Shown: positions 1-64,000 of the stretch, piece by piece
Layout of the letters: the number at the start of each line of letters is the position of its first letter
Position numbering within the stretch: the first letter of the stretch is position 1
Source: Leptolyngbyaceae cyanobacterium
GTDB lineage: Bacteria > Cyanobacteriota > Cyanobacteriia > Phormidesmidales > Phormidesmidaceae
Direction: 5' to 3'
Assembly: GCA_965263355.1 (NCBI GenBank)
Contig: CBDHHL010000041.1
Span: forward strand, 1 to 64,000
Length of the DNA: 64,000 nt
Notes under the pieces: generated by a model
What the model was told of the DNA's origin: nothing
The model's input: the letters and a program-made list of their open reading frames with translations, nothing else
Databases searched by the model: none
Program-made: the position numbers and the translations under genes

Positions 1-92
1 TCCCGACAGAAGATACCCATAGCCCCCTAGAGAACCTTAGCGCTGAAGCCATCCAACAACGTTTCCGCTGCCTTGTCGCCCAAACTGCGATG
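1..92 (-). ncRNA. Candidate tracrRNA/omegaRNA-like structured transcript divergent from the RHH-nuclease operon (truncated by window edge)
   Basis: Minus-strand promoter TTGGCG(126-121)-N17-TAATAT(103-98). The transcript has hairpins TCGC/GCGA and GCAGCG-GAAA-CGTTGT and sits next to a TnpB/Cas12-type gene. Confidence 0.4.
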
Positions 93-142
93 TCCTTATA
101 TTAGCGTGTTATATTTTGTACGCCAAGTATTTTTTAATATAA

Positions 143-343
143 ATGGGAAAAGAGAATAGAGAAGGCAGGATTTACGCCCGCATCAAGCAAAGTCGTAAAC
201 AAAAGCTAGAGCAGTATTGTAGACTTTGGGATATATCGATAGCAGACCTATTGGAACGCTTTATTGATATGCTGCCAGAGCTGCCACAAAACGACGTACA
301 AAATAATGAAGACGATCAAGGTAAAAGTCCAGCCGACCCCTGA
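143..343 (+). CDS. Ribbon-helix-helix (CopG-like) regulator upstream of the RNA-guided nuclease
   Basis: 66 aa with the RHH-like pattern RIYARIKQSRKQKLEQYCRLWDISIADLLERFIDML; overlaps the nuclease start. Confidence 0.6.
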   Translation: MGKENREGRIYARIKQSRKQKLEQYCRLWDISIADLLERFIDMLPELPQNDVQNNEDDQGKSPADP

Positions 344-2000
344 AACACTGATTAAATACGAGAAAATTTGCAGAGAGCTTGAATGGTTGTGGAATTATGC
401 ACGGGCCGTAGCCTTACATAATCATTGCCTTGAGTGGTATGCCTGGGCAGAAAAGAAAGGCGTCGACTTATCAGGCTGCATTAGAACGCCGTTACGCTTT
501 TCAAAGAGTGGCGGTTGGAATGGCGCAGCTTGTCAGATTGCTAAAGGAGGTCCGTATTTTAAGAAGTCAGACAAAGCCTCTTTGATTCACTATGGCGATG
601 GCAAAACAAAACTTGGCTATGAGTTAGTGGCTGGGGATAAGCCATATGAGCGGATAAAGCCAGAACCCCATAAATATATCGAAGTCCCTTATTTCAAGGA
701 AGGCGTCCCATTAATACGTGAGCTAAAGGGGAAATCATGGGGACTAGACAATATGGCGTTGCTAAATGCGTCACGAAGTTCTCAGGGTCTTGATGAATTA
801 ACGTGCAATAGTGATTTTGTTGGGGGGCTACTAGCTGACTTTGAGGTTGCCTGGAGGGCTTATTTAGACGGGAAACTGCCCGCTAGAAAGCAGCCAAAGT
901 ACAAGGACGGCAAGCAGTGTAAAATTAGCACGCTGAACAATAATCAAAAAGCCATCCCGTTCAAAAAAGGACAATTCGACGGTCAAGGCTTAGTTTTAGA
1001 ACCGTGCGATCGCAGCTATTCAAAAAGACTCGAAGGCTATGTAATAAAGACTTACAAACTGATATTAAAACCGAGTGGCTTCTATCTATGCCTAACTACT
1101 CAAAGTGAAGCGGAAGAAGAAAATAGATTAGAGCTTAAACGACAAAAAAGAGTTTTAATCGCTATCAAGAAAAAAGTTATTGATGGCATTAAAGGGAAAA
1201 AGGAACAAGCCAAGGCGTTAGCTAACAGTGAAGACTATCAAGCGGCATTAGCCAAGAAAAAGTCAATAGAAAATGAGCTGCCATACTTGCTAATAGAAGA
1301 CTCAAAATGCGCTAAACGAACCGGGCATATGGCGGGCATTGACCCTGGCGTTAAGGCAATTGTAGCGACTGACGAAGGTCATTTATTTAATCCTAACGAA
1401 AGCAGACAACGAATACACAATCATATTGAAAAGCTGCAATCCAAGCTTGATATTATGATTGAGAAAAATGATAAGCGGCTAGGACAAAAATGGAAGGGAG
1501 GGCAGCGGCGAGCCTCCAATAACGAGCAAAAACTTAGGGGCAAAATATCCAGACTTCATGAGCGAGCCGTTAATAGTTCAAATGCTTTCAATCATAAATT
1601 ATCAACCAGGTTAGCCAGAACTTATGATGTCATTGCTTGGGAGGCTACGGCGTTAACTAACATGGGGAGGCAGACAACGCCTAAATTAGCTGAAGATGGA
1701 AGTTATTACGAGCAAAACGGCAGAACAGCTAAGGCAGGATTGAACAGATCATTGAAAATAGCCTGTATGGGCGACCTTAGAACTAAAACAAAATCTAAAT
1801 TAGAGGAAGCCGGGAAATTATACATAGAGACGGAGGCTAGATACTCATCACAACGCTGTCATTGTTGCGGGGGAAAAGGCATCAGGCCAGCCCAAGACAC
1901 GTTTATTTGCGTAAATGAGAGCTGTAGCCTATTTGAACAGAAGCAAAATGCAGATGTTAACGCCGCAAGGAACCACAAGAAAAGAGGAATCACGGAATGA
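306..2000 (+). CDS. Large TnpB-derived RNA-guided nuclease, C2c8 (type V-U)-like Cas12 family
   Basis: 564 aa from ATG 306. RuvC-I GIDPG, RuvC-II IAWEA, Zn ribbon CHCC...CVNESC and RuvC-III NADVNAARN are all intact. The NMGRQTTPKLAEDGSYYEQNGRTAKAGLNRSL segment and extended N-terminus resemble cyanobacterial C2c8 as I recall it. Confidence 0.8.
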   Translation: MKTIKVKVQPTPETLIKYEKICRELEWLWNYARAVALHNHCLEWYAWAEKKGVDLSGCIRTPLRFSKSGGWNGAACQIAKGGPYFKKSDKASLIHYGDGKTKLGYELVAGDKPYERIKPEPHKYIEVPYFKEGVPLIRELKGKSWGLDNMALLNASRSSQGLDELTCNSDFVGGLLADFEVAWRAYLDGKLPARKQPKYKDGKQCKISTLNNNQKAIPFKKGQFDGQGLVLEPCDRSYSKRLEGYVIKTYKLILKPSGFYLCLTTQSEAEEENRLELKRQKRVLIAIKKKVIDGIKGKKEQAKALANSEDYQAALAKKKSIENELPYLLIEDSKCAKRTGHMAGIDPGVKAIVATDEGHLFNPNESRQRIHNHIEKLQSKLDIMIEKNDKRLGQKWKGGQRRASNNEQKLRGKISRLHERAVNSSNAFNHKLSTRLARTYDVIAWEATALTNMGRQTTPKLAEDGSYYEQNGRTAKAGLNRSLKIACMGDLRTKTKSKLEEAGKLYIETEARYSSQRCHCCGGKGIRPAQDTFICVNESCSLFEQKQNADVNAARNHKKRGITE

Positions 2001-2209
2001 TGACAGAAGCCTCCTCAATCACCATCTCCATACGCTCAAAAACCCTGACTAAAGCTCAACAGCTAAACATTCCGATTGAAGTGCTGCTGAGCGAGGAGCT
2101 ATCAAGGGTAGCCGACAGGCTCCTTCTGCCTTTGATTCAGGAATACGGAATGAACTGCGATAGAACCGATTACGTCCCAAGCTGGATAGAACAATCGGCC
2201 CAGCCATAA
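1997..2209 (+). CDS. Small hypothetical protein, possibly CcdA/RHH-like
   Basis: Overlaps the nuclease stop; ITISIRSKTLTKAQQLNIPIEVLLSEEL pattern. Confidence 0.3.
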   Translation: MMTEASSITISIRSKTLTKAQQLNIPIEVLLSEELSRVADRLLLPLIQEYGMNCDRTDYVPSWIEQSAQP

Positions 2210-2214
2210 GATGG

Positions 2215-2502
2215 ATGCCGATTTTCAGTTGCCAGCAGCTGCAGGCAATGGCTGATCCAGAACTGAGTGATGTGATTCAGATTAAGCAGCAGCAACTATC
2301 AAAGCTAGAGCAAGCCACTGGGCAAGACGTAGATCCAAACGACGTTGACATTTACGAAACGGTTGCTGCTGATCCTGAATTCTGGGAAGAACTAGCCCCC
2401 AGTGAGCTAAGGATAATTCTTGACTCACTAATCAAGCAGGTTGTTGTTCATGGGAAACAACTTTCGCCACAACAACGGGTAAAGGTTCAATTTTACCGTT
2501 AG
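2215..2502 (+). pseudogene. C-terminal fragment of a cyanobacterial large serine recombinase (XisF-like)
   Basis: Coiled coil plus ADPEFWEELAPSELRIILDSLIKQVVV resembles the C-terminus of XisF-type recombinases; no catalytic N-terminal domain is present. Confidence 0.45.
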
Positions 2503-2813
2503 GGTATTTTTTCTCGTAATACTGTTTGGCTCTTTGCGTGAAGATCTCTTTAGCACTTGTCACCGTTTTCCTCCCAGCTTAAAACAGCGTTCTAAATGCT
2601 CCTCAGCCCCCATCTTTGCAGCTGCCCGCCACTGCTCTGTGCGCCGCTGTTCTTGCAGGGATATCCAGTAAACGACCATCGTGATTATCCCGACAGCTGC
2701 CAAAGCGAATGGCAGGCTAATTATCCCGAATATTATTTCCGGCCATGACGCCCCATCAGGCTCAGGTTCGGGGCGAGGGTGTTTCAGGTTTTCTTCGTTT
2801 TGATTCCAGACTG

Positions 2814-3071
2814 TCATGCTGCCTCCCGTCGTCGCTGGACAAATTGTTTTTTTCGGCCTCGCGAATCTTTAGTGATTGCCCCCCGTTGCCCGTACCAAAA
2901 CATGAGCTGGGCTGTCGATTGAGCCCCTACTTTATCAACAGCTAGCTTGATGTGAGAGCGAATAACAATAGTGGTTATTCCCAGTTGGCTCGCAATCTTT
3001 TTGTTATGCATTCCCTGAGCCATCATTGAAACAATGCTGTGCTGTCTTGGCGTTAGTTCAAGTGGGTTCAT
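2814..3071 (-). CDS. LuxR-type HTH transcriptional regulator
   Basis: LTPRQHSIVSMMAQGMHNKKIASQLGIT...RSHI is a LuxR C-terminal signature. Confidence 0.85.
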   Translation of the reverse strand: MNPLELTPRQHSIVSMMAQGMHNKKIASQLGITTIVIRSHIKLAVDKVGAQSTAQLMFWYGQRGAITKDSRGRKKQFVQRRREAA

Positions 3072-3655
3072 GCTGCCTCCAATAAACTTTTTTGCTCGTA
3101 CTTTCCTGCGACTTGAAAAGGATCAACGCAATCAACCTCGTTGCCCCATACGTCCCACCCTGGTGAAGACTCCCTGGCAAACAGCTCGATTCGCGGCACA
3201 TCGCCCATTAGCTGGACTAATCGATCTCTCGCCACAGCAGGTTTTCTGCTGTGGCCTCTGTGCTGGGCTTCTATAAATTGCCGAACACTCGCATCTACTC
3301 GCTTGGGCTTTCCACGAACCGCAAACAAGCAATTCTCAACATTGCCACGGGTTAGATGTCCCATGCCGAAATAGCATTTGCCATGTTTGGTTAATTTATG
3401 CCAGCTAAAGCCTGTCATATTTTTTAGTGTGAACCCCCAAGCGTTGACAACAGCTAACGCTTCTTCTGGCTGCGGCCCAACCCACCACATAGCAAGCAAA
3501 CAGTTATCGTCGGCAATGGTATGGACGGGAATCTTGCAGATATCTTGATAAGACATCACAGAATATTTATGGCAAGCCCCACGATTGCCAGCACTGGCCT
3601 TGTCTCGGTACTGCCATGGTGGATCTGCGTAAATTATCTGATATTTTCTGCTCAT
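3068..3655 (-). CDS. MT-A70 family DNA adenine methyltransferase
   Basis: IIYADPPW catalytic motif, AWGF, GMGHLTRGNVE, HSRKP, RIELFAR, GWDVWGNE. Confidence 0.92.
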   Translation of the reverse strand: MSRKYQIIYADPPWQYRDKASAGNRGACHKYSVMSYQDICKIPVHTIADDNCLLAMWWVGPQPEEALAVVNAWGFTLKNMTGFSWHKLTKHGKCYFGMGHLTRGNVENCLFAVRGKPKRVDASVRQFIEAQHRGHSRKPAVARDRLVQLMGDVPRIELFARESSPGWDVWGNEVDCVDPFQVAGKYEQKSLLEAA

Positions 3656-3833
3656 CCCTCACCCCCCACAACCGCTACATAGCCTTGCTTCAGCAAAGCC
3701 TGAAACCTCTGAAAGTCAGTTAACCCAATCGCCCACGCGTGCTTATTTAGCGGCTGCCATGGCTCGGCTGGGGTATCACGAAAGACTGGATATGCCCTGT
3801 CTGCCGTGCTTTTTTGCCAAGTTATTTGCTTCA

Positions 3834-4208
3834 TTACGACAAATCCAAACTCATCTGTACAGTTGTCTCGACGTGAGCAGCTCCACACTGCTGCAGCGCT
3901 TGAATCTCAGCAATTACCTGCTTAGGGGTAACAAAGCGCTCGTCTCCGTTCTTTTTGGTGCCTACCCAGTCAGAACAGAATTTCTCAATATCAAAATCTT
4001 CTAGCCCATCCTCACCAACCCGCTCAACCATAAGGGCAAAGCGGATAAAGTGAGCCGTGTTAATCACCCCCTGATCCCACCAACGGATTAAGTCATACTG
4101 GCTTACTTGAATCGGTGCTCGGCTGTACTTCAGTTCGACTGAGCTGAGATTTTCATGAGCCAGTTGCCCTGGCACGGTGTCGGGCGATGTGGTCAATGTT
4201 ATCGTCAT
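3834..4208 (-). CDS. Hypothetical phage protein
   Basis: 124-aa ORF translationally coupled within the leftward operon. Confidence 0.5.
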   Translation of the reverse strand: MTITLTTSPDTVPGQLAHENLSSVELKYSRAPIQVSQYDLIRWWDQGVINTAHFIRFALMVERVGEDGLEDFDIEKFCSDWVGTKKNGDERFVTPKQVIAEIQALQQCGAAHVETTVQMSLDLS

Positions 4209-4621
4209 GCTATTTTCTCCAACAAATTTAACTGTCCTGTTCTCTCTGCCTTAATCTGTCGCTTCCGAAATCTCGAACTAGTCGAGTTGTCATACTCCAA
4301 ATGACACACAGAGCACAACGCCTTTAGATTCCCTCGACTGCAATCCTCAGGCTTATGGTTGAGATGCGCCACAGTAAGCACAAAGCGAGTGGGCTTTTGA
4401 ATCTTCATGAGTCCAAACTCTTCCGCATCTTCCCACTCTTCAGTGGGCCAACACTCCTCAAGTACGCCATTCCAGTTAATGCGTTGCATCATGCTCTGTA
4501 ATGACTCTCCAGGCTTACGACATGGCCTACCACATTCCTCGCAGCGCCAGTTAGCCTGTTGCTTGACTCCGTGCGCTATTTCCTCCCAGTTGCCGGGGTA
4601 TAAGCTCCTGTCCCAAGTCAT
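4205..4621 (-). CDS. HNH-type nuclease
   Basis: YPGNW...CEECG...LTVAHLNHKPEDC..NLKALCSVCHLEYD. Confidence 0.8.
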   Translation of the reverse strand: MTWDRSLYPGNWEEIAHGVKQQANWRCEECGRPCRKPGESLQSMMQRINWNGVLEECWPTEEWEDAEEFGLMKIQKPTRFVLTVAHLNHKPEDCSRGNLKALCSVCHLEYDNSTSSRFRKRQIKAERTGQLNLLEKIA

Positions 4622-4838
4622 CTAAACCACCTCACGCTCATAGTTGGCAGAACCCATAAGATCTCGTTCTCAGTCTTTCTCAATTTCGGCCAATGCCATC
4701 GCCACAGCTTGGGCTCAAAGAACTGATAGCGAGTGCCCGTAATCCAATGTTCGTCAAATGTTTCTCGTTTCATAATTGTCTCCTAAGCTGCATTTGAACA
4801 ATCTTTGTCGCCCTGAACAATTTGCTTGAACTCCTGAA

Positions 4839-5267
4839 TCAAGAATCATTGCACTCTTGATCTTCTTCTCTCAGCGCATCTTGCAGCGCATAAACCAATA
4901 AATCCACGACTGCATTCCCCTTCAAAGGAGTCAAGGCATTAATAATTGGCCCAAGTTCGTCTGTCCCTCTAACGCATTCTTTGATGGCAGCCGCGTCAAA
5001 AGTCATGTTTTGGAAAGCATAACTCAACTCCCCAACTAACCAGCCAGCGTCATCCATGGTGTTCTGCGCCGCGATCGCCCTAGCTAACTTTCGGGCATTT
5101 TTGCTGTCGCTCAAGTCGAACAACGGATTACTAGCTTCATTCTCTGTCGGTCGAGCCTCGTCAGGGGGCCATGCGGCACAGCCTGGGGGCTGAACAAAAT
5201 TCTGATTCACCCCAATGCCTCCTAATTTCAGCTCATCGACATCCCAATAAGTAAATTTCTTTTGCAT
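4839..5267 (-). CDS. Hypothetical protein
   Basis: 142-aa ORF coupled to the helicase stop. Confidence 0.5.
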   Translation of the reverse strand: MQKKFTYWDVDELKLGGIGVNQNFVQPPGCAAWPPDEARPTENEASNPLFDLSDSKNARKLARAIAAQNTMDDAGWLVGELSYAFQNMTFDAAAIKECVRGTDELGPIINALTPLKGNAVVDLLVYALQDALREEDQECNDS

Positions 5268-6766
5268 TAACCCATCCTCCCGCTTGCGTCCAAAAACCTC
5301 ATATATTTACCTTCAAACACTGCCTCACACTCACCCACCTTGCCATGGCGATTTTTTGCCACAATCAACTTACTGACGCTATCTGGAACAGTCTCGTCAT
5401 AGCGGCCTGGTCGATGCACTAAAACAACCCCATCAGCAACCTGGGCAATCTCTCCAGACTCACGCAAATCATCAAGTCCAGGCTCTTTCGATGACGCAAC
5501 ACCATCACCTTTCCGAAGTTGACTTAGGGCAATCACTCGGCACCCGATCTCTTTCGCTAAAGATTGCAGTTCTCTAGCAATTTGAGACACCTCTTGAGTC
5601 CGGTTTGCATGGCCAGGGCAGCGCATTAAGTTCAAGTAATCGACGACAACTAAGCCAAGCCCCTGACCGTACTGCTCTTTGCATTTCTCAGAAATAGCTA
5701 GACAACTTCTGCGCAAGTAGCCAGGTGTTATCCCACTGGCCTCTGAAAGGAACAACGGGAGTTCATAGAAATAAGCCATGCAATCAAGCACTTGCCCCCA
5801 CTCGTACTCTGAAAAAGTGCCCAGCCGAATCTTTCTGTAATCAATGCTTCTCTCCGCTGACAGCCATCTCCCCTTCCATTGCCGCGCAGGCATCTCAAGA
5901 GTGAACACAGCCGTAGGGATGCGATATTTTTTTAATATTTCACGAGTAACAGTCTGGGCAAGGGCGGATTTTCCTTGAGACGGCTTGCCTCCAATGATGT
6001 AAAGAGATTTCTCTTCAAGTCCTCCCAGCACTCGATCAAGCCCTAGCAGCCCAGCACTTAAGCCAGCAGGAATCTCATTCCTAGAAAGCGCCTCTAGCTG
6101 GGCTAAGTAATCACGATCCTCAAAGTCTTCTGAACAGTGCCGAAAATCTAAGTTCGCTGATGGGGCAACCTGCTCAAGAAGCGCCTCAATTTGAGAGTCA
6201 TTGAGCTTAAAGCGAGTCCTAATGCGACCCTTGAGGACATATTTGCAAGTCAAATCACGCTCTTCAGCATAAGCCTTGACAAGCGACTTCAAAACCTTAG
6301 CATCCTCTGTCGGGTCTAACGTTCCATCAGATGGCCCTAGCAGGTCCAGGAAGCCCTTTAGAATACGCTTAGCGTTGAACTCATCATGACGGGTGCTTTT
6401 ACACCACTCAGAAAGCCTCAGATAGGCCTCAGCTTCTGAGATGACTTTTTCTCCCACCATGAGCATGTAATGTTCAGCCTGAGCCTTTACCTCAGCAGTG
6501 CCAAGTTCGGCTTCTTTGGATTGCTTGCTGTGTTTTATCTTTTCACGCTGAACTGAGGTTAGCCTGTCTGCCTTTTTCAGTGGGCTAACTGCGTTGCGGA
6601 CATCCTCAGGCTTGCACTGATTACCCCAGCACTGATAAGCGCCTGTTTTGGAGACCGTGAAATTATCGTCGCCACACACCGGGCAATGGTAGTACCCATT
6701 TTTGCCTCGATCTTCCACTGGAGTGAGTTGGCCAACGTGGTCCAGTATGTTGAACGGACTTGTCAT
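5267..6766 (-). CDS. dnaB: DnaB-like replicative helicase with N-terminal primase-type zinc finger
   Basis: CPVC...CWGNQC zinc finger; Walker A GGKPSQGKS; VVVDYLNLM; ALSQL; DLRESG; AKNRHG. Confidence 0.9.
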   Translation of the reverse strand: MTSPFNILDHVGQLTPVEDRGKNGYYHCPVCGDDNFTVSKTGAYQCWGNQCKPEDVRNAVSPLKKADRLTSVQREKIKHSKQSKEAELGTAEVKAQAEHYMLMVGEKVISEAEAYLRLSEWCKSTRHDEFNAKRILKGFLDLLGPSDGTLDPTEDAKVLKSLVKAYAEERDLTCKYVLKGRIRTRFKLNDSQIEALLEQVAPSANLDFRHCSEDFEDRDYLAQLEALSRNEIPAGLSAGLLGLDRVLGGLEEKSLYIIGGKPSQGKSALAQTVTREILKKYRIPTAVFTLEMPARQWKGRWLSAERSIDYRKIRLGTFSEYEWGQVLDCMAYFYELPLFLSEASGITPGYLRRSCLAISEKCKEQYGQGLGLVVVDYLNLMRCPGHANRTQEVSQIARELQSLAKEIGCRVIALSQLRKGDGVASSKEPGLDDLRESGEIAQVADGVVLVHRPGRYDETVPDSVSKLIVAKNRHGKVGECEAVFEGKYMRFLDASGRMG

Positions 6767-7773
6767 GCTGCCCCCTTGCCGTAAATCTTGAATCCTGGAT
6801 TTAGCAAGGCGAACTCTTCGTCGGTTAGTTCCATTGGGTCTTTAGCCCTCAACTCAGCCTCTTGCTCTGGAGTAATCGTGAGTGTTTGCACTGGCGATGT
6901 AGCAAGAAAGTCTGACTTTTGCTGCGGCTTCAGGGACTCCAGCGCTGCTACCCAGTACGGGTCTTTGTGCGTATCCTTGCCCTTAAGAAAAATGCATCCA
7001 TGAGGCGCTTTGCTGCCTTTGGCCTTGGCTTCCTTGAACCAAGTCGAGCAACCTAGCCTGAATTGCTCGATGTCAAAACCCTTTTCCATCTGAGCCCACA
7101 CCTGAGCTGCACTGGCCTTTGAGCCGTAGTGGGAACCAAGATCCTCGCACCTGGACTTGTACCAAGTCCACCAATCCTCAAACTTACTCCTGTAGGCTTC
7201 AGAGCACTTTTTCAGGTAGTAGCTTGCGTCCTTCCGCTTTTTAGACTTATCCGATGTCACGCGTGACACGTCACCTTCAGGTGACATTATTTCTTCTTTC
7301 TTCTTTGTATCTGTATCTGTATCTGTTCTGTCCGTTACAGGGTGTTTCTTTGGCGTTTCATCCGCGTTACTTAGCGTTTGTAACGCGTTACAAGGCGTTA
7401 CCGTTACACCCTCTTTTTGAGCCTTTTTCTTAGCCCTATGCTTTGCTACACGGGCTTTTATCGCCTCTGGTTTGTCGCTAGGTTTTTCATACTGCCTGTC
7501 TTCCCAGTGGGTGATCTTTAGCCTTCCTGGGAACGGTTCGATCATTCCTTTTTGGCGAAGTTTGTCCAAAAAAAATTGAAAGTCTTGCGTACTTTCGAAC
7601 CCGCAATAATCCGCTAGGTCTTCTTCATCCCCCGTATCCACAAACCCCCTTTCTTTGGAGTCGCTGGCTAAACACAAAAGCACTACCCACGCCCATTTTT
7701 GCTGTGGACTAAATTTTCTAAGTTTCCTGTCATTGGGCATGTCGTGATACAGACGAAACCATGTGATACTCAC
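6763..7773 (-). CDS. Phage replication initiator / replisome organizer
   Basis: N-terminal WFRLYHDMPNDRKLR; central low-complexity VTVTPCNALQ...DTDTDT; lies directly upstream of the helicase. Confidence 0.8.
   Translation of the reverse strand: MSITWFRLYHDMPNDRKLRKFSPQQKWAWVVLLCLASDSKERGFVDTGDEEDLADYCGFESTQDFQFFLDKLRQKGMIEPFPGRLKITHWEDRQYEKPSDKPEAIKARVAKHRAKKKAQKEGVTVTPCNALQTLSNADETPKKHPVTDRTDTDTDTKKKEEIMSPEGDVSRVTSDKSKKRKDASYYLKKCSEAYRSKFEDWWTWYKSRCEDLGSHYGSKASAAQVWAQMEKGFDIEQFRLGCSTWFKEAKAKGSKAPHGCIFLKGKDTHKDPYWVAALESLKPQQKSDFLATSPVQTLTITPEQEAELRAKDPMELTDEEFALLNPGFKIYGKGAA
7332..7408. repeat. Iteron-like repeats (probable replication origin) inside the initiator gene
   Basis: Five CGTTAC copies plus an inverted GTAACG in about 75 bp, next to TATCTG repeats; same arrangement as the lambda O origin. 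Confidence 0.6.
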
Positions 7774-8713
7774 AGATCCCCCCTCTCAATCTTGCGAGTG
7801 ACCAGCGTCATCAACCCACAAGGCAGAATTATTAGGTTTTCGTATAAGCGCTCTGCATCAGCTCGAATCGCTTGATTTATAGGGTCATCGCCCACAAAAG
7901 AGCGTAAAATCTTGTGACCTGCTTTTATGGCCTGCTCGTACTTGCTCATTTTTCAGTGATGATTAACAGGTGCTTGAAGTGAACGGTAGATGCAGTTTGC
8001 CTAGGGCTTGGCTTTACTCTTTAGCGCAGCGCACAGCCTTCTCAATGCGGCATAGACATAGGCAACAGCCAGGTTTAGCCGCAGCTCCCCCTTCCGCCAC
8101 AGTGGCAGCGTTTGGTTGTCAAATCTTTCTTGCCAACGCACCGAGTAGACAGTGCCCCACACAGTCACTGGCAGGGCCATCGAAACTGCCATCCAGTTGG
8201 CCTCGTACCAATCAACAGCCTTGGCAATATCGTCGGACGTGACAACCAAGGGGTTGCCTTCCTCGTCCAGGAAATTACTGCATTGTGTCGGTGGGTGATT
8301 CATGAAAACACCCCAGCCACAGCAAGGCCCCAGGCGAATCCAAAGATGCAGCTAAGCAGAACTGCCAATATCGGTGGCCATGGCAAAAACGAAAACGTCA
8401 CCCCAATGACTACTGCCCCAGTCACTGTCGAAAAGACCTGGGTAAGACTCATACCTCTTCCTCCACAAACTCAATGAACTCAAGCCCAAACTCTTTGTAT
8501 ATCCGAAATACAGCCTTTCGGTAGCGCTCGACGTTGCTGCTGCCGACATCCTGTTCAGCCCGAAACATACAGGCACTCTGTGGGTACTGCCCGCAAACTC
8601 TCGGCGCAATATGCCAAGCTCGGGGAGCCTCATAATTCTTTTATTCGCCTCATTCAGTCGCTCGTCGAGCGAATAGTATTGCAGCTCAATTGGCTGCAAA
8701 TCGTGCGCTATTT

Positions 8714-9094
8714 TCATGACTCCTCTGACGTACTTAAAACAACTACAGCCCTAGGGGCAGCTTTCTTTTTCCAGTCCAACGCAATCGTCAGACTGGGCAC
8801 TCGTTTCATGTTGTCGTCCACCAGCACTTTTGCCTGAACCAACGCGTCCAGAATCGAACCAGCTACGTTGTCAGCATCGCCTTGGCGGTTGTGCTGACCT
8901 GTTAAACTGATGGTGACTTCGGCCTGTTCTAAAGGCTGCTGCTTCCACTGCCCAGAAATATCCGCTATCGCCCCACGCTTCCACTCGTTATACCGATGGG
9001 GGTGGTAGGTGCCGTTAGCAGTTGTTCTTGCCCTGGCCTTGGGGACGATTGGGCCAATCAGCTCAAAGGTGTAAACGCTCACGGCTTCTCCCAA
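8714..9094 (-). CDS. rusA: RusA-like Holliday junction resolvase
   Basis: PKARAR, GDADNVAGSILDALVQAKVLVDDN. Confidence 0.85.
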   Translation of the reverse strand: MGEAVSVYTFELIGPIVPKARARTTANGTYHPHRYNEWKRGAIADISGQWKQQPLEQAEVTISLTGQHNRQGDADNVAGSILDALVQAKVLVDDNMKRVPSLTIALDWKKKAAPRAVVVLSTSEES

Positions 9095-9746
9095 AAGTGA
9101 AGTGGTTTAGCCGAGCCTTTCTGCACTACCCCATCAATGGAGTAGATCGTTCCCTGACCCAAATAACTCCAGGTTTTGTAGACGTCGTTGATGCTTTGGT
9201 CGCACGCGTCATACCGTACTTGCTGTTCGTCAATTAGGGCGACGCACTTTGTCGTTTTTTCGTTACTTAGTTTTATTCTCATCACTCAACTCCCAAAAAT
9301 TCCAACAGTCCATTCCCAACAACCGCCAGACCATACCCTGAGGACTTGTCCTCAGGATCCTTAAGAATCCAGGCTAGTTGCTGATCCAACCCTGGATTCT
9401 TTCTGAGCATTGCGGCCATGTCAGCCGAAAAGCCCCAAGGGACGGGGTACTCGGGCAAGCCAGCAGGCGCTCCCAGGCACAACCAAAAGTCATCCAGGGT
9501 CAATACCTTAAACGCCTCAAAATCGCTGGGCTCGTCCAGATGAACGGCCAGGGTGTCCCGCCACTCTTCGGCGGCTTCGAGGCAGTCGACATATCCGTAG
9601 TAGATGTCGCGTAGGGCACGTACCCCACACGTACTTTCTGTGAATTTGCGATAAACTGCGTACAAATATTCTGTGGGGTTTATCATGACTAGAGTCCACT
9701 ATCTTGTTAAACGACGGCTGAAGGCTTCAGTGGCTTCAGCCGTTTT

Positions 9747-9926
9747 TCATGCTGCTTCTCTTTCTTCGTGCCCCTCTTTCTGAAGGGCGAGCAACAATAG
9801 TTGGCCGCCAATCCGCCCAAGCGACTCCCTGGAGCGAATCTGTGCTTTGTGAAGCTTCAGTTTGTCTAGAACATCACTCGGAATCCAGAGCGCTTCTAAT
9901 CTTTCCCCTGTAGTCAAAATAGGCAT
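9747..9926 (-). CDS. Small Cro/Arc-like regulator (59 aa, not in ORF track)
   Basis: MPILTTGERLEALWIPSDVLDKLKLHKAQIRSRESLGRIGGQLLLLALQKEGHEEREAA; first gene of the leftward early operon, divergent from 10090. Confidence 0.45.
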   Translation of the reverse strand: MPILTTGERLEALWIPSDVLDKLKLHKAQIRSRESLGRIGGQLLLLALQKEGHEEREAA

Positions 9927-10089
9927 TTTCTTTGTGTCGCTACTTATCGAATTATATAACCTCAGTTACGAAAACGCAAACGAGATTTGTTTTTTGATCC
10001 TGAATTCGTTAGTTTATGTCACGTCCAAAATTGCTGAAACCTTTCAATATTGAGGCTTTCAAAAATACAATTAGCGGAGCAAGATAGCG

Positions 10090-10515
10090 ATGGTTTGTAT
10101 TGTGGATACTAAAGGGAAAACGTATAAAGGGAAGCGGTACTTTGGACAGTCAATTAATGATTTCAAGCAAAACCCTTCGTTGTGGCCGGGTTCGCTCGTT
10201 TCGTACTTTGAATCAATCCCCGTAAAGGAACGGCAGCGAGGATTAACTGTATCAATGCTCTTGGACTGGCTCGCTCAAGAAACAGGCATAGAGGAGCTGT
10301 CAGAAGGTTCCAGTAAGCACAAAAGCTACGTAACTTTATTGGGCCGCTATATAAGATGGAGCTACAACCCAGCGGAAACAGGAGCACAAGACGTACTCCT
10401 GTTGTCAGCAATTGCGCACTGCGGAATTATCCGTGATGCTCAGGGCTTGCCACTGAACGACGTTAAGACGTTGGCGAGGTTGATGGATGGGAACTACGAT
10501 GACGCAGTACTGTAG
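10090..10515 (+). CDS. Putative repressor at the divergent switch
   Basis: Divergent from the Cro-like gene; position only, no clear motif. Confidence 0.35.
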   Translation: MVCIVDTKGKTYKGKRYFGQSINDFKQNPSLWPGSLVSYFESIPVKERQRGLTVSMLLDWLAQETGIEELSEGSSKHKSYVTLLGRYIRWSYNPAETGAQDVLLLSAIAHCGIIRDAQGLPLNDVKTLARLMDGNYDDAVL

Positions 10516-12214
10516 CTAGAGTCTCTGCGTCCCATGCAGCATATAGTCCTTTAGAATTCCGCAGGGTTAAGCAAGCTTGATCGCTTAACCCTGCGGAATT
10601 GATTTGATCTGGATTAGATAGATATTCATCTAATCGCCTTCTATCGTCCCTATCATCCGTATTTATATAAGTGTTCACAATTGATTCTCAGGGGTTCACA
10701 GTTACTAGAATCACATGTTCGACTCAAGCGCATTATGACCAGATAACCACAAAACATGTGATTTACGTCACATTCTCTAGTTGATTTACTCCGACGGAGG
10801 ATAGACGTAACTCAATACATTTCTTTTCCGTAACTCACTTGCGTTTTTGAATCTGACCTTATATACTTATATAAGAACGCAAGATAGTTATTGATTATGA
10901 CCACCACCGCCCCCTACGAAGCGGAATATATAGCTCCCCTGGGCGACCGAGTTACAGTTATCCCCCGATGCGGATTGCCAGTATTCCAGCTCACCCCATG
11001 TGGCCCATGCTGCGATGTTAATGGCAGCTGGAGAGAGTTGCCCTATGGCATTCATGCTTCGGTGTTAGACGCCGATACTGTCGTGGATTATTGGGTTACC
11101 GCAATCCTCGCGGATTGCGAGGGCTTTTCCGAGGACTTCTCGATGAAGCTAACCATTGGCGCGGGTTTTGGACTGGCGGCCAATATGATCCAATGCTGGC
11201 TGTCTCAGTACATTCCAGGCGCAACCCTGGTCAACTATGCGGACTGGGATAGCTATCTCTCGGATTGGCAGATTGAAGACGAGCCATTTTAGTCATGAGG
11301 TACCGCATCCACACCTACAGGCAGGCTGCCTCTGCGCTGTGGGGAGTCCCTGAGTACAGGCAGCATCGTTACAGCCATTTGCCAGGTCGCAACGCTGGGT
11401 TGCCAGGAGAGAAATTTCTGTGCTGGTCCCACTGTGAGGGGAAGGGCGGCATGATCAGGTTCACTCGCTGCAATGCCAAGTCTGCGGGGACGACGGTTAA
11501 GAGCCTAATGAAAGCGTATCCGTCTGAGTGGTATGTGGTTGGTATTAAAGGGGTGTGGGTGAGGTTCCCTGATGCGATTCGGTATGTGAGCGATTTACCG
11601 GAGTTTAGTTATGTAGGAGTAGCATGACGCTTTGCCCTGGCCATCGTTGAAATGCCTATGCGGCCAGGGCTTTTCTGTTGTTGTTTTTTGGAGAAAGATT
11701 GTGGAGTTTGATGTTCAAGCGTTTAAGGACGCAGTACTGCAGCGATGCAGAAAAGAGATGCCTGATACTCCGAGTGACGCGGAGGTTAGGCTGAGTATGC
11801 CTTCTAGCGACGATCCTCGCTTATGGGTAGACATTGTTAGTAACGAGTTCTACGAGAATACTGCTGCGAAGTATCAGAAAGAATTCCCAGGCGACGAGCC
11901 AATGGGTGAGCCTGTTTTTGCTCAATACATCCTAGTGAGTAATGAACTTCTGCAGGAAAAGTGCCCTGAGTTTTATGAGGCATATGGCCAATGAATAATC
12001 CAGTATTCCAGCGAAACCATCTCGGGTTTTGGTGCTGGAAAACAGCGTTGGTGCAGTCGGATGTGTTGTTTGCCAGCGAAGAGGAAGCCAGGGAGGATTA
12101 TCAGAACTGGGCTGCACTCTATAAAGAGGAGAGTTAGTTGACCCCATGGCGCAACCTGCCTTAGTGGTTGGGTGGCTGCAGTGGCCAGAGTAAGTTTTCC
12201 GTAGAAGGGATTAC

Positions 12215-13144
12215 GTGATTATGAGTTCTGCAATTGTCCAGCAAAATAACAATGGCTCTGCCATGGCTCAATGGAGTCCTGAGCAAGTCAGTATAATCAA
12301 ACAACAGATAGCGCCCAAGTGTTCTGACGCTGAACTAGCGCTGTTTGGCCAGGTGTGTCAGCGGACAGGGTTGGACCCGTTCGCTCGTCAGATTTATGCA
12401 ATTAGCCGCTGGGATTCCCTGGCTAAGCGCGAAAAGATGACTATCCAGACAAGTATTGATGGTTATCGATTAATCGCTGATCGAACTGGCAAGTACTCAG
12501 GCTCTGAGACGTTTTGGTGCGGCCAAGATGGTGAATGGAAAGATATTTGGCTAGATGGCAGCGCTCCGGCTGCAGCCAAGACAATTGTTTGGAAGTCCGG
12601 ATGCTCCCACCCGTTTGTTGGTGTGGCTCGATTCGATAGCTATTGCCAGACCAAGAAAGACAGCAGCCCAACGGCCATGTGGGCACGTATGCCAGACGTA
12701 ATGATTGGCAAGTGTTCGGAGGCAAATGCGCTGCGCAAGGCTTTCCCTGCTGAGCTATCTGGGCTGTATACCAAAGAAGAAATGATGCAAGCTGACAATG
12801 AGATTCAGCCAGTAGCCGACATCAACCCAATCGCCAAGCGGTTCAACTTTCTTGCTTCCAAGACAGGCCACAACAAACAGGATGCGATCGCCTTCGCTAA
12901 TGCGCTGGGTATTCCACCAAGTACGCAGCAGATGACGCCTGAACAGTTCATCCAGCTGCGTAACCACATGCTGGCTGATTGGGGCTTAGCTCAAGGCTGC
13001 TTTAATCACATTAATCACGCTAAGGCTAGCTTAGGGCACTTGCCAGAAGCAGACGACGTGACTCTGTGGCAAGTGTGGCAAGAAAAGGTTGCCACCAAAT
13101 TAGCAGAGCAGTCAGAAACAGTTGAAGCGGAGGTAACTGAATGA
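12215..13144 (+). CDS. bet: Phage recombination protein Bet (single-strand annealing)
   Basis: CQRTGLDPFARQIY, QTSIDGYRLIADRTGKY, MWARMPDVMIGKCSEANALRKAFPAELSGLY. Confidence 0.92.
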   Translation: MIMSSAIVQQNNNGSAMAQWSPEQVSIIKQQIAPKCSDAELALFGQVCQRTGLDPFARQIYAISRWDSLAKREKMTIQTSIDGYRLIADRTGKYSGSETFWCGQDGEWKDIWLDGSAPAAAKTIVWKSGCSHPFVGVARFDSYCQTKKDSSPTAMWARMPDVMIGKCSEANALRKAFPAELSGLYTKEEMMQADNEIQPVADINPIAKRFNFLASKTGHNKQDAIAFANALGIPPSTQQMTPEQFIQLRNHMLADWGLAQGCFNHINHAKASLGHLPEADDVTLWQVWQEKVATKLAEQSETVEAEVTE

Positions 13145-13590
13145 ACACTGTATCAATCATTGGCAGACTCACGATGGACCCAGAGCTGCGGTTTTACGAG
13201 TCGGGTTCATGTAAGGCCCAGTTTAGTATTGCGGTAGACCGGAACTATCAGAAACAGGGGCAAGAAAAGCAAACCAGTTTCTTCTGGTGCGAAGTCTGGG
13301 GCAAGCCTGCCGAGAGTCTTTGCCAATACCGATTCCAAGGAGACCAAGTAGGGGTCACAGGGGAGCTTATTCAAGATCGTTGGCAGGAAGGCTCTGAGAC
13401 TAGATCCAGAATCTACATCAACGCCGCCCGCATTGACTATCTACGGAAGAAGGGCGAGGGCAATGGCTCGGGACAGCAGCAACGCCGCCCGCCTGCACCT
13501 GCGGCTAAGCCTGTAGCTGCGTATAGCAATCAGCAGGCAGCGGAGAGAGCTGCAGATGAAGAGCCTGACTACGATCAAATCCCCTTCTAG
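13141..13590 (+). CDS. ssb: Single-stranded DNA-binding protein
   Basis: NTVSIIGRLTMDPELR, FSIAVDR, acidic C-terminus DYDQIPF. Confidence 0.95.
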   Translation: MNTVSIIGRLTMDPELRFYESGSCKAQFSIAVDRNYQKQGQEKQTSFFWCEVWGKPAESLCQYRFQGDQVGVTGELIQDRWQEGSETRSRIYINAARIDYLRKKGEGNGSGQQQRRPPAPAAKPVAAYSNQQAAERAADEEPDYDQIPF

Positions 13591-13602
13591 ATTACGGACA
13601 TC

Positions 13603-14220
13603 ATGACATTATCAGCGATTGTTTACGACTGCGAAATCATAAAATGCATCCCCCCTCGGGATGGCATCAGAAACGACGACCTAGCCTACTGCGACGGCTG
13701 GCATGACTACGAGGGCATGGGCATCTCGGTTATTGGTGCCTATGACTATGTGACTGGGCAGCTCAAAGCATACATTGATTCTGAGATGGTGCCTGATTTG
13801 CCCAATTGTTCAGTGTTTCAAGACTTTGAACAATTGGTTAGAGAAAGGGAACATGTCATTGGGTTTAACTCACTCTCTTTTGACGACAAGCTTTGCCAAA
13901 CCCATGGGATTCAAGTTGGTTCCACCTACGATCTCCTTTGTGAGGTCAGGGTGAGCAGCGGGCAGCCCCCTTTCTACATCCCAAGGAAAACCAGAGCAGG
14001 CTACAGCCTGGATGCGTTAGCCCTAGCAAACCTGGGACAGGCTAAAACTGGCCATGGGGCATTGGCTCCTGAATTATGGCAGCAGGGCAGATATCACGAG
14101 GTGATTCGTTATTGTCTCAATGATGTTTGGCTAACAAAGCAGTTGTTTGATAAGCGCAAAAGCCTCATCGACCCCACCAACGGGGAAAAGCTGTGCTTAA
14201 TGGATCTAGGAGAGGAATAA
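13603..14220 (+). CDS. RNase H-like 3'-5' exonuclease
   Basis: VYDCE, IGFNSLSFDD, YSLDALA, YCLNDVWLT (DEDD motifs). Confidence 0.8.
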   Translation: MTLSAIVYDCEIIKCIPPRDGIRNDDLAYCDGWHDYEGMGISVIGAYDYVTGQLKAYIDSEMVPDLPNCSVFQDFEQLVREREHVIGFNSLSFDDKLCQTHGIQVGSTYDLLCEVRVSSGQPPFYIPRKTRAGYSLDALALANLGQAKTGHGALAPELWQQGRYHEVIRYCLNDVWLTKQLFDKRKSLIDPTNGEKLCLMDLGEE

Positions 14221-14482
14221 CCATGCACACCGCACTATCTATAGCCCAGCTACTACTAATGCTCGCCGTTGCCCTCAGCGGTTGGGTGATTTTGAAGGAG
14301 TTCTCGAATGTTTGAAGCAGTAATCCTGGTAGCCACTGTCGCACTCGCCACACCGTTAATTATTGGGGCATTGTACGTGGTGTTCTGGCCACGGGTTGAA
14401 AGCCAAATAGAGATAGACGACAACATCTAACGAACCACGTCGTAATCTCGATAAGTAACCGCTGGGCTTGATGCCCAGTCTT

Positions 14483-14588
14483 GCCTCATTAACTCAGTTG
14501 GCAGAGTAACTGGTGCGCAATAACTCAGTTGAGGAGATTGCCTTAATCGTTCGCCAGGAAGTCGTAGGTTCGAATCCTGCATGAGGCA
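14483..14588 (+). tRNA. tRNA-like RNA with a 40-nt structured insert in place of the anticodon loop
   Basis: Acceptor GCCTCAT/ATGAGGC; D arm ACTC-AGTTGGCA-GAGT; anticodon stem CTGG/CCAG; T arm GTAGG-TTCGAAT-CCTGC. There is no 7-nt anticodon loop and no encoded CCA. Confidence 0.7.
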
Positions 14589-15858
14589 TTCCCTGAAAAG
14601 GGAGAATTGACGAATAAGGAGAACATATGAAAAATGGACCAATTACACCCCCAACCGATGGGGTGGTAGAGCAGCCTGAAACAGGGGGGCAGCATGGCAA
14701 AAACTCTTAGCCCTGAGCAGTGGAAGAAGCAGGTGGCCCAGACTATGGCCCAGAACATAGACCCAACTGGGGACCAACAGATCCTGGACCTATCAATAGA
14801 CAGATACGCATCGCTGGTTCGACTGCCTGCAAACACACTAGAGGAACGCGGCAGAGTGGTCCGGCAAGCAATGAATGATTATCCACAACTATTCAATTGA
14901 ACTATGGAACAACAACAAAACACACCCAGGGTCATCCAACGACCCTATCGAAATAGCTCAGGTGACATTATCAACCTGAACTTTGACCGAACCACTGGCG
15001 AAACCTTGCTCTATGGCCGCTGGTGGGACGAAGTTGCTTTAAGGCAGATCGGCATTCTTCAGCAATCGATCACCAAGCCCCTGCCTACTCCGAAGCCCCT
15101 GCCATTCGGCGACCCTAACAAATATGAGGGCCGTTGGAGGACAACTCGGACTCGCGGGTCCAAAGAGGGGACGGGGAAGTTTATTTAATGGAACTACTCA
15201 GCTCTTTGTTGGAAGGAAGGAGCATCGAGGCGGCGTTAAATCGTGCCGCTGTCGATGCGAAGGCAAAGCCAGAAGAAATCTCTTCGGAGTCGCTGCTACT
15301 TGAGATTTTTGGAAAGACTTATGAGTCAAGCAAGACAACAGACAACAACGTACAGCTTTCTGATTGACGGATTGGTTGTGCAATATTCACACGAAAATAT
15401 CGGCCAAGCTTTCCGAGAAGCTAAAGCCGATTATCCAAACTCGACGATAGAAAAAGTTTAATTTCACCCCGGTGGAGAGTTGACAGCTGGCCACCGGGCA
15501 CCCACCACAAAGGAAGGATAAATTATTATGCAACGCAAGGACCCCAAACAACAAGCGAAAGATGCGGCGAACGCTCAATTCATTTGCTACAACGAAGATA
15601 CGGGACGATGGCAGCTAGAAGACTCGACAGGGACAGTAATAAAAACAGCCAGTAGCCTTGCTGGATTAGGCGCAGGATCAGGACGATGAGCCCAGGCGAC
15701 ACAGTGACTATAGACTCTGACGCTACAAGGCTGACTCGGTGTCAAGCCCGGTACGCAGGTCAGACAGGTACTGTTATTAGCGTTGGCCTGACAATAGCCA
15801 GAGTGAGATTCGCCAACGGCTCAATGCTTAATTTTCAGTTTGCGAGTTTGGAGGCAGT

Positions 15859-16041
15859 ATGAGACGACGAATCAAAGCCGAACTAATAAAGTGTGGCCAC
15901 AACGACAAGACCGCTGAAAAGTGGCTAAAAACCCCGCACAGAGCACTAGGGGGCAGCACTCCCGACAGTCTAATCAGCGCTGGGGCAGGACAGGTTGTTT
16001 TACAGCTGATACTTTCCTGGGAGTCAGGAACCCCAAGCTAG
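15859..16041 (+). CDS. Stand-alone MbcA/ParS/Xre antitoxin C-terminal-like domain
   Basis: AEKWLKTPHRALGGSTPDSLI..GAGQVVLQLI. Confidence 0.7.
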   Translation: MRRRIKAELIKCGHNDKTAEKWLKTPHRALGGSTPDSLISAGAGQVVLQLILSWESGTPS

Positions 16042-16069
16042 AATAAAGCCAACCTGATGGATAGAATCG

Positions 16070-16096
16070 CGCAGTCTTTCGAGACTGCGTTTTTTG
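16070..16096 (+). terminator. Rho-independent terminator
   Basis: CGCAGTCT-TTCG-AGACTGCG hairpin followed by a T-tract. Confidence 0.8.
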
Positions 16097-16119
16097 TTGG
16101 GCTATTGATATAGTTCGTC

Positions 16120-16335
16120 GCCAGGGCTTGAGGACAGAGTGAACCGTCCGTGAATGTGTCGCTAGTAGAAAAGAGGCAGCTCGACATATGGGATGCTATG
16201 CCTGCGCAATAGTCCTGGGAAGAAGCTGTAACGAGCGCACTCTCGGCCACAGTCAAGCGGTTGGCTATGTATGTGTATGGTGGCGGGGTGGGTCATGCTA
16301 CGGCAGTTCGATTATTGGCTGTCGCAAGATCTCAA
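16120..16335 (+). ncRNA. Candidate structured ncRNA (three-way junction, then a degenerate tRNA-like segment)
   Basis: Extended -10 TGATATAGT (16106-16114); stems CCAGGGCT/AGTCCTGG, GGAC/GTCC and ATGTGTC/GACATAT with G-U pairs on the + strand. Confidence 0.35.
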
Positions 16336-16340
16336 TAGTC

Positions 16341-16559
16341 TTAGTTAGCGTCGTATAGGTCAGCGTGTAGACAGCTTTGTTTTTGCTGGCTCTGTATTTT
16401 CTCCAATATCAACTTATCAACTGCTTCGCTTTTATTAACCTGCGTGTTCAACCATTCCGCCGCCTCAGGGGACAGCATAAAGGGGCCTACTCGTCTCGTG
16501 CGACCAGAGGGCTTTCGGCCTGCCCCCTGTCGCTTGCCTCCGTGCCCCTTCTTAGGCAT
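16341..16559 (-). CDS. Small DNA-binding protein (GGxRxGAGRKP arm plus RHH-like)
   Basis: HGGKRQGAGRKP followed by FMLSPEAAEWLNTQVNKSEAVDKLI. Confidence 0.65.
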   Translation of the reverse strand: MPKKGHGGKRQGAGRKPSGRTRRVGPFMLSPEAAEWLNTQVNKSEAVDKLILEKIQSQQKQSCLHADLYDAN

Positions 16560-16762
16560 TGGCGATTATTTCACCAGGCTCTACGTATTCCGCCAAGTGC
16601 CCCTCTAATGTGTAGCCCTTATAGGGCTTAGTACTTTCTCCGGTGAATGCCGCCTTGCTATCGATAGGGCAGAAACGAATCAGGGCATTCAGCAAACGCC
16701 CTTGTTGGTCTTCAATGTAGATGCGGTCTTGGTCAAACGAAACTCTCATAAATCTTCCTCAG

Positions 16763-16803
16763 TAACTTGATTGCATCATAAGCAATCAAGTTAGGGGTGT
16801 CAA
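16763..16803 (-). promoter_or_regulatory. Sigma70 promoter overlapped by a 12-bp inverted-repeat operator
   Basis: TTGACA-N17-TATGAT on the minus strand; TAACTTGATTGC-N7-GCAATCAAGTTA. Confidence 0.75.
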
Positions 16804-16967
16804 TAGCAAATTAAACAGCCGCTGGAGCTATGCCCTGGCGGTTTTGCTATGTCTGGGAGATCTCCGCTACAATGGCCATGCCTGCTGCTTTCGCGATATC
16901 AGACGCCTAGGGCTGGCAGCGGGCTTATTGGGGTTTAGGGTTGAGCTATTTTTCGGGAAACAAGCCA

Positions 16968-17411
16968 ATGAAACCCATTCTTCAAACCAAGCAAAAGACG
17001 GCTACTCAAAACGGGAATTGCATGGCGACTTGCTTGGCTTCAATCCTTGAGATTCCTATTGATGCTGTTCCTGCTTACGAGAATCTATTTGCGCCTGATG
17101 GCGTGCAACCCTGGGTTCCCTGGCTAAGAAAGTTCTTGAAGGGCTGGGATTTGATGCAGTTGGATCTCGACGACCATTTCAGGATTGACGCGTACTATAT
17201 AGCTGGTGGGCTTAGCCCCAGGGCGACTGATGACAATGTTTTTAACCATGCGGTGATTTATCGCAACGGGGTTATGGTCCATGACCCACATCCTAGCGGT
17301 GATGGCATCTTGGACGAGCAATCTTTTTCTTATTTCTTGCCATTAGACTTTGAAATGAACCCCTGCTCTTTTATTGGTGCTTCTGGGTACTGGGAACCTT
17401 TTCTAAGATGA
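16968..17411 (+). CDS. Peptidase C39/papain-like fold phage protein
   Basis: GNCMATCLASIL...HAVIYRNGVMVHDPHP (Cys-His-Asp). Confidence 0.5.
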   Translation: MKPILQTKQKTATQNGNCMATCLASILEIPIDAVPAYENLFAPDGVQPWVPWLRKFLKGWDLMQLDLDDHFRIDAYYIAGGLSPRATDDNVFNHAVIYRNGVMVHDPHPSGDGILDEQSFSYFLPLDFEMNPCSFIGASGYWEPFLR

Positions 17412-18085
17412 GTAATCCGATGACAAAACTATTGCTGATTGATCTTGACGGCACTGCACGCACAACGATATCAGGCAATCATTGCCCCGCATATCCTAAG
17501 GACCAAGCTTTAATTATGAAGACAGGCGATCTTTGCCAAAAACTAAAAGCAGCGCATTGGGTTATCGTCGCTGTTACTAATCAAGGGGGTTGTGAGGATA
17601 TTAACCCTGACACTGGCAAGCCATATAAAACCCATCTCCAGGCTGTTGCAGAGTGCAAGTATTTGCTTGATATAGCCCCATGGTGCGACTGGATATATAT
17701 GTGCCCGAACGGTAAAATGAGCGATCGCGATGAGGTTTATCGCGTATCCCGTGGTAGTTGGCTGGCCCCATTCCGAAAGTATTCAGTTACTCACGAGCAT
17801 AACGACGACCATCCGCATTACCAAACTCAAGGATATCGAAAGCCAAAGCCAGGAATGCTGGAACTTGCCATCAGAGACCAAGAAGAGATGGAGTATGCAG
17901 AGGCAAGATCCCTCGGCATACGTGAACGGGATATGGAGATTGACGTGAAGGCGCTAATGGTTGGCGACATGGAGAGTGACCGGATCGCCGCTTCTGCGCT
18001 GAAGCTGCCTTACTTGCCTGTTAAAGAGTTTCAACTGGAGACAGCAGGGAGCCTGGAACGATTATTAGATATCTCTAGCAATTAA
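17408..18085 (+). CDS. HAD-IIIA phosphatase (polynucleotide 3'-phosphatase/GmhB-like)
   Basis: DLDGT, TNQGG, RKPKPGM, VGDMESD. Confidence 0.85.
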   Translation: MSNPMTKLLLIDLDGTARTTISGNHCPAYPKDQALIMKTGDLCQKLKAAHWVIVAVTNQGGCEDINPDTGKPYKTHLQAVAECKYLLDIAPWCDWIYMCPNGKMSDRDEVYRVSRGSWLAPFRKYSVTHEHNDDHPHYQTQGYRKPKPGMLELAIRDQEEMEYAEARSLGIRERDMEIDVKALMVGDMESDRIAASALKLPYLPVKEFQLETAGSLERLLDISSN

Positions 18086-18093
18086 CTGACTTG

Positions 18094-18543
18094 CTAACCA
18101 ACGCACCACCCAACAGGTATAGACTCATTCAATACCCATAGATGGCGCATATTCGCGTCGTTCACGATGTTGCAGTCAGCTGGATATATCTCTATTGCCA
18201 TCAAATCCCCATAACCACACCAACGCTTAATCTCCTGCAATTCATCCCAAGAAATCCCGTCAGCAAACGTGCGGCCCATACCTAGCTCAGCCTTGGTAAC
18301 GCTAATTCTAACAACGCCATTGGGCTCCAGGTAAAGCTGAACAAAGAACTTGCGACCTCTTAGTACCCTAAAGGGTGACTTGCCCTTGGTTGTTGGCCAC
18401 TTTTCTTTAGGGATTTCAACCAGCCCGTTTTTGGGGTATTCTGCCGACTCGCTTTTTAAGTGCTCGCGAGCCATTTTTCTGAATTGTTTGGTTTTACTCA
18501 TTTCCTTGTGACGGGTCTCCCTTGGATGAAATCCTGTTTTCAC
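18094..18543 (-). CDS. Conserved phage hypothetical protein
   Basis: ISWDELQEIKRWCGYGD..AIEIYP...IVNDANMRHLW motif. Confidence 0.6.
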   Translation of the reverse strand: MKTGFHPRETRHKEMSKTKQFRKMAREHLKSESAEYPKNGLVEIPKEKWPTTKGKSPFRVLRGRKFFVQLYLEPNGVVRISVTKAELGMGRTFADGISWDELQEIKRWCGYGDLMAIEIYPADCNIVNDANMRHLWVLNESIPVGWCVG

Positions 18544-19203
18544 TTGTAGCCCACACCCATTCTTGTTCTGAATCGGCCAACTCCTGCATGGAGGCTTCCT
18601 CAGTCAGTCGCTCGATAGCGCGATTCGCAGCTTCTTTGTTTGACGCACGGTTGCCAAGCTTTCTAAGCGTTTGCTGCAGCTTCGTTCCCTGAATAATGGG
18701 GAATTGCTCAGATAGATGCTTTCTGCAATCTGCATCGTCATCTTTGGCCAATGCATCTAACCGGCAATAGTGTTGATGCATGAGCGCACCGCAAAGGTGG
18801 TAAATAAGCTGTTTTAGGTCGTCTTGGTTATTCATTTCTATCAATCATCGACACAATAACCTCTTCGCACTCGCTTTCTTCTGGGATAAATGTTTTTGAA
18901 ACACGCCGGATTTTTTCAAACAATGTGTCTTTTGTCTTAGTCTCTTCAAACGTCGTCAACCCACTAAGCACATCCCCAGGCAGCAGACATTCGCCAATTG
19001 AAACCTGGGTTTCAGTGACCTGGACCTCTGCGTCAGTCCCAATCAGGCCACTCAAACAAGACGCAAACGCCCAGGCAAACCCCCTCTGGGTTGAGCGGGC
19101 GCTGATTGTTAGGCAGCTGTTGCTTTGACGCAACACGATCTCTAGCTCGGTTGAGAACTGAGTCGATTCAATTCTTAACTCGTTCAGTGTGTGGAGCATT
19201 AGG

Positions 19204-19929
19204 CTACACCTCTAAGTCTTGCTGTGTGTTTAGTTCAGCGAAATCATCCACAATCCAGTAAACAGTATTTTCAAGGATTGCCACCAACTGATCAGAGAGC
19301 CCGAACCGCTTTTGATTGATTTCAATGGACTTATGAATATCTCCGTCGTTGTGGCGTTGAACTGCTGCACACCAATCGATAAACATCTCTAGCACGTCAA
19401 ACAAGTTCATTCCATTAATGCCATCCTCGAAATACTCTGGATGGTGGCGATTGTGGTCATAGTGGTGAGCCAGTGGCCCTTTCTTCATCTCTTCGATTTG
19501 GGTGTTGTATTCATCGCTGCCATAGGTCAACCCAGCTAATTTATGTGTGACTTTGGCAAACATTTCCCATTCAGGAGACTGCAGCTTGCTGCGATCATGA
19601 GTAAACTGACGTCGCATTAACTCGATTTGGGCAGAGCCTAGCAGGCGCTTAACCAGTTCAATGTGTTCATAGGTTTTACGGATGGCATCAGATTCGTCTG
19701 GCATACCCAGAAGTAAGCTTGGAGTCGTTTCGTACAAAGTGGCCAGCTTTTTTAATTCCAAGGCTGACACTTGCCGCAGCCCAGCTTCTATTTTGACAAT
19801 TGCCGTTCTGTCTAGATCAAGTGATTCGGCTATAGCTAGCTGAGTCACTCCGATCTTTTCTCTAGCTAGCTTAAGGTTGTCTGCCAATTGTTGCGTGATT
19901 TGCTGCCTCACCATTGGATATTTCCTCAT
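19204..19929 (-). CDS. XRE HTH fused to an HD-like (DUF5662-type) domain
   Basis: N-terminal LKLAREKIGVTQLAIAESLDLDRTAIVKIEAG; C-terminal THDRSK, HHYDHNRHHPEY, EMFIDWCAA. Confidence 0.75.
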   Translation of the reverse strand: MRKYPMVRQQITQQLADNLKLAREKIGVTQLAIAESLDLDRTAIVKIEAGLRQVSALELKKLATLYETTPSLLLGMPDESDAIRKTYEHIELVKRLLGSAQIELMRRQFTHDRSKLQSPEWEMFAKVTHKLAGLTYGSDEYNTQIEEMKKGPLAHHYDHNRHHPEYFEDGINGMNLFDVLEMFIDWCAAVQRHNDGDIHKSIEINQKRFGLSDQLVAILENTVYWIVDDFAELNTQQDLEV

Positions 19930-19980
19930 TATGATTTACATCTTGGCCTTCCCCTAGGCCGTTTTATGCCAGTAGAGCGA

Positions 19981-20772
19981 TCACATCTCTCTGTCGGCAA
20001 CGTCGGCAACAACTCGAAAACCGACATCTTTGTAGCGGTAGCCGGGTAGAGCGATGAGGCGCGAGGCGGAGCGGCAAAGCCTAGGACCGTAGAACCACGA
20101 GCCGCCGCGCAGTACACGCCTTGAACGCTCTCCTTGATCATCCCATGCGCTGCCATCCGTGGGCGCTCCCTTGTAATTCTTATGCGAATGATCTAAGCAC
20201 CATTCATCCACGTTGCCATGCATGTCATAAAGACCAAAAGCATTGGCTGGATACGCTCCCACAGGCGTTGTCTGATTAGCATCGTAATTAGCTAGCTCTG
20301 ACGTTAAGATATCGCCAAAGTGATAGCGAGTGGTTGTACCAGCACGACAGGCATATTCCCATTCAGCCTCTGTAGGCAAACGATGCTCACGCCCTGTGTG
20401 GGCCGACAATCGAGCACAAAACTCAACCGCATCATCCCAAGATACTCGCTCTACAGGACAGTCATCGCCCTTAAAATACGATGGATCAGTATCTAGATTG
20501 CGTTCTACTTGGGGTAGTGCTGCAACCGCCTTCCACTGGGCCTGCGTTACTGGATACTTACCCATCAGAAACGACTGTACAGTGACCTCACGCTGAGGCG
20601 ATTCGTCCTCATAGCACTCCGGTTCACCCTCTGGAGAGCCCATGGCAAAGACGCCCCCAGGGATGCGCACTAGCTCTACTTTTAGTGCTTCGTCATTTTT
20701 CATTAGCTGGTCTCCTCCTATTGTCTTCTGGATCAAAATTCCTTCGGCGTCGTAGTTTCGTTGAAATGACAT
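19981..20772 (-). CDS. FGE-sulfatase/CLec-fold protein, probable DGR target
   Basis: FAMGS, PVTQAQW, RLPTEAEWEYACRAGT, NAFGLYDMHGNVDEWC, VLRGGSW...CRSASR...GFRVV. Confidence 0.9.
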   Translation of the reverse strand: MSFQRNYDAEGILIQKTIGGDQLMKNDEALKVELVRIPGGVFAMGSPEGEPECYEDESPQREVTVQSFLMGKYPVTQAQWKAVAALPQVERNLDTDPSYFKGDDCPVERVSWDDAVEFCARLSAHTGREHRLPTEAEWEYACRAGTTTRYHFGDILTSELANYDANQTTPVGAYPANAFGLYDMHGNVDEWCLDHSHKNYKGAPTDGSAWDDQGERSRRVLRGGSWFYGPRLCRSASRLIALPGYRYKDVGFRVVADVADREM

Positions 20773-21524
20773 TAGTTGGTCTCCCCTAACAATTTTTGGC
20801 GCTGTCCTCTACCCTGACTGAAGCACTGGTCCAAGACAGGCAGCATCGCCTTAGGGAGCTTATAGGTGATTCTTGCGGCAGGTTCTTCAACCCATTGCCC
20901 GTCGTCAATCCCCATGGACCTAATCCATTCCCGGCATTGGTTGCGGGCCTTAGTGCCATTCCCAAACCCATAACGCTTGCTCAGCTCTGTTATGGTTGCT
21001 CCATCATATGTAACAGATCTCCCATATGCGTCTTGGACTACTGTGGTTGGGCGTTCTTTTTCAATGATTGCCTCAGGCTTACCAAAGGCCAGTGCTGAGA
21101 GCCCAGGGCAGATACCCTCCAATGCTTGAGTGGCAGCTGCGAGTCGTTCACGAGATTGCGATAAAGCTACCTCTAAACGCAGCTTCTCTAGCTCAGCATT
21201 TTGGGCCGGGATAATCTCTTTAACCTGCTTTTCGCACTTCAAAAAGTACTGGCGGATTTCTTTGCCTTTTTCGGTGCCTGCCATCATCCCTAATGACTTG
21301 AAACAATCAACAGTCAAAAGGATAAGCTCGCTGGAACGCCCACCAGTTGAACTTTTGCACCCTCTGGCGCAAAAGTCTACACCCTCAACAAAGTTGTTGG
21401 TCAACGTCTTTTTAGCCTTAGACTTCCTAGTCCATCCGATCCACTTCCAGGCATTGTCGAAGTCTACTGGAAATTGATCGGCAGACTGCACCATGACCAT
21501 GGCTAAGTTTTGAGAGAAGTTCAT
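20772..21524 (-). CDS. AntA/AntB-type antirepressor
   Basis: FPVDFDNAWKWIGW, LTVDCFKSLGMMAGTEKGKEIRQYFLKCEK. Confidence 0.75.
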   Translation of the reverse strand: MNFSQNLAMVMVQSADQFPVDFDNAWKWIGWTRKSKAKKTLTNNFVEGVDFCARGCKSSTGGRSSELILLTVDCFKSLGMMAGTEKGKEIRQYFLKCEKQVKEIIPAQNAELEKLRLEVALSQSRERLAAATQALEGICPGLSALAFGKPEAIIEKERPTTVVQDAYGRSVTYDGATITELSKRYGFGNGTKARNQCREWIRSMGIDDGQWVEEPAARITYKLPKAMLPVLDQCFSQGRGQRQKLLGETN

Positions 21525-21835
21525 AAGCCCTCCTTTTGTTCGGGGCCTTTCTTCCCCCCACGGATAGCGCCCTCGTCATCCGCTGAATAAAAAATTAAGT
21601 CATAAGGAGTGCATTTCAGTGCAACACACAACCCATTCAATAAAACCCCATCGATTCGTGGCATGTCATCACGACGCTTCATGTTGCTGATTGAGGTTTC
21701 GTGCATCCCCACAAGCTCAGCAAGCGCTCGATTTGTCATTTGGCGATCAGCCATAACTTGACGTAATTTCCACTGGATCATAGGGGTAATCGCAATATCT
21801 ATCACGTTCATCCTCCTATATTTATTGATTTGCAT
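21521..21835 (-). CDS. Cro/C1-type HTH regulator
   Basis: WKLRQVMADRQMTNRALAELVGMHETSISNMK...LCVALKCTPYDLI. Confidence 0.85.
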   Translation of the reverse strand: MQINKYRRMNVIDIAITPMIQWKLRQVMADRQMTNRALAELVGMHETSISNMKRRDDMPRIDGVLLNGLCVALKCTPYDLIFYSADDEGAIRGGKKGPEQKEGL

Positions 21836-21896
21836 CTACAGCATAGCGCTTAAAACCATATGTAGCAATGCAAGAGTGGTGTTTGCAGATCTTGGT

Positions 21897-21925
21897 TTGA
21901 CATGTATAGCGGCAGGCGCTATATT
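21897..21925 (+). promoter_or_regulatory. Sigma70 promoter with internal inverted-repeat operator
   Basis: TTGACA-N17-TATATT; TATAGCG-N5-CGCTATA; divergent from the HTH gene. Confidence 0.75.
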
Positions 21926-21963
21926 AGTAACCAAGCAAGCAAACACCACCGGAGCCCACGACA

Positions 21964-22245
21964 ATGACTTTCCTTCAACTTCAAGCCACCGCCCAGGACG
22001 CAAGCCGTAAGTACCGCAACTATCGCGGCAAGAATGCCAAAACTCTGGCCAAGCGTAAGGCCGCATACGAAGCTGCTCAAGCTGCTCTGGATGCATATCA
22101 GTATGAAATGGGCGAACGTTGCCTGCAGCGTCTAGAGCGTAAGTTGAGCACCGTTAAGGAGTTGAAGGCAGAGGCTAAGCGTCGTGGGTTCCGTGGTTAT
22201 AGCCGCTTACGCAAGGCTCAGCTGATTAAATTGTTAGCTGCTTAG
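21964..22245 (+). CDS. Protein with Rho-termination-factor N-terminal-like domain
   Basis: TVKELKAEAKRRGFRGYSRLRKAQLIKLL. Confidence 0.7.
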   Translation: MTFLQLQATAQDASRKYRNYRGKNAKTLAKRKAAYEAAQAALDAYQYEMGERCLQRLERKLSTVKELKAEAKRRGFRGYSRLRKAQLIKLLAA

Positions 22246-23594
22246 TCTCAAGGCTCTGAGCAAGCTTCCAATACTGCTCGCGTAATTAAACACCACCGGA
22301 GCCACATGATCAACCTTTCTCAGTTACAAAAATCCTTGGAAAACACCGCCGCTGACTACCAGCGTGGCCGCACAGTCACCACCAACCGCCTACACCTACT
22401 GTCTGAAGCGAGGCTGCGTGTCACTCTTGACAGCAGCATCCCTGAGCAGTATCAACAGCTGCTAACCGACCGAATGATGCAGATTCAGTCCTACGCATTC
22501 AATCAGCAACGCTAAATTCCATAACAAAGCCCTGGGGAGCTACCAACTACACCAGGGCTTGCAGCTCAAACTAATAGCAATTCGAACTATGCAAACTCTA
22601 ACCCAAAGCCCTACTAAAGGGCTTGAATTTCGTCAAACCCACGATACGCAGTACGTCATCTATCGTGGAGATCGCACCCTCGGTCACATCGCATTTAACA
22701 TCACGGCCATGCGCTGGGAATATGCGCCATACGCTCAATCCGTAAAGGCAGTCGGCACCTTGGAGGAATGCAAGGCTGCTGCTGAGGCTGACTATGAGGA
22801 GTGGCTAAACCAGTCGGTTGTCACTCATGTCTCCAGTAAATCTATGCCCGCTTATTTGGCTACCAATTCCAGCTGGCGTACTGCAGGCGATGGCTATGTG
22901 ACTGAAGTGACTGTAAGGACCCGAGATAACGAAACCTACACCATCAAAACACCTAGCGAATTTGCCAGACAGTTATCCGTCGGCACCACTGTCCAGTTAT
23001 TCCCCACACAGACAGGTGTGGCCATCCGCTGGACTCGTAAACCCGTCCGCCGTCGTCAAGTCGTTGCAGCATAGGGGGTTAGCCATGATCACATTCACGC
23101 AAAACACTACCTTTGGTCAGTTGTATGCCGACTGCCAAACCACCGGCCAAAGCTACCGCATCCCATCGGCCAGCGTAGAACCTTTCCTGGCTGATGTGGG
23201 GACCACACTGGAGGACCTACTGGCTACCCCGCAGCAGCGTACCCCTGAGATGCACGCAGCACTAGCCCTCTACAACGGCTAATCACAATCCATAGCCGAT
23301 CACCCCACTTCGGTGGTCGGCCTGTAAACCCTAAGGAATTAATCAAATGGCATTAAGCAAAGAACAGGCTGCTGAGGTGGCCGCACGGACCAACATGTCT
23401 GAATGGCAGATCCGACGAATAGCAGAGTTTGCGCAGATCAAGCCTGTGCAGCAGGAGAAGGGTTCGGCTTGATAGAGTAAACAAATAAGCTTCGGTGACG
23501 GGGACTCTGCGGAGTCCTCGTTTTTTATTGGAGATCACCTTGAATTTCCTCTGAAACACATCCATAATAACTCATAGCTAATGACTAACTCACT

Positions 23595-23918
23595 ATGACT
23601 TTATCAGTCTACACTCTTGCCAAACAGCGTAGGATAAGGCATTCAAGTATTGACGCCTTTATGAGCCAAGCTGTGACCCCCAAAGAATATTGCGATGAAT
23701 GGGTACCGAAGTTTCATGATATCCAACCTGGCGAGTCAGGATATAGGGACTTGTGCGTCAAGGAATTAGCCAGGATAACCGGATATAGCAAGGGCTCTAT
23801 ACAGAATTGGGGCAAGGATTTTGGGAGAGCGCCCAACCTGGTACAAAGGGTTTGCGCCATGGCATCAATACTGAACCGAGCATCAACCGATTGGTCAGAC
23901 TTAATTGACAGCCAATAA
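23595..23918 (+). CDS. Putative HTH regulator
   Basis: CVKELARITGYSKGSIQNWG; flanked by related TCATAG(C/T)TAATGAC motifs. Confidence 0.55.
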   Translation: MTLSVYTLAKQRRIRHSSIDAFMSQAVTPKEYCDEWVPKFHDIQPGESGYRDLCVKELARITGYSKGSIQNWGKDFGRAPNLVQRVCAMASILNRASTDWSDLIDSQ

Positions 23919-24089
23919 TCAAAATACATAAATTAGTCATAGTTAATGACAAAACCCCTTGACCTTAAGTTGAGGGGTTTTCTATTGTAAGGACAAGGCG
24001 GACGTACCTAGGACAGACCTAGGTCACCAACCGGACACAGGTAGGTCACCAAATCGCTGAAAGCCTCTAAGGAGAAGGGTTTACGTCAA

Positions 24090-24344
24090 ATGAATGTCCA
24101 GGTCTTAAATGATGGGTTTACAGCAGCAGAGCTTCGGCTTTGCATCCAGTCAGAGACTGGTCGTTCTGTCGCGCCTAGGACTCTCCGCCGCTGGAGGCAG
24201 GCTTTGGATATACGCCCATGCGAGTTTGGAACCTACAGTCATAAACAGCTTGATGCTCTAGTCAGCCTGTCGGCATGGACACGTACAGGCAGGAGTATTG
24301 AGCATTTTGCAAGGGTTCATTTCAATTTATTAACGGAGATTTGA
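24090..24344 (+). CDS. Small winged-HTH/MerR-like protein
   Basis: GRSVAPRTLRRWRQALDI. Confidence 0.45.
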   Translation: MNVQVLNDGFTAAELRLCIQSETGRSVAPRTLRRWRQALDIRPCEFGTYSHKQLDALVSLSAWTRTGRSIEHFARVHFNLLTEI

Positions 24345-25380
24345 CAATGAAAGTTACCGAAGAGATTAAGCAAGCAAAAGCAGCCAAAAACACCTCAGGC
24401 AAAGGCTTTGCCGAGACGCATCAACCCTCCACAGCGAACAAGCAGGAGCCCATTGAAAACGGCGGTTTGATGGCAGCTAACGGATTGCGCAATGTTGCAG
24501 CTCAGCAATGTTCAGAACTGGGCTTAGTCGCTCAACAGCTGGATAGCCAGTTAGACCAATTGGCGGAACCTGTCGCTAACTATTTTGCAGATGTAATCAG
24601 TGGTAAAGCGCTGATTACTAAAGTGCTTCAGCGAATGAACGAAAAAACACAGCCCCAAAGCCTCAACATGGAACTTCTCGCGATAGAAGCCCCTGAGATG
24701 CCAACTGTGCATTCTATTAATGCTGCTGACTTTTTTAGTACGCCAAAGCCCATCGCTCTACCTGGCAAATGATGTGACAGTTATCTGTGTGTGAGGTTTA
24801 TACACCCCTCAAAAACATGGTGTGAGGCCTCACCCACGCACGTCACACACGCACACACGAGCGCTAAAAACGACTGAAACCATTGAATTGTAAAGCGTGG
24901 GCCTTTGTGAGCCGTTTATTGTGCCAGTTCACGTTCTCACGTTATTCTCACGCCGTCCTCACGCCATGAAACCACCCGCTTTATTACTAGCCCTTTTTCT
25001 AGTTGGCAGCCCTGGTTATGGGCTGTATCACAATTCAGTGAAACGCCAATCTGATCAACGACATGCTGAGACTCTGGATTCTGGCGAGTTATTTGTAGAT
25101 AGTGCCACTGCAATGATGCGGGCAAGGTTTTGCCAGTTTGTTTATGAGCCAGGCCAGTCTGAGCCTATGCCCAGCTTGATAGGTGTTGAAGGCATGGTGT
25201 TGTCAGAGGGAGATTCTGGGCCTCAATTTGTGTGTGCTCCAGATGGAACGACCGTAAAGCAACGTAACGGCGAGTTTGCGGAATATGCAGCAGTAGCAGA
25301 AAAAGATTTAGCTAAATTTCATCGACTTTTAATCGTTAGGGGCATGGCCACCGAAAAGTACTTGAAAGGATTTCAAATTT

Positions 25381-26106
25381 ATGACAGCCAATAATTATTA
25401 TCGTCATCCCAATGACAATCCCAGTGGCCAGGAAAGCGCAAAGCACAAAAAAAGAAAGTCTAAACACGTCTCGCCTAACCTCCTCCCTGCCTACTTCTTC
25501 TGGGCTGTTCTGCTCCTGACAAGCTTAGGACTCAATATCTACAACGTATATAGCCGCTTTGCCCCCGAGTCTCGCGAGCGGTTTGCAGCATCAGGCATCT
25601 TTGAGTATCTGTTTTCGTTGCCAATTTTCGGCTTAGTTGCCTTTGTGTTCTGGTGTGCTTCAGCCTACGCAACGTATGTAGTTGTTAGCGAGATGCTGAA
25701 GGGCAAGCACTGGACTAACCCGGTTTACTGGCTGCTAACAGGCATCGGCGCATTATGCGTTTTGACAGGGCTAGAGGGCCTTTTAATTAATTTCCCTGTA
25801 GTACTAGCAGCGTCTGCAGTTGGCATGATGCAATACTTGGAAATCCTATTCTGGAACGCTAATAAGCGGTCCAAGGTTTTCTGGGCTGTCATTTGCATTA
25901 CTTACGTGGTAGAGATCGGCTTGCAATACGAAATGCTTCCTTTCCACCACGATTACCCGTCTACAGTGGCCTTTGTCCAAGGCCTGATGAGTATGGATTT
26001 TGATTGGACAGGATTTAGAATCTTTCAATTGTTTTTGGCAGTGATCGGAGTCTTCGGAGTGGAAGCAGGTGATCGCATGATCAAGTTAGTAAAGAGTCAC
26101 GGATAA
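25381..26106 (+). CDS. Multi-pass membrane protein
   Basis: Several hydrophobic segments; coupled to the ATPase. Confidence 0.6.
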   Translation: MTANNYYRHPNDNPSGQESAKHKKRKSKHVSPNLLPAYFFWAVLLLTSLGLNIYNVYSRFAPESRERFAASGIFEYLFSLPIFGLVAFVFWCASAYATYVVVSEMLKGKHWTNPVYWLLTGIGALCVLTGLEGLLINFPVVLAASAVGMMQYLEILFWNANKRSKVFWAVICITYVVEIGLQYEMLPFHHDYPSTVAFVQGLMSMDFDWTGFRIFQLFLAVIGVFGVEAGDRMIKLVKSHG

Positions 26107-27743
26107 TGTCTTCTCTACAGGAAACAACAACATCAGCTCTCGCTAGATTGGATGACTTCAGCGTTGACGACATTGATTTTATTGGTCAGCGTTGGCCCCA
26201 TGTCAGTTCTGGTCATAAAGTCATCCTTTACGGAGTTCTTGCAGCCGCTAGCATCCCTGCACAGGGAGCATGGGCAAGTATTTCGTTAATTATTGTTCCT
26301 GTAGCTGCCTCGGTGGCATCGGCTGCTATGGGCCTAGCGATGCTGCTTAAGCCTGATGAAGGCAATACGCTAATTAATGTTGATGCTACTGAAGTTGTCA
26401 GTACAAAAACCATTGAAGCCACTGCGGACCCGGTTTATGAACCAAACCCATTCAGCGGTCCGCTACCAGCCCGTGAGACAGTAGCGTCATCGAATACTGA
26501 TGGAATTGACTTAGAACGGGTTCAAGCTGTGTTAGAACAACGCGCAGCTGAGGAAGCGGGCATCCCTGTGAATGAGTATCGAGCGACCAGAATGATTGAT
26601 GACATTGATCAGGTGATTGACGCTGCCCCTATCGAAATCGTTAAAGCTGGCAAGCAGCCCATGGATATCGCCAAATATATGGCTATGAATCCTAAGCCAA
26701 CATTAATTAGTGCTGTGCCGAGAACAGGAAAAGGTGTTGTGATCGCTCAGGCTTGGCGAGAATTTAAGCTACAAAATCCAAATAGCATTGTTTGGGTGAT
26801 TCAGCCTAAGCCCCATCCTAAAGAAACTGGGTATTGGGATGGGGTTGATTTTTTCTGGGGGGAAATGATCGAAGATGCTTTGGGCGATGCAAATGAGATT
26901 GACCGCATTTCAAAAAAGTTGACACAGATTATCAAGGATTGGCGCAAAGCTCCTCAACAAAAGAAGCTTCTTATTATTGACGAGGGGGTTAAACTTCAAT
27001 CTGTCTTAAAGAAATGGTTCTATGACTTTCTGGTGCCAACAGTTCAAGTGGAGGCATCTAGTGGCGAAACTGACAATAGATTTCTATGGCTAGTCAGTCA
27101 GTCCCCTTTAGTTAAAGACATTGGCATCAGTACCGGCAATCGTTCATCCCTTCAGTTTCTGCACTTACAAAAGCCTGGTGAAGATGAAAACCTATCTATG
27201 GTAATGGGCAGCTATAAATCTATCCCTGGGCCTGAAGATGGTCTATATGAACTGTCAGGCTCGCCTAAGCAAGCCATTTTTTATCATACGGGCATCGGTG
27301 AATGGTATCCAATGCCCGCCTACCCGGTATATCAGTCTACGCGAGAGTTGGTAACAGCTGGTGACATTCCGCAACCTAAACCTGAGCCTACTTATCCCCT
27401 GAAGTCAGTCTGGGATTTTAAGCAGCCAGCTTGGGAGTTTGAAGATGAAGCTGTTAACAGCACGCCAGAACTAGACGCTCAAATTGAAAGCTTTCGTAAG
27501 TTTGCCAATGAACCACGGTACCAGTGTGTTGTTGATTTCCTGGAGTCCTTAAAAGATTACGAAAACGGTCAGCAGTTAAGCCCTAGTGATTTTGGTAAGT
27601 CTAGCTGGGCTAGCCGGTGGGTAGAGAAAGAGGGCGGGCTGAAGGATCGGAAGGGGGGGACCGTCGGGGTCTTTTTGAAGAATGCGGTCAAGCTTGGCTT
27701 TCTCAAATCTGTTGATGATAAATATGAGGTGACCTTAAAATGA
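26106..27743 (+). CDS. Membrane-anchored P-loop ATPase (FtsK/VirD4/HerA-like)
   Basis: N-terminal TM segments; Walker A AVPRTGKG; Walker B LLIIDEG; LVSQS. Confidence 0.65.
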   Translation: MSSLQETTTSALARLDDFSVDDIDFIGQRWPHVSSGHKVILYGVLAAASIPAQGAWASISLIIVPVAASVASAAMGLAMLLKPDEGNTLINVDATEVVSTKTIEATADPVYEPNPFSGPLPARETVASSNTDGIDLERVQAVLEQRAAEEAGIPVNEYRATRMIDDIDQVIDAAPIEIVKAGKQPMDIAKYMAMNPKPTLISAVPRTGKGVVIAQAWREFKLQNPNSIVWVIQPKPHPKETGYWDGVDFFWGEMIEDALGDANEIDRISKKLTQIIKDWRKAPQQKKLLIIDEGVKLQSVLKKWFYDFLVPTVQVEASSGETDNRFLWLVSQSPLVKDIGISTGNRSSLQFLHLQKPGEDENLSMVMGSYKSIPGPEDGLYELSGSPKQAIFYHTGIGEWYPMPAYPVYQSTRELVTAGDIPQPKPEPTYPLKSVWDFKQPAWEFEDEAVNSTPELDAQIESFRKFANEPRYQCVVDFLESLKDYENGQQLSPSDFGKSSWASRWVEKEGGLKDRKGGTVGVFLKNAVKLGFLKSVDDKYEVTLK

Positions 27744-28188
27744 CTTGGAAGAAAGGAACAATTAAATTAGCTGCTGCTCAGGCGATTTTTCATCAATTTG
27801 ACATTCAACCAATAACGTCTGAGATAGACCCTGGCAAAGCCATTGGCTACTCTGCACTCATCCCAGGCCACGAAAGTCGAATCAAGAGCACCGGCCTGAC
27901 TGATTTGTGCACGGTAGTTGTTGAGAAGTTGACATTAAGAGAGGATTAAAATGGATATTCTGTTGTTTGGCTTAATAGCCATGGCTATCATGGCGATAGA
28001 AAATATCTTCACTTCTGACACCAATAAAAAGCAAAATAAGAAAATTGCTTTCTTGCAAGAAGAAGTGGATGAATTAAATAAACAAGTGAACATCCTGAAA
28101 AATCACACCCAACGGCTAGAAACTCTAGAGGAGATTGTGGTTAATCAAGAGTCCTTGATCTCTCGACACACAGAGTTCGATCCAAAAA

Positions 28189-28572
28189 ATGATTTTATTT
28201 TGGGCATCAATACCACTGACAAAGCGTGACAGGCTCCCCAGCAAACCTGGGCTCTACGCCGTGCGTTGGCTTTTTATTACTTGGTACGTTGGCAAGTCAG
28301 TGGATCTGAGGAACCGCTGGGAGAATCACCACCGATACCCCCAGGCAAAGCGGCTACCCTGGTGCAGGATTGCGTACTGCACTATGCACAAAGATGCAAT
28401 CCATGACGCAGAAAGGAGACTGATTCGGCTTACCAAACGGCCATGGACTTGGAATGATACGCGAGTGCCTAGCAAGCTGGAACTATGGCGAGGTGATGCG
28501 ATTCGGGTAATGCTGTCTTGGGGTTGTCTTATGGGACTGGGTTTGTTGGCTGTTGAGTTACTGGGAGGATAG
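28189..28572 (+). CDS. GIY-YIG nuclease domain protein with C-terminal hydrophobic tail
   Basis: LPSKPGLYAV...WYVGKSVDLRNRWENHHR. Confidence 0.75.
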   Translation: MILFWASIPLTKRDRLPSKPGLYAVRWLFITWYVGKSVDLRNRWENHHRYPQAKRLPWCRIAYCTMHKDAIHDAERRLIRLTKRPWTWNDTRVPSKLELWRGDAIRVMLSWGCLMGLGLLAVELLGG

Positions 28573-29557
28573 AATAGTCTCGTCACTAATTTTGGAGCAT
28601 CCCACGGAGTCTTTGACCAAGTAGGCGACTTCTTTCTCTGTGACATCAGAAATATAGTACTAACTTAGCCAGCGCCAATGCTGGCTTTTTTGTTACGATG
28701 GCCTTGTTATCTCCGAAACAAATACTCCTGTGTTCTCCCCGTCCCGACCGACGGGGTTCTTTTTTGCGCGTATGGCCTTATTGACACTATCGCCTGAGCA
28801 AATTGTTATCCTTGAGGTGAACCTTCAGAGTTTTAGGCACCATGGAAAATACCTCTTTTTTCACAGACCACTTGACCACTTGGTTGGGGAACGACATCGT
28901 TTTACTAGCCTTAGGTTTGCTGTACAGCTACACCCAGACGACACGACCAGGCCGCGTAGTTTCTGATCTCGTCGAAGAGATCAAGAAAAACTCCGCTTCA
29001 CCTGAAGCGGACATGCTCAAAGAGTTGATTAAGAACTCATGAACAACCTTATCAAGCAGATCGGATTCGGCCTACTAACTGAGGTCGTCAAACAGCCCAC
29101 AGTGCAGGACGTCGATATTGACACTGCTAAAGGGCTCAACCAATGGGCTAAGGATAAGCTTGGAGTGCGTGAAGATAATCTACCATTCCCGTTCATCCAT
29201 AGCGGGAACAAAGCACTAGGGGGCAACTGGGACATCCCCGCTGACAGCTGGGGCATTGTTTTTCCGCTGCAGCGTCAGTTCTGGTTGCACTACGGCGATA
29301 ACTCATACAGGGTTATCAATGGCCGGACTCAGCCCATGGGGTTTTAGGATAAGATCGAGCAGTAATTTGCACGAATTTAGTTTGTGTGAATGGGACTTGG
29401 TTACACCCTCGGCTACGGCTGGGGGTTTTATTTTGGTAATGGCGCGAACCAAAGACCGTCACTCATTCAGGTGGCGGTTTTTTGTTGGAAGAGCCCTCTT
29501 CCAACCGCAAGTTAAACTGTGCTAGGGTGGGGTCTAACCTCTAGAAGATAAAGACCA

Positions 29558-29761
29558 ATGCCAAGAAAGAAAATAGGCGTCGCCCAGTGGGGGTGCTCGC
29601 TGCCAATCAAAGCTAGAGAAGAACTCAAGGAAGTACTAAGAAGCCTTGACTGCTTATACAATGGGCAGCCAAGCTTAGGGGTTTTCTTGACGAAAATATG
29701 GAGAGGGGAACTAGTCGTCTCAAAAAAAATCGAGATCCCCCTTGACGACAATAACCTTTAG
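29558..29761 (+). CDS. Small regulator (Aca-like position) heading the anti-defence island
   Basis: 67 aa; ends on an operator-covered promoter, and a related half-site lies just upstream of its own start. Confidence 0.45.
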   Translation: MPRKKIGVAQWGCSLPIKAREELKEVLRSLDCLYNGQPSLGVFLTKIWRGELVVSKKIEIPLDDNNL

Positions 29762-29772
29762 AGGTTATTGTC
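29742..29772 (+). promoter_or_regulatory. Promoter with 11-bp inverted-repeat operator
   Basis: TTGACG-N18-TATTGT; GACAATAACCT-TTAG-AGGTTATTGTC. Confidence 0.7.
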
Positions 29773-30062
29773 AAAACAGTTAAGGCAAAGGAGCCAAAAA
29801 AAAAATGGAAGTTTTTAAAGATTGCTTAAAAGAGATTCAGAATTTTGGAAACCCTCATTTCCAAAGAAATTTCTTTGGGCAGTTAAGCCCATCAGTTCAC
29901 ATAGACTACCAAGGGCAACCTTGGTCAAAAGGCATCCCGTACGTGGTGCCTGTGAGTAGTACGAAATGTAAAACAATCGCATACATCAAGCAAGATGTAT
30001 GTGATTTGGTGGAGTAAACAAGCTTTCAAAACATAGAAAAGTAAAGGCAAGGAGCAAAAAAG

Positions 30063-30389
30063 ATGACATTAGCATTAGGTATTTTGAACACCACAATCGC
30101 TACCACTGATGGAACTTTCGAGGTCAAGACTATTGACCTCAGCACCGCCAAAGACCTGATCACGTCCAACTCACTAGACAGCGCAGTTGGACATCAGTCC
30201 ACTGCTGATGTTATGACGACTCTTTTGGGGGTTAACGTCCCCATGAACCGGCAAGAATTTGTTCAGAAGATAGGGCAACAGGCCTTAGTTTTCAAGCTCA
30301 ACAAACGTCCTCAGGAAGGACACATTATGTCCGCTGCTGAGATCGAGGAAATGGGTTACAGCTTCAAGCTGATGACCCGCACTGCATAA
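30063..30389 (+). CDS. acrIII-1: AcrIII-1 family viral ring nuclease (DUF1874/YddF/STIV B116-like)
   Basis: 108 aa; LN(T), SAVGHQSTA (catalytic His), LLGV..PMNR, ALVFKL..RPQEGHIM..EI, matching the YddF/SIRV1 gp29 pattern. Confidence 0.88.
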   Translation: MTLALGILNTTIATTDGTFEVKTIDLSTAKDLITSNSLDSAVGHQSTADVMTTLLGVNVPMNRQEFVQKIGQQALVFKLNKRPQEGHIMSAAEIEEMGYSFKLMTRTA

Positions 30390-31592
30390 GCCGAAACCTA
30401 GGGGGCCTTCCCCCGATGGTCTGCCCAGTGTTGTTGCTGGGTACTGATGAGGTAGCTATGAAACAGGCTGAAATAAAAAGGATTCTTTCCGAATGGAGAG
30501 AAAAATCTGTTCCTTGCGGGACAACAGAGGTGATTGAAGGATGGGAAGTGTCTTCAAGCACCAATATCGTTGCAGCAAGATTCCCCGCTACGAACCCTTT
30601 AGATGGGCCAGTCAGGGGCTGGCGTGCATCTGTACCCCACAAAGGATGGGAATTTGGAAGAAGTACAGAACCAGAAGTCGTCGAAACCACTTTTGTGCCA
30701 AGCTCCTGGCACTGTCAGAATTGCGGCTACCCCGATGAAAGTATTGCAGACGGTGAACACTGCCCTTCATGTGGGATGTAGTCGTCATGAAACTAGGATT
30801 TTACCCCAGCGATGGGGACACCGTAGATGTTTGGACAGGCCAAGGCGAATGGCCTGAGCCGTCCCCTGAGCTAAAAGAAAAGGCTCAGCAGTTAGGAGCA
30901 GAACTCAGGGTTTATATGCTTATGGGTTACTTTCCTTATGACCCCTATTGCTACGCCTGGGGGGTGTTCGAAAAAGGCAAAGGTTATCACTACGACGGAA
31001 TCACATAATTTAGGAGTACTGCAATGCACGAATCTGAATCAAAGCCCGAAATAATCGGGCTGCTATGTGACGGACATTACGGGTGGTATACCCCTGTAAC
31101 ATTCGCTGATATGGACAGCCTCCCAGTTCATTGCTGGGATAATTTATTGCCCTTACCGGAGAAAGATAAAGATAAAGGTAAAGATGACAATAACTAAAGC
31201 TCAAGTAGTCAGCAGCATAGCCTTCTGTGCTGTAACCATGGCTAGTGCTAAAGCAGTGCTAGCCGAAACAGACAAGCCCCTTGCCGCAGCGCAAGGGGCA
31301 ACACAAGCTCTGGTCGGGGGTTTGGCAATGACAGTAATTTACGATAAAAAGGGGCTAATAAAAAAATGAGATACGTAGGTAGGTACAACAACGGCTCAGG
31401 TTATATGGAGTGGGCAGCCACTCCTGTAGCAACAATTGCCGAGGCAAAGAAGCAATTACAAGACATCAGCTGGACCGATGTGGATGTTTGCGAAGTCTTG
31501 AAGACGTCTAACGAAACAAAAGACGGCATCCCTGTTGAGGGAGAAGTCGTCGCGACTGGCATGTTAGGGAGAGGCTGGTCAGACGAAGAAAA

Positions 31593-32495
31593 TTAAATAC
31601 TCAGCCGCATGTTCCCAGCTTCATCCCAGACCCCAGAATAACTATGGTTGCCCTGGTGATCTCGGGAACTCTGCTCACAAATATTCCAAAGCCATAAATC
31701 AGCGCCATGATGCGAACATCTGGCGCTGATTTCTCTATATATCTGTATTTGCGCTTTTCTAATAATAGGCAGGTCAACTGTAGACAATGCCGATGTTTCA
31801 AACGCAACCTTAAGCCCAGCGCTTTGCAATTCTCTCCAGAATGGAGGGAGATAATTCAATCGCATTAGCGAAACTGACCCCATGGCTGATATCTTCATCC
31901 ACTGCACCGGCCCAATCTGCTCAGGGATCTCAGACTTTGTTCGATACAGGCTAATATAATCAGCCCCGATAAATCCTGATACGATGCCCTGTAAGTCTTC
32001 CAGTCGAGTTAGGATACTATCGCGATCGCTTTGCTGGCGGATTCTATGCGATGAAATCCAAAGTTCAAGCTCTGGATAGTCAGCATGGATGGCCTTGTAA
32101 AAGGCAATTATCTCTGCCCAAAGATCAATATCACCACATAGGGTTAGCTCGCCTGCCAGGGTTATTTTTCTGAGCCCTCGACTGACGCAATGATCAACAA
32201 TTGGTCTGGCTAGGTTGTTGACATGACCTTTCAGTGCTAACGAATCGCGGCCTTTTAGCTCAGGATAACGGCAGATGACTGGGTGAATATGAACGTCTAA
32301 CCCATCGGCTTGGTCAAGTTGTTTGTCAAGCTCGGTTAAATCTGGGTTAGTACCAAAAGTACCTACACTGTCTTCTGACACAGTAAGGCCATAGATCTTT
32401 CTGAAATCAGCAGAGATCACAGGCTTGATGCCATTGGCCCTAATTACATTTTGAGTGGTCAGTTTGTCAGGAGGAAATTGAGAATAAAGTTTCAT
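31593..32495 (-). CDS. Putative GH10-like TIM-barrel protein
   Basis: DLTELDKQLDQADGLDVHIHPVI loosely resembles the GH10 N-terminal motif; last gene of the tail operon. Confidence 0.35.
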   Translation of the reverse strand: MKLYSQFPPDKLTTQNVIRANGIKPVISADFRKIYGLTVSEDSVGTFGTNPDLTELDKQLDQADGLDVHIHPVICRYPELKGRDSLALKGHVNNLARPIVDHCVSRGLRKITLAGELTLCGDIDLWAEIIAFYKAIHADYPELELWISSHRIRQQSDRDSILTRLEDLQGIVSGFIGADYISLYRTKSEIPEQIGPVQWMKISAMGSVSLMRLNYLPPFWRELQSAGLKVAFETSALSTVDLPIIRKAQIQIYREISARCSHHGADLWLWNICEQSSRDHQGNHSYSGVWDEAGNMRLSI

Positions 32496-32498
32496 AAT

Positions 32499-33482
32499 TT
32501 AGGGCGGCAGAGGTGAGCAAAGGTTCCCGTTGAAGCCTTCGTCGTCATCGCATTGACTATTAAAGAAGTCTTCAGCACAGCCAGGACAACAGGTCGCCAA
32601 TAACCAATCACTTAGTTGGTCCGACCAAATATAAACGCAAGGCGTCCGATCCTCCTGATACACGGTAACCATGTCGCCCCTAACAAAAGAATTAGGATCG
32701 GACGACGGAACACCCTGGAAGAAATTCTTTGAACCGGAAGCCCGCCAAGTAGTATTGGCTAGGTCATAATTCCACAGCCTGCCAACAACTGTATCGTAAT
32801 GGCCTTGCCCATCAACAGTGCCTGGGGGAGCTGGCGTAGTTGGCGGCCCAGCAACGTAATTAATGGGTGCGCCGCCCCCACCACCAACAGGCCGCCACAC
32901 ATCAGCAGCTTGGTCGTAAATAGATAAAGAATTATCAGTCGTGTTGTAGTGCAGCTGGCCGTTTACTGTCCCTGACGAGATCGGGCCATTGGGTTCAAAC
33001 GCGACAACTACGCCGCCAGATGCTAACTTTACAAACTGGCCAAGCTTTTGTATCCAAACATAAGCATTAGCTTCGTTATAGTTGCCCTGAATGCCAGTTT
33101 GTTCAAGCCACAAATCACCGTTGGCCCCAAAATCACTGCCCTGAGTAGGCGGCCTGAGAGGATATCTGACTTGCGGTTGAGTTTGACTAACAGGCTGGTT
33201 AATCGTTTCTGTGCTGCTGCCTAATAGCTCTAGCTGCCCCCCGGTCGATAACTGCCGAGACTGCCCGATCGCTGGTTGCCGTGAAAGTTTCTGAACAGTA
33301 GATCTAGGAACTGTGAGAAACCCGCCTGATTCTGTTCTAAGTGTGATGCCCTCGGCACTACTGCCCGACACCGTGCCAGTAATAGTTGCAGCGCCGATTC
33401 TCGCCTCAACCATTTGAGATTGAATGCGTTGAGTCGTGCGTTGCTTATTCCGGCTGGCTAATCTTTGGGTTAGGGCGGTCAT
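32499..33482 (-). CDS. Tail fibre / receptor-binding-like protein
   Basis: In the tail operon; repeated GQxHYxT..W modules; Gly/Pro-rich. Confidence 0.55.
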   Translation of the reverse strand: MTALTQRLASRNKQRTTQRIQSQMVEARIGAATITGTVSGSSAEGITLRTESGGFLTVPRSTVQKLSRQPAIGQSRQLSTGGQLELLGSSTETINQPVSQTQPQVRYPLRPPTQGSDFGANGDLWLEQTGIQGNYNEANAYVWIQKLGQFVKLASGGVVVAFEPNGPISSGTVNGQLHYNTTDNSLSIYDQAADVWRPVGGGGGAPINYVAGPPTTPAPPGTVDGQGHYDTVVGRLWNYDLANTTWRASGSKNFFQGVPSSDPNSFVRGDMVTVYQEDRTPCVYIWSDQLSDWLLATCCPGCAEDFFNSQCDDDEGFNGNLCSPLPP

Positions 33483-33484
33483 GG

Positions 33485-33856
33485 TTAACTAGCTGGCATT
33501 ACAGACGTAGCAGAAAGGAGATAATTAACCCCGCTAGTAATTGACTGTGTTGCGGACAGTACCCCTGAGCGTCGTACAGTCCCCGCTTTGTCTTTGATCC
33601 TGTACTCGGCAGCTGTCCCGGTAGCTGATGCTGTCGCACTAATCGGCTGCCCTGTCAATTCGGCTGTTCCGGCTGTTGTGCTGCCAGCTGTAGTAAATGG
33701 ATTGGTCCCATCCAGATTCCAAACTACAAGTACAGTCCCAAAACCAGTCGTTCCGTATTCGTAAGTGGAGTTTGCGCCCCCACCGTCATTTAGCTCAGTG
33801 TTTGCTGCTTGTAATGCAGCGTTTCGAGTATCTGTATCAATTGTTGAAGTTGGCAT
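33485..33856 (-). CDS. Minor tail structural protein
   Basis: RNAALQA...ATASATGTAAEYRIKDKAG motif typical of phage tail proteins. Confidence 0.55.
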   Translation of the reverse strand: MPTSTIDTDTRNAALQAANTELNDGGGANSTYEYGTTGFGTVLVVWNLDGTNPFTTAGSTTAGTAELTGQPISATASATGTAAEYRIKDKAGTVRRSGVLSATQSITSGVNYLLSATSVMPAS

Positions 33857-33859
33857 GAC

Positions 33860-34189
33860 TTAACCTAAAACTATACAACTAACTTTTTGGACGTTCGGGT
33901 TTGCTCCCGCACCCCCGCTAGACTCTCGCCAAACTCGAAATGTTGTTGAGCTTATCGACTGAGCCCCATGAGAATAGTTTAACGAAGCTCCTGACGATGG
34001 ATCGGCATTAGCAAAGCACGGATAATCAGCCGAGGCTTGAGCCGAATCCAAAGTAATCAACCATCGTCCTGTTGCTTCCCTCACGATACCCCCTGAGCTG
34101 ATGCCATCCAGGGAAAGTTCAGTGATGGTCGTTCCATCGTCAGTAAATACACAGGATGCTACTGCTGTTGTCGCCATAATTATCCCCAA
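33860..34189 (-). CDS. Stand-alone paralog of the C-terminal domain of the upstream tail protein
   Basis: Colinear with the last ~100 aa of 34180..36828 (VFTDDGTTITEL, REATGRWL, ADPSSGAS.NYSHGAQSIS). Confidence 0.75.
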   Translation of the reverse strand: MGIIMATTAVASCVFTDDGTTITELSLDGISSGGIVREATGRWLITLDSAQASADYPCFANADPSSGASLNYSHGAQSISSTTFRVWRESSGGAGANPNVQKVSCIVLG

Positions 34190-36828
34190 ACTGCAAAACT
34201 AACTTTTTGAATATTTGCATTTGCCCCTGCGCCTGAGCTTGCCTCTCTCCAAACTCTCAATGTTGTTGTGCTAATCGACTGCGCGCCATGAGAGTAATTA
34301 ATAGAGGCCCCTGACGATGGATCAGCGCTCGCGCTCGCGATAAAGTCAGCTGATGGCATTGCCGATACCAAGGTAACTAACCATCGTCCCGTTGCTTCCC
34401 TGGTAATCCCACCAGCGTTAACTCCGTCTAGGAACAGCTCAGTAATTGTCGTTCCATCGTCAGTAAATACGCCTGATGCAATAGCCGTTAAGCCTGTAGC
34501 GTTTGCATCGACAGCAACTGGGTTATCTTGAATTGCTGGTAAGTTTTCAGTGTTGCTTGTGGCTTCGGAAACTGACGGATTATCTTGAACAGCTGGTAAA
34601 TCTTCAGCATTACTAATCGGGATTGGCGAATTATCAACAGCGACTGGATTATCTTGAATAGCTGGCAAGTCTTCAGCATTACTAACCGGCGTTGGTGCCG
34701 TACTTGTAGCGACCGGATTATCTTCAATAGCTGGCAAGTCTTCTGCATTACTAGCAACGCCACTATCTGCAGCCGCAACCGGATTATCTTGAATCGCTGG
34801 CAAATCTTCAGTGATATTAATCGGAAATGATATCTCTATTGGAGGAGTCACCACATCCGGCGTTGCCCCAACCTCGCCAATCAACCCAAAATTACATCCA
34901 AATAGAGTCTCAGTTAAATTTGACGAGATACTAAAACCATTCAAAAAGTAAGCATCAATATTTCCATCGACAGTCACATCAACCCTCGATACCGGGTCAA
35001 ACGCAGTAAATAATTCTGTCGGGATTGCTCCAATAAATGAACGGCCCAGGCTCAATCCGTGTTGCCATTTCGCGGCCCATTCTGCTAGATCATTGCACTG
35101 GCGATCGCTCACAATCACATCAGCATTAACCCGGATTGTTCCCTCTTTCCATTTGTGGGCATTCCCTGAGACTGGTTCAATCTGCACTGAACCCGTGAAT
35201 TCTTGGTGCTCTTCTGTGTAAATGCTTTCCTGATATTCAATATCTGGTGGCCTCGTTGAACCGTCACTGGCCTGCAAGGTGAAGGTCAGGTCAGGGTCAG
35301 GGTTAGTTACCAGGGTCTCAGGGTTAGCCCCCGTATAATTTTTGAAGATTACGCCCCTCGGCTGCTGAGTAACTTGCTCAACACGCCATGCCTCAATCGC
35401 AGGATCTCCGCTAACGTCAAGTACTCTAGACCAGGTAGTCGTTTGAATTGAATAATCACGCTCTAAAAAGCGATTCAAATCATAGTTGGTAGGTGTTTTT
35501 TCGCCCCATTCCCAGAGGCACCATGGCCGACGTTCTGTGATAGTTCTTGAACTGACTACGCCTAAAATATTGTCGTAAGTATAGGTCGTGGTCGTTCGAC
35601 TGTTGTCAAGTAGTGTCAGTGCCGAGCTATTTTCTTCCTCACTAAACGCATCGCCACCACTAAGCCCCCGTGCTTTACGAATCAGCTCAACCGTTTCAGT
35701 CAGTCGTTTAGTGATTCCGTTATATCGATGGGTGATCGAACTATCTTCAGAATCTTGCAGACCATTATTCGTATTATCGACATCTGTCAGCAACGTCGGA
35801 ACAACGCCAGAATTATCCGTGGTGATCACCCTAGGCTGTATCTGTAATTCAGCTTGGCGTTCTACATACGTAATTACTGTCTGAGGTGCGCCCCCAGCTG
35901 GCGTTATTGTTTTAGTTTCAGTGCTGGTCAGGGATGTATATCCAGGGCCAGGAACAGTGCGAACGATTACGCTAGGATTTTCAATTTCTTGAGCAAGATC
36001 AGAACCGCCCGTTACTGTTAATTCTCCCGGTGGACGTTCTTCAAGGTTGACGGGTTCCCATCCGTTCTCGCCAACTGCGTCTCCTCCAATGCCGATAGTT
36101 AGACTAAAATCAGGAGCTGTTTTGAGTGTAAAGTCGGCTGGGGTGAGTCTTAATTCTTCATTGGAATCAAGCCAAGCAACATATTTTTGAGCCGCTGCTA
36201 TTTCCCCTATCTCGCGCACTGTTGACCGGGTAGATTTTTTCTGGACAGCTGTATTGACTGAATAACCGCCCGCGATAGTATCTGACGATGTTGTTAGTCC
36301 TATCTGAGTCGCGATATTACGAATTAACGTTGTGGGCGTTGTGGTTGTTCCCTGAGTGATTCCTGAGTAATTATTTTCTGGAGTAAACAGGTCTAGTGAT
36401 TTCCCAAGATCCCCTAAGTCAATCGTAATCTGAGCTTGAGAATCATTTGTAGGAATTTCTATCCTAGGGGATGCTTCCCTTAGGATATAAAACGGTGGCC
36501 AAAATCTTTCATAACTTGCCCCCGTCCACATGCTCAGTGTGATCCGGTTCCCCATGGCCAACACTTCAGCCCCCGACGGATTAGAGGCAGTATCGCGGTT
36601 ATCAAGGCTAACTGTTGTGCTTAATTCTGGGCTTAATACAACACTGCCTTCCCATGCCAACCAACCGTTTAACCTGTTTCCCGATCTCAGTTCGGAAAAG
36701 TCAATATCGACGCTAATCAAAGCGTCAGAAATATCATGCGGGCCACTAATCAAAGCTCGATTAGCGTCTAAAATCTCTAGGCTTGCTGTCCAGTCTTTAT
36801 CCTGAGCATCAATAGTAAAAGAGGTCAT
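34180..36828 (-). CDS. Large tail (hub/baseplate-like) protein with internal repeats
   Basis: 882 aa, two genes downstream of the tape measure; five ExLPA(I/V)(Q/E)DNP repeats. Confidence 0.7.
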   Translation of the reverse strand: MTSFTIDAQDKDWTASLEILDANRALISGPHDISDALISVDIDFSELRSGNRLNGWLAWEGSVVLSPELSTTVSLDNRDTASNPSGAEVLAMGNRITLSMWTGASYERFWPPFYILREASPRIEIPTNDSQAQITIDLGDLGKSLDLFTPENNYSGITQGTTTTPTTLIRNIATQIGLTTSSDTIAGGYSVNTAVQKKSTRSTVREIGEIAAAQKYVAWLDSNEELRLTPADFTLKTAPDFSLTIGIGGDAVGENGWEPVNLEERPPGELTVTGGSDLAQEIENPSVIVRTVPGPGYTSLTSTETKTITPAGGAPQTVITYVERQAELQIQPRVITTDNSGVVPTLLTDVDNTNNGLQDSEDSSITHRYNGITKRLTETVELIRKARGLSGGDAFSEEENSSALTLLDNSRTTTTYTYDNILGVVSSRTITERRPWCLWEWGEKTPTNYDLNRFLERDYSIQTTTWSRVLDVSGDPAIEAWRVEQVTQQPRGVIFKNYTGANPETLVTNPDPDLTFTLQASDGSTRPPDIEYQESIYTEEHQEFTGSVQIEPVSGNAHKWKEGTIRVNADVIVSDRQCNDLAEWAAKWQHGLSLGRSFIGAIPTELFTAFDPVSRVDVTVDGNIDAYFLNGFSISSNLTETLFGCNFGLIGEVGATPDVVTPPIEISFPINITEDLPAIQDNPVAAADSGVASNAEDLPAIEDNPVATSTAPTPVSNAEDLPAIQDNPVAVDNSPIPISNAEDLPAVQDNPSVSEATSNTENLPAIQDNPVAVDANATGLTAIASGVFTDDGTTITELFLDGVNAGGITREATGRWLVTLVSAMPSADFIASASADPSSGASINYSHGAQSISTTTLRVWREASSGAGANANIQKVSFAVWG

Positions 36829-37316
36829 GCAGCGATAACCCCCGATTCGGTAAATTGAAAAAGCACACTATCAACCCCATCAGATTGCTCAGTATATTCA
36901 AATCCCCTCTCATTCGTTGGCTCGGCTTGCCATTGTGGATAGTAGCAAATCGTATTAGCGTCAGCTGCTGTTGTGCTATTGGGCGCAATCGCTCTAGTGT
37001 TTGTCGTCCCATTCTCAGACCAATAATTTGTATAGTCATATATGACCCATGGGCCAGGAGTGCCCCAGTAAGCAGCCTCCATCCGAGTCAATGTTTCTTG
37101 CTGCTCAAGAGTTAAACTCCCAACAAAATTCCAAATAGCAAATCTGGTCTGTGCCCCTGTCCTAGCAGCTCCCCCTCGTTTGCCACGAACGATCCCTTTA
37201 TAACGACCATCAACCCGTGGATACTTGCCAGGATAACGACCAAATGTTGTGATACTCAAGCTGTAGTCAGCATGGTTTAGGACAATCCCCCGTCCTGTAG
37301 TCGTTGGTGCGGCCAT
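36825..37316 (-). CDS. Distal tail protein-like
   Basis: Immediately follows the tape measure gene. Confidence 0.5.
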   Translation of the reverse strand: MAAPTTTGRGIVLNHADYSLSITTFGRYPGKYPRVDGRYKGIVRGKRGGAARTGAQTRFAIWNFVGSLTLEQQETLTRMEAAYWGTPGPWVIYDYTNYWSENGTTNTRAIAPNSTTAADANTICYYPQWQAEPTNERGFEYTEQSDGVDSVLFQFTESGVIAA

Positions 37317-40300
37317 TAGATAACTCCCTCCGCAATCTGTTGTTGCCGAGTTAGATCGGCTGTAATTTGCGCAGCGTCTGCTACCGGATCAGGCGTTGAA
37401 ACGGTTAGATTTTCTATGCCTGCTGGGCTATTCTCAATGGCTTCTTTTATCTCTGTTAGGCCATTGGCCAGCCTTTCTATTTGACTGTCTGCGATTGCAA
37501 TTTCTTGTTGCGAATCCAATAGAGAGCTGACTCCCCCCAATCCAACTTGGTCAAGGATGCCTGCCGCAAACGGATTGTTTGCATTGTTCTCAGCGAACCT
37601 GAATGCCTCCTCAATGCTGAATTCATCGCCACTACGGCCAAATCTTTGGGCTTGGTCGATAGCACTCTGCAGCTGGCCGAATTGATCGGCATCTAATGCG
37701 CCAGTTCTCCTCGCAGTTCGAGCATTTTCTTCTAATTGATCAAGGCTCCCCAGCGCATCATCAGATGAGATGTCAGACAATCCAGCTAATGCCGACACAA
37801 TGCTAGAAGTCGCCCGCTCTCGTCGTTCTGTCTCGCTGGCAATATCTTTTTCTATCTGTAACTGCTCGTCAGCTAGTTTTTTTTGTTGCTCCTTGAAGGA
37901 CTGAATCGCTTGTTCTCGCCTCTCCTGAATCGCCCGCTGGTTGGCTAGCTCTTGATCAGCGTCTAGTTGTTCAAACTGAATAGATAAGATATTTTTTTTG
38001 GATTGCGCTTGACTTTGTAGCGCCTCGGTTTCTTGCTCTCTCAGGCTCGCTATCTGCTGCAATGCCTGAATCTCATCGGCACTAGCGCCCTCTGCCCTAG
38101 CACGCTCAACCGCAATCCTGGCCTCAGCTTCCGCAATCTCTCCTAGTCTGAGCTGCCGATCTGCGTCTAGCTGGGTTAGCTGCTGCTGAATCTGTAGCTG
38201 TTGACGGCGGGCGTTGAATTCAGCTTGTATCGACCGTCTCTGGTTAAGAAGCAGACGATCTCTTATTTCCTCAACGGCCACAACGTCTTCAGCTGCTTCC
38301 GCTTCAGCTAATTTTCCTTCGAGCGTTTGACGGGAAAGTGATAGTCGAGATTGCTCTAAAGAAACCTGAGCGCCTATCAGGTTGGCCTGGTCTTGGAGCG
38401 CAGTTGACGCGATTCCAGACTGAATAGAAACTTGCTGTGCCTGTAGGTCGTTTAGCCGTTGTTGCGCATCCAGTTGTTCTAACGCGGCTTTTTTGGCTGC
38501 CTCTGCTTTTTTCTCGGCTGCCTCTCTAGCCGCATCTTGCGCATCAATTTCGCTTTCAATGCTTTCCAGTGTCAGGTCTGCTATCTCCTCCCTGGCTGCC
38601 CTAATCTGATCCGTAGCGTCTTTTTCAGAGATGACCTGCCGACTAGCGAAGTCTTCAATTTTCGCTATTTCATCCTCACGCAGTTGGATTCTCTCCCGAA
38701 TTGCATCAGACTCAATCTCACTGACCTGTGCGTCTGCCTGCTCCTCAGAAATATTGCCAGCCGCTTGATTCTGCCGTATAGCAGCAATGCGGTTTTGTTG
38801 GGCAATGTCAATATTGGCCAAAGCTTCTTTTTGGGCTTCTTCGAATTCCTTAGCAGCTTCTTCGTTGGCCTTAACCCGCTCCTGTGCTGCTCGCCTAGCC
38901 GCTCGCTCATCATTCTCGGCTACTTGGTCTGAAGCTTGCCTAAATGCTTCAACGAAGCTTAGATCAACCTCGGCTGCGGACCCGAGGCCACGGACATTTG
39001 CTTCAACCTCAACCCCTGTGTCAGCAATACCAAGGAGCCTAGATAGTGGCCCATCAAATTGACCGTCAAATCCTACATTTACTCGTCTGCCCTCAATGTC
39101 ATTAAGTTGATTAGCGATACTTCCTATGCTTTGATTTCGCCCATTGACAACGTCTTCCAGTGAACTAGCCAAGCCCAGCCGCTCAAGGCCATCAATCAAC
39201 GAAAGCACTGCATCTAGTAACGAGATCGCATCGCTAGTAAAGTCGGAAATCCCCTGCCCTAAGTTCTCAATGCTTTGCGCGAACAGTTCAATATTTTCTG
39301 GGTTTTCAAGTGTTTGAGTGATTCGGTCTAAAATCGTCGCTACCGCTTCAGCACCACTATTCGCGAAACTGGTCAGCGCCTCTCCTAACCGCTCTGCCAA
39401 TTCTGGATTATCCGCGAGTGAATCACGCAACCTTTCCCCTGCCTGCGTCAATGGGTCTAAAGCGCTTGCGTCAACATTGCTGAAGATTGCCCCAAACGTA
39501 TTGCTGAATGCTGTTTCTAGTGGTTCTAGTGACGCTCCTAGCTGTTGTTGGAATCCAAGAATTTCATTTTCCAGTGCTGCGATCGCTTGCTGTGCGGCTG
39601 GGGCTTCGCCTTCAATCTCAGCCAACCCTCGTGTAAATGCTGGAATAAATTCAGAGGCAGTTAGATTTCCTGAACTGACTAGGTCATTCAATTCAGCTGT
39701 AGTGATCCCTAGCCCACGGGCGACAGCCCCAAAGGCGACAGGTAACTGCTCCCCTAGCTGTTGTCGCAATTCTTCCATAGAGACCACGCCTTTTGACGTA
39801 ATCTGCGTTAAAGCATTAAATGCTAACCCTGTAGAAACACTGTCCTTGCCAAAAATCGCTAATACTCGGCTTGTCTCGGCGAAAAGATCATTCACTTGCT
39901 GTTGAGGGACTCCAGCCTCAGCAGCAGCTGCCGTTAATCCTGAATACTCAGTCTGTAATGCCTGAAAAGACTGCCCAGTTCGCTCTGAAACTTCTCTTAG
40001 AAAGTCAATTGATTCAGCTGCAGCATCTTGTGACCCAAGAACAATGCTTAAAACATTGTTTGTCGCCCTCAGGCTCCTGTTCGCCTGGATGCTCGCCGCA
40101 ACAAATTCAGTAACTTTTGATGTTAGCTCCCCAAATAGGTCAACCAACCTATCAAGTGCTGCAAACGCTGCTGCACCTCGGAACGCTTGCAGTACAAAGC
40201 TGAAGTCACCGATAGGCTTCTCTGCCTGATTGGCCGCCCTAGCTGTGCTGTTCAATTCGGACTGTAGGCGCTTGAGGGTTTGGGCCGCATCATCGCCGCT

Positions 40301-40834
40301 AAGCCCCTCCAATGTTCTATCTAGCTGGTTTAGCTGAGCCCTCGCATCTCCTGTGTCAGCATCAACCTTAATTCTACGAGCTTCGAGCTTAGCTATGTCA
40401 GCTTCAATCTTGCGGATCTCAGTGGCGGCCCCTGGAGTAACAAGTGGGATCTCTAGCTTTCGTCGATTCAGCCTTTCAATCCTAGACTCGATGCCCGCCA
40501 GGTCAGCGTCCCCACGAGCAACCTTGAACTCTACATTGATCCGTTGCCTCTGCAGACCCTCAATAGCCTGCTCCAACGTCAGCAGCTCATCTTTTGCTGA
40601 CTGAACAGATCGAGATAACTGCTGAGTGTTTGCGCTGAAATTAAACTCGGGGATTTGGATATTCGTAAAAGCATCCTGAACAGTTCTAGCCGCTCTAGCT
40701 GCTGGGCCTGCATCAGGAATCTTTAGATCAATATCGCCAACCCCAGCAAAGCGCTGCTCAAGCTGAGAGATAGCGCGATCTGCTGATGCGCGATCAATCC
40801 CAACCTGAAAAATAACTCTGCCAGCGTCAACCAT
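37316..40834 (-). CDS. Tape measure protein
   Basis: About 1170 aa helical protein; ALTQITSKGVVSMEELRQQLGEQLP tape-measure motif; ATG at 40834. Confidence 0.92.
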   Translation of the reverse strand: MVDAGRVIFQVGIDRASADRAISQLEQRFAGVGDIDLKIPDAGPAARAARTVQDAFTNIQIPEFNFSANTQQLSRSVQSAKDELLTLEQAIEGLQRQRINVEFKVARGDADLAGIESRIERLNRRKLEIPLVTPGAATEIRKIEADIAKLEARRIKVDADTGDARAQLNQLDRTLEGLSGDDAAQTLKRLQSELNSTARAANQAEKPIGDFSFVLQAFRGAAAFAALDRLVDLFGELTSKVTEFVAASIQANRSLRATNNVLSIVLGSQDAAAESIDFLREVSERTGQSFQALQTEYSGLTAAAAEAGVPQQQVNDLFAETSRVLAIFGKDSVSTGLAFNALTQITSKGVVSMEELRQQLGEQLPVAFGAVARGLGITTAELNDLVSSGNLTASEFIPAFTRGLAEIEGEAPAAQQAIAALENEILGFQQQLGASLEPLETAFSNTFGAIFSNVDASALDPLTQAGERLRDSLADNPELAERLGEALTSFANSGAEAVATILDRITQTLENPENIELFAQSIENLGQGISDFTSDAISLLDAVLSLIDGLERLGLASSLEDVVNGRNQSIGSIANQLNDIEGRRVNVGFDGQFDGPLSRLLGIADTGVEVEANVRGLGSAAEVDLSFVEAFRQASDQVAENDERAARRAAQERVKANEEAAKEFEEAQKEALANIDIAQQNRIAAIRQNQAAGNISEEQADAQVSEIESDAIRERIQLREDEIAKIEDFASRQVISEKDATDQIRAAREEIADLTLESIESEIDAQDAAREAAEKKAEAAKKAALEQLDAQQRLNDLQAQQVSIQSGIASTALQDQANLIGAQVSLEQSRLSLSRQTLEGKLAEAEAAEDVVAVEEIRDRLLLNQRRSIQAEFNARRQQLQIQQQLTQLDADRQLRLGEIAEAEARIAVERARAEGASADEIQALQQIASLREQETEALQSQAQSKKNILSIQFEQLDADQELANQRAIQERREQAIQSFKEQQKKLADEQLQIEKDIASETERRERATSSIVSALAGLSDISSDDALGSLDQLEENARTARRTGALDADQFGQLQSAIDQAQRFGRSGDEFSIEEAFRFAENNANNPFAAGILDQVGLGGVSSLLDSQQEIAIADSQIERLANGLTEIKEAIENSPAGIENLTVSTPDPVADAAQITADLTRQQQIAEGVI

Positions 40835-41551
40835 ACTCAAATGCAGCTAATTTCATTTTGTCTAAATCAGTGATCTCATCCACCCATGCGGGGATAATGC
40901 GTTGCTCTCGTAACTCTAAATATCTTTGGGCCAAGGCTGGAGAGAATAGCTCATTGATTTCTTGCTTCCTAAGCTCCAATTCATACTCATTTATCCATGC
41001 TGTATCTGGGTTTTTGACCCCAGCTAAACTGGCAACAATTACTCCAAGTTTTGCGATTGCCCTTGACTCCTGATTAAGTTGTTTTAGGCGATTTTCTTCA
41101 TACGTTCTGATTGCTGCGTTGGCAACGTTAATGGGGCATCGCTCGAAGTGCTGGCCAAAGTAGATGTGTCCTGGATAGTAGAGCTGCAGTCTCCAGTAGA
41201 GTCCTCCTGTATCAATGCTTTTGGCTTTTTTGTGGCTGGCTTTACCTCCGCAAGCTTTTTGTTTTCATCTCCGTACACTAAAAAGTTAAAAACCTTAGTC
41301 AGTAACACAACAGGCATCCCTTCTAGGATTTCCTCGTCTGTTATTTCTTCCGCAATCTCGTAGCGAAAACGAAGGCAGTAAGCAACAAACTGCATGGCAA
41401 ATTGCTGATCCGACAAACTCTTGTCGGTCGATAATGCCCTCAAGAAGTCCATTTCGCCGATCAGTAAAGATCCGTAATCAAGCAACTCAATCTTGATGCC
41501 ATCAGCTTCAATTATTCGTTTCTTGGGCTCGATTTTCCAGGGTAGTGACAT
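40827..41551 (-). CDS. Tail assembly chaperone G/GT with programmed -1 frameshift
   Basis: The short form ends at 41084. Slippery A_AAA_AAG is at 41231-41225, and the -1 frame (SIDTGGLYWRLQLYYPG...AAFEYG*) is open to TGA 40829-40827, overlapping the tape measure start. Confidence 0.8.
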
Positions 41552-41752
41552 AGGGCAGAAAGATATCGGTGTGGATCTGGTCTGTTTCTTGAGGAATCTC
41601 AACCATCCCATGGATAGAACTAGCTAGCCTGTCCCACAGTTCTTGTTGAGTGCCTGCGATGTCTTTGTGCTTCAACCAGACTACATTGGCGTACATCCCC
41701 CCTGGGGCAACTTCGCCAATAACAAAGACATCGCGGTTGCTATAAACATGCA

Positions 41753-42463
41753 TTAGGTCTGAGGATCGATACGGTTGATTGAGTCAAACGCCACAGTAAT
41801 GTTGCCTTGTACCTCTGAGCCATCGGAAGCAGGAGAGGCGATCCCGGTCGCAACACAAATACCCCAAATGATTGGGCCAGTAGAAAACACCGTAGAGTCT
41901 GGGCTTTCTAATTGACGCTCAATAAATAGCTTTTGAGTGTTGTCCTTGGCATAAGTCAGCGTCTGGTAGAACGCATCGTAGTAGCTGTAGCCTCCATTAA
42001 AGGTGCCATCAGCCGTACCTTCACCAATGCTTACAGTAGAAGTAGAGTGATCAAACGAACTAAACGATGTAGTCGCTACAGACTCGTTAATATCCGCTGA
42101 CTGACGGATGCGTGCTCGTGGCGGGAATTCAAACGTGCTGTTGTCTGCAATTGTTTCGTTCGCGGTCAGCTCTAGCGTTGTCCCAGCCCCCGCATACAAC
42201 GTCCGAACGATGGCGATAACAGAGGCCCCAGCAGGGGTAACAAACTCAAGTGGTTGCCCTACCTGAATCTGAGAGCCAGTCAATGCAGCGTCTAGTGTTG
42301 CTGATACAGACTGAGCCGTTCCCTGAGTGGTCACAGCAACTTCGCCGCTAATAGTACCTGTCCCTGATGTTGGTCTGGCAGTAGATCCAGTGGGGATTAA
42401 AGCAGCCCGAACAATCGTGTTTTTTGCCTGGGGCGGTGAAATTGGCTGGGTGGCGTTTGGCAT
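41753..42463 (-). CDS. Major tail tube protein
   Basis: 236 aa, Ser/Thr/Gly-rich, upstream of the chaperone. Confidence 0.65.
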   Translation of the reverse strand: MPNATQPISPPQAKNTIVRAALIPTGSTARPTSGTGTISGEVAVTTQGTAQSVSATLDAALTGSQIQVGQPLEFVTPAGASVIAIVRTLYAGAGTTLELTANETIADNSTFEFPPRARIRQSADINESVATTSFSSFDHSTSTVSIGEGTADGTFNGGYSYYDAFYQTLTYAKDNTQKLFIERQLESPDSTVFSTGPIIWGICVATGIASPASDGSEVQGNITVAFDSINRIDPQT

Positions 42464-42474
42464 TAGTTATCCTC

Positions 42475-42918
42475 CTAAGAACTGGCATTAATAAATAAAT
42501 CGAAACTTTGCTGCTCAACTGACTGGACCCCAGTATTTCTGACAATCCGAGGCCCTACTACGTCAATCAAATTTGTTAGTTCTTTAATTAGTAAAGACCT
42601 CGCAGTTTTTACGGTGTCTGTTACGTCAAACTGTTTGAGAGTGACACGGGTTGTATGAACAAGGTAGTAGTCGCCTTTAGTTACCAGTGGCTGAATATTG
42701 CTATCAATCTCTGGCTCAATTACGCATTCCAGGCCAGTGTGCTTAACAGGCTTTTGCTCCCAAGCTTTTCCGCCAACAGTTTTTACACTGCCATCATCGA
42801 CAGTGAGCGCCTGGACCGTAACCTCTTTCCCACCTCGAACCATATACGTTTTGGTCCCTAGCTCACTGGCCAGCGCTGTTGCTATTCGGCTGCGGAGTTC
42901 TTGTAGAGTGACGCTCAC
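42475..42918 (-). CDS. Tail terminator/completion-like protein
   Basis: Position between the gp10-like and tube genes. Confidence 0.45.
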   Translation of the reverse strand: MSVTLQELRSRIATALASELGTKTYMVRGGKEVTVQALTVDDGSVKTVGGKAWEQKPVKHTGLECVIEPEIDSNIQPLVTKGDYYLVHTTRVTLKQFDVTDTVKTARSLLIKELTNLIDVVGPRIVRNTGVQSVEQQSFDLFINASS

Positions 42919-43316
42919 GCATACCTCCTGACGCTATCGCCAAATAACTCAGTAGGGTCTGTAATTTTATGGGCTTCTGCTACTGGGTTGCGGGCGGGGA
43001 AGCTGTTCCCGGCAGTGGTTGTATAGCCAAAAAAGATTTGTGGGGCATAGTCCACACTGCCCCCTCCCCAGCTAAATTCCGCTAAGAATGGATTAATGAA
43101 TCGATATTCTTGAGAGTCGCGGAATGCCCCCAAGTCAACGATATTTCTAGTTGTCCCAGCGCGTTCGCCTGACCGTCGGAGTGTTTCTCCTGGCCATCCA
43201 TAGCGAGGGGATTCGATGGCAGTCGTATACGCCTGATCAAGTTCGCGGGCTGTGTCCTGCAGTCCGCTAATCAGTACGTTATAAATAGCTGGTTGATTGA
43301 TTAGTACAGTAGCCAT
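42915..43316 (-). CDS. Neck/tail completion protein (HK97 gp10-like)
   Basis: RNIVDLGAFRDS...VDYAPQIFFG...PARN motif. Confidence 0.65.
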   Translation of the reverse strand: MATVLINQPAIYNVLISGLQDTARELDQAYTTAIESPRYGWPGETLRRSGERAGTTRNIVDLGAFRDSQEYRFINPFLAEFSWGGGSVDYAPQIFFGYTTTAGNSFPARNPVAEAHKITDPTELFGDSVRRYA

Positions 43317-44104
43317 GAGTACAGCATGGCTAACAATTTGCGAGATGGGTTAAAATGCCTGATATCCTGGCAGGCGCACTAACAATGTTTGAACAGCAGA
43401 CAAAAGAGTGGTGGGACAGCATCCCCCCAGATAAAAAAATATTGATCTCATGCTTTCCTGACGAACTCGAAGGCTTCAAAGAAGCAGCTGCGAAAAAACT
43501 AGGGGTACCATCTAATGCTTTGGTTGTGACCAACTGGTATGACTTCCCAGATGATTCTGAAGAGAGTTCATCCAGGCAAACTGGATTTAGCATTAATGCC
43601 TATCATGCTTCTGCCCTTCTGAACTTAGCAAAGGATGGGAAGTTCAATGATTTTGAGGAAAAAATAAATCAGCTGGGCGAATACGCTCTTGACTCCTTTG
43701 TCACGCATGCGACAGACAGCTAGTATGACGATTCCCTTGAAACACGAGATTAAGGCAACTGGCATTGAGTCCCAAACGTGGCATCGCTGGAAAAAGGTGA
43801 AAGATTTGGTCGGAGGGGATACCAACGCCAAGGCCATGAGTACCTTGGTTAACTTGGTTTATCTGCTGTATTTCTCTAGCCGCTGGGAAGATGTCCAGCG
43901 GAAAGCAGCCACACTGATAACAGCACAGTGGGCCAACAGAAACCAAGAGATTGTCCCAATGCATCCGTCAGAAGTGAAGCGGGTTTCTATGGATGCGAAC
44001 AAGACGCTAGTCTATACTCTCGGGCAAGGGGAGCCCTATGTGCTGAGCAATGAAGCATGGGAAAGGGGTTGAATTAAGCCACGGCTAAATAGGATAAACG
44101 CAAC

Positions 44105-44506
44105 ATGACTTGGATTGCCAAAAACACAGGCGCAACCGCCGTCGATATCACATTCCGATTAGCCAGGGCGATCTCTGACGATGGCGAAGGTGGCGCGCCG
44201 TCTGGCTCTAGTTCGTTGGTCATCCCAGTGCGTTTAGTGCCAATCACTGGCACGAATGATGTTAATAGCATCATTCAGAACCAGTTCCCTGGGGCCAATA
44301 CATATGACTATCTGTTTTGGGGCTGGATAAACGATAAAAGAAACTACAAATTCCCTAAAGAACTTAGGCAGCAGCAGCGACCTATCGGGGAATGCACACT
44401 CCCTGACCTAGGCAGTGGTCGAATTGAGTGCAGTATTGGCCTATACAATCCAACCGCAGCTCAGAAGATCGGGGAAAAGTTCACAGCAATCTGGACTAGG
44501 GCTTAG
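44105..44506 (+). CDS. Possible head-closure/head-tail joining protein
   Basis: 133-aa beta-rich protein near the neck genes but on the opposite strand. Confidence 0.3.
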   Translation: MTWIAKNTGATAVDITFRLARAISDDGEGGAPSGSSSLVIPVRLVPITGTNDVNSIIQNQFPGANTYDYLFWGWINDKRNYKFPKELRQQQRPIGECTLPDLGSGRIECSIGLYNPTAAQKIGEKFTAIWTRA

Positions 44507-45463
44507 TTAAGCACTCCTCTGCAAAGCCCTTCTAAACGCCTCCCAAAAGTAATAGCTCAGCACGTCATTAAATTCATCCTGAAGGCCACCTGTGCGGTCC
44601 ATCACCACGTCTCGCATGACCTTTACAGGCACTGGCCCATCTTTGCTTAGAAACTCGCTGTAGGCCATCACATCGAAGTCCTTGCCACTGATGGCGTAAA
44701 TTAGGCCATCATCCTGGTAATGCAGCGTCAGCTCAAGTTCGCCTGAATAATGGCCGACGAACCATACTTTTGCCCAGACCATCGTCTGAGCCACCACTGG
44801 CCCTATCAGCTCTCGATATCTTGGCGCTACATCAATAGCGCTAGGTAGTGCTACCCAGCCATTGTGGTCAACACTCAATCTTGAGCTTCCATCAAAGAGC
44901 TTCTTTGGCTTGCCGGGACGTCTTGGGATTCGGTCATTCGGGGGTGGGGTGGGGCAGTTACCCTCTGGCTTATCCTGGCCAGAATTAAGCAAAGCTTCCC
45001 CACACTCTGCGGTTTTTGAAAAAAACGCTGTTCTGTATTTATGGACAGTTAGATTAGATTCTTTAGATTGGACAGTTATGTTGTGATCCTCTGGCGCATG
45101 GGATACGTCATTTTGTCCTATACCATACGCCAAATTTTCACATTTGCTCTGGGCAAGGGTTTCAAGCACCTCCCAATGGACTATGTAGGTACTATTGCGA
45201 CGACCGCCCCCATGAGCAGCATCCTTGTAGTTATGGATTTGGGTAAGAATTCGATATTTGCCTTCAAGGTTCCCAATGACCCTGTTGACGGTCCGTCTTG
45301 ACATACTTGTCATCTCGGCTAATGACTGTTGCTTTGGAAATATGCCGTTGCCATCAGCTGAAGCGAAGCTGTTTATGGCTAGCAGTACGAACTTTTCGCT
45401 AGTAGGGAGTGTTGAATCCCATATCAAACTAGTCCTATCAAAATGCCGATAAGCCTTAGCCAT
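44507..45463 (-). CDS. Helix-turn-helix protein (replication-initiator-like N-terminus)
   Basis: EKFVLLAINSFA...IFPKQQSLAEMTSMSRRTVNRVIGNLE. Confidence 0.7.
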   Translation of the reverse strand: MAKAYRHFDRTSLIWDSTLPTSEKFVLLAINSFASADGNGIFPKQQSLAEMTSMSRRTVNRVIGNLEGKYRILTQIHNYKDAAHGGGRRNSTYIVHWEVLETLAQSKCENLAYGIGQNDVSHAPEDHNITVQSKESNLTVHKYRTAFFSKTAECGEALLNSGQDKPEGNCPTPPPNDRIPRRPGKPKKLFDGSSRLSVDHNGWVALPSAIDVAPRYRELIGPVVAQTMVWAKVWFVGHYSGELELTLHYQDDGLIYAISGKDFDVMAYSEFLSKDGPVPVKVMRDVVMDRTGGLQDEFNDVLSYYFWEAFRRALQRSA

Positions 45464-45528
45464 GCTATTATTCCTTTAAGATATTTGCTTGACAAAGCAC
45501 CGTTTGGCTTCCCCCCTGACGGTGCTTT

Positions 45529-46113
45529 TTATTTTAGGTTCGCTTTGGTTGCTCCTAGATTAAATATCGTTTTTTCTATGCCTACAACCTCACTTTTGGG
45601 AAGCAGGAACCACTCACCATCTTGTCGATATTGGCTAAATTGCTCATGAGCCAAGTTTTCTAGTTCGCCCATATCGCCGCACTGAATTGCGACCAACAAG
45701 GTTACCTTGTCCCGCCTTTGATTGTTTATCGCTTGCGCCCTCTTTTTTGGGTTTTTGCTTGAGCCAATTTTATAAAGACCTGTTCTGCTTTCCTCTAGCA
45801 CATAAACAAACCCTGGCTTCCCCCTTTGGGCAAGTGTTGGGCTTGGAAGTTTGCTCCATTCAGGGATGAGCCCTGCAGCGATTAGTTCGTTTAGCCCATT
45901 CTTGCACGACTCTTTTCCAGCAGGCGAGCACTGGACGAAGTGGTCAATGACATCGCCCTTTGTTTTTGTCAGCAGGTCCGGCTTAGAGAGAATGTAGGCC
46001 ATCATCCCCCGAGCTTTAAGTGAAAGATTCTTCTGTCGGATCAGCTCATTACTTATGGCCGTCCCGCCGTCACCTACCGGATATCCAAGTTGTGTTATAT
46101 TCATAGGTAGCAT
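45529..46113 (-). CDS. HTH plus GIY-YIG (T5orf172-like) protein
   Basis: LSLKARGMMAYILSKP; GFVYVL...YKIGSSKNPKKR...LENLAHEQF...GEWF. Confidence 0.75.
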   Translation of the reverse strand: MLPMNITQLGYPVGDGGTAISNELIRQKNLSLKARGMMAYILSKPDLLTKTKGDVIDHFVQCSPAGKESCKNGLNELIAAGLIPEWSKLPSPTLAQRGKPGFVYVLEESRTGLYKIGSSKNPKKRAQAINNQRRDKVTLLVAIQCGDMGELENLAHEQFSQYRQDGEWFLLPKSEVVGIEKTIFNLGATKANLK

Positions 46114-46178
46114 TCCTATTGATTATTAAAAGCACCGAGCACATGGGCCGCTAACCCGCTCGGTGCTTTTATTTTAGC

Positions 46179-46652
46179 CTATTTGTCTGTGGTCGTTAGA
46201 TGCTCACTGAGTAGGTCATTAACCAACTGGCTCAGGCTAATACCCTTGTCGGTTGCCGCTGCTTTAGCCTGAGCTTTCAGATCGGAATCCAGGGTGAGAA
46301 GGGTTTTCTCTCTTGGATTATCTCCAATGGGCTTACGGCCAGCGTTGCGGGGGTTGCGGGGATTCACCCAATGCCCCCCGTCAACTCCGTAAGTTAAAAT
46401 CTTCCAGTCTGTTGCTCGCACGACTTCGGTTTCGTAGTCAAAACAATAGCGTTGGCGCTCTGTTAGTTGACTAGAGTGGGTTAGCTTTACCCTTTCTTCG
46501 TTTAGCGAAGGGTCGCTTCTTCCATTCAGCCATGCCGCTCGCGCGTCATCAGGAGATAACGCCTCAATTACTATTCCTTGCGCTTTTCGTCCGTAGTTGA
46601 CTAGGTAATAGTTGTCCCATCCTTCAGTTTTTGCCATTTCCTTTCTTGTCAA
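46179..46652 (-). CDS. Hypothetical domain fused to NPRNAG-arm RHH regulator
   Basis: C-terminal NPRNPRNAGRKP...TLLTLDSDLKAQAKAAATDKGISLSQLVNDLL. Confidence 0.65.
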   Translation of the reverse strand: MTRKEMAKTEGWDNYYLVNYGRKAQGIVIEALSPDDARAAWLNGRSDPSLNEERVKLTHSSQLTERQRYCFDYETEVVRATDWKILTYGVDGGHWVNPRNPRNAGRKPIGDNPREKTLLTLDSDLKAQAKAAATDKGISLSQLVNDLLSEHLTTTDK

Positions 46653-46780
46653 TTAGATTTACTGAATTTCCTTTGTCCTCGCAATCACGACAGCATCCAA
46701 AGTAATATTTTTCAGAAGCTGTCATGATTGCGCTACAGAATGGACATTTATTTTGTTTTTGCTTGGCCATAGCTAAAAGA

Positions 46781-47197
46781 TTAAAAGAATTGATTCGCCT
46801 TTTTGCCGTTAGGCAGAGCGCCATAACCGTGTGTCCTTTCGGCAATAGTCCCAACAGAAAGATTCTGATTCCTAAACTCAAAACGATTATCGATCCACCA
46901 ACTAGAATCAGTTTTGGAATTAACCGTAACCATCAACGCTTCTTTTTGTTCAGGGCTAATAAGCTCTTTTTTGGCTTGAGCCTTAATAGCCTTAACAACA
47001 TTGCTCCGGATAGATGCGGCCCACTCAACCTGTTTCTGGCTTCCTTGCAATTCAGTTAGTTCATTCACAACTTTCTTACTCACAAAACGAGCACCGAGCC
47101 CTTTAACCACAACAAACAGCACCTTAGCCCACTCCTCGCAACGAGTGATAGCAGACTCAACTACATTTAAGTGACGGGCGATTGCTGCGGTGTTCAT
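46781..47197 (-). CDS. Cyanobacterial phage hypothetical protein
   Basis: AIARHLN...EEWAKVLFVV..G.GARFVSKKV plus LQGSQKQVEWA motif; has its own promoter. Confidence 0.6.
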   Translation of the reverse strand: MNTAAIARHLNVVESAITRCEEWAKVLFVVVKGLGARFVSKKVVNELTELQGSQKQVEWAASIRSNVVKAIKAQAKKELISPEQKEALMVTVNSKTDSSWWIDNRFEFRNQNLSVGTIAERTHGYGALPNGKKANQFF

Positions 47198-47511
47198 GGC
47201 TCAGCTGCTCAACTACATTACTAATATAGTATATATAGAATTAATTGTCTATATACTTAATTGAAGTTTACGCAAAGTTTTCATTGATCATGACTAAAGT
47301 ACGCCTCCCCGATTCCCCAGGTCCACGACGCAACAGTAGGCCTAAGCCACGGTATGGCACGGTGAAGCATGCCCCATGGTCGATGCCTGGTTATCTGTTC
47401 GTAGAGAAGCCTGAGGGAGGGTGTTGGTGGATTAGAGAGGATATTTGTGAGAAACAAAAACCGCCAAGCTTTTAGGCTCGACGGTTTTGGATTGATTCAG
47501 TTGTTTTTGCT

Positions 47512-47712
47512 CTAGGGAGAAAGATAGGCCGTGATCGCGTCATTAATGAGCTGGCTTAGGCTTAATCCCATCTCGGCTGCCTTATTGGCCGCCTCAGTCT
47601 TTAGCCCTGTGTCTAACATGATGTTAGTCCGTTGCCTGGGCTCGTCTCCCAATGGCTTTGCTCCGGCGTTGCGGGGGTTGCGGGGTTTTGTGGTCATATA
47701 ATTAAAATTCAA
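47512..47712 (-). CDS. NPRNAG-arm RHH regulator (paralog of the 46179 C-terminus)
   Basis: KPRNPRNAGAKP...TNIMLDTGLKTEAANKAAEMGLSLSQLINDAI. Confidence 0.7.
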   Translation of the reverse strand: MNFNYMTTKPRNPRNAGAKPLGDEPRQRTNIMLDTGLKTEAANKAAEMGLSLSQLINDAITAYLSP

Positions 47713-49961
47713 TATTCAATGTCAAACTGGTTTCCACCGTCATAAAACTCCGGCGCTCTCCATGCATCATCGTCTAGGCTTAAGCCCAGCTCGATAAATG
47801 CCGCCTCAATCGCCTCTTCAAAAGAACAGTCTCTAAAGACAGAGGACTTCCAACGCGTGGCCCCACGGCTCTGCTCAATGCAGTTCTTAACAATCGAGGA
47901 GAAAGACTCACAATCCTCACCACCCCAGTCAGTTGAGTTAAGCAGCGCACGTTCTTTAGCGGCAAGCTTTGCTGACTGCGTTTCAAAAATCAAAGCTTGC
48001 GCAAGATCGTTATTCATCAAAGCAACTCCGTTTTCCTCAATTACTCTTTTAATTTAACACACACCTAATTAATTGCGTGTGTATATATGTACGGATAAAA
48101 AGACACCGCCAAGTTTTTAGGCTCGGCGGTTTTTGAGGTTTTTCATGATAAAAAGATTCCCTGGCTTGGCTTATACGGTCGACTAGGCGCATCCACCTAG
48201 TTCAAGCCCGTTTGGTTGATCGCTAAGGATTCTCCAAACCTTTCCTTGGTGAAGTACTTTGCATCCTTGGTTTATTTTTATTGGTCGTAACTCCATCCAT
48301 TCTTTGGTGTTGAGCGATCGCGGCATTCCCACAGTGTGAATTCATACCCTGCGTATCGCGCACCCAGTTGGTTGGCACTGAAATTAAGATGCCAGCAACT
48401 AGGAAAGCCGTGTTCGTCTACTGGATTGTTAAAAGTGTTATCTCCTGAAAATTTCACCCGTCTGTCAGAGTAGTTGGCTGGGTCGTCTAGGCTTGCCTTT
48501 CGCAAGGTGATTATTTGCCCTTGGCGCAATATACTAGGGTGTAGTTGGTTCATTGTTCATTTGTTCCATAACTATATGTGGTTGCCCAGCGGTCGCGGTC
48601 GCTCGCTCAGGAATCTCAGGGTCGACCACAATGGGTATGCTCTCGAATGATTGCAGCTCGATATCTTCGATAGTGTAATTAACCGAGCCAGCCACCTCCA
48701 ATCTGAGGGCTGAATAAGTTCGATAGCCTAAGATTAGTTGCTTAGGGTATTCGTGCTGGGTAGATGCGTATGCTTGGATTGCCTTTGTAATTTCGGGTGG
48801 GATTGCCATCAGTAGTTGCAACTCAAGAATTTTTCTTTCCCTAAAGCCGTCGTGTAGACCAGCTTAAAGAAACTGCCTGTGTTAACAAACTCATCAATAA
48901 CGCTACCAGGGATTTGTTCCACTTCTTTCCTTTGATCTTCAGTTAAATCAATGCCACCGATGGAGATGACTGAACCGCCATTAACGTACAAAATGAGTGT
49001 TTGCTCGACAATAACCGCATCTATGATCATGACTCCTGTGCTTTTATCTTCCATTATTCCTTTGAGGTAGACTTCTTCAATTTCTGGGAAGGCCTCCCTC
49101 CCTTTAGCTTCAGTTAATTTTAGCGAAGAAACCAACCAAACCTCTTCGTTGATTGACTCATGCTTTTGCTCGTCCCCCAGCGCTGCAAGTAATCCAGTGA
49201 ACTGATAAGCAAGAGCCTCAGGCATTTCAATCTGAAGTTCTGCAGCCAGAGCCTTCACGTTCTCAACAGCCTCACTAGATGGGGACTTGAAAGAATAATT
49301 TATTTCATCCATGGTCCAAAAGCTCCTGAGTTTCCTTTTCTAAGCGAGCTATAAAAGCTTCTGGGCTTAAACACGCCCCTCCTTCCCCGTATCGATTGCC
49401 CGAAATCATGTCTTCAAAAGAGTCATCTAGCATTGAAGACGTGCCTTTGAGATCGGCACGGTCGAGTCTTTCTTGCAGGCTCCATATAGAGCCTCTGCCA
49501 TACTCTTCAAGATAGAATTCAAGGAATTCTTCCAGGCTCATGAGTATAGACGCAGGTGCGTCCGTAACTTCTGAATACTCGAAGTATTTATCTTCTATTT
49601 TGCCAATATGTCGAGGCATTTTCTCTCCTTAATGTTCTTCTTTCTTTTCTTGCCCAGAATGCCTAACGCAACCAAAATTTTCTCCAGTAAACAGTTCTGC
49701 ATAGTACTCTGAACCATCGACCAAGCCGAACCCTGACGCACCTAAGGGCAGCTCTGCAAACGTTTTCTCGGGATGCTGGCAAGACCTCACTTCGTACCCA
49801 ATATCCATGGGTGTTAAATCGGGGTTCATTGGCTCCCACATGGATGAGTCTCTTGACGATTGACCGTCGAGTGTCCAATAATCGCAGGTTTTGCATCTAG
49901 GGAATTCCATTTTTCTCTCCTAAGTATTTTTTCTTTTCTTGATTAGTTGCGTCCAGGGCAA

Positions 49962-50228
49962 CTAATCAACATCGCTAGAAGTCTTTTGTGTAAAGCCTTT
50001 TACTGGCATAATGATCACCTCTGGACTAGTTCCGGCCTGTTCTTCAAGCATACAGGCAAACTCTATTATTGAGCTAAATTGGGCATTGGGAAGCTTGGCT
50101 TCTTTGGCGGCAAAACCTTGCCTGGTCAACCCTATCGCCCTCGCGGCGTCTGAATAAACCGGGAATTCTTTCTTCCTCCATTCAATCAGCATTTCTGGCA
50201 ACGCCTCAAGAAATTCGCTTAATTTCAT
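49962..50228 (-). CDS. HTH regulator divergent from 50421
   Basis: YSDAARAIGLTRQGFAAKE; probable start MKLSEF at 50228. Confidence 0.6.
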   Translation of the reverse strand: MKLSEFLEALPEMLIEWRKKEFPVYSDAARAIGLTRQGFAAKEAKLPNAQFSSIIEFACMLEEQAGTSPEVIIMPVKGFTQKTSSDVD

Positions 50229-50420
50229 GTCAAGTTTATGATTTACATCTGGACTATAGCAAAGCAAAATTAATCTTGCAAATAGGCAAGCAATTACTTG
50301 ACATCTGAAAATAAAAAAGCGATACTTGTTAGTAACAAAGCAAGCAGGGCATATCGGCTCCCCTCTAACGAGTCTTAGCCGGAAAAAGCCTGAGCAGTAT
50401 AACTAAAAAGGAGCTACACG

Positions 50421-50759
50421 ATGTCTGCATACATTATCTATCGCCCTCTAAAAAAAGGTGCTGAAGGTGTTTATCACGTAACGGCTGACCTTGAAGAAGC
50501 TAAGCAATCAGCTACTCAGCTGAGGGATTCTTACACCAAGAAAGGTTGGGAATCATGGGCTAAGCGGGTTAAAATCATCCAGCCTACCTCTGTTGAGTTC
50601 GCTCGTGAGATGGCCAATGATTTCGTTCATAAAGGCAACTCAATCGACATGATGAATCAAGGTAATACCTTTAGAGGTGACGGCAAGGCGATTGCCTGCA
50701 TGAATATGGACACACTCTACAGCTGGGCTAATGTTTTGAGAAAAGCTTATCCGGCCTAA
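50421..50759 (+). CDS. Hypothetical protein with its own promoter and terminator
   Basis: TTGACA-N17-GATACT (50298-50326), AAGGAG RBS, terminator at 50758-50797. Confidence 0.65.
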   Translation: MSAYIIYRPLKKGAEGVYHVTADLEEAKQSATQLRDSYTKKGWESWAKRVKIIQPTSVEFAREMANDFVHKGNSIDMMNQGNTFRGDGKAIACMNMDTLYSWANVLRKAYPA

Positions 50760-50797
50760 CCCCGCTAACCACACCCCGGTTAGCGGGGTTCTTTTTT
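50758..50797 (+). terminator. Rho-independent terminator
   Basis: AACCCCGCTAACC-N7-GGTTAGCGGGGTT followed by a T-tract. Confidence 0.8.
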
Positions 50798-50845
50798 GTC
50801 AAGAAAATACTTGACACTTAAAAAGAGATTCGCTACATTAGAAAT

Positions 50846-51232
50846 GTAAGAGACGGGATGCAACCCCGCAGTCAAAGCCACTGGCGAGGGGAGATACGCA
50901 TTTTAACTCTTGGGGTTAGTCAAGATAAACGACGGGTTTTTACCCTGATATAGCGGAAGTAACCGCCTACTCATCGCGGTACCACACCAAACGGTGTAGG
51001 TCGTAAAGTTCGAAAGAAGCCGAAGGTGGGAGGACAAACAAAATGACTAACTAAAAGAACAGCAAGCCCAAAGCATACCCGTTGAGCGCTTCGGTGCAAT
51101 AGGCGACACATGTTAGGGCGAACTGGGAACCCATTAGCGGGCACACCGAGCTATACAATCGCGTGTCATCCTGGCGAGCTGAGATGCAATCAGTAAGGGC
51201 TTTGGCGGCGTTGAGCCTTATCAATGCCGCCT
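50846..51232 (+). ncRNA. Candidate large structured non-coding RNA (about 390 nt)
   Basis: Promoter TTGACA-N17-TACATT (50811-50839); no ORF of 60 aa or more; many hairpins and long-range stems; closes with GGCGGCGTTGA/TCAATGCCGCC. Confidence 0.6.
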
Positions 51233-51929
51233 AGAATCTTTGAGGATAAACCAATGGATAATCTCTTCATCATTGGTTACTTGCTGCTTCTCTTCACAGC
51301 GAATGTAGCCTTAATGTGAGTCTTCAAATCGCCCCAGGCATGGCGTTAAACTGCCTGTGATGTTGATAACGGGAAAGACCATGGGCAAAAACGATGTAAC
51401 TAGGGATGAATACTTGGCCCTTGCTGGTCAGGTTGCTAACGGATTGTATGCGTGCACTGGGTTTCTCAATGAGCCTGACAATGTAGCCGAATGTGTTCTA
51501 AAGCGCACTGATGCTTTGGTTCAAAAGCTCAATGAGCGGTTTGCTCAAGAAGATTTTGAGACAAGTAGTGGCTATTATCGGCTTTAAGACCCCATGAATA
51601 ACATACCTGAGTTAAAAGAAGTCATCACCCGTGCAGCTGCCACTTACTTTAAGCGTCGGCCTTGGCAGATTGACACCATCCATAGCGATGGTGAATGGTA
51701 CGTGTACTACGCTCATTTGGCACCAGGCCCAGCAAGAGAACCCGTGCTAATCAAGCATAAGGCAATCGAAAGTAACGGCGAATTTTCAGTTGATGGATTC
51801 GTATTTGAACTTAACGATGACTGAATATAAAGCCGACGCAACAGGCGATTACAAAAACGACGTCGCTGAAACAACCGCGAGGTTATTAGCGATGGATCGG
51901 CTTAATGAAGATTCAAGCTCAAGCTCAAT

Positions 51930-52370
51930 CTAAACCCCACCCTCAACCTCACTAGTGTTGGTGCCTGGTGGCAGCCTAAACTCTATCTCAACTCTGCGTT
52001 GCCCGCGAGTTCTGGTTACACTGCCCACCGGTTGCCGTCTACCATCGGCAAAAACAACATAAGGACTTACCGTAGAACCTTCTTCAGCAGCTCTAGTAAA
52101 CGTGACTCTGCCCTTAGCCTTGCCATCCCTTGCGATATTTGTCACCTGAAAGGACGCAATACTTGACTGTGCTGCACCTGGCTCCACTGCATTAGGCGTT
52201 GTCTCGGCACTGTCATTCGCAGCGATAGTCGGCTGTGGCTCGCTAATGCTGCATATGCTTTCCAGGTTGATTAGTTCCCCCTGGGCTGTGATCATGTAGC
52301 AGAAAGGGTTAGCGATCGCAGGACTACTAACGCCAAGGGCCAGGATGGTAGGCAAAAAATATTTGAGCAT
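51930..52370 (-). CDS. Secreted cyanobacterial-type hypothetical protein
   Basis: Signal peptide, then PFCYMITAQGELINLESIC motif. Confidence 0.6.
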   Translation of the reverse strand: MLKYFLPTILALGVSSPAIANPFCYMITAQGELINLESICSISEPQPTIAANDSAETTPNAVEPGAAQSSIASFQVTNIARDGKAKGRVTFTRAAEEGSTVSPYVVFADGRRQPVGSVTRTRGQRRVEIEFRLPPGTNTSEVEGGV

Positions 52371-52403
52371 AGCTTGATATCTCATAAGGACAGTATAGCT
52401 ATA

Positions 52404-52572
52404 CTTCAGTGGCTGCAAACCCATCTCGGGATTAACGCCCGCTTCCTCGATGACGGAATTTCATAGACTTACCTTGACTCAGCCTTACTTTATACAGGGG
52501 CTAAGCCAAGGTTCAGCAGGCTTTACGAGAGCTTCGCAGTAGTGTGAATCTGTGGTGATACTTCCCCTGAAA
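52404..52572 (-). ncRNA. Candidate structured RNA downstream of the DUF4417 operon
   Basis: 13-bp stem CCTTGGCTTAGCC/GGCTGAGTCAAGG and enclosing CTGCGAA/TTTGCAG; G-U pairs work only on the minus strand. Confidence 0.4.
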
Positions 52573-52573
52573 G

Positions 52574-53104
52574 TTATCGAATATTCAACCCTAACTCTCT
52601 CAGCTGCCTAGGAGTGCTGCTACTGGCCTTAAGCGCTGCTGCTCTATCTGCATTGCTTGCTCCGTTCCACATGCGATTTAACTTGTACTTGCCTACTTCG
52701 TAGGCTTGTCTAGCAGTCGCCAGGGAATGCGATCCAATGCTCGTTCCCCCGCCTGCGTCAATGTCTTGTTTGAGATTACTGGCAAATGTCAGCGTTGCCA
52801 GAAAACCGCCGCCGGAAGAGTCAACCATTTGCGCCCGTGTTGGGTTGGCATAGCTAGCATTCCAGTCCATGCGGTCAAATGTTCCGTCGTTATCGAATAC
52901 TCTTAAGTTTTGGCCAGACACAATCTCGCTCATCGCCGCTGCCGCCGCATCGTTTGGCAGGGCTGAATTTAGTGTGATTTCTGAATTGGCTGCTATAGGC
53001 TCAAGTCTGCGCTCTGACTCAGCCGCCAAAAAAGTAGAGTCCGTTACAACCGCAGCTGTTGAACCACCCGCAGATCTACCCCCACCACCTGAACTTCTAC
53101 CCAT
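52574..53104 (-). CDS. MGRSSGGGGR-leader protein 2
   Basis: N-terminus MGRSSGGGGRSAGG. Confidence 0.65.
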   Translation of the reverse strand: MGRSSGGGGRSAGGSTAAVVTDSTFLAAESERRLEPIAANSEITLNSALPNDAAAAAMSEIVSGQNLRVFDNDGTFDRMDWNASYANPTRAQMVDSSGGGFLATLTFASNLKQDIDAGGGTSIGSHSLATARQAYEVGKYKLNRMWNGASNADRAAALKASSSTPRQLRELGLNIR

Positions 53105-53136
53105 GGCATCTACCTCGAATGGTTTTATCGCTAAAG

Positions 53137-53583
53137 TTAACTGTTGATTCTGACTATTGAATCCATCTGACTGCGCAACCGATTCAAGTTTGCCATTTGC
53201 TCAGCTGTCCCGCCTTTGTCTGGGTGAAACTGATTGCTCATCTCTCTATAAAAAGCTCGCACAGTCGACCTGGATGCCAGCTGAGCATCACTGACGCCAA
53301 AGTCCTCAAACCTAGCCAACTGAAAAGCGCCATCTCTCAACCAAATACCAGGTTCTGTTCTGCCATTCAAAGATTGTCGAATATCATTTGCGATTGCTTC
53401 TCCTGCCTGTCGTTTAACTCGAACATCTTCGAGCGACATTTCAGGCATAGACTGCTGGGCTTCAATTCTCCGCTTTATTGATGAAGAAAGCACGTCGCCC
53501 CCACTCGTCGCAGTCGTCGCAGTCGTACCAGCGCTTCTACCCCCGCCTGAACTTCTACCCCCTCCTCCACTGCTTCTACCCAC
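53137..53583 (-). CDS. MGRSSGGGGR-leader protein 1 with C-terminal J-domain-like motif
   Basis: N-terminus MGRSSGGGGRSSGG; YREMSNQFHPDKGGTAEQMANLN (HPD motif). Confidence 0.7.
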   Translation of the reverse strand: MGRSSGGGGRSSGGGRSAGTTATTATSGGDVLSSSIKRRIEAQQSMPEMSLEDVRVKRQAGEAIANDIRQSLNGRTEPGIWLRDGAFQLARFEDFGVSDAQLASRSTVRAFYREMSNQFHPDKGGTAEQMANLNRLRSQMDSIVRINS

Positions 53584-54781
53584 TGTAGTTCCCTCTTATA
53601 GAATCACTGTGTTCTAGTTGTAAAATCCATTGACTAGGCGCGTCCTTGAACGTTGTTGGCCTTGCCCCATAGACTAACAAAACACAATCTTCTGTTCCAG
53701 TGTAGTCAACAATTGCCTGCCAGTCCTTCATAGTGGCGTCGTAACCGGCAACGTTGCCATCATCGAAGCTGGCAAGATATCGAGTCGCAAAGTAGCGCCA
53801 TTCTTTTGGCACTCCAAGGAAATTTAGGTCATGAAGATGGGGTGACGTGTTCACATCCACCCACACCCTAACCCCATGCTGCTGCCAATAGCGGGCTAAC
53901 CATCGCTTTTTATAAATATCTGTCATGGCCAACGCTCGTGGCATATTCGCCCAGGTACTAAAGTTTGGCTCAATTACTGCGCTGCAGCCAGTCTCTAGTA
54001 GGCCGTCGGGATTGTTCCATACTGCATTAAATTTATAGTCGTCAGTGTAGAAGTGAATGCCGCCATCGTGCGTGGCTGTCCTCTGCTGAACCCCCCACTT
54101 TAGCCAGTCAATATCTGTCGTATCAGGCTGCATGTTGGGGTCTAGGTCAGGAATGCCCCAGTCGTTGGACGACGGGAATATGTCGTTGGGTTCGGAGTCG
54201 GAGTTTGACTCACTGTCATCTTCACTACCACTGCCCCTATCACCCTGGCCATTTTCATCGCTTATCTGTTCCAGCAATAGATCCAAATCATCCCCATCCA
54301 CTGTTACGGGTAACGAATCAGCCTGGGCTAATCGCTCAAGCAATTCCAAATACTCAGCAGGATTGTATAGCCCAGAGATATCCAGCGCAGTGAAATCCCC
54401 GCCCGCCATAGTGAGGCTATTGTGGTCCAGGCTGTATGCCAATCCTTCGGCTTCGGTGGCACTGTTGCCCCCAACGATGCAAGGCACGGCCCAATCACCT
54501 GATTCGGTGAGTTTGATATAGGCTGGTGGATTCTGGTCTTGTTGGTACATCCATAACAGCGACTCTAACCTGCCGTTCCCCTCGGCGATTCCACCTTTGC
54601 CATTGTTCAGCGTGGCATCTATGGCTAGTGGGTCTCGGAAGCCATAGCGTCTGATCGAGGTAGCGATCGCGCCAATGTCGTGACGTTTTGCATTGCCTTC
54701 TAGAAACTTCTCTGAGAGTTCGGAGAGTAGCAAGTACTCTATGGATAGCTGAGGGGGATTAGCAGCGACTGTGGTGACCAT
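53576..54781 (-). CDS. ParB-like N-terminal domain fused to DUF4417
   Basis: NAKRHD..IATSIRRYGFRDPLAID..IAEGNGR; IHFYTDDYKFNAVWNNP, EPNFS, YKKRWLARYWQQHGVRV. Confidence 0.8.
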   Translation of the reverse strand: MVTTVAANPPQLSIEYLLLSELSEKFLEGNAKRHDIGAIATSIRRYGFRDPLAIDATLNNGKGGIAEGNGRLESLLWMYQQDQNPPAYIKLTESGDWAVPCIVGGNSATEAEGLAYSLDHNSLTMAGGDFTALDISGLYNPAEYLELLERLAQADSLPVTVDGDDLDLLLEQISDENGQGDRGSGSEDDSESNSDSEPNDIFPSSNDWGIPDLDPNMQPDTTDIDWLKWGVQQRTATHDGGIHFYTDDYKFNAVWNNPDGLLETGCSAVIEPNFSTWANMPRALAMTDIYKKRWLARYWQQHGVRVWVDVNTSPHLHDLNFLGVPKEWRYFATRYLASFDDGNVAGYDATMKDWQAIVDYTGTEDCVLLVYGARPTTFKDAPSQWILQLEHSDSIRGNYSG

Positions 54782-54822
54782 GGCGGCGATTTGCTAGGAT
54801 TCTGTATATAGTAGCAAGTACT

Positions 54823-55368
54823 TTGCTTGTACCTTATCTGTACTTCAACGTGGGCGGGAAACCAATTAATTGGCCTCATTGGCGAAAGGAGTTTGTGCAA
54901 GGCGGGGACGAGATCACCCTGACAGCTTTATCTAAGCGTCCGCATTCACCTGCGCTACAGACATTTAAGAATAAGTCCGCAGAAGAGAACTGGGACGAAC
55001 AGCGTAAGCGTTATCGGCGTGAGCTGGAAAGTCGAGGTGCTTATGATTCTGCGAAAGACGAGATTAAGCCCGAAATTGCTGCTGCCATTGATCGGACGGA
55101 GAAGATAATTGACACCGCCGAGATGCTTACTCAACACAATGCGATCGCTAAAGCATTGATCGGGATAGGTGCTGCGGGCATTAAAGAGTTTCAGCTAAAT
55201 AATTTTGCTAAGGCAAAACAGATGAAGCCCCGAGAGCTTTTAGAATTCGCTAAGTTTGGCATAGAAATGCAGCGCATTATCGAAGGCATGGCCACCAGCA
55301 AAACAGAAATAGATTTCAAGGGCATGTCTGACGCGGAATTAAACGCAATTATTGATGGCGACACTTAG
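54823..55368 (+). CDS. Terminase small subunit (putative)
   Basis: Overlaps the TerL start; C-terminal IDFKGMSDAELNAII. Confidence 0.65.
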   Translation: MLVPYLYFNVGGKPINWPHWRKEFVQGGDEITLTALSKRPHSPALQTFKNKSAEENWDEQRKRYRRELESRGAYDSAKDEIKPEIAAAIDRTEKIIDTAEMLTQHNAIAKALIGIGAAGIKEFQLNNFAKAKQMKPRELLEFAKFGIEMQRIIEGMATSKTEIDFKGMSDAELNAIIDGDT

Positions 55369-56878
55369 AGATCGGGCGCTAGCGGAGAAGGAACGGCGTA
55401 GGCGACTGCGGGAAAAAGAGACGGGGAATGGAGTTATCAAGCCCCCATGGCCTGAGTTCGCTAGGCAGACTCGCATCAGATCAGGCCGCAATCTAGTTCC
55501 GTTTGACCCATATCCGTATCAAATAGCTTTTATTGAACAAGTAGAAAAGCACTATGGCACGGTTGCTATCAAGTCTCGGCAGATGGGATTTACTGAGACC
55601 ATAGCTAATTACTTTTTATGGAAGGCCTTTAGAGACCCTGGCTACCTCTCCGTCATCTTTTCTAAAAACCAAAGCGATACAGCCAACATCGCTAAGCGTG
55701 TCCGCTTAATGATCTCATCAAGATCTGACCTATCCTTAGCGACTGACAGCCTTCAAGACTTGACGCTAGTGGACGGAGGTCGGCTGTTATTTAAGCCAGC
55801 AACGCCCAATGCGGCAAGAAGTTTAGAATCTGTCTCAGACATATTATTTGATGAAGCAGCCTTTGTTGATGGGATTGAGGGCATCTATTCAGCTGCCATG
55901 CCATCAACAGAAATGCTAGGCGATGCCGCCAGGATAATTATTTTGAGCACTCCCAACGGACAATCTGGGTTTTATTGGGACCGAGTGAATGAAGCAAATG
56001 GGGATATTAGCATTATTGAAGCCTGCCAAAATGCTCGGGTTGGTGAACCGGTAAAGTATTGGACCGATCAAGGGGGATGGTGCAAGTTTTTAGCGCACTG
56101 GAGAGCCCATCCAGTTTATTCAAAAAAACCAGATTATCTGGAGGGTTTGGCGACGCAAAAGCGGATGCCAGCATCCAAAATCGAGCAAGAATACGACTTA
56201 AGTTTCACTAAGTCTCAAGAAGGCAGGTTGATCAAGAAATTTGATGAGAACCGTCACGTATTGCGTGGGTTTGATTCAATACTCTGTACATATGACAATA
56301 AGCTGCCGCTTCATTTAATTTTCGACTTCAACCGATCACCGGCTACGGCATTAGTAGGCCAGCAGCATACATCGGAGTTGAGAGTGATTCACGAATTTTG
56401 TTTTTGGGATTCAGATACCTTTGAATTGGCTGAGAATGTATGCCTATGGGTTAAAGGCATTGGGCACCAAGGTCCCTGCTATATCTATGGAGATGCTACT
56501 GGGCGCAATCCTAGCGCCAACAGCAGACAAACGAACTGGCAGATTGTATGGAGTAAGCTGGCCGCCCATGGGATAAGAGCATTTAAGCGCTACAAAAACT
56601 CGAATCCATCTGTTGCGGACAGTGTTTTGAGTCTAGAGTATGCGTTTGAGATAGACAAAGTTTTCATCAATGGCGAGGCTTGCCCCGAGTTGATAGCGGA
56701 CTTGAATACTGTCAAGGGCAAAGATGGAGGTATTGCTAAGATTGACAAGTCTGATCCTAAACGTACTCATTGGCTGGATGAATTAAGATACTGGGTGGAC
56801 AGCCTTATGCCATATCGTGGCAATCAAGCCAACAGGCCACGCGAAGCCCGTCAACGACTGAAAGGAATTGTCAGCTAA
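55352..56878 (+). CDS. terL: Terminase large subunit
   Basis: PYPYQ, KSRQMGFT, ILFDEAAF, STPNG, IFDFN, HWLDELRY. Confidence 0.93.
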   Translation: MMATLRDRALAEKERRRRLREKETGNGVIKPPWPEFARQTRIRSGRNLVPFDPYPYQIAFIEQVEKHYGTVAIKSRQMGFTETIANYFLWKAFRDPGYLSVIFSKNQSDTANIAKRVRLMISSRSDLSLATDSLQDLTLVDGGRLLFKPATPNAARSLESVSDILFDEAAFVDGIEGIYSAAMPSTEMLGDAARIIILSTPNGQSGFYWDRVNEANGDISIIEACQNARVGEPVKYWTDQGGWCKFLAHWRAHPVYSKKPDYLEGLATQKRMPASKIEQEYDLSFTKSQEGRLIKKFDENRHVLRGFDSILCTYDNKLPLHLIFDFNRSPATALVGQQHTSELRVIHEFCFWDSDTFELAENVCLWVKGIGHQGPCYIYGDATGRNPSANSRQTNWQIVWSKLAAHGIRAFKRYKNSNPSVADSVLSLEYAFEIDKVFINGEACPELIADLNTVKGKDGGIAKIDKSDPKRTHWLDELRYWVDSLMPYRGNQANRPREARQRLKGIVS

Positions 56879-57270
56879 TGCATCAAGGGGAGGTAACTTT
56901 AATGAGCGCAGTAACTAACTTGATTTGCGCATACGGACTTTGCGCAAATGATCTTAATAATGAAAAGATCCTAGAAAAGATAAATGAATGCTGCCCAGCT
57001 TTTGGCAAGTTAACACATATTGATAGCAATACATTGCCAGACGGATGGTATGCCAATGGCAAATCTGCAGAAACCAATATTGCCATTGGCACGTTCAACC
57101 ATCTAGATATCGATCAATGGGTTTTAAATATTCGCGAAACTATCCCACTTATCGACGCCTTTGAGTGCGACTATGTGCAATTCATCGTAAGTGACGACAA
57201 TTCAGAAGGCTTTGGGATAATCAATGTTTTATCGACAGAGCAATTCAACCCGTTCAAAGGATACTCCTAA
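56878..57270 (+). CDS. Hypothetical protein inserted between terL and portal
   Basis: 130-aa ORF in the operon. Confidence 0.5.
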   Translation: MHQGEVTLMSAVTNLICAYGLCANDLNNEKILEKINECCPAFGKLTHIDSNTLPDGWYANGKSAETNIAIGTFNHLDIDQWVLNIRETIPLIDAFECDYVQFIVSDDNSEGFGIINVLSTEQFNPFKGYS

Positions 57271-57274
57271 CACT

Positions 57275-59020
57275 ATGCCACCCACCCTCAAACAACTTGT
57301 CCGACGTCATTCTGAGCATGAAAAATATGCAGAACAATGGACCCTGCTGTCTGCATTGGCGGAGGGTGGATGTGCGGTCGATGACAACGTAAAAAAGAAG
57401 TTACTCATTAATCCTGACGATGCAGAGCCCGATGTTTATAACACTCGGATCAGACTAGCCCCCTACGAGCCTATTATGGGCTCAATCCTGATGAAGCTGG
57501 TTAGCCAAATTGCGCAGGATCAGGCCAGTTATGAAGGCAGCACTGATCCATTCTGGGAAGATGAGTTTTTCCCTAATGGCGTACTGAGTGATGAGGAATC
57601 TGACCCACGTCAATCACTACAGTCGCTGCTGATCAGAGAAATGCTACAGGGCTTGGTTCAGGGCAAGATGATTGCCCAGGTTGATACTGTCAACGCTGAG
57701 GGGGAAACTCTTGCAGAACAGCAGGCCAATGGAGGAGATTCAGCCTATGTCGTGCTTAGAAGGCGTGAGGAATTATGGGATTGGGCAAGTGACAACCAGG
57801 GTTTAATTTACGCCAAGCTCCATACTTATCGAGAGGAGAGACCGTCTTGGGACGCTAAGCCTGTGCGGCTGCATGAATTCCAGATTTATCAACGCGAGAG
57901 TAACGGACAAATCACGACATCGGTCTATACCGTTCGCAACTCTCAGGATGACAAGGCCGTTGATTACAGTAGCATGCCTAGCTTTGGCTGGAAAGATTTG
58001 CTAGCGCTAAGCGAGAGCAATGCAGTTATTGACGCGAAGGTGGAGGATCAACCGATCTTTTCAACTACATCAGGACTATTCCGGTTCCCTGTCATCTGTC
58101 GTTCTATCCCGAAGCCATTGGTTATTGCTGATCAGCTATATGATCTGGTCAAATCACACTATAACCACGTTGCCGGTGGTGAATGGGCACTGGTTCAAAC
58201 CAATTATGCAATGCCTGTGTTCACTGGTGTAGACTACCCACACGAAGAGGGCAACAACAATCCTGCACGATTTCAAAAAGCAGGCAATGGGTCCTGGTGG
58301 GAACTGCCGCTTGGTGTTGACTGCAAATGGCTTGTTCGTCCGGGAAGTGATATCCAGCTCAGCCTTGACTACCAGGATAGGCAAAAGCAAAAAATGCTAG
58401 ACCTGGTGCATAAAATTGCAGAGACTGCCGCCAATGCTTATGCAATGCGGATGCAGTCAGGTGAATCCAAAAAAGAAGGCAGGCGCGACCTGGATATATT
58501 GCTAGAAGTTTACGGGGAAGAACTCAGGGGCTTTGCTAAGTCGATTCTGGATGCGGCCTCAATTGTTCGCAATGAAGATACTGAGTGGAGGGTGAACGGA
58601 TTCACCGACTACAACACCACTGGTCTGATGGAGGCATTGCAGGAATACACAGCCCTGGATCAAGCTGGGATTGATAGCGATACACTGAAGCGTGAGAGCA
58701 GGATTGCGATTGCCAATAAAGCAGTGGCTAGTCTCAACCTGTCGCCTACGATTGTGTCGGCGATCGCTGATGAGATTGGGGAAGATTCGCCATTTACACT
58801 GCAGCCAGAAGGTATGAATGCATTGGTGCAATTGGCTGGAGCTAACTTGATATCTCCTGGTGATTTGCATCAAATATTCCAGAAAGCTGGCATCATTCCG
58901 CCTGACATGGATTTGATGGCATTACTGAGAAACCTGGGGTTAGAGCCTGGACTACCACAGACAGATAATCCAGTGTTGGCAGGTGAAGTTAATGGCAATG
59001 GAGCCGTGAATAATGCCTAA
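57275..59020 (+). CDS. Portal protein
   Basis: About 580 aa after terL; EPDVYNTRIRLAPY, QSGESKK motifs. Confidence 0.8.
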   Translation: MPPTLKQLVRRHSEHEKYAEQWTLLSALAEGGCAVDDNVKKKLLINPDDAEPDVYNTRIRLAPYEPIMGSILMKLVSQIAQDQASYEGSTDPFWEDEFFPNGVLSDEESDPRQSLQSLLIREMLQGLVQGKMIAQVDTVNAEGETLAEQQANGGDSAYVVLRRREELWDWASDNQGLIYAKLHTYREERPSWDAKPVRLHEFQIYQRESNGQITTSVYTVRNSQDDKAVDYSSMPSFGWKDLLALSESNAVIDAKVEDQPIFSTTSGLFRFPVICRSIPKPLVIADQLYDLVKSHYNHVAGGEWALVQTNYAMPVFTGVDYPHEEGNNNPARFQKAGNGSWWELPLGVDCKWLVRPGSDIQLSLDYQDRQKQKMLDLVHKIAETAANAYAMRMQSGESKKEGRRDLDILLEVYGEELRGFAKSILDAASIVRNEDTEWRVNGFTDYNTTGLMEALQEYTALDQAGIDSDTLKRESRIAIANKAVASLNLSPTIVSAIADEIGEDSPFTLQPEGMNALVQLAGANLISPGDLHQIFQKAGIIPPDMDLMALLRNLGLEPGLPQTDNPVLAGEVNGNGAVNNA

Positions 59021-59279
59021 ACAAATAACTCAATGGCAGTGCGAAATCTGCGGGCATTCCGTTCCAGGATGGACAGAGGCTGATGCTATGGAGTGTGAGG
59101 CTTCTCATGTGAGGATACAGCAAATTAAGGAACTGCACTACGCATATCCAGGAGACAAATACCCATCTAAAATCACCATCCTATTCAGTGATGGGAAATG
59201 CCAAGAATTCATCAGTAACCTGGGCTTAGAACCTGGGTTACCACAAACGAATAATCCAGTGTTGGCAGGAGATGAGTGA
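59013..59279 (+). CDS. Small Cys-containing protein ending in a copy of the portal C-terminus
   Basis: WQCEICG...CEASH; ends NLGLEPGLPQTNNPVLAG. Confidence 0.55.
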   Translation: MPKQITQWQCEICGHSVPGWTEADAMECEASHVRIQQIKELHYAYPGDKYPSKITILFSDGKCQEFISNLGLEPGLPQTNNPVLAGDE

Positions 59280-60141
59280 AGCCATCACCATAGACAGTGC
59301 CTCATACACCGAGGAAGAGTTAGCGGAACTTCTCGGTATAGACTCACTCGACTCGTTATCTCAATCTGAGTTAGAGGCGCTGCTAGATGAAGCAAATGAC
59401 GGGCTCCCAAGGCAATTGTCAGAATTCATAGCAGCTACTGCGATCGCTTCAGCCCTAGCACTGCTAAACACTCGTGGCCCAGGGGTTCGTTACTTTATCC
59501 CACGCGAAGAGTACTATCGTGGCCGCCGTCCTGTCCCACAACAACGCATCGATCAGTTAGTCGCCAGTCACCGACGTCAGGCATCACAGCGCACGCTACA
59601 ACATGCCAGGGATTTACTGAATAAGCGGATCAGCCTGCGTGAATATCATGAACGGATGGCCAGGGATATTGTGAATGGACACGTTCGCATGATGGAGCTA
59701 GGTGCTGGCGGTCGGCGCAGGATGACCCGTGGGCACTGGGCAAGGCTACAAGAGCAACTGTATGGCGATGGCCCAGGACGGGGAGACCTGAACCGGCTAA
59801 GACAGCATGTTGAGCGAATCAGGCTAGGAGAACTGTCTGACGCTCAGATCAGGGACAGGTCTAGGCGATATGGGGCGAATACAGCGCCTAGCTATCAAGA
59901 TGGGCGGCATGTAACGCTAGCACAATCGGGCCAGCAATGGGAGGGGCGACGGTTCTTGGGGAACGTGCCTAGACATTGCCCTGACTGCCCCGACTTGCAG
60001 GTATTCGAATGGTCCCCTATTGATCAAGTAACACCTATTGGTAATGATTGCCGGTGCCGATCAAATTGCGCCTGTACCCTGGAAGTCAGGCGCATCAACA
60101 GCTTAGATGGATTTGACGTTAGAAATTTTCGTCTAGCTTAG
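59272..60141 (+). CDS. Head morphogenesis / minor head protein
   Basis: After the portal; C-terminal HCPDC...CRCRSNCAC motif. Confidence 0.7.
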   Translation: MSEAITIDSASYTEEELAELLGIDSLDSLSQSELEALLDEANDGLPRQLSEFIAATAIASALALLNTRGPGVRYFIPREEYYRGRRPVPQQRIDQLVASHRRQASQRTLQHARDLLNKRISLREYHERMARDIVNGHVRMMELGAGGRRRMTRGHWARLQEQLYGDGPGRGDLNRLRQHVERIRLGELSDAQIRDRSRRYGANTAPSYQDGRHVTLAQSGQQWEGRRFLGNVPRHCPDCPDLQVFEWSPIDQVTPIGNDCRCRSNCACTLEVRRINSLDGFDVRNFRLA

Positions 60142-60229
60142 CTATAATTAGGGCAGCTCTTGAGTTTGCGTCAACATCCCCAAGAGCCTACCAAACCCTT
60201 AATGCAATAAGGATCTGGATTAACTGATT

Positions 60230-61093
60230 ATGACAGAAATACCATATCGGGTCATAGACCTAAGAGGCCAAAGGTTTGGCAAACTTTTAGTTGATACATT
60301 CACCAAGACAACGCCAGAAAGTGGTGCTCATTGGATTTGCAAATGCGACTGCGGTAAAAACATTGAATTGTCGTCCAGATCTCTTAAAAAAGACAAGCGG
60401 AAATCATGCGGGTGTTTAATACCTGAGTTTTACAGGCGAGCTGGACTAAAAAAAGTTAAAGACCTTAAAGGAAAGCGCTTTGGAACCCTGACTGCAACCA
60501 AGCATCTTGGCAAAATCAATGCCAAAAGTAGAACTCATTATTGGGAGTGTAGATGCGATTGTGGCGCAATCACTAAAGTTTCTTCCAGCAATTTAATTGG
60601 TGGCGCTGTCAGGAATTGCGGTTGCATCAGAACACGAAAAACATCAGAGAGAAATTCGACCCATAAGCTTTCCAAGAGCAGGGAATACATTATTTGGGCG
60701 TCAATGCTGACCAGATGTAGCAATCCCAAAAGAGATTCTTGGGAAAACTATGGAGGCCGAGGGATCAGGGTATGTGACCGCTGGCTAAAATTCGAGAATT
60801 TTCTCCAAGACATGGGTAAAGCCCCATCGGGAAAACATACATTAGACCGAATCAACAATGACGGGAATTATAGTCCTAGCAATTGCCGATGGGCCACTAT
60901 GTCGCGTCAAGCCAGAAACAGGCGCAGCACCCGCATGGTCACTTATAACGGCCAAACCAAAGCTGTGTCTGATTGGGCGGACGAATACGGATTAACGCTT
61001 TCATGCTTAACGTCAAGACTTGATGCAAACAAATGGTCAGTCAAGCACTGTCTTACTACCCCTAAGGGCCAAATCAGGCTGACAAAGGGGTGA
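60230..61093 (+). CDS. HNH homing-endonuclease-like protein
   Basis: Two G.RFG.L/W.C.CDCG repeats; YGGRGIRVCDRW; TLDRINNDGNYSPSNCRWAT. Confidence 0.9.
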   Translation: MTEIPYRVIDLRGQRFGKLLVDTFTKTTPESGAHWICKCDCGKNIELSSRSLKKDKRKSCGCLIPEFYRRAGLKKVKDLKGKRFGTLTATKHLGKINAKSRTHYWECRCDCGAITKVSSSNLIGGAVRNCGCIRTRKTSERNSTHKLSKSREYIIWASMLTRCSNPKRDSWENYGGRGIRVCDRWLKFENFLQDMGKAPSGKHTLDRINNDGNYSPSNCRWATMSRQARNRRSTRMVTYNGQTKAVSDWADEYGLTLSCLTSRLDANKWSVKHCLTTPKGQIRLTKG

Positions 61094-61625
61094 CCATGCA
61101 GATGGGAAACGAAACGCGATTAGTTCGCGACGGATTTAATACACTAAACTTTAGTCAAGCAATCGTAGGTTGATCATGGCGAAAACCAGAAGAGCCAAAC
61201 TTGCCAAAAGACTTGGTGGCACTCGAAAATCAGGGCGATTCAAGGGCGTCTCTATCGGCAGGGACAAAGGCGGCTTTTATCGCTAAACTCACAGGAACAG
61301 GAGCAAAAGTTATCCAAAAACAGTCCAGTATCCTTGATACAGTAATCAAACAATAGAAAGAACTGGTTAGCATCATGCAAATAAAAAAATATAAAGCCGT
61401 CGCATTAGCTGACAGGCGCGAGAATATAACCGTTAAACACACTCTAAGCCAAGGGTTTCAGTATTTTGTACTGTCGTCAACGGCCCATATGTTTTGCGGG
61501 GTTGGGGAAACGCCTGAAGCGGCGATCCAAAAAATCAAAAGCGCTCAGAAGCAGCGCCCTGATCTGGTTTTTGGCAAAATAACTACAGAAGAGTTTTTTG
61601 ATTATTCAGTATTCGAACAATAATC

Positions 61626-61922
61626 ATGACCACCCGCACGGATCGAATCAAATCCACACTAAAACGCCTTGGGCTGAAGGGAGTCAATCAGCCAAAACGC
61701 ACACCTGGCCACCCCACGAAAAGCCACGTTGTCTTGGCTTCAGAGGGAGGACAAACAAAAGTAATTCGGTTTGGTCAGCAGGGAGTTAGCGGCAGTCCTC
61801 GTAAAGAAGGAGAATCCAGGGCGGATCGACTACGCCGCAAGAGCTTCAAGGCGAGACATGCTAAAAATATAGCTAAAGGGAAAATGAGCGGCAGCTACTG
61901 GAGTAATCTCGAAAAGTGGTAG
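61626..61922 (+). CDS. Basic conserved phage protein (DUF6321-like)
   Basis: NQPKRTPGHPTKSHVVLA...IRFGQQG...RRKSFKARHAKNIAKGKMS..YWS. Confidence 0.7.
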   Translation: MTTRTDRIKSTLKRLGLKGVNQPKRTPGHPTKSHVVLASEGGQTKVIRFGQQGVSGSPRKEGESRADRLRRKSFKARHAKNIAKGKMSGSYWSNLEKW

Positions 61923-61978
61923 GTTGCCCATTCTGCAAGCAATTCGCTATGATGTTGCTGAAATCCTAAAATCGTGAT

Positions 61979-62797
61979 ATGACAGACGGCACTCAAGATC
62001 CAACAAATGCAGAGCAGCAGACTAGCGTAACTCTGAAGCAGCTACAGCAAGTGCTTGGAGGATTCAAAGACGAGATCTCTAAAATGGTCACAGGTGCTGT
62101 CCAAAAATCACATAAGTCTCTAGAAGGAAAGCTGAACGACACCGTCAAAGCTCAGCTCAAAACAGTACTAGACGAAGTTATCCCCCCCGAAGGAGACGGC
62201 CAACAGCAGCAGATCGCACAGCCCCCAACAACTGGGGAAGTCGAACAACCTCCAGCGGGCGACGATATTGCGGCACGTCTACAGGCCATGCTTCAGGCCC
62301 AAACGCAGCAGATGGAGCAAAAGCTAAGCGAGACCACAAAGCAATACGAAGAGCGCATCCAGGCGATGCAACAGGCTGTTGAGCAGGAAAGGCTTAATAC
62401 TGCAATGTCTCAGGCCCGCACCGCAGCATTAGACCCCATAAGAGACAGGCTGCACAACCCAGATTTAGCCTGGGCGTACCTTGAAAGCAAGGGAGTCTCT
62501 TATGATCCTGAGAAGGGCGGTTATGGTGTTGCGGGAAAAGACGAATTTCAAAACCCTACATTCACTCCTTTGTCAGAGCAGCTTCTTAGTCTAGAGAAAG
62601 AAGCGGGCTACTTATTCAAACCTCGCCCTGGGACTGGCACTGGCACTCAACCGGGGACACAGCAGCCGCCCTCTCCTGGGGGATCAGGCATTTATGCAGA
62701 TGGCGGGGACGCTCAAGCCAGGATCGATACCCTGAAAAAGTCAGCCGATCCATTCGCAGTGATCGCCGAAAATGTGGCCAAAGCATCTGCTCAGTAG
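61979..62797 (+). CDS. Capsid scaffolding protein
   Basis: Coiled coil, YLFKPRPGTGTG motif, directly upstream of the capsid gene. Confidence 0.7.
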   Translation: MTDGTQDPTNAEQQTSVTLKQLQQVLGGFKDEISKMVTGAVQKSHKSLEGKLNDTVKAQLKTVLDEVIPPEGDGQQQQIAQPPTTGEVEQPPAGDDIAARLQAMLQAQTQQMEQKLSETTKQYEERIQAMQQAVEQERLNTAMSQARTAALDPIRDRLHNPDLAWAYLESKGVSYDPEKGGYGVAGKDEFQNPTFTPLSEQLLSLEKEAGYLFKPRPGTGTGTQPGTQQPPSPGGSGIYADGGDAQARIDTLKKSADPFAVIAENVAKASAQ

Positions 62798-62958
62798 CAC
62801 AAAACTAAGGCGTTTGTTATATTGTTCTTGAAATGGCATGGCAAGGGCCGTAAACCTTGGGAAGGCATGGCAGACGCCTTAAGTCTGGGGTTCGGTCCCT
62901 GAGAATTTGAATTTAGCTCTAGGGATGCGGAAGGAAATCAACAATCCTTCTTTTTCCG

Positions 62959-64000
62959 ATGGTTACTTTCAGCAATGCAGAGCAGTCAACAGTCGTAAAG
63001 GCGTTGGCTGATGGTTCACTCTTTCAATTGTATCGATCTTCCGCTTTTGCTACCGCAGCAACTACAACGCTTGGCGGTCGAGACCTAAACACTTATTTCG
63101 AGAAAGGTCAGTCGGTTAGCCTGCTGATGGCTAAAGACTATGGCGAGGCGCAGGATTATGACCCTCGCACAAACACCGACGCGACTACCAATGACACTGA
63201 TTATCTCCCTGTTACTCTAACGCTAGAGAAACTTTTCACTTCTGGTTTTCGCGCTTACAGCAGCGATACCCTGCGGGAACGCTACATAAGGGATTATTCA
63301 CTTTCTACTGGTGGCGCTGTCCGAAAGTCTTTTGACAATTATCTGTACAATACCGGGTTCCGTACATGGACATTGGCAGCTAGTGGGGACATCACTCTAG
63401 GCGGCCACCCTCCTACAAAAGTTGCTTTCACTGAGACCAGTGGAGGAGTCCTGGATGAGTATGGCGACGCGCTTCACCGTGCTGGTGGCGCTGCACTCAA
63501 CGAAGTGGATGTTCCTGAGTCTGGCCGTTACGCAAGATTGTCGCCTCGTGCTGCTGAGTCTTTGATGGGCGCAATCACTCCTGTCACTGGCAGTGCTTTA
63601 ACTGAAGGCAATATCGCGTTAGGTCAGCAGCTGCTACAAGAACCTAGCTACATGAGCCGCGACTTCATGATGCGGCAGTTCATGACCCGTGGTTCTAATG
63701 CAATTACTGGACAAGATGCTGTTGCGGACTTAGGTGATGGTGTCGCATTTGAGCCTATCAGCGCTGTTGCTGCTGCGACTGGTGCGGATGAGTTCATCGA
63801 CGGCAACCAATCCACTGTTACTCAAGCGGGCGCTGTGCGAGTCACAGTCAACCAGACTGCGGCTCTGGCTGCTGGCGTTGCTGTTGGTGCGATTGGTCGG
63901 ATTGGGCCTAATGGCTCTACTGCAGCTGACGTAAATTATGGCGTAATCCTTCGTGTTGATAGCGCTAATAAATACGTTTGGATGATCCCCTACAACAGCA
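62959..64000 (+). CDS. Major capsid protein (P22-coat-like), truncated by window end
   Basis: Open frame from ATG 62959: MVTFSNAEQ...EKGQSVSL...VTLTLEK...LNEVDVPESGRYARLSP; absent from the ORF track because it has no stop in the window. Confidence 0.8.
   Translation, partial: MVTFSNAEQSTVVKALADGSLFQLYRSSAFATAATTTLGGRDLNTYFEKGQSVSLLMAKDYGEAQDYDPRTNTDATTNDTDYLPVTLTLEKLFTSGFRAYSSDTLRERYIRDYSLSTGGAVRKSFDNYLYNTGFRTWTLAASGDITLGGHPPTKVAFTETSGGVLDEYGDALHRAGGAALNEVDVPESGRYARLSPRAAESLMGAITPVTGSALTEGNIALGQQLLQEPSYMSRDFMMRQFMTRGSNAITGQDAVADLGDGVAFEPISAVAAATGADEFIDGNQSTVTQAGAVRVTVNQTAALAAGVAVGAIGRIGPNGSTAADVNYGVILRVDSANKYVWMIPYNS

Follow-up and report, generated by a model that had tools for sequence, protein, structure and literature searches.

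What kind of RNA-guided nuclease lies at the left end of this phage contig, and from where does it take its guide? The gene in question occupies positions 306 to 2000 on the plus strand of the window (the whole 64-kb stretch of DNA analysed here) and encodes 564 aa from an ATG at 306. Within it, 16 of the 21 listed strain differences fall in third codon positions. A longer form starting at a TTG at 264 was rejected, as relatives start with MKT and the variants there fit the frame of the small gene in front. An earlier note on this DNA had pointed to an intact D-E-D RuvC triad, a zinc ribbon and two insertions, and all of these are present. The triad (D346, E446 and D550) is invariant in 33 of 33 and in 45 of 45 aligned relatives, and the zinc-finger cysteines (C518, C521, C535 and C540) do not vary among the 33. 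One insertion spans about residues 51–145 near the N-terminus; the other, at 268–332, is rich in lysine (18% versus 12% overall) and forms three helices in the AlphaFold model of the nuclease (pLDDT 88.8). The protein falls in a cluster of seven members, five of the six others being at 94–99%, and the sister cluster also has seven.

To which family does the protein belong? The C2c8/V-U label first given to it does not stand, although C2c8 (NCBIfam) and Cas12u2 (PADLOC) are its top profile matches: with the C2c8 profile NF038192 it reaches 174 bits against a cut-off of 350, where a true Cas12p scores 194 and the V-U2 effector of phage CL131 scores 451. The best solved relative in a PDB sequence search is Cas12p, 9JFS (E 1e-111, the next being at 9e-10), with 44% identity over 533 columns. 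Foldseek with the model returns 9JG3 (E 4e-45) and 9JFS (E 2e-41), then TnpB at 1e-12, and the TranC structure 9JFQ at E 9e-10 with 12% identity. In an IQ-TREE phylogeny of 33 rows picked as representatives, the window nuclease and Cas12p-1 share a 21-row clade (support 100/100), the window nuclease and the array-bearing P0007/L081 share an 8-row clade (100/99), and the V-U2 of phage CL131 falls outside the Cas12p clade; FastTree on 90 rows agrees with this placement. The nuclease does pass the guided_TnpB cut-off (116 versus 100), but it reaches 52 of 425 for IS200_TnpB and 43 of 350 for IS607_TnpB. Profile searches and phylogeny, which the earlier note had proposed as a check, thus give no clustering with ordinary IS605/IS607 TnpB, and the neighbourhood of the gene yielded no tnpA (PHROG transposase matches were 0 among 50 scanned ORFs, with small ORFs scanned in part). 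The gene is a domesticated, phage-borne Cas12-like one, as had been proposed, and its product almost certainly belongs to Cas12p (type V-P). It is a divergent form of an already described and solved family and no new CRISPR subtype.

A GTDB scan gave 3 distant archaeal TnpBs, nuclease and terminase protein searches of viral contigs gave no close contig, and a plasmid search gave no match. Other compact TnpB-like type V effectors that adjoin arrays (L016, L017, L018 and L096) lie outside the Cas12p clade, L017 and L018 making up a branch of their own.

Does the protein retain what is characteristic of Cas12p? In the accessible part of the preprint, Cas12p-1 has catalytic residues D378, E478 and D582 and a zinc finger, family members measure 500–700 aa, the PAM is GTN with contacts D197, N261, Q262 and K332, and activation occurs by TrxA binding (10.1101/2025.01.20.633832). 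The protein encoded at locus L001 is identical to 9JFS across all 613 aligned residues; its RNA is therefore the studied Cas12p tracrRNA, and the residues named in the preprint can be mapped onto the window nuclease. All four PAM contacts are kept (D148, N213, Q214 and K278, the alignment of K278 being less sure). Eight of 14 thioredoxin contacts are identical, including C76 and I78. C76 corresponds to C127 of Cas12p, and all 45 aligned rows have this cysteine. Of the Cas12p residues, W102 and L51 are missing, and only two of seven basic TB.b residues are kept. On the basis of this residue mapping onto Cas12p-1, the N-terminal insertion corresponds to the thioredoxin-binding domain and the Lys-rich one to the PAM-interacting helices, in a protein that also comprises WED/REC, RuvC and zinc finger. 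By analogy with Cas12p-1, the window nuclease would cleave its target, read a GTN-like PAM and depend on thioredoxin.

Is the RNA that diverges from the gene a guide RNA? On the minus strand, the sequence starting at position 91 opens with the motif that begins Cas12p-family tracrRNA. A search of the 64 kb for this motif, CGCAGTTYGGRCG, gives this one occurrence, against 0.01 expected, and no second scaffold start; none of the 124 non-family loci has it, and 14 of its 18 matches in viral contigs adjoin Cas12p-family genes. Four matches (L158, L161, L165 and L172) have no nuclease, appear chance-like and were excluded from the covariance model. Positions 91 to 1 would represent the 5′ part of a Cas12p-type tracrRNA or guide scaffold, consisting of stem 1 with its GUUU pseudoknot loop at 90–76 (covariance model and motif), stem 2 at 72–55 and probable stem 3 at 52–45 with 26–19 (both by constrained fold), and the 5′ arm of stem 4, cut where the window stops in the would-be loop. 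The closing pair of stem 1, C-G in 15 of 15 relatives, is U-A in the window, a compensatory change. In three runs from one study the contig extends 209 letters beyond the left edge, and the 30 letters past the edge complete, by eye, a stem of 7 bp capped by a GAAA loop; relatives have a GNRA-capped stem 4 there.

Available text of the preprint describes a tracrRNA with a GUUU pseudoknot loop and stems 1–6 (10.1101/2025.01.20.633832), and alignment numbering of the L001 scaffold reproduces its G7-U10, U42/U43/G64 and C77-G78-A79. Among 11 relatives, both sides have changed in 22 of 30 pairs, which none of 500 shuffles reaches (slid controls give 3–10), and loop and repeat end covary family-wide, GUUU:AAAC versus GUUC:GAAC. 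With a covariance model built without the window sequence, stem 1 alone scores in the window, at 10.3 bits (E 0.6 for the window, 0.028 for 3 kb); with 33 sources pooled and E ≤ 1, a search did not recover the window, and 13 TnpB/V-U loci give no match to the model. Records of L002, L007, L009, L014 and L019 were left out of these runs. Unconstrained folding of the window RNA yields no stem 1 (pair probability about 0.2) and no stem 3, whereas the L001, L081 and L007 scaffolds fold natively without constraint. The description of the transcript as hairpin-rich found no backing, its folding energy being at chance (z 0.30). Genuine scaffolds shortened to 91 nt have similar values (z 0.16, 0.09 and −1.89), and folding energy was dropped as evidence either way. 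Rfam has no match near the nuclease gene, and searches with window positions 1–30 and with the U-A scaffold variant gave no match or close contig among viral contigs. The divergent RNA is very probably a diverged Cas12p scaffold; the stem 1 motif, the compensatory pair and the promoter spacing point to a non-coding RNA of a guide system and not to an mRNA, as had been suspected. The earlier note placed the tracrRNA to the left of the window; about 90 nt from its start onwards lie inside, at 91 to 1, and the remainder is past the edge.

A predicted sigma70-type promoter for the scaffold lies on the minus strand at 98–126, with the −35 TTGGCG at 126–121 and the −10 TAATAT at 103–98. Its architecture, TTGGCG-17-TAATAT-7 nt-start, parallels the TTGACA-17-TAATAT-7 of the Cas12p-1 tracrRNA at L001, and promoter and stem 1 together (59 nt) align to L001 at 68% (E 0.016). 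A strain variant at 123 brings the −35 nearer to consensus, and there is a 1-nt insertion at 112. A promoter-like site is accordingly present where a divergent promoter had been reported, with the 17-nt and 7-nt spacings found before the Cas12p-1 tracrRNA, although the site at 98–126 is not among the calls of a generic promoter scanner.

Between this promoter and the nuclease is a 66-aa ORF (143–343, plus strand), a candidate RHH (Arc/CopG-like) repressor that overlaps the nuclease start by 38 nt. Of the eight variants listed for it, five fall in third positions of the RHH frame and one in third positions of the nuclease frame. A 90% identical copy is P0228, whose longest contig equals in length that of a nuclease of the sister cluster. 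Is it an RHH regulator, as was claimed? The Atlas relates it at 0.93 to a cyanobacterial CopG cluster, with RHH_1 on just 10% of that cluster, and the co-located ORF at L007 is 29% identical (pairwise E 4e-5), but Pfam, NCBIfam and PHROG give no RHH match. The ORF is RHH-like, in line with that claim. The sequence TTATATT occurs at 96 and again at 109, and both copies are candidate operators for the RHH-like protein. In IS605, divergent promoters adjoining TnpB are under repression by Arc proteins, and V-K systems are predicted to have Arc-like genes, according to the accessible sections of a recent report (10.64898/2026.09.24.754181); by analogy, the RHH-like protein may repress the shared promoter.

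Downstream, a 70-aa ORF (1997–2209, plus strand) is translationally coupled to the nuclease by an ATGA overlap with its stop, in agreement with the coupled ORF described before. Its best Atlas relation is 0.90 to unnamed clusters, with 0.88 to a CopG cluster and a CcdA match at E 0.2, and one run has an in-frame 3-nt deletion. As a lead only, it is possibly a second RHH-like protein. The right junction of the module is formed by the 3′ remnant of a serine integrase (2233–2502, plus strand, codons 398–486), of which 87 of 89 residues are identical to the 486-aa recombinase P0229; the window has no other part of that protein. The region 2215–2502 is a remnant of a gene whose intact form elsewhere is 486 aa, with 19 members. 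Public runs show loose ends at 2233 and 2243, and since both sides join other sequence, the genome is recombinant or deleted at an 11-nt overlap. The phage may have lost integration, barring another integrase in the 7.4 kb past the window. Among the 50 scanned ORFs are tailed-phage genes for terminase, portal, scaffold, tape measure, DnaB, RecT and a repressor-type protein. HIP1 is a cyanobacterial marker, and its excess (13 sites in the window versus 0.8 expected) indicates a cyanobacterial host.

Where might the crRNAs be encoded? There is no CRISPR array in the 64-kb window; the contig measures 71,445 bp, so that about 7.4 kb of it lie outside. The 31 Cas12p-family loci form 11 groups at 90% clustering; a scaffold is present in 10 of these, downstream in seven, and an array is in the flank of six of the 11. 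Phage Cr-LKS4 represents a seventh array-bearing group, with arrays about 30 kb away from the nuclease. The closest relative for which DNA is available, L081 (50%), has a tracrRNA and a 10-repeat array. A divergent scaffold within 300 nt of the nuclease start, as in the window, is found in two groups, and these split: in the L010 group, scaffold and then array lie 70 nt upstream and are directed away from the nuclease, whereas at L007 the guide unit ends in a single GATATTGAAAC, with no array within about 570 nt. An array to the left of the window is consequently unproven. L007, alone among the relatives, also has an RHH-like ORF between divergent scaffold and nuclease, the layout of the window, and L019, with a nuclease at least 90% identical to that of L007, is without the upstream scaffold–RHH module. 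Among the matches listed for 196 spacers of relatives, none to the window is beyond chance.

At L007, positions 560–720 of the minus strand form a naturally fused guide unit in which the guide region starts over a promoter-like site, TTGACA-17-TCTACT, and the locus carries a second scaffold downstream. The Cas12p-1 locus has two back-to-back arrays with different repeats (L001, 6153–8854), the second consisting of 27 repeats in opposite direction that do not end in AAAC.

The cyanophage Cr-LKS4 and its sister phage CrV-01T, both cultured, carry 10 and 12 scaffold copies per genome. Four of the 10 copies in Cr-LKS4 are fused within 10–21 nt to a GGGAAC repeat end. One of these, a promoter–scaffold–repeat-end cassette at 40287–40399 of OQ625504 (L193), represents a ~210-nt insert that is missing in CrV-01T (MH636380; L195, 680–730). 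Its guide is its own right flank, which matches the empty site of CrV-01T at 30 of 30 positions. A second fused guide matches an upstream in-gene copy at 28–29 of 30, and for two of the four fused copies neither phage has an empty site. The bases that precede the two guide-matching sites share no common PAM. The Cr-LKS4 nuclease is annotated as ‘transposase’ and its PAM residues are changed. The cassette with an empty sister allele suggests homing.

How might the module of the window work? The reading favoured here, at a probability of roughly 55%, is a type V-P (Cas12p) system of a cyanophage, flipped in layout, with a tracrRNA and with an array outside the window. A single bidirectional promoter region would drive the tracrRNA leftwards and an operon of RHH gene, nuclease and 70-aa ORF rightwards. 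The nuclease would load the tracrRNA with crRNAs whose array lies further left or at another place in the genome, a repeat end (expected to be AAAC) pairing with the GUUU loop. It would be switched on by binding host thioredoxin via the C76 pocket, read a GTN-like PAM and, inside the infected cell, cleave double-stranded DNA belonging to rival phages or plasmids, with the RHH protein repressing the shared promoter. The host as a target, also proposed in the earlier note, is without support.

Could the module instead carry a fused single guide? In such a case the scaffold would run into a truncated repeat end and read into the flank like a TnpB omegaRNA, in an Arc-repressed homing cassette, and the nuclease would cut the empty allele of co-infecting sister phages, with the module copied in by repair. 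L007 argues for this by its shared layout, its one repeat end and its array-free flank, as do L019, which lacks the module next to a near-identical nuclease, and the four fused copies of Cr-LKS4 with the 30-of-30 match to an empty site. Moreover, the window is array-free, its module adjoins a broken integrase, and Arc next to TnpB is a feature of IS605 in the available portion of the IS605 study (10.64898/2026.09.24.754181). Yet the 3′ end of the window RNA lies beyond the window edge, and a second scaffold start is absent from the 64 kb. The one clean filled/empty pair comes from a different subclade; there, both phages carry two of the four fused copies, no PAM is common to the guide-matching sites, and Cr-LKS4 carries arrays too, while L081 relies on a tracrRNA and its 10-repeat array. 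The fused guide and the homing that would go with it are together a tentative possibility. So, at the same level, is the wider idea that Cas12p phages shift back and forth across the boundary of TnpB and Cas12, giving rise, next to tracrRNA and array, to promoter–scaffold–repeat-end cassettes that take their guide from the flank and home into empty alleles of sister phages, and that the window holds an autonomous, Arc-repressed, array-free and thioredoxin-gated homing nuclease served by a single natural guide.

Decay of the RNA is an unlikely explanation. Here the protein would still be selected but guided from elsewhere, or the scaffold would be a remnant, as the weak model score, the non-native unconstrained fold, the rearranged right junction and the reduced TB.b loop could suggest; the compensatory U-A pair, the conserved promoter spacing, the completion of stem 4 by contigs past the edge in three runs and the seven-member cluster with five of six others at 94–99% speak for a maintained element. 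Very improbable is a C2c8/V-U2 effector, or an ordinary TnpB of IS605/IS607 whose omegaRNA lies downstream, with an mRNA leader as the divergent transcript. RHH genes do occur in IS605 elements, and the best NCBIfam and PADLOC matches and the guided_TnpB score would fit, but a coding ORF directly follows the stop codon, where the omegaRNA is expected. Profile cut-offs (C2c8, IS200_TnpB and IS607_TnpB all missed), separate clades and the specificity of the scaffold (motif in 0 of 124 non-family loci, model silent in 13 TnpB/V-U loci) largely refute such an identity.

How does the flipped type V-P system compare with those already known? TranC systems reportedly use both fused and split guides. 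Cas12p is the ‘Cas12 hacker-1’ of type V-P (PDB 9JFS, 9JG3), and ‘hacker-2’ is a divergent twelfth member, according to the preprint text at hand (10.1101/2025.01.20.633832; Nat Microbiol 11:81 per PMC13728456). The window shares with Cas12p the domain order, the RuvC triad, the core of the thioredoxin pocket including C127, the PAM contacts, tracrRNA stem 1 with its GUUU loop, the phage location and a size within 500–700 aa. It differs in the absence of a ~50-aa helical insert in REC, of W102 and L51, of most basic TB.b residues and of the C-terminal tail, in longer PI helices, in a scaffold that is upstream and divergent (downstream in Cas12p-1) and in the RHH gene in front. The V-U2/C2c8 effector of cyanophage vB_AphaS-CL131, as far as its report was available (PMC6293099), is likewise a cyanophage-borne, TnpB-derived compact type V protein and the nearest profile family, but the match is 32% over 216 aa only, the clade is another one and the CL131 locus has no match to the Cas12p scaffold. 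Arc-regulated IS605, in the sections accessible (10.64898/2026.09.24.754181), also has a small RHH gene adjoining a TnpB-family nuclease and divergent promoters; the window, in contrast, has no tnpA or downstream omegaRNA, and the putative regulated partner is a CRISPR-type scaffold. TranC, early intermediates from TnpB to Cas12 in the portion available (10.1101/2025.09.28.678669), is similar in size, but its structural match is far weaker (9JFQ, E 9e-10, 12%) and its clade different.

A literature search, with the journal version of the Cas12p work and the preprint supplements (which may list this subclade) outside it, found no RHH-regulated, flipped or single-guide Cas12p. The significance of the locus is several-fold. 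Its nuclease, a divergent orthologue of 564 aa that lacks the REC insert and the C-terminal tail, can serve as a natural experiment on the importance of individual thioredoxin contacts. The RHH-like ORF is a candidate repressor for Cas12p, whose control is not described in the accessible preprint sections (10.1101/2025.01.20.633832). If the fused single guide were true, a CRISPR-associated Cas12 would be reverting to an omegaRNA-like homing life, and the pair Cr-LKS4 and CrV-01T makes the homing reading testable now.

The window contains further elements apart from the module. A type II hammerhead ribozyme is found at 30389–30461 on the plus strand (45.4 versus an Rfam gathering threshold of 37). 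A tRNA match at 14483–14588, plus strand, extends over 106 nt compared with a model of 71 positions, possibly because of an intron or a long arm. A protein with a formylglycine-generating-enzyme-like domain is encoded at 19984–20772 on the minus strand. There is also a 320-nt tandem duplication at 33860–34489, and a 43-nt hairpin element is repeated at 47449–47491 and 48094–48136.
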